Numbered from the stretch's first letter, positions 1 through 12,205 are shown. The stretch: 12,205 nt of DNA from Candidatus Thorarchaeota archaeon (GCA_004524445.1 SDNP01000051.1:1-12205); one strand, 5' to 3'. Notes: a model not told the origin generated them from the sequence alone. A program made the numbers and translations.

Positions 1-181
1 ATAATTCCGAATATCCCTGCTGAAGCCAGATGAACCAAGGAGATGGAAGGAATATTTCTCATGATTTCTTGCTCGGGAGAGATGACATTTAGGATTTTGG
101 GACAGATTATGGACGGTTGACTTCACAACCAGATGGTCAAAATATGGATTATATTCAATTCCGCTATAGCTCAGGAATATG

Positions 182-217
182 TATATAATTGACAGCAATA
201 TCCCCGATTAACGGGGA
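182..217 (+). promoter_or_regulatory. Putative TATA box (TATATAA 182-188) and inverted repeat TCCCCG-attaa-CGGGGA (201-217) upstream of the surface-protein gene
   Basis: TATA-like element ~40 nt upstream of ATG 228; the perfect 6-bp inverted repeat overlaps the expected transcription start. Confidence 0.4.
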
Positions 218-227
218 ATCTATAACA

Positions 228-2795
228 ATGCACCGCCACAAGCTGATTATTGTCATTATTATATTCATTTTCATCGCACCGTACACTATGCGGTCTGATG
301 GATTAATTGCAATTCAAGATACCGATACATCGTCCATTCATAGTGTATCTGCGCTTCCGTCAGGAACAAATCTGAGTCGCGTTCAATGGAGGGCGGATCA
401 CAATCCCAATCACGGTCTTGAGGACTGGACTAATACACACAATCCAGACCATCTCTACAGCTATCGAACGACAGAACAGTATACTTGGTATGCTGAAAAT
501 CCATGGCCAGTTAACGAAGGTAGTAGGTCAATTGGATTCCAAGCGAGGGCGATTGATCCACTCCATCCAAGTGAGGCGGACATAAAGCAATCCACTCAAG
601 TATCAGAAAGTAATCCAGTGAATCTTACGCTCAACTTCGACTACTACATCGACCAGAATGAAAATCCCGCAGATACAAACTTTGTGTATCTATACTTGAG
701 ACTAAATAGTTTTGGGGATAGACATCTGTACTATTATCTGAGTGGAACTGATTCATCAAAGCAAAATTCGTCATACTATGCCTATTTCGAGCTGGAGCAG
801 ACAGAGGATATTTGGCATTCCTTTGACCGGAATATAACTGAAGACTACTATGAGGCATTTTCAGAATATCCTCAGCAATATGAGTACATGGAGTATGTTA
901 TGCATGCAGAAACGAAGTCGTATGTTCGAGCTTTTCTTGATGATGTCAACTTAGTAAATGGAACAAACACAATAGTATCTGGGTCAACAAAGAATGGAAA
1001 TTTTGAAAGTACAGGATTTTGGTTCATAAGCAATTATGACCCTGTGGATATTTCCAGAACTACTCTGCGCAAAGAAGGAGATTATGCCCTCAATATGACT
1101 GCCATCTCTAATGGCAATCGGAGCCAAGGTTACTGGGAGTATAGGCCCAGAATCCGACTTACGCCGAACAACTCAGATCAGTTCCGATTTTGGTGGAGGA
1201 TTAACCAGTACGAGGATGCATCTAATAATACGCATGCGTACATCAATGTGCAGTGTTCTAACGCCACTGACGAGTTCAGCCTCTATTACATATTGGCAAG
1301 CGGAGTGGAATCACCTGTAGAGGGATACCCAGGCATCATAGAAATATACCCCGAAGGTTATAACTCAACAAGCACCTGGACATACTTTAACCGCAGTATT
1401 TGGGATGATGTTACTCAATATAACCAGACTAGTGAAGTCGTTGTTGAAGAAATAGATGTGCGAATATTTGCTCAGCATGACTATTCCAGACTATCTCTGA
1501 TATTCGATGCGATGGAACTGGAGGCTTCAGCCTTGAATGACAGGGGATATGAAGATCAGCCTGCTGTTGGTGCTGAAATCAGAGCCTGGGACCTACCCGA
1601 TTCGGACCCAGAGTTTACTGTTACGGATGATGCATTAAATGGCAACAAAGCGGCTAATCTAACTCTCACAGATGCAGCTTCATTTTATACAGATCAGGAG
1701 ATACCCAATCGTAGAATAAATCAAGACACTGAAACATATCTCGAGCTAAGTTGGAAATTAAACGAATTCACTTCACAAGTAGATGAAATTGTCTTCCTGA
1801 CTCTATCTTTTGAAGACAATAACGATTTTGCCTATATTTTCGCAAACGAATCTGCTGTTAATGGAGAAGGGGCAGAAGATTACATCATGATGCCCAATGC
1901 TAATAGTATTGGCCAATGGTACACGATACAACGAAACATAGTGAGGGACTATGAGAGTTTATTCGGTTCTCTTCCCGACACTGCAATAGAATACATCTAT
2001 TTTGAAGCATCCACAGAAGCAGGTGGGAGAGTCGAGATTCTATTCGATGACGTCTATCTCTATGATGACGCATCTCCCCAGATTTCTGATGTTATCTATT
2101 CACCCGTTGCACCAGAGGCAGATGACTGTGTCACGGTCAATGCATCTGTCTTCGATCCAGCACTGGATAAAGTGTTGTTGCATTACCGGATTGATTCGGG
2201 AAGCTGGTATTCCTTAGAAATGTTACCTTCTGGAAGTGTCTTCTCCGGAGTCATATCTAGCCAAGACTATGACAGTAATGTTGAGTTCTATGTTGAAGCA
2301 AATGATACATTTGGCAAGACAACTACTGGACTCAACGAATCAGTTTACTTCCAATACACTGTGGTCGATACTCTTGCGCCAATTCTCCAGTTTGTCAATC
2401 CATCTGATTCTGCCACTGTAAGCGGCACCGTGGAGATTAATGCATCAGCAATAGATGATGGCAGTGGGCTTTCAGTACTCGTTGTCTTTCTTGATGGAGA
2501 ACAGCTCTTCAACTCGACATCGTCTCCTAAGACATTCGACTGGGATACCACCACAGTGGAAAATGGTGAATATACCCTTGAATTGATGGCATACGATATT
2601 GCAGGCAACTCAGATAGTATTGAGATAACAGTCACAGTGCAAAACGAAGCAACGACAACAACAACCACTGGCACCACAACAGATACGACTCCCCCACCTC
2701 TCGACATGGTTCCAATATTGATAGCTGTCGCTGTGATAGCTGCGATTGCGGTACTTGTATTGTATTTTGTAGTACTTAGACCGCGTAAGACGTGA
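228..2795 (+). CDS. Secreted, C-terminally membrane-anchored surface glycoprotein: 3 tandem CBM/jelly-roll-like repeats, 2 Ig-like domains, Thr-rich linker, TM anchor
   Basis: The ORF track starts at TTG 189, but ATG 228 gives a typical signal peptide (MHRHKLIIVIIIFIFIAP). Three ~185-195 aa repeats, each with N/DxGxE...EG/NG...WxxxxRxIxxD...F/LDxxxL. C-terminal Ig-like segment (DTLAPILQFVNPSDSATVSGTVEINASAID...WDTTTVENGEYTLELMAYDIAGN), then TTTTTTGTTTDTTPPP, a hydrophobic helix and an RPRKT tail. About 20 N-x-S/T sequons. Confidence 0.85.
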   Translation: MHRHKLIIVIIIFIFIAPYTMRSDGLIAIQDTDTSSIHSVSALPSGTNLSRVQWRADHNPNHGLEDWTNTHNPDHLYSYRTTEQYTWYAENPWPVNEGSRSIGFQARAIDPLHPSEADIKQSTQVSESNPVNLTLNFDYYIDQNENPADTNFVYLYLRLNSFGDRHLYYYLSGTDSSKQNSSYYAYFELEQTEDIWHSFDRNITEDYYEAFSEYPQQYEYMEYVMHAETKSYVRAFLDDVNLVNGTNTIVSGSTKNGNFESTGFWFISNYDPVDISRTTLRKEGDYALNMTAISNGNRSQGYWEYRPRIRLTPNNSDQFRFWWRINQYEDASNNTHAYINVQCSNATDEFSLYYILASGVESPVEGYPGIIEIYPEGYNSTSTWTYFNRSIWDDVTQYNQTSEVVVEEIDVRIFAQHDYSRLSLIFDAMELEASALNDRGYEDQPAVGAEIRAWDLPDSDPEFTVTDDALNGNKAANLTLTDAASFYTDQEIPNRRINQDTETYLELSWKLNEFTSQVDEIVFLTLSFEDNNDFAYIFANESAVNGEGAEDYIMMPNANSIGQWYTIQRNIVRDYESLFGSLPDTAIEYIYFEASTEAGGRVEILFDDVYLYDDASPQISDVIYSPVAPEADDCVTVNASVFDPALDKVLLHYRIDSGSWYSLEMLPSGSVFSGVISSQDYDSNVEFYVEANDTFGKTTTGLNESVYFQYTVVDTLAPILQFVNPSDSATVSGTVEINASAIDDGSGLSVLVVFLDGEQLFNSTSSPKTFDWDTTTVENGEYTLELMAYDIAGNSDSIEITVTVQNEATTTTTTGTTTDTTPPPLDMVPILIAVAVIAAIAVLVLYFVVLRPRKT

Positions 2796-2840
2796 ATACC
2801 GAACAGGGATAGCCCCGAGATTTATACAGAAATCTTTGGA

Positions 2841-2862
2841 CTCATCCCCTTCTCTCTTTTTA
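2841..2862 (+). terminator. Pyrimidine/T-rich archaeal-type terminator of the surface-protein gene
   Basis: CTCATCCCCTTCTCTCTTTTTA lies ~45-65 nt after the stop at 2795. Confidence 0.4.
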
Positions 2863-3039
2863 TGCCGGAATGACTACTTGGTATGATAGTCACATAGCTC
2901 ACCGACAGCAATGTGGACTTGAGATTTCATGAGAATAGTCGGTTTCTTCGCAAACTTCATCAATGGGTGTCTAAGCACACAAGGTCTCTCGGCGGATTAC
3001 AGATTCCATCAAGACGCGGAAAATATGAACTAAAACAGA

Positions 3040-3148
3040 CTGGATAAGAAGGAGGTGAGGCCCGCCCCAGAAGAAAGAGTTGTAGGTTATTCGCGTGTGG
3101 TTAGGAGGGGGAGATTTGATCTACGTCTCTGGAACAGACCCCAGCTAT
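3040..3148 (-). ncRNA. Candidate structured small RNA (17-bp stem with 6 G-U pairs, C-rich loop and 3' tail)
   Basis: On the minus strand, UGGGGUCUGUUCCAGAG (3143-3127) pairs fully with UUCUGGGGCGGGCCUCA (3072-3056). The six non-Watson-Crick positions are all G-U on minus and A-C on plus. TATA-like TATTATAATA lies ~20-30 nt upstream. Confidence 0.45.
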
Positions 3149-3163
3149 ATCCGATGATTTTGA

Positions 3164-3220
3164 TATTATAATACTATGTCTTTATGCATAAATGAATCGT
3201 TGAAGTAACATATGTTAACA
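3164..3220. promoter_or_regulatory. Cluster of perfect palindromes including a TATA-like element
   Basis: TATTATAATA (3164-3173), TTTATGCATAAA (3181-3192), TAACATATGTTA (3206-3217), TGTTAACA (3213-3220). Confidence 0.4.
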
Positions 3221-3263
3221 AGAAAAAACCGAGAAGCCTATTTGATGAAATGCTAGAATGAAT

Positions 3264-3815
3264 TCATTTTCCTTCAATACGGGTCCTATCGAACCGACTG
3301 ATTTTGCGTTCGAGCTTTTTCGCATATGGTCCCATATAGCTTGCAGCACCTTCTAATATCTCCGATGGGCACTCTGCCAATTTCTCAACCATATTGTGGA
3401 TCTCCTCCTCTGAGAGAAGAGAAGCAATAGGACACTGTGAAAGAAAAACCTGACCAGACCCTGTCTGAAAGATGGGAAACGCACGACATCGCAAAGGACG
3501 AACCTCGTATATTTCGCATTTGCCATCGCTGAGGTACGGACAAGTCATATCATCGCCCCAATCAGTGATGAATACGTCCTCAGATACTGCGGTGAAGTGA
3601 TTAGGATAGCCCATCTCAATAATGGCAGACACCTCGCTCCTTGTCGCCACTGCACCACCAAATTTACAGCAGTGTGAGCCACATGACTTGCAGATGTTTA
3701 GGGCGTCATTTGAGGAGTCGTGAACATCTATGGAGTCATCCCGTTCCCCATTGACCATTAACATCAACGATTGGGATGATTCAATTTTGTCAAAATAAAT
3801 CAGTGCCTCTGACAC
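3264..3815 (-). CDS. YkgJ-family cysteine-cluster (CxxCxxCC-type Zn/Fe-chelating) protein
   Basis: CKSCGSHCC ... CPYLSDGKCEIYEVRPLRCRAFP ... CP matches the family pattern CPfL-x3/4-C-x-IY-xx-RP-xx-CR-x-FP. Confidence 0.85.
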   Translation of the reverse strand: MSEALIYFDKIESSQSLMLMVNGERDDSIDVHDSSNDALNICKSCGSHCCKFGGAVATRSEVSAIIEMGYPNHFTAVSEDVFITDWGDDMTCPYLSDGKCEIYEVRPLRCRAFPIFQTGSGQVFLSQCPIASLLSEEEIHNMVEKLAECPSEILEGAASYMGPYAKKLERKISRFDRTRIEGK

Positions 3816-3902
3816 ATTTACCGAATATCACAAAATCGGGATGACTAGTGAGTAGTAAATAGTGTCCACTGATATGAACCATGGGAGGCCCAATTACGGG
3901 CG

Positions 3903-4262
3903 CTAGTATCCCCATTCTTGACCGAGTCGTTGCCGATACCAACGTCTTCCTTTCTTTGTGAGCGAATATGTGCCACCAATCTCGTTCAGAATATTCATCT
4001 GGACCATATTCTGAATAACGCTATAGAGTTGGGAGTCTGATGCCCCAGTAGCGTTCTTCAGAGCTGCAAAGTCCATCTTCCCGTTTCGCTTGACCGTCTG
4101 AGCAATTTCAAACTTTCCAACGGAACGACCATCATCGCGTACTATTAAGTGGCCACAGTTCGTGCAAAGCAAATCGCCTTTGCTTTCGTCTCGGGCGACT
4201 TCGTTGCTACCGCAAATCGGACATGTTCTCTTTGAGAATCTCAGTGAACGACGATTTGTCAT
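3903..4262 (-). CDS. TFIIB/TFB-type zinc ribbon fused to a winged-helix domain
   Basis: CPICGSNEVARDESKGDLLCTNCGHLI fits the TFB N-terminal ribbon consensus (CPxCG...D...G.lvC..CG). The C-terminal half (FEIAQTVKRNGKMDFAALKNATGASDSQLYSVIQNMVQMNILNEIGGTYSLTKKGRRW) is a typical wHTH ending in YxLTxxG. Start is ATG 4262 or GTG 4274. Confidence 0.8.
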   Translation of the reverse strand: MTNRRSLRFSKRTCPICGSNEVARDESKGDLLCTNCGHLIVRDDGRSVGKFEIAQTVKRNGKMDFAALKNATGASDSQLYSVIQNMVQMNILNEIGGTYSLTKKGRRWYRQRLGQEWGY

Positions 4263-4328
4263 GATTGCGACCACTTCCTCTCAATCGGGAGTCCTGATAA
4301 AACTAGCGAAGTGGATGATTCATTCTGG

Positions 4329-4835
4329 CTATTCTTTCTCTTCAGTCAGCTCTCGGAAGAACTCATCATAGTCGATTTCAAACGCAACTTTCTGTCCGGG
4401 TCGTACTCTACCACCATTCTTATCCAGTTCAATATAGCCCATATCTGTGAGTTCTCTCAAATCAGCCATCACGCTTCTTTGACTCTTCTTTCGAAACTTG
4501 GTGGTTCGATCTATTGATATCCAATCTCCTTCTTGATAGGTTAGTGTGATAACAACCAGAAGAGTTGCAGCGAGTCTATCCGGAAGATGACTATCTTGTT
4601 CCCCTTCTTGAGCAGCTTCATGAGTCTCCATGTAGAAGGTATGTGTAAGTGGATTATGACGGATGATAAATCCAAAAGGCTGCAAAAGCTCATGCAGCTT
4701 GGCAAGCTGATTGAAGAGAACATGGCGACCGTACACTTCTGGCAGAGCAAGTGCATCGAGCAAATCGTCAATAGATGCCCCGACAGTAGTTCCGGACTGC
4801 GTCAAACGATTCACAAGAATAGCAAATTCATTCAT
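4329..4835 (-). CDS. KITE subunit (tandem winged-helix; ScpB/MksE/Nse1/Nse3-like) of the SMC complex
   Basis: Two WH-like halves joined by a linker: LHELLQPFGFIIRHNP...FYM and LAATLLVVITLTYQEGDWIS...LRELTDMGYIE...RPGQKVAFEID. Follows the kleisin gene; ATG 4835 overlaps the kleisin stop (ATGA) with GAGGT 9 nt upstream. Confidence 0.7.
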   Translation of the reverse strand: MNEFAILVNRLTQSGTTVGASIDDLLDALALPEVYGRHVLFNQLAKLHELLQPFGFIIRHNPLTHTFYMETHEAAQEGEQDSHLPDRLAATLLVVITLTYQEGDWISIDRTTKFRKKSQRSVMADLRELTDMGYIELDKNGGRVRPGQKVAFEIDYDEFFRELTEEKE

Positions 4836-5467
4836 TCTTTCCATACCTCCCCAGTGCTATGGTCATAACTCAGTTCGCCACGAGAAACGAGAATTACAAC
4901 ATAGAGAAATCGTTTGAGAAATACATCAAATTCAGCCGCGGAAATCAAATCGCGAATTTGAAATCGTTTGTTGAAGGGAATATCAGACAAAAACCCATTC
5001 ATTGCATCTATAAAGATAGCATCCTCCGTCTGAAATGTGAAATCATCAGGGATCCCGCTCATTTTAGGAGCCTCATCTTCACTAGGCTCTTCTGATATGG
5101 ACTGAATAAGACTCAAAATTCGTTCTAGCGCTCGATTTAGGGTGACATAGTTCATTGAGCCAAATTGGACGGGATGACGATATGAGATGAATTTTGCCAA
5201 ATTCATTGGAGTCAACTCCTGCACCCTTGATACATAGATATCAGGGGCGGATAGAATTCGAGCCAATTCCTGTACTCGGTTGATCTTTGCCTCTAAGATA
5301 TCATTCAACAGAGAGTCTATTTCCACTTTGATATCTAGATCTGCTGCCAGGTCTCTTAACTCAATGTATGAGTCCCACAATTGATATTCAAGGGGATCTG
5401 CACCAGATTCTTTGATTTCTCTTGCAATATTGGCAATTTTCTCAGCGAACATTGTTGCAGACATCAT
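4832..5467 (-). CDS. Kleisin (ScpA/Nse4-like) subunit of the SMC complex
   Basis: N-terminal helical DPLEYQL...DILEAKI resembles the ScpA N-domain, followed by an acidic linker (SEEPSEDEAP) and a C-terminal WH with FLKRFLYVVILVSRGELSY (kleisin cap-binding FLxxLxLxxxG). Starts 7 nt after the smc stop. Confidence 0.75.
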   Translation of the reverse strand: MMSATMFAEKIANIAREIKESGADPLEYQLWDSYIELRDLAADLDIKVEIDSLLNDILEAKINRVQELARILSAPDIYVSRVQELTPMNLAKFISYRHPVQFGSMNYVTLNRALERILSLIQSISEEPSEDEAPKMSGIPDDFTFQTEDAIFIDAMNGFLSDIPFNKRFQIRDLISAAEFDVFLKRFLYVVILVSRGELSYDHSTGEVWKE

Positions 5468-5474
5468 TCATCCC

Positions 5475-8400
5475 TCATTGACCAGAGAAGCTAGGACTTT
5501 CGATTATCACAGATGGCTCGGTACCACGAGGCGAAACGACGCCGAGTCGCTTGTCGGCATTCTTCAGCAGATGAGTGCTCTTTGCCGGTGTGAAAATTAT
5601 GAACTGACTGTTTCTAGATGAGTCATACAATAACCGACTGACCATCTCAGTGTTTGTTGCATCAAGAAATGTATCAATCTCATCCAAAGAATAAACGGGA
5701 GCCGGATTAAATCGCTGTAAGGCTAGAATCAGACCTATGGCTACGAGGGAGCGCTCGCCTCCGGACCCTGCACTCAGTTCTTTGAATTCTTCCCCTCTGA
5801 ATTTGCACTTGAAATCAACTCCATACACTTGGTTCCTAAGAGACAAATCAAATCGAACCTCTCCTGAAAAATTAACACTATTGAGTATCTCGTTAACATT
5901 ATCCTCCACGCTTTGAAGGGTTTCATTCATTCCATTGTGGTATTCTTCCCTGATTTTGTTGATTGTATCCTCCGCTGCGCTTACTTCAGCCTCCAATTCT
6001 GCGACCTTTTTTGTTAGATTACCCAGTCTGTCCTTAAGCTTATTTTCAGTGACAGCTATAGTTTCTGATACATCTTGATAATCGTCTAGGAGATGCCTTA
6101 CTCTAATCAGTTCATTGCGAACAATTTCTAAATCCCTGACTTCAGCTGGTTGGACATATCCTTCAATCTCATCCTTAACCATATCCCTCTCACTTGACAT
6201 GGCATCCAGCTGTTTCTTAGCTTGAATGACTTCCAAACGACTGTTTCGTACCTGAAGGTTCATCTCTAGGAGGGCTTGACGATTCTCAGAGATTTTTGAG
6301 TCAATCTCTTTTTGTTCGTTCTGAAGCTGTATTCGCTCCGATTCGAGCTCCTTAATCTTTTGTTTTAGTTCGTCAATAAAACCTAGAATCTCTGAACCTT
6401 CATTTTCAGAACCTTTGAGCTCTTCTCGGACTTCCACCAGTCGCTCAGAGTACATCTCTATATTTTCATTAACATTTTGAAGCTCCTGACGCCTGACTTC
6501 TTGATTCTTCTCTGAAGACATTAGGCGATTGTCCAAATCCCTCAGTTGCTTCTGGAGTCTCCTCTGCTTCATCCTCAGGGCCGATTGCTGTCCAAGAAGC
6601 TTGCTCCTTTCAGGCGGCTGTGAATTGTCTAGTTCACGCAGTTTCGTTTCAGCATTATCAAGCTCTTGCTGAAGGTTCTCCAATTTCGACTCAAGGACAG
6701 CTACCTCTGACCGCTGCTCAGGAATTCCGTCCAGAAGTCTCTTTCTTCGTTCCCAGATTCCACTCCATCTTGATACTTGGCTCATCAGGTCCAAGACTTT
6801 GTCTCTTTCTGTAGTAGTCCCCGCTATTTTTTCCAGAACTGCAGTGAGCTGCTTTCTTGCAATTACTAGCTCATTTCTAGTATTCTTTAGCTCTTTCTGT
6901 AGAGGTGCCAATGAAACGATGCCTGTTGGCTCCTTTCTAGGGTGACTAATCTTTCTTTTTTTGTTATTTACTATGACCTGACCGTCCATTGTAACAATAT
7001 TGAGGGGGACCTTATTGGATAACCTATATGCGGACATCGAATTCTTTGTCAATACATAATCGCCGATTGCATTAGCTATAGTCTCTTTTTCGTGCCCTTC
7101 TAGTCCAATCTCATCCCATAGCCAGCCAAGAGCTCCTGGATATTCAGAAATATCAATACGTTGTGGACTCTCGCCATGCTGGGCTAAAACAATCGGAGCC
7201 GGTGCAGCCAGAGAGTCTCGCAGTTTCTGAACGAGATCGAAATCCGTTGAACTACTGGTAAGAAAAGCAAAAGAGAGATTGGGGTCTAATACGGCCTCAA
7301 GTGCATCTCCATGAATCTCATCGACTGAAAGCTCCGAAAGCAAGGGGCCAATAACATTGTCAAGTTGTCTTTCCTCTATTGCGTTTCGTAACTCCTTAAC
7401 TGAGTCTGGAATGCGTTCTGATCGCTCAGCCAATTGGTTTTCAAGAGCGTCGATTTTCTTTTGAAGCTCGGAAACTCTCGACGAGCGTTGAAAGCGAGTT
7501 TCATTTAATTCTGAAAGATCACTCTCTAGCTGTGTCTTCCGCTCTTCCAAGTCTTCTTCATCAATTTCATCTACGGTGTCCCAAAGCTCGCCCCATTTGT
7601 TCTCTATGGACTGAAGTTCAGCCTCATCAACCTGTAATTTTTCTCGAAGGCTTCGCATGAGCAGGTCAGTACTCCGTACTTCGGCTTGCAATGCTCGGTA
7701 GTCCCCATGAACTTCTGCTCTTCGGGAATTCCATTCTGCGAATTCATCCAACTTCTCATCAAGAACCCCACGTTCCTGCTCTACTTCTTCCATTTCGACG
7801 CTAATGGCGCCATGCTCTTCCATGTACCCTTCTCTAGCCTTGCTTATCCTTTGCAAGTCTTTCGATAAGCTCTCTTTCTTGCTTTTCTCCATTGCGACTT
7901 TCTCTTCCAAATCGCGAATTTCCTCAACCAAACGTTGATTGGAGTCCTCAAGTTTGCTAAGACGCCGTTCTTCTTCCTCTATTCGTGCGGTTGTCTTACC
8001 GATATCCAACTGGTTTTTCTGGAGTGACTGGTTTACTAATTCCAATTTATCCTGTTGTTCTGAAATGAGCGATTCAACATCAGAGTATTCTTCGAGAACT
8101 GACCCAAGTCCCTCTTCCTTGTCTTCTATCTCTAACCGTATCTCATTTATTCTCGCGTTCAAATCATTCAAAGCAGCCCATTTATGTTCGAGGTCGAGCT
8201 CTTTCTCTTCCTTCTGTAGTCGTCGCTTCTTCTCCAACCGTTCAAGATCATGTCCTAAGAATTCAAGTTCTTTTTGAACAACTTGTGCTTCGCTCTTGGT
8301 AGATTCCAAGCTTTCACTACTCTGGAATACTCTTGACTCTTCAAGTCTTATGCGGTCTCGAAGTTCATCAAGACCTGTTCCTTCCTCTACCAGTTTTCGA

Positions 8401-8840
8401 ACTTCTACTGGATCCATATTACGAAGAGCATTAATCCTCTCTTGAGGCATGAACACAAGAGGATTATCTGGATCAAAACCAAGTGTTTCTACCAATTGAT
8501 GCATCTCGGATGCCTTAACTCTTCTACCATCTATATATGCGCGAGGAATACCATCTCGGCTGATTTTTCTTTCAAATTTGCGTGATTGTCCATTGACTTT
8601 GGCAACAAGTTCTACCGCACCGGAAGATGCACCATGTCGTACAAAATCACTCCATTTCGAGTATCTTCGTTCCCGTTGATTGGAGCCCAATGCAAATTTG
8701 ATTGCGTGGAAGATTGACGTTTTTCCGGAACCATTCGGACCAACGACTACTGTAAGACCTTTGTCAAGCTCTACCGTGCCCTCGTAGAACGACAAGAAGT
8801 TCTTCAGCCGTACTGATTCAATATACACATCAGTTTGCAA
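5475..8840 (-). CDS. smc: SMC-family ATPase with Smc5/6-type head and hinge signatures
   Basis: Walker A GPNGSGKT (8741-8718), Q-loop NPLVFMPQERI, long coiled coils, central hinge (VIGPLL...LEAVL...AFL; IVTMDG), signature GSGGERS (5768-5748), Walker B/D-loop YSLDEIDTFLD, and QFIIFTP. Start is probably TTG 8840 (GAGGT ~10 nt upstream) or TTG 8864. Confidence 0.95.
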   Translation of the reverse strand: MQTDVYIESVRLKNFLSFYEGTVELDKGLTVVVGPNGSGKTSIFHAIKFALGSNQRERRYSKWSDFVRHGASSGAVELVAKVNGQSRKFERKISRDGIPRAYIDGRRVKASEMHQLVETLGFDPDNPLVFMPQERINALRNMDPVEVRKLVEEGTGLDELRDRIRLEESRVFQSSESLESTKSEAQVVQKELEFLGHDLERLEKKRRLQKEEKELDLEHKWAALNDLNARINEIRLEIEDKEEGLGSVLEEYSDVESLISEQQDKLELVNQSLQKNQLDIGKTTARIEEEERRLSKLEDSNQRLVEEIRDLEEKVAMEKSKKESLSKDLQRISKAREGYMEEHGAISVEMEEVEQERGVLDEKLDEFAEWNSRRAEVHGDYRALQAEVRSTDLLMRSLREKLQVDEAELQSIENKWGELWDTVDEIDEEDLEERKTQLESDLSELNETRFQRSSRVSELQKKIDALENQLAERSERIPDSVKELRNAIEERQLDNVIGPLLSELSVDEIHGDALEAVLDPNLSFAFLTSSSTDFDLVQKLRDSLAAPAPIVLAQHGESPQRIDISEYPGALGWLWDEIGLEGHEKETIANAIGDYVLTKNSMSAYRLSNKVPLNIVTMDGQVIVNNKKRKISHPRKEPTGIVSLAPLQKELKNTRNELVIARKQLTAVLEKIAGTTTERDKVLDLMSQVSRWSGIWERRKRLLDGIPEQRSEVAVLESKLENLQQELDNAETKLRELDNSQPPERSKLLGQQSALRMKQRRLQKQLRDLDNRLMSSEKNQEVRRQELQNVNENIEMYSERLVEVREELKGSENEGSEILGFIDELKQKIKELESERIQLQNEQKEIDSKISENRQALLEMNLQVRNSRLEVIQAKKQLDAMSSERDMVKDEIEGYVQPAEVRDLEIVRNELIRVRHLLDDYQDVSETIAVTENKLKDRLGNLTKKVAELEAEVSAAEDTINKIREEYHNGMNETLQSVEDNVNEILNSVNFSGEVRFDLSLRNQVYGVDFKCKFRGEEFKELSAGSGGERSLVAIGLILALQRFNPAPVYSLDEIDTFLDATNTEMVSRLLYDSSRNSQFIIFTPAKSTHLLKNADKRLGVVSPRGTEPSVIIESPSFSGQ

Positions 8841-8853
8841 ATCGATTCTAACC

Positions 8854-9924
8854 TCATCTTCCAAGTAGTCTATCTAAACGGTCTTTACTTCGTTTTGCTC
8901 GTAATAATCTCGTTAGTTTCTCATCAGCAGAGCCAGACAGCAGAAATGGGTAGTAACTAAGAAACTCACGGTCCTCGGGGGTGAGAGGGAGATTTGAGTT
9001 CAGAGTTTCTATCACCTGCTGTGTCCGATGGAAATTGTCACCCACCGCCATCAAGTAAAGCTGGTCCAGAAACGCATCAGGATACTCTTCGGATAAGCGC
9101 TCATAGGTTGGATGGGACCCACCTTCAACCTTCTGAGCTATACTATCAATCACCTGTTTCCTACCAAGGGGAACAATTCCAGCATCACCGATAATGCGCT
9201 CAAGCTCGCTCTTTGAATAGTCGCTTTTCTCGTCGAGTGGGTTTCTGACTAGGAAGGAGGCTAGGTGAGTAATGTCTGAGAATGCCCATCCTTCCGTGAC
9301 TTCAGCTATAAGAGTAGGATCAGCTGAAGAACCAGCCAAGGCTTTTTCCAATACACGAACTCTATCCTCCAGAGTAGGTGATTGGAATACGTATGTTTGC
9401 TCAAACAGAGTTAGCGCATTTCTATCAATGGCTTTTGGATTACTGGTCTGACATATCACCAGCACTTCATCAACATCCCATGAACAGTTTTTCATCTCCA
9501 TAGAGAGAACAGCCGCCTGATTCGAATTATTTTCCGCCAAAAGCTCGAATCGTTCAATATATAGAAGTGCAGGCGAGTTTCGCTTTGCAAATTCGAAACC
9601 GGTTCGAATATTTTCAGGTAATCGGTCAGGAGATTCCAATATGCCTTCGAATCTAAATCTCAGCAACCGGAGAGGAATATCAGTAGATATATGGTGAATA
9701 AATGACATGAAGTCAGTTCCAGGAGGGCCGATGAGTAGAGTTTTCCCACCAAATTTGAGCCCAAGTTTTTCAAGCTGGGACTGGTTTTCTTTGGCTTTCT
9801 CTATTTCATTCTTGAGTTTGATTGCATCCTCTACTACTGATTGCTGTGATAACTCCCGAGATGGGAGGTCCTCTGGTTCTACGAGGTCAATGACCTCTGT
9901 GTAAATTTCTTCTCTGCTCAACAC
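8854..9924 (-). CDS. Degenerate (pseudo-ATPase) classical-clade AAA+ protein, Cdc48/PAN/FtsH-like fold, with a C-terminal helical extension
   Basis: Aligns by eye to the classical AAA module: LLIGPPGTDFMS (Walker A, no Lys), NIRTGFEFAKRNSPALLYIERFE (Walker B, no DE), VLVICQTSNPKAIDRNALTLF (SRH, no Arg finger), lid IAEVTEGWAFSDI. Likely start GTG 9924 or TTG 9921, with a GGGGT SD-like motif and a TATA-like element ~30 nt upstream. Confidence 0.8.
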   Translation of the reverse strand: MLSREEIYTEVIDLVEPEDLPSRELSQQSVVEDAIKLKNEIEKAKENQSQLEKLGLKFGGKTLLIGPPGTDFMSFIHHISTDIPLRLLRFRFEGILESPDRLPENIRTGFEFAKRNSPALLYIERFELLAENNSNQAAVLSMEMKNCSWDVDEVLVICQTSNPKAIDRNALTLFEQTYVFQSPTLEDRVRVLEKALAGSSADPTLIAEVTEGWAFSDITHLASFLVRNPLDEKSDYSKSELERIIGDAGIVPLGRKQVIDSIAQKVEGGSHPTYERLSEEYPDAFLDQLYLMAVGDNFHRTQQVIETLNSNLPLTPEDREFLSYYPFLLSGSADEKLTRLLRAKRSKDRLDRLLGR

Positions 9925-10088
9925 ACTACCCCACTTGGTGGCTTTTCTTAGCAATAAATGAAAGCATAATATTCCTTCGGAATGCATGCATTTTCGCGCC
10001 TTTCGATGAAAGGAATTTATTCAAAAGCAGTTTCACCGCAGCAACCTTAAGGCTCAATTCTGAATCTAATTCTACGGTGTTACCGACT
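9925..10088. promoter_or_regulatory. Divergent promoter region between the SMC operon and the MoxR operon
   Basis: Minus-strand TTTATT (9958-9953); plus-strand TTTATTC (10016-10022) and CCTTAAGG (10045-10052); inverted repeats at 9971-9983, 9981-9992 and 9999-10013. Confidence 0.5.
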
Positions 10089-11795
10089 GTGACCACTGCT
10101 AGTGAAGCCCTGCGAGAAGTTGTGTGGAGAGTGATTAGTACAGTTGGCAGTCGAGGCCTCTTCGTACATTCAGATGAGCTCGAAATTAGACATCAGGGTA
10201 AGAGCCGCAAACGTGCCTCCATATCCAGACTGCCGCTAATTGTCGGGGCATGTGTATTAAATGCACTAGTGCCGAGATCAGCAATGCTGTTGGTAGGTGG
10301 GCATGGTGGCGGTAAAACTACATTACTGAAAGTTCTAGGTCGTATGCTGACAGGAAAGGGGCTCCAAGAGATAGAGGATGGCATGCTCAGAGGGCACCCT
10401 CAACTCACAGAAGAAAAGATGGTTGCAACACTCCGGCCTGGGCCCTTGATGAAAGAAGGTGTAGAGGTTGTTGTTTGGCGGAGGTTTGTCACAGACTTCT
10501 GGAAAATTATCGATGAAGTAAACAGACTGACCCCACACACTCAGAATATTCTGTTGTCAATGTTGGCTGAAGGCGAACTGAAATATTACGATGAAGTTAA
10601 GCGCTGTGATGAATATTGCCTATATGCGACTATGAATCCCTCAGATAGTGGGACATTTGACCTGGCACCGCCTTTTCTTGATAGATTTGGGATAGCAGCA
10701 CCCATCACAATGCCAACAACCGAAGACCTCGAGCTAATTCTTTCTTCAAGAGATGAGAAGCTATTTGGATACGACGAGTTATGGCAAGTACCAGCTTTGG
10801 CAGAAGAAGAAGACCTACTTACTATCTGGAACTTAGCTGATAAGATTCCGTTATCGGAGAATGCCTCTGCATACTTGCGTTCTATTGTAAGGGAGTTTGG
10901 TGCATGCGTACGCGTAGATAAGAGCCAGTCACATAATCTTACAATTGAAACGGGGCTTTGTGACGGATGTCATTACAACACCGCAAAGAGTGTGTGCAAC
11001 AAGGTAATCATACCCTTGAGTGTACGAGCAGCAAAGGACTTGAATCGATATTCAAAGGCAGCTGCTTGGTTAGTAGGGGCAACTGAGGTCAGTGTTGAGA
11101 TTGTGAAGTCTCTTGCACCACTTGTGTTCTGGCATAGAACAACCTTTTCACAGAACGATTTGGAAGCATCGCCCTATTACGGGAATGCGTATGAATTCAT
11201 GCGACATCTAATTGAACTAGCATCAAGTAGATTCGCTCAACGCGAGTCAGCATTGAAAATTCTCAAACGACTTAAGACAGGCGAAGGAAAAGATGAGGAC
11301 CTAAATAAATTGAAAGAAATGGGGAAAAGCGACCTATTAGTCAGAATTGACTACCTTGACCTAGCTCGAGAGTTGAAAAAGAAACGGTATGCAAAGGTGG
11401 TAAAGCGAATTGAGAAGAGCATAGACAGTGCAAAAGTTAAGGAGCTGTCTGAGCTAAAGCAATCACTCATGGAAGATACTGATTTGCCTAATCGTGCAAT
11501 GTTGCTGAGAAAGGTTACGGATGCTTTACACTCTTTGACGCTATCACAGTTTGAATTGGGATTTGAGCAATGGCAAGATCTTTGGACAACGGTTAGTCTT
11601 CGGTACCCAAAGATGACAAGCATCCTCAAGGAAACCCTTAATCCTCCAAAACGAAAAGTGCTTCGAACAGATGATTTAACACTGGTAGTCTATGTAACAG
11701 GTAGTTCCCCGGATTCTCCTGTGTTTCTGGAAGTTTCTGGGGGGCCTGAAGCAATTTCACTGAAGAAGGATATAGAGAAACACCTCAAAAAATAA
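10089..11795 (+). CDS. MoxR-family AAA+ ATPase with a Cys-rich insert and a C-terminal extension
   Basis: Walker A GGHGGGKT (10296-10319), Walker B IIDEVNRL, TQNILLSMLAEG, ATMNP, GTFDLAPPFLDRF and lid motif SVRAAKDL are all MoxR hallmarks. Start GTG 10089 (GGTG upstream) or GTG 10077. Confidence 0.9.
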   Translation: MTTASEALREVVWRVISTVGSRGLFVHSDELEIRHQGKSRKRASISRLPLIVGACVLNALVPRSAMLLVGGHGGGKTTLLKVLGRMLTGKGLQEIEDGMLRGHPQLTEEKMVATLRPGPLMKEGVEVVVWRRFVTDFWKIIDEVNRLTPHTQNILLSMLAEGELKYYDEVKRCDEYCLYATMNPSDSGTFDLAPPFLDRFGIAAPITMPTTEDLELILSSRDEKLFGYDELWQVPALAEEEDLLTIWNLADKIPLSENASAYLRSIVREFGACVRVDKSQSHNLTIETGLCDGCHYNTAKSVCNKVIIPLSVRAAKDLNRYSKAAAWLVGATEVSVEIVKSLAPLVFWHRTTFSQNDLEASPYYGNAYEFMRHLIELASSRFAQRESALKILKRLKTGEGKDEDLNKLKEMGKSDLLVRIDYLDLARELKKKRYAKVVKRIEKSIDSAKVKELSELKQSLMEDTDLPNRAMLLRKVTDALHSLTLSQFELGFEQWQDLWTTVSLRYPKMTSILKETLNPPKRKVLRTDDLTLVVYVTGSSPDSPVFLEVSGGPEAISLKKDIEKHLKK

Positions 11796-12205
11796 TGAGC
11801 CGAACATATATGACAGAATCGAGTTTCGTAAACGGCGATACTTCAAATCTAGGCATACTTGCTTCTAGAGCCTGGAAAAAAGCAATCGCAGATTTCTATC
11901 ATCCCCCGCTTCCGGACCCGGTCATAGAACATGATTCGGAAAAAGCTAGTCATTTCTACATCGACTCTGATACATGGACAGTTCATCTGAATACCTTCGG
12001 AGTGCCTGCCAACCTCCCCCCCAAAGAAAAACTCAGCTTCTTGACCTCTATATGCCAACATGAGATACAGCATTATCTGGTTTGCCCCTATGATGGGGTA
12101 AGCAATGGAATGATGTTCGCGGCTGCTAGAAGACATGTTGATGACGAATTGGCAATGTTTGCATGTAATCTCTACGCGGATCTCCTTGTCGATTCAGCCC
12201 TTTTG
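11795..12205 (+). CDS. N-terminus of a HExxH zincin-like metallopeptidase-domain protein (MoxR/vWA-associated, DUF2201_N-like); partial, runs off the window
   Basis: ATG overlaps the MoxR stop (TAATG) and the frame stays open to the window end (137 codons): MSRTYMTESS...FLTSICQHEIQHYLVCPYDG...FACNLYADLLVDSALL. HEIQH at 12059-12073 is followed by an NxxxDxxxD motif. Not in the supplied ORF track. Confidence 0.85.
   Translation, partial: MSRTYMTESSFVNGDTSNLGILASRAWKKAIADFYHPPLPDPVIEHDSEKASHFYIDSDTWTVHLNTFGVPANLPPKEKLSFLTSICQHEIQHYLVCPYDGVSNGMMFAAARRHVDDELAMFACNLYADLLVDSALL

Follow-up and report, generated by a model that had tools for sequence, protein, structure and literature searches.

In the current view, a prokaryotic SMC complex is built from an SMC protein, a kleisin and either kite or hawk subunits, and dedicated regulators, Nse5/6 and Scc2/4 among them, were added in eukaryotes. 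The locus described here raises the question of what a protein with the fold of a classical AAA ATPase, and with its motor motifs replaced, is doing directly in front of an SMC gene in an archaeon. The gene lies in a stretch of 12,205 nucleotides (the window) from Candidatus Thorarchaeota archaeon, and an original prediction, made from the DNA alone, had read its product as a selected pseudoenzyme scaffold. The window makes up the whole of contig C12 (12.2 kb), from an Asgard genome of 2.79 Mb with a completeness of 90%, and its features are collected in Table 1.

Table 1. Features of the window, with positions counted from its first nucleotide.
Feature	Position	Strand	Details	Basis
Pseudo-AAA gene	8854..9924	-	356 aa from GTG 9924; stop TGA 8854-8856	ORF list and translation
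Possible 21-codon N-terminal extension	9925..9987	-	from ATG 9987	orthologue starts, dS
Degenerate Walker A, GPPGTDFM	9706..9729	-	Asp92-Phe93 replace Gly-Lys	Cdc48 alignment
Pore-loop-1 position, ESPDR	9622..9636	-	without aromatic-hydrophobic-Gly	aligns to KMAG / MWYG of Cdc48
Degenerate Walker B, LLYIERFE	9544..9567	-	Glu145 for Asp, Arg146 for catalytic Glu	
Sensor-1 strand end, QTSNP	9436..9450	-	Asn replaced by Ser182	Cdc48 alignment
Arg-finger region, IDRNALTLFEQ	9397..9429	-	without Arg at the finger positions	
AAA lid (helical subdomain)	9202..9396	-	contains the TEGWAFSD motif	AlphaFold2 secondary structure
Conserved C-terminal helical bundle (tail)	8857..9087	-	residues 301-377	conservation, dN/dS, stand-alone fold
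Second SMC paralogue	5475..8864	-	start TTG 8864 to GTG 8828	Pfam SMC_N and hinge
Kleisin-like gene	4832..5467	-	211 aa	conserved position; alignment A7 across 21 loci
Kite-type gene	4329..4844	-	171 aa	profile A9; Helarchaeota orthologue named ScpB by NCBI
Divergent MoxR-type AAA+ gene and start of its VWA-type partner	10077..12205	+		Pfam AAA_5 / AAA_lid_2

The open reading frame of the pseudo-AAA gene runs without interruption from 9987 to 8854 on the minus strand. Most pseudo-AAA orthologues are 356 aa long and start at positions matching residue 22 or 23, in agreement with the GTG start that had been adopted in the original prediction. In the 21 codons upstream of this GTG, dS lies between 0 and 0.18, as against 0.63-0.94 over the whole gene, and because almost no synonymous change is found there the stretch is more likely to be conserved 5' leader or promoter DNA than coding sequence.

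Regarding the fold, Pfam recognizes a single AAA domain in the protein (PF00004, E 9.6e-7, 29.7 bits against a cut-off of 21.2), its closest PDB sequences are those of Cdc48 D1, AFG2, p97, Rix7 and spastin (E 6e-11 to 1e-7), and the AlphaFold2 model, built on 35 homologues and reaching a pLDDT of 88.4, is matched by Foldseek to the AAA modules of FtsH, p97, PAN, spastin, Vps4 and Msp1 with E values of 1e-10 to 1e-12. An alpha/beta nucleotide-binding subdomain and a helical lid are both present by these approaches, which bears out the claim that the fold is intact. This fold is common to the protein, the classical-clade AAA ATPases of PF00004 and the single-domain AAA proteins resembling IetA, as are the flanking structural motifs, ENIRTGFEFAKRNSP and TEGWAFSDI in the Thor protein, both of which had been expected and were found. 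In contrast to the classical clade, however, other residues stand in the place of Walker A, Walker B, sensor-1, pore loop-1 and the Arg fingers, the N-terminal substrate domain is missing, and the protein carries an additional helical tail of 77 aa and is linked to an SMC. A residue-by-residue alignment to the D1 and D2 modules of Cdc48 displays Asp-Phe-Met in the place of the Gly-Lys-Thr of Walker A, and ALTLF (9417-9403) occupies the RxxR finger site, with neither finger position being Arg. The translation, the DNA and the Cdc48 alignment locate each of the claimed substitutions exactly where it had been placed. Judged by its sequence, the Thor protein is catalytically dead within an intact classical AAA fold, though it might still bind nucleotide in a non-canonical way.

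A role in defence, through a relation to the IetA (IteA) anti-phage ATPases, is poorly matched by the scores, since the pseudo-AAA protein attains 38.5 bits on NCBIfam NF042959 against a cut-off of 510; PADLOC likewise returned a weak IetA match of 39 bits for this protein and generic ABC/SMC-head matches for the SMC, and no IetS-type protease neighbors the pseudo-AAA locus. Unlike the Thor protein, the member of the family found in Odinarchaeota reaches 127 bits with PF00004 and 222 with the model for IetA.

The loss of every canonical motif could also be read as the signature of a decaying pseudogene, or of an ATPase that remains active with non-canonical motifs, and we consider this pair of explanations extremely improbable. 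The P-loop Lys and Thr, the catalytic Glu, the sensor-1 Asn and both Arg fingers are jointly absent, a combination for which no route of hydrolysis is known, and the frame is open, evolves at a dN/dS of about 0.1 and is represented by more than 170 homologues in Asgard metagenomes and genomes, 40-85% identical, with the same replaced motifs. When the gene is compared with its two nearest orthologues, which are 83-85% identical, the Nei-Gojobori method gives a dN/dS of 0.08-0.13 over its whole length, far from 1, with values of 0.08-0.12 in the alpha/beta core, 0.06-0.08 in the lid and 0.02-0.07 in the tail; the range is similar to that of the neighboring genes (SMC 0.06, kleisin-like 0.09, kite 0.05-0.08). 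In an alignment of 25 homologues, G87, G90, D92 and F93 of the replaced P-loop are invariant, the P-loop reads G-x-x-G-x-D-F in all 32 main-clade sequences tabulated, and main-clade sequences usually have Arg or Lys where the catalytic Glu would stand. Close orthologues are devoid of intact GKT and DE motifs, intact types being encountered only at about 24% identity, in Odinarchaeota, Freyarchaeum, Helarchaeota and Borrarchaeum. Strong purifying selection and a P-loop that is invariant across the clade uphold the earlier reading of a selected pseudoenzyme, and decay of the gene is ruled out by dN/dS together with conservation.

The genomic context of the gene is that of a second SMC operon. 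The start of the SMC gene overlaps or abuts the stop of the pseudo-AAA gene, giving an SMC of 1117-1129 aa, and the overlap suggests coupled translation of the two genes. This SMC reaches 317 bits on SMC_prok_A, for which the cut-off is 729, and in a plain phmmer search against the PDB its best matches are prokaryotic Smc heads, with Smc5 and Smc6 scoring lower. The kleisin-like and kite-type proteins encoded further downstream have no match in Pfam, NCBIfam or PDB sequences, and ORFs of about 210 aa and then about 170 aa are conserved downstream of the SMC in all loci analysed. The canonical SMC of the same genome is encoded on contig C56 and is followed by ScpA (PF02616) and ScpB (PF04079), bringing the total to two SMCs; no AAA gene stands in front of this canonical SMC-ScpAB operon. 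A second, SMC5/6-related SMC-kleisin-kite operon has been described in archaea (Yoshinaga & Inagaki 2021, PMC8665677; van Hooff et al., 10.1101/2024.01.07.573240), and its presence beside canonical SMC-ScpAB is a known arrangement in TACK and Asgard archaea (10.1101/2024.01.07.573240). The window matches these operons in having a second SMC, followed by what are probably its own kleisin and kite genes, and the genome matches them in having a canonical SMC-ScpAB elsewhere; the assignment to the SMC5/6-related group rests on the published trees. Whereas the published operons comprise three subunits, the operon of the window adds an AAA-like fourth gene in front.

This fourth gene is not peculiar to the window. 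Inspection of 26 loci, which represent at least 12 Asgard families, showed an AAA-like gene directly upstream of the second SMC in each, and the linkage extends over Thor (the family of the window itself), Hermod, Loki/Promethearchaeota, Helarchaeales, Baldrarchaeia, Jordarchaeales, Odinarchaeota, Freyarchaeum and Borrarchaeum. The order AAA-like gene, SMC, ORF of about 210 aa and ORF of about 170 aa is kept in the Thor and Hermod loci, and the same order was recovered in 21 of 21 loci of a joint analysis, five of which are among the loci also inspected singly; an AAA gene also lies directly upstream of the SMC in the Odin, Hel, Frey, f19 and Borr lineages. In a survey of 400 Asgard species genomes, with scans centred on the Asgard phylum, the tail profile detected one copy in 213 genomes and the kite profile A9 was positive in 226. 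Within these 400 genomes the tail is confined to families that also have the kite, the respective numbers for tail and kite being 65 and 67 of 85 genomes in family f1, 122 and 121 of 135 in f22, 14 and 14 of 14 in f21, 4 and 4 of 4 in f23, and 3 and 3 of 5 in f15, and both profiles are absent from f8, f10, f11, f13 and f14. In the four inspected families that are positive for the kite and have no detectable tail (f16, Frey; f18, Hel; f19; f30, Borr), the AAA gene is still found directly upstream of the SMC, and the Frey member gives a weak match to the tail profile (E 1.1e-5). The link of the AAA-like protein to the SMC, which the original prediction had pictured as possible docking through the tail, is thus supported by strict synteny and co-distribution; gene order and co-occurrence of this kind speak for a link in function and do not by themselves establish contact.

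The members of the family also form a graded series in the loss of their motifs. The Odinarchaeota member keeps GPPGTGKT, LDEFD, the sensor-1 Asn, an RRF Arg-finger motif and a Y-L-G pore loop. In the members from Freyarchaeum, Helarchaeota, f19 and Borrarchaeum, GKT or GKS is kept and the catalytic Glu is lost, with Walker B variants that read IDNFD, LDNLE, IENVQ, LEDFE and VFDPLE, and we infer from these motifs that the Frey, Hel and Borr members retain only ATP binding. In Thor-type members all motor motifs are replaced, in Loki-type members only G-[TS]-D-[ILF] is left and Pfam no longer recognizes an AAA domain, and in Jordarchaeales and Baldrarchaeia the protein is shortened to 172-315 aa, with AAA_lid_3 as the sole Pfam match, followed by the tail. 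The statement that every catalytic element has been substituted accordingly holds for the Thor gene, but not for the family as a whole, given the Odin, Frey, Hel and Borr members. Since catalytic motifs are not regained, the ancestor of the family was most likely an active AAA. A search for close active orthologues with the Odin protein returned only generic AAA proteins, the Odin protein being a singleton in the collection searched. When the AAA modules were placed in a maximum-likelihood tree, the members of the dead clade formed one branch (SH-aLRT 99), with which the Walker-A-positive members group weakly (SH-aLRT 81), on long branches. A single clade comprising all 15 SMC-linked AAAs was not rejected by the AU test (p-AU 0.485), a result whose reach is limited by long branches.

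The original prediction had considered that the protein might poison an active AAA ring of the host or join it, as a structural subunit of hetero-oligomers with Cdc48, PAN or Vps4-like proteins. The fold is indeed intact, the best structural matches are to classical-clade AAAs, and the genome encodes two Cdc48-like proteins, one PAN-like and one Vps4-like protein with which such rings might be built. Nevertheless, the SMC-linked family falls outside the Cdc48/PAN/Vps4 clade in the same tree (SH-aLRT 100), its strict linkage is to the SMC and not to any AAA gene, and the Arg fingers that would complete the site of a neighboring subunit are missing. Moreover, the Jordarchaeales and Baldrarchaeia forms have lost the alpha/beta core required to enter a ring, yet they keep the lid, the tail and the position of the gene. 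Neither the poisoning nor the joining of a ring found support here, and in view of the lineages with lid and tail only both are very unlikely.

The tail, which had been noted as about 75 aa of no recognized kind, spans 77 aa and is the best-conserved part of the protein, with 35 of its 77 columns at least 90% conserved, a level that the core reaches in 16 of 123 columns. When modelled alone it is predicted, with a pLDDT of 92.7, to fold into a bundle of one long, two short and one long helix, the final helix being basic. Profile comparison relates it to the Hel tail (hhalign 98.6%, E 6e-16) and to the Odin tail (81%, E 1e-5); the latter similarity is visible in profile comparison only, as no alignment between the Thor and Odin tails was obtained by BLASTP. 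A Pfam scan of 29 tail sequences yielded nothing below E 0.02, the best E of the tail profile against PDB sequences was 0.04, which is noise, the best Foldseek match of the tail model in the PDB had an E of 1.9, and the best match in a wide VIA-align search had a Z of 5.0, under the noise level for helical bundles. Structure searches led from the model of the protein to AAA modules and from the tail alone to no match above noise. On the basis of these sequence and model searches the tail appears to belong to no known family or fold above noise, and novelty of its fold does not follow from them. The tail is not universal among SMC-linked AAAs, given that those of f18, f19 and f30 end in a different C-terminus, and among lineages that have a tail, some of them without the alpha/beta core, the one module common to all consists of the lid and the tail.

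An autonomous helical bundle with 9 Lys/Arg among its last 25 residues would also be compatible with a function independent of the SMC, the gene being merely co-transcribed and its product, for instance, binding DNA or acting in regulation through the basic C-terminal helix. We regard this as improbable, as the position upstream of the SMC is kept across lineages that have diverged by more than 75% in sequence, the tail is restricted to families having the kite, and the overlap of stop and start points to translation coupled to that of the SMC.

A further explanation takes account of the genes on the other side of the operon. The dead AAA, or the lid and tail, might be an adaptor that links the SMC complex to the neighboring MoxR AAA+/VWA pair and passes the ring, or a subunit from it, on to the active MoxR in trans. 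In the window, as in the Thor and Hermod loci, the MoxR gene and the VWA-type gene are arranged head-to-head with the operon, and the pair is also found beside the operon in family f2 and on an Odin-like contig. In Jordarchaeales and Baldrarchaeia the pair lies on the same strand, directly before the shortened gene for lid and tail, which the VWA-type ORF overlaps by 4 nt (Jord, locus L055) or 14 nt (Baldr, locus L057), and no other gene of the locus is as constrained as MoxR (dN/dS 0.02). However, no MoxR or VWA homologue occurs in the 11-kb stretches around 12 Loki-type loci or in those around the f23 loci, all of which have the AAA-like gene, and the Odin locus L004 lacks a MoxR beside its intact AAA. 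An adaptor role is for these reasons unlikely, if less so than independence from the SMC, and it is compatible with an accessory role at the SMC complex, which it would refine.

Taking these observations together, we favor, with moderate confidence, the explanation that the first gene of the Asgard second-SMC operon encodes a conserved, dead AAA-fold protein, derived from an active AAA, that serves the SMC5/6-related complex, to which it would bind, as an accessory subunit or regulator without catalytic activity. Because lid and tail are kept in every tail-bearing lineage and the gene abuts the start of the SMC, we hypothesize that the protein docks on the SMC-kleisin-kite complex by means of lid and tail. 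Once docked it may act without ATP, as a loader, a clamp or a regulator of the SMC ring, in a role that could be comparable to that of Nse5/6 in eukaryotic Smc5/6. Its origin might be sought in an active AAA remodeller of the SMC complex; the Odinarchaeota member still possesses every motor motif. With regard to the replaced active site, the Asp-Phe of the P-loop, together with a basic residue where Walker B would have its Glu, suggests a self-filled pseudo-site in the Thor protein, possibly locking the fold in one state, and a contact between Asp92 and Arg146 is suspected within it. A working hexameric ring is probably not formed by the Thor protein, which would lack nucleotide binding and has no Arg fingers. 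Prediction of a complex from SMC head 1-230, SMC head 873-1117 and the kleisin-like protein, with lid and tail as the scored partner, gave a score of 0.00 in two runs, an outcome that speaks neither for nor against binding.

In a more tentative version of the accessory-subunit explanation, which we hold to be possible although somewhat doubtful, the AAA-like protein would be a stoichiometric fourth subunit of the SMC5/6-related complex, formerly an ATP-driven remodeller or unloader, still active in Odinarchaeota, that became fixed more than once as a clamp or loader free of nucleotide and that, in several lineages, cooperates with a MoxR-VWA machine. If true, a prokaryotic precedent for dedicated regulators of SMC rings would exist in the closest relatives of eukaryotes.

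Among known systems, Nse5/Nse6 (SLF1/SLF2) are accessory proteins, neither kleisin nor kite, that regulate the loading and the ATPase of a Smc5/6-type ring, and they are a possible functional analogue of the Thor protein. The likeness lies in the proposed role only; Nse5/6 are alpha-solenoids without homology to AAA, whereas the model of the Thor protein displays an AAA fold and a small helical bundle. AAA folds that do not hydrolyze ATP and serve as structural or regulatory modules are represented by the Torsin activators LAP1/LULL1, by NSF-D2 and by Pex1/6-D1. LAP1/LULL1 differ from the Thor protein, whose finger positions hold no Arg, in donating an Arg finger to their active partner, and NSF-D2 differs in that it still binds ATP. 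None of these proteins is known to be linked to SMC complexes. The pairing of an SMC-like ATPase with a partner of the ring-ATPase type is seen in the archaeal Rad50-Mre11-HerA-NurA operons, but HerA is an active hexamer of the FtsK/HerA type, not a classical AAA, and it belongs to a different complex and a different pathway from those of the second-SMC operon.

In the texts of PMC8665677 and 10.1101/2024.01.07.573240 neither 'AAA' nor a fourth gene or subunit appears, and extra subunits of Smc5/6 are treated as eukaryotic additions in the latter (10.1101/2024.01.07.573240). Likewise, a full-text literature search found no description of an SMC-linked AAA-like gene. Most likely, the AAA-like protein is a partner of the second SMC ring of Asgard archaea that has no enzymatic function and has escaped description. 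The conserved presence of a fourth gene, derived from an AAA, at the front of the SMC5/6-related operon in most Asgard lineages bearing this operon suggests that ring regulators existed in the archaeal relatives of eukaryotes. In addition, the succession from an intact motor to a member that only binds ATP, a dead member and finally a remnant of lid and tail is a natural series in which the conversion of an AAA enzyme into a scaffold can be studied. An orthologue, NEF87_002455, is encoded by the cultured Lokiarchaeum ossiferum, which opens the question to experiment.

A recurrent neighbor of the AAA-SMC operon is a MoxR-type AAA+ gene with its VWA-type partner, which in Thor and Hermod genomes is placed head-to-head with the operon, and in Jord and Baldr genomes lies immediately 5' of the truncated gene encoding only lid and tail, on the same strand. 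This pair was not found in the fetched Loki-type stretches. MoxR displayed a dN/dS of 0.02, the strongest constraint among the genes of the locus.

Between the two possible starts of the AAA-like gene, the 21 codons from ATG 9987 to GTG 9924 displayed almost no synonymous change among the close genomes compared, and a K-W-G translation is recurrent in orthologue calls extended too far 5'. This stretch thus has the look of conserved non-coding DNA (leader, ribosome-binding or promoter) more than of coding sequence.

Among the AAA proteins linked to SMC, those of Helarchaeota (f18), family f19 and Borrarchaeum carry at the C-terminus, in place of the family tail (a helical bundle), another end, with a conserved stretch resembling a winged helix. 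In f18 and f19, the proteins additionally bear long, coiled-coil-like N-terminal extensions. Helarchaeota appear to have two forms of SMC-linked AAA, one of 374 aa that bears the family tail (P0135) and one of 560 aa that lacks it (P0525).

Several Thor-family kite matches (genomes G342, G344, G358, G360 and G364) are listed with one in-frame stop, TAA or TAG, at which the gene may simply end within the matched stretch, or which may disrupt it. The small TFIIB-type zinc-ribbon gene of the window recurs 3' of the operon in two Thor loci, L001 and L013, and in L016.

Location of the features discussed
Feature	Position	Strand	Remark
868-aa ORF, Big_7/PKD-like Ig domains and DUF3047 segment	window 189-2795	+	
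123-aa protein, TFIIB-type zinc ribbon and weak winged-helix signal	window 3903-4274	-	directly downstream of kite gene
Putative leader, ribosome-binding or promoter DNA	window 9925-9987	-	
MoxR-type AAA+ gene and VWA-type partner	window 10077-12205	+	recurrent neighbor of AAA-SMC operon
MoxR/VWA-type pair, other loci	L055:9-2790; L057:5502-7995; L065:573-2901; L058:9020-10717		
SMC-linked AAA proteins with different C-terminal end	L067:2534-4153; L068:2412-4091; L069:5776-6792		Helarchaeota f18, f19, Borrarchaeum
Roadblock/LC7-like and Sec23/Sec24-like genes	L017:11638-13771		own genome, contig C56

The canonical SMC-ScpAB operon of the same genome is adjoined by genes for two eukaryote-signature proteins, one Roadblock/LC7-like and the other Sec23/Sec24-like, the latter with trunk, beta-sandwich and zinc finger parts. 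The 868-aa ORF probably encodes a surface or secreted protein and bears no relation to the AAA-SMC operon.
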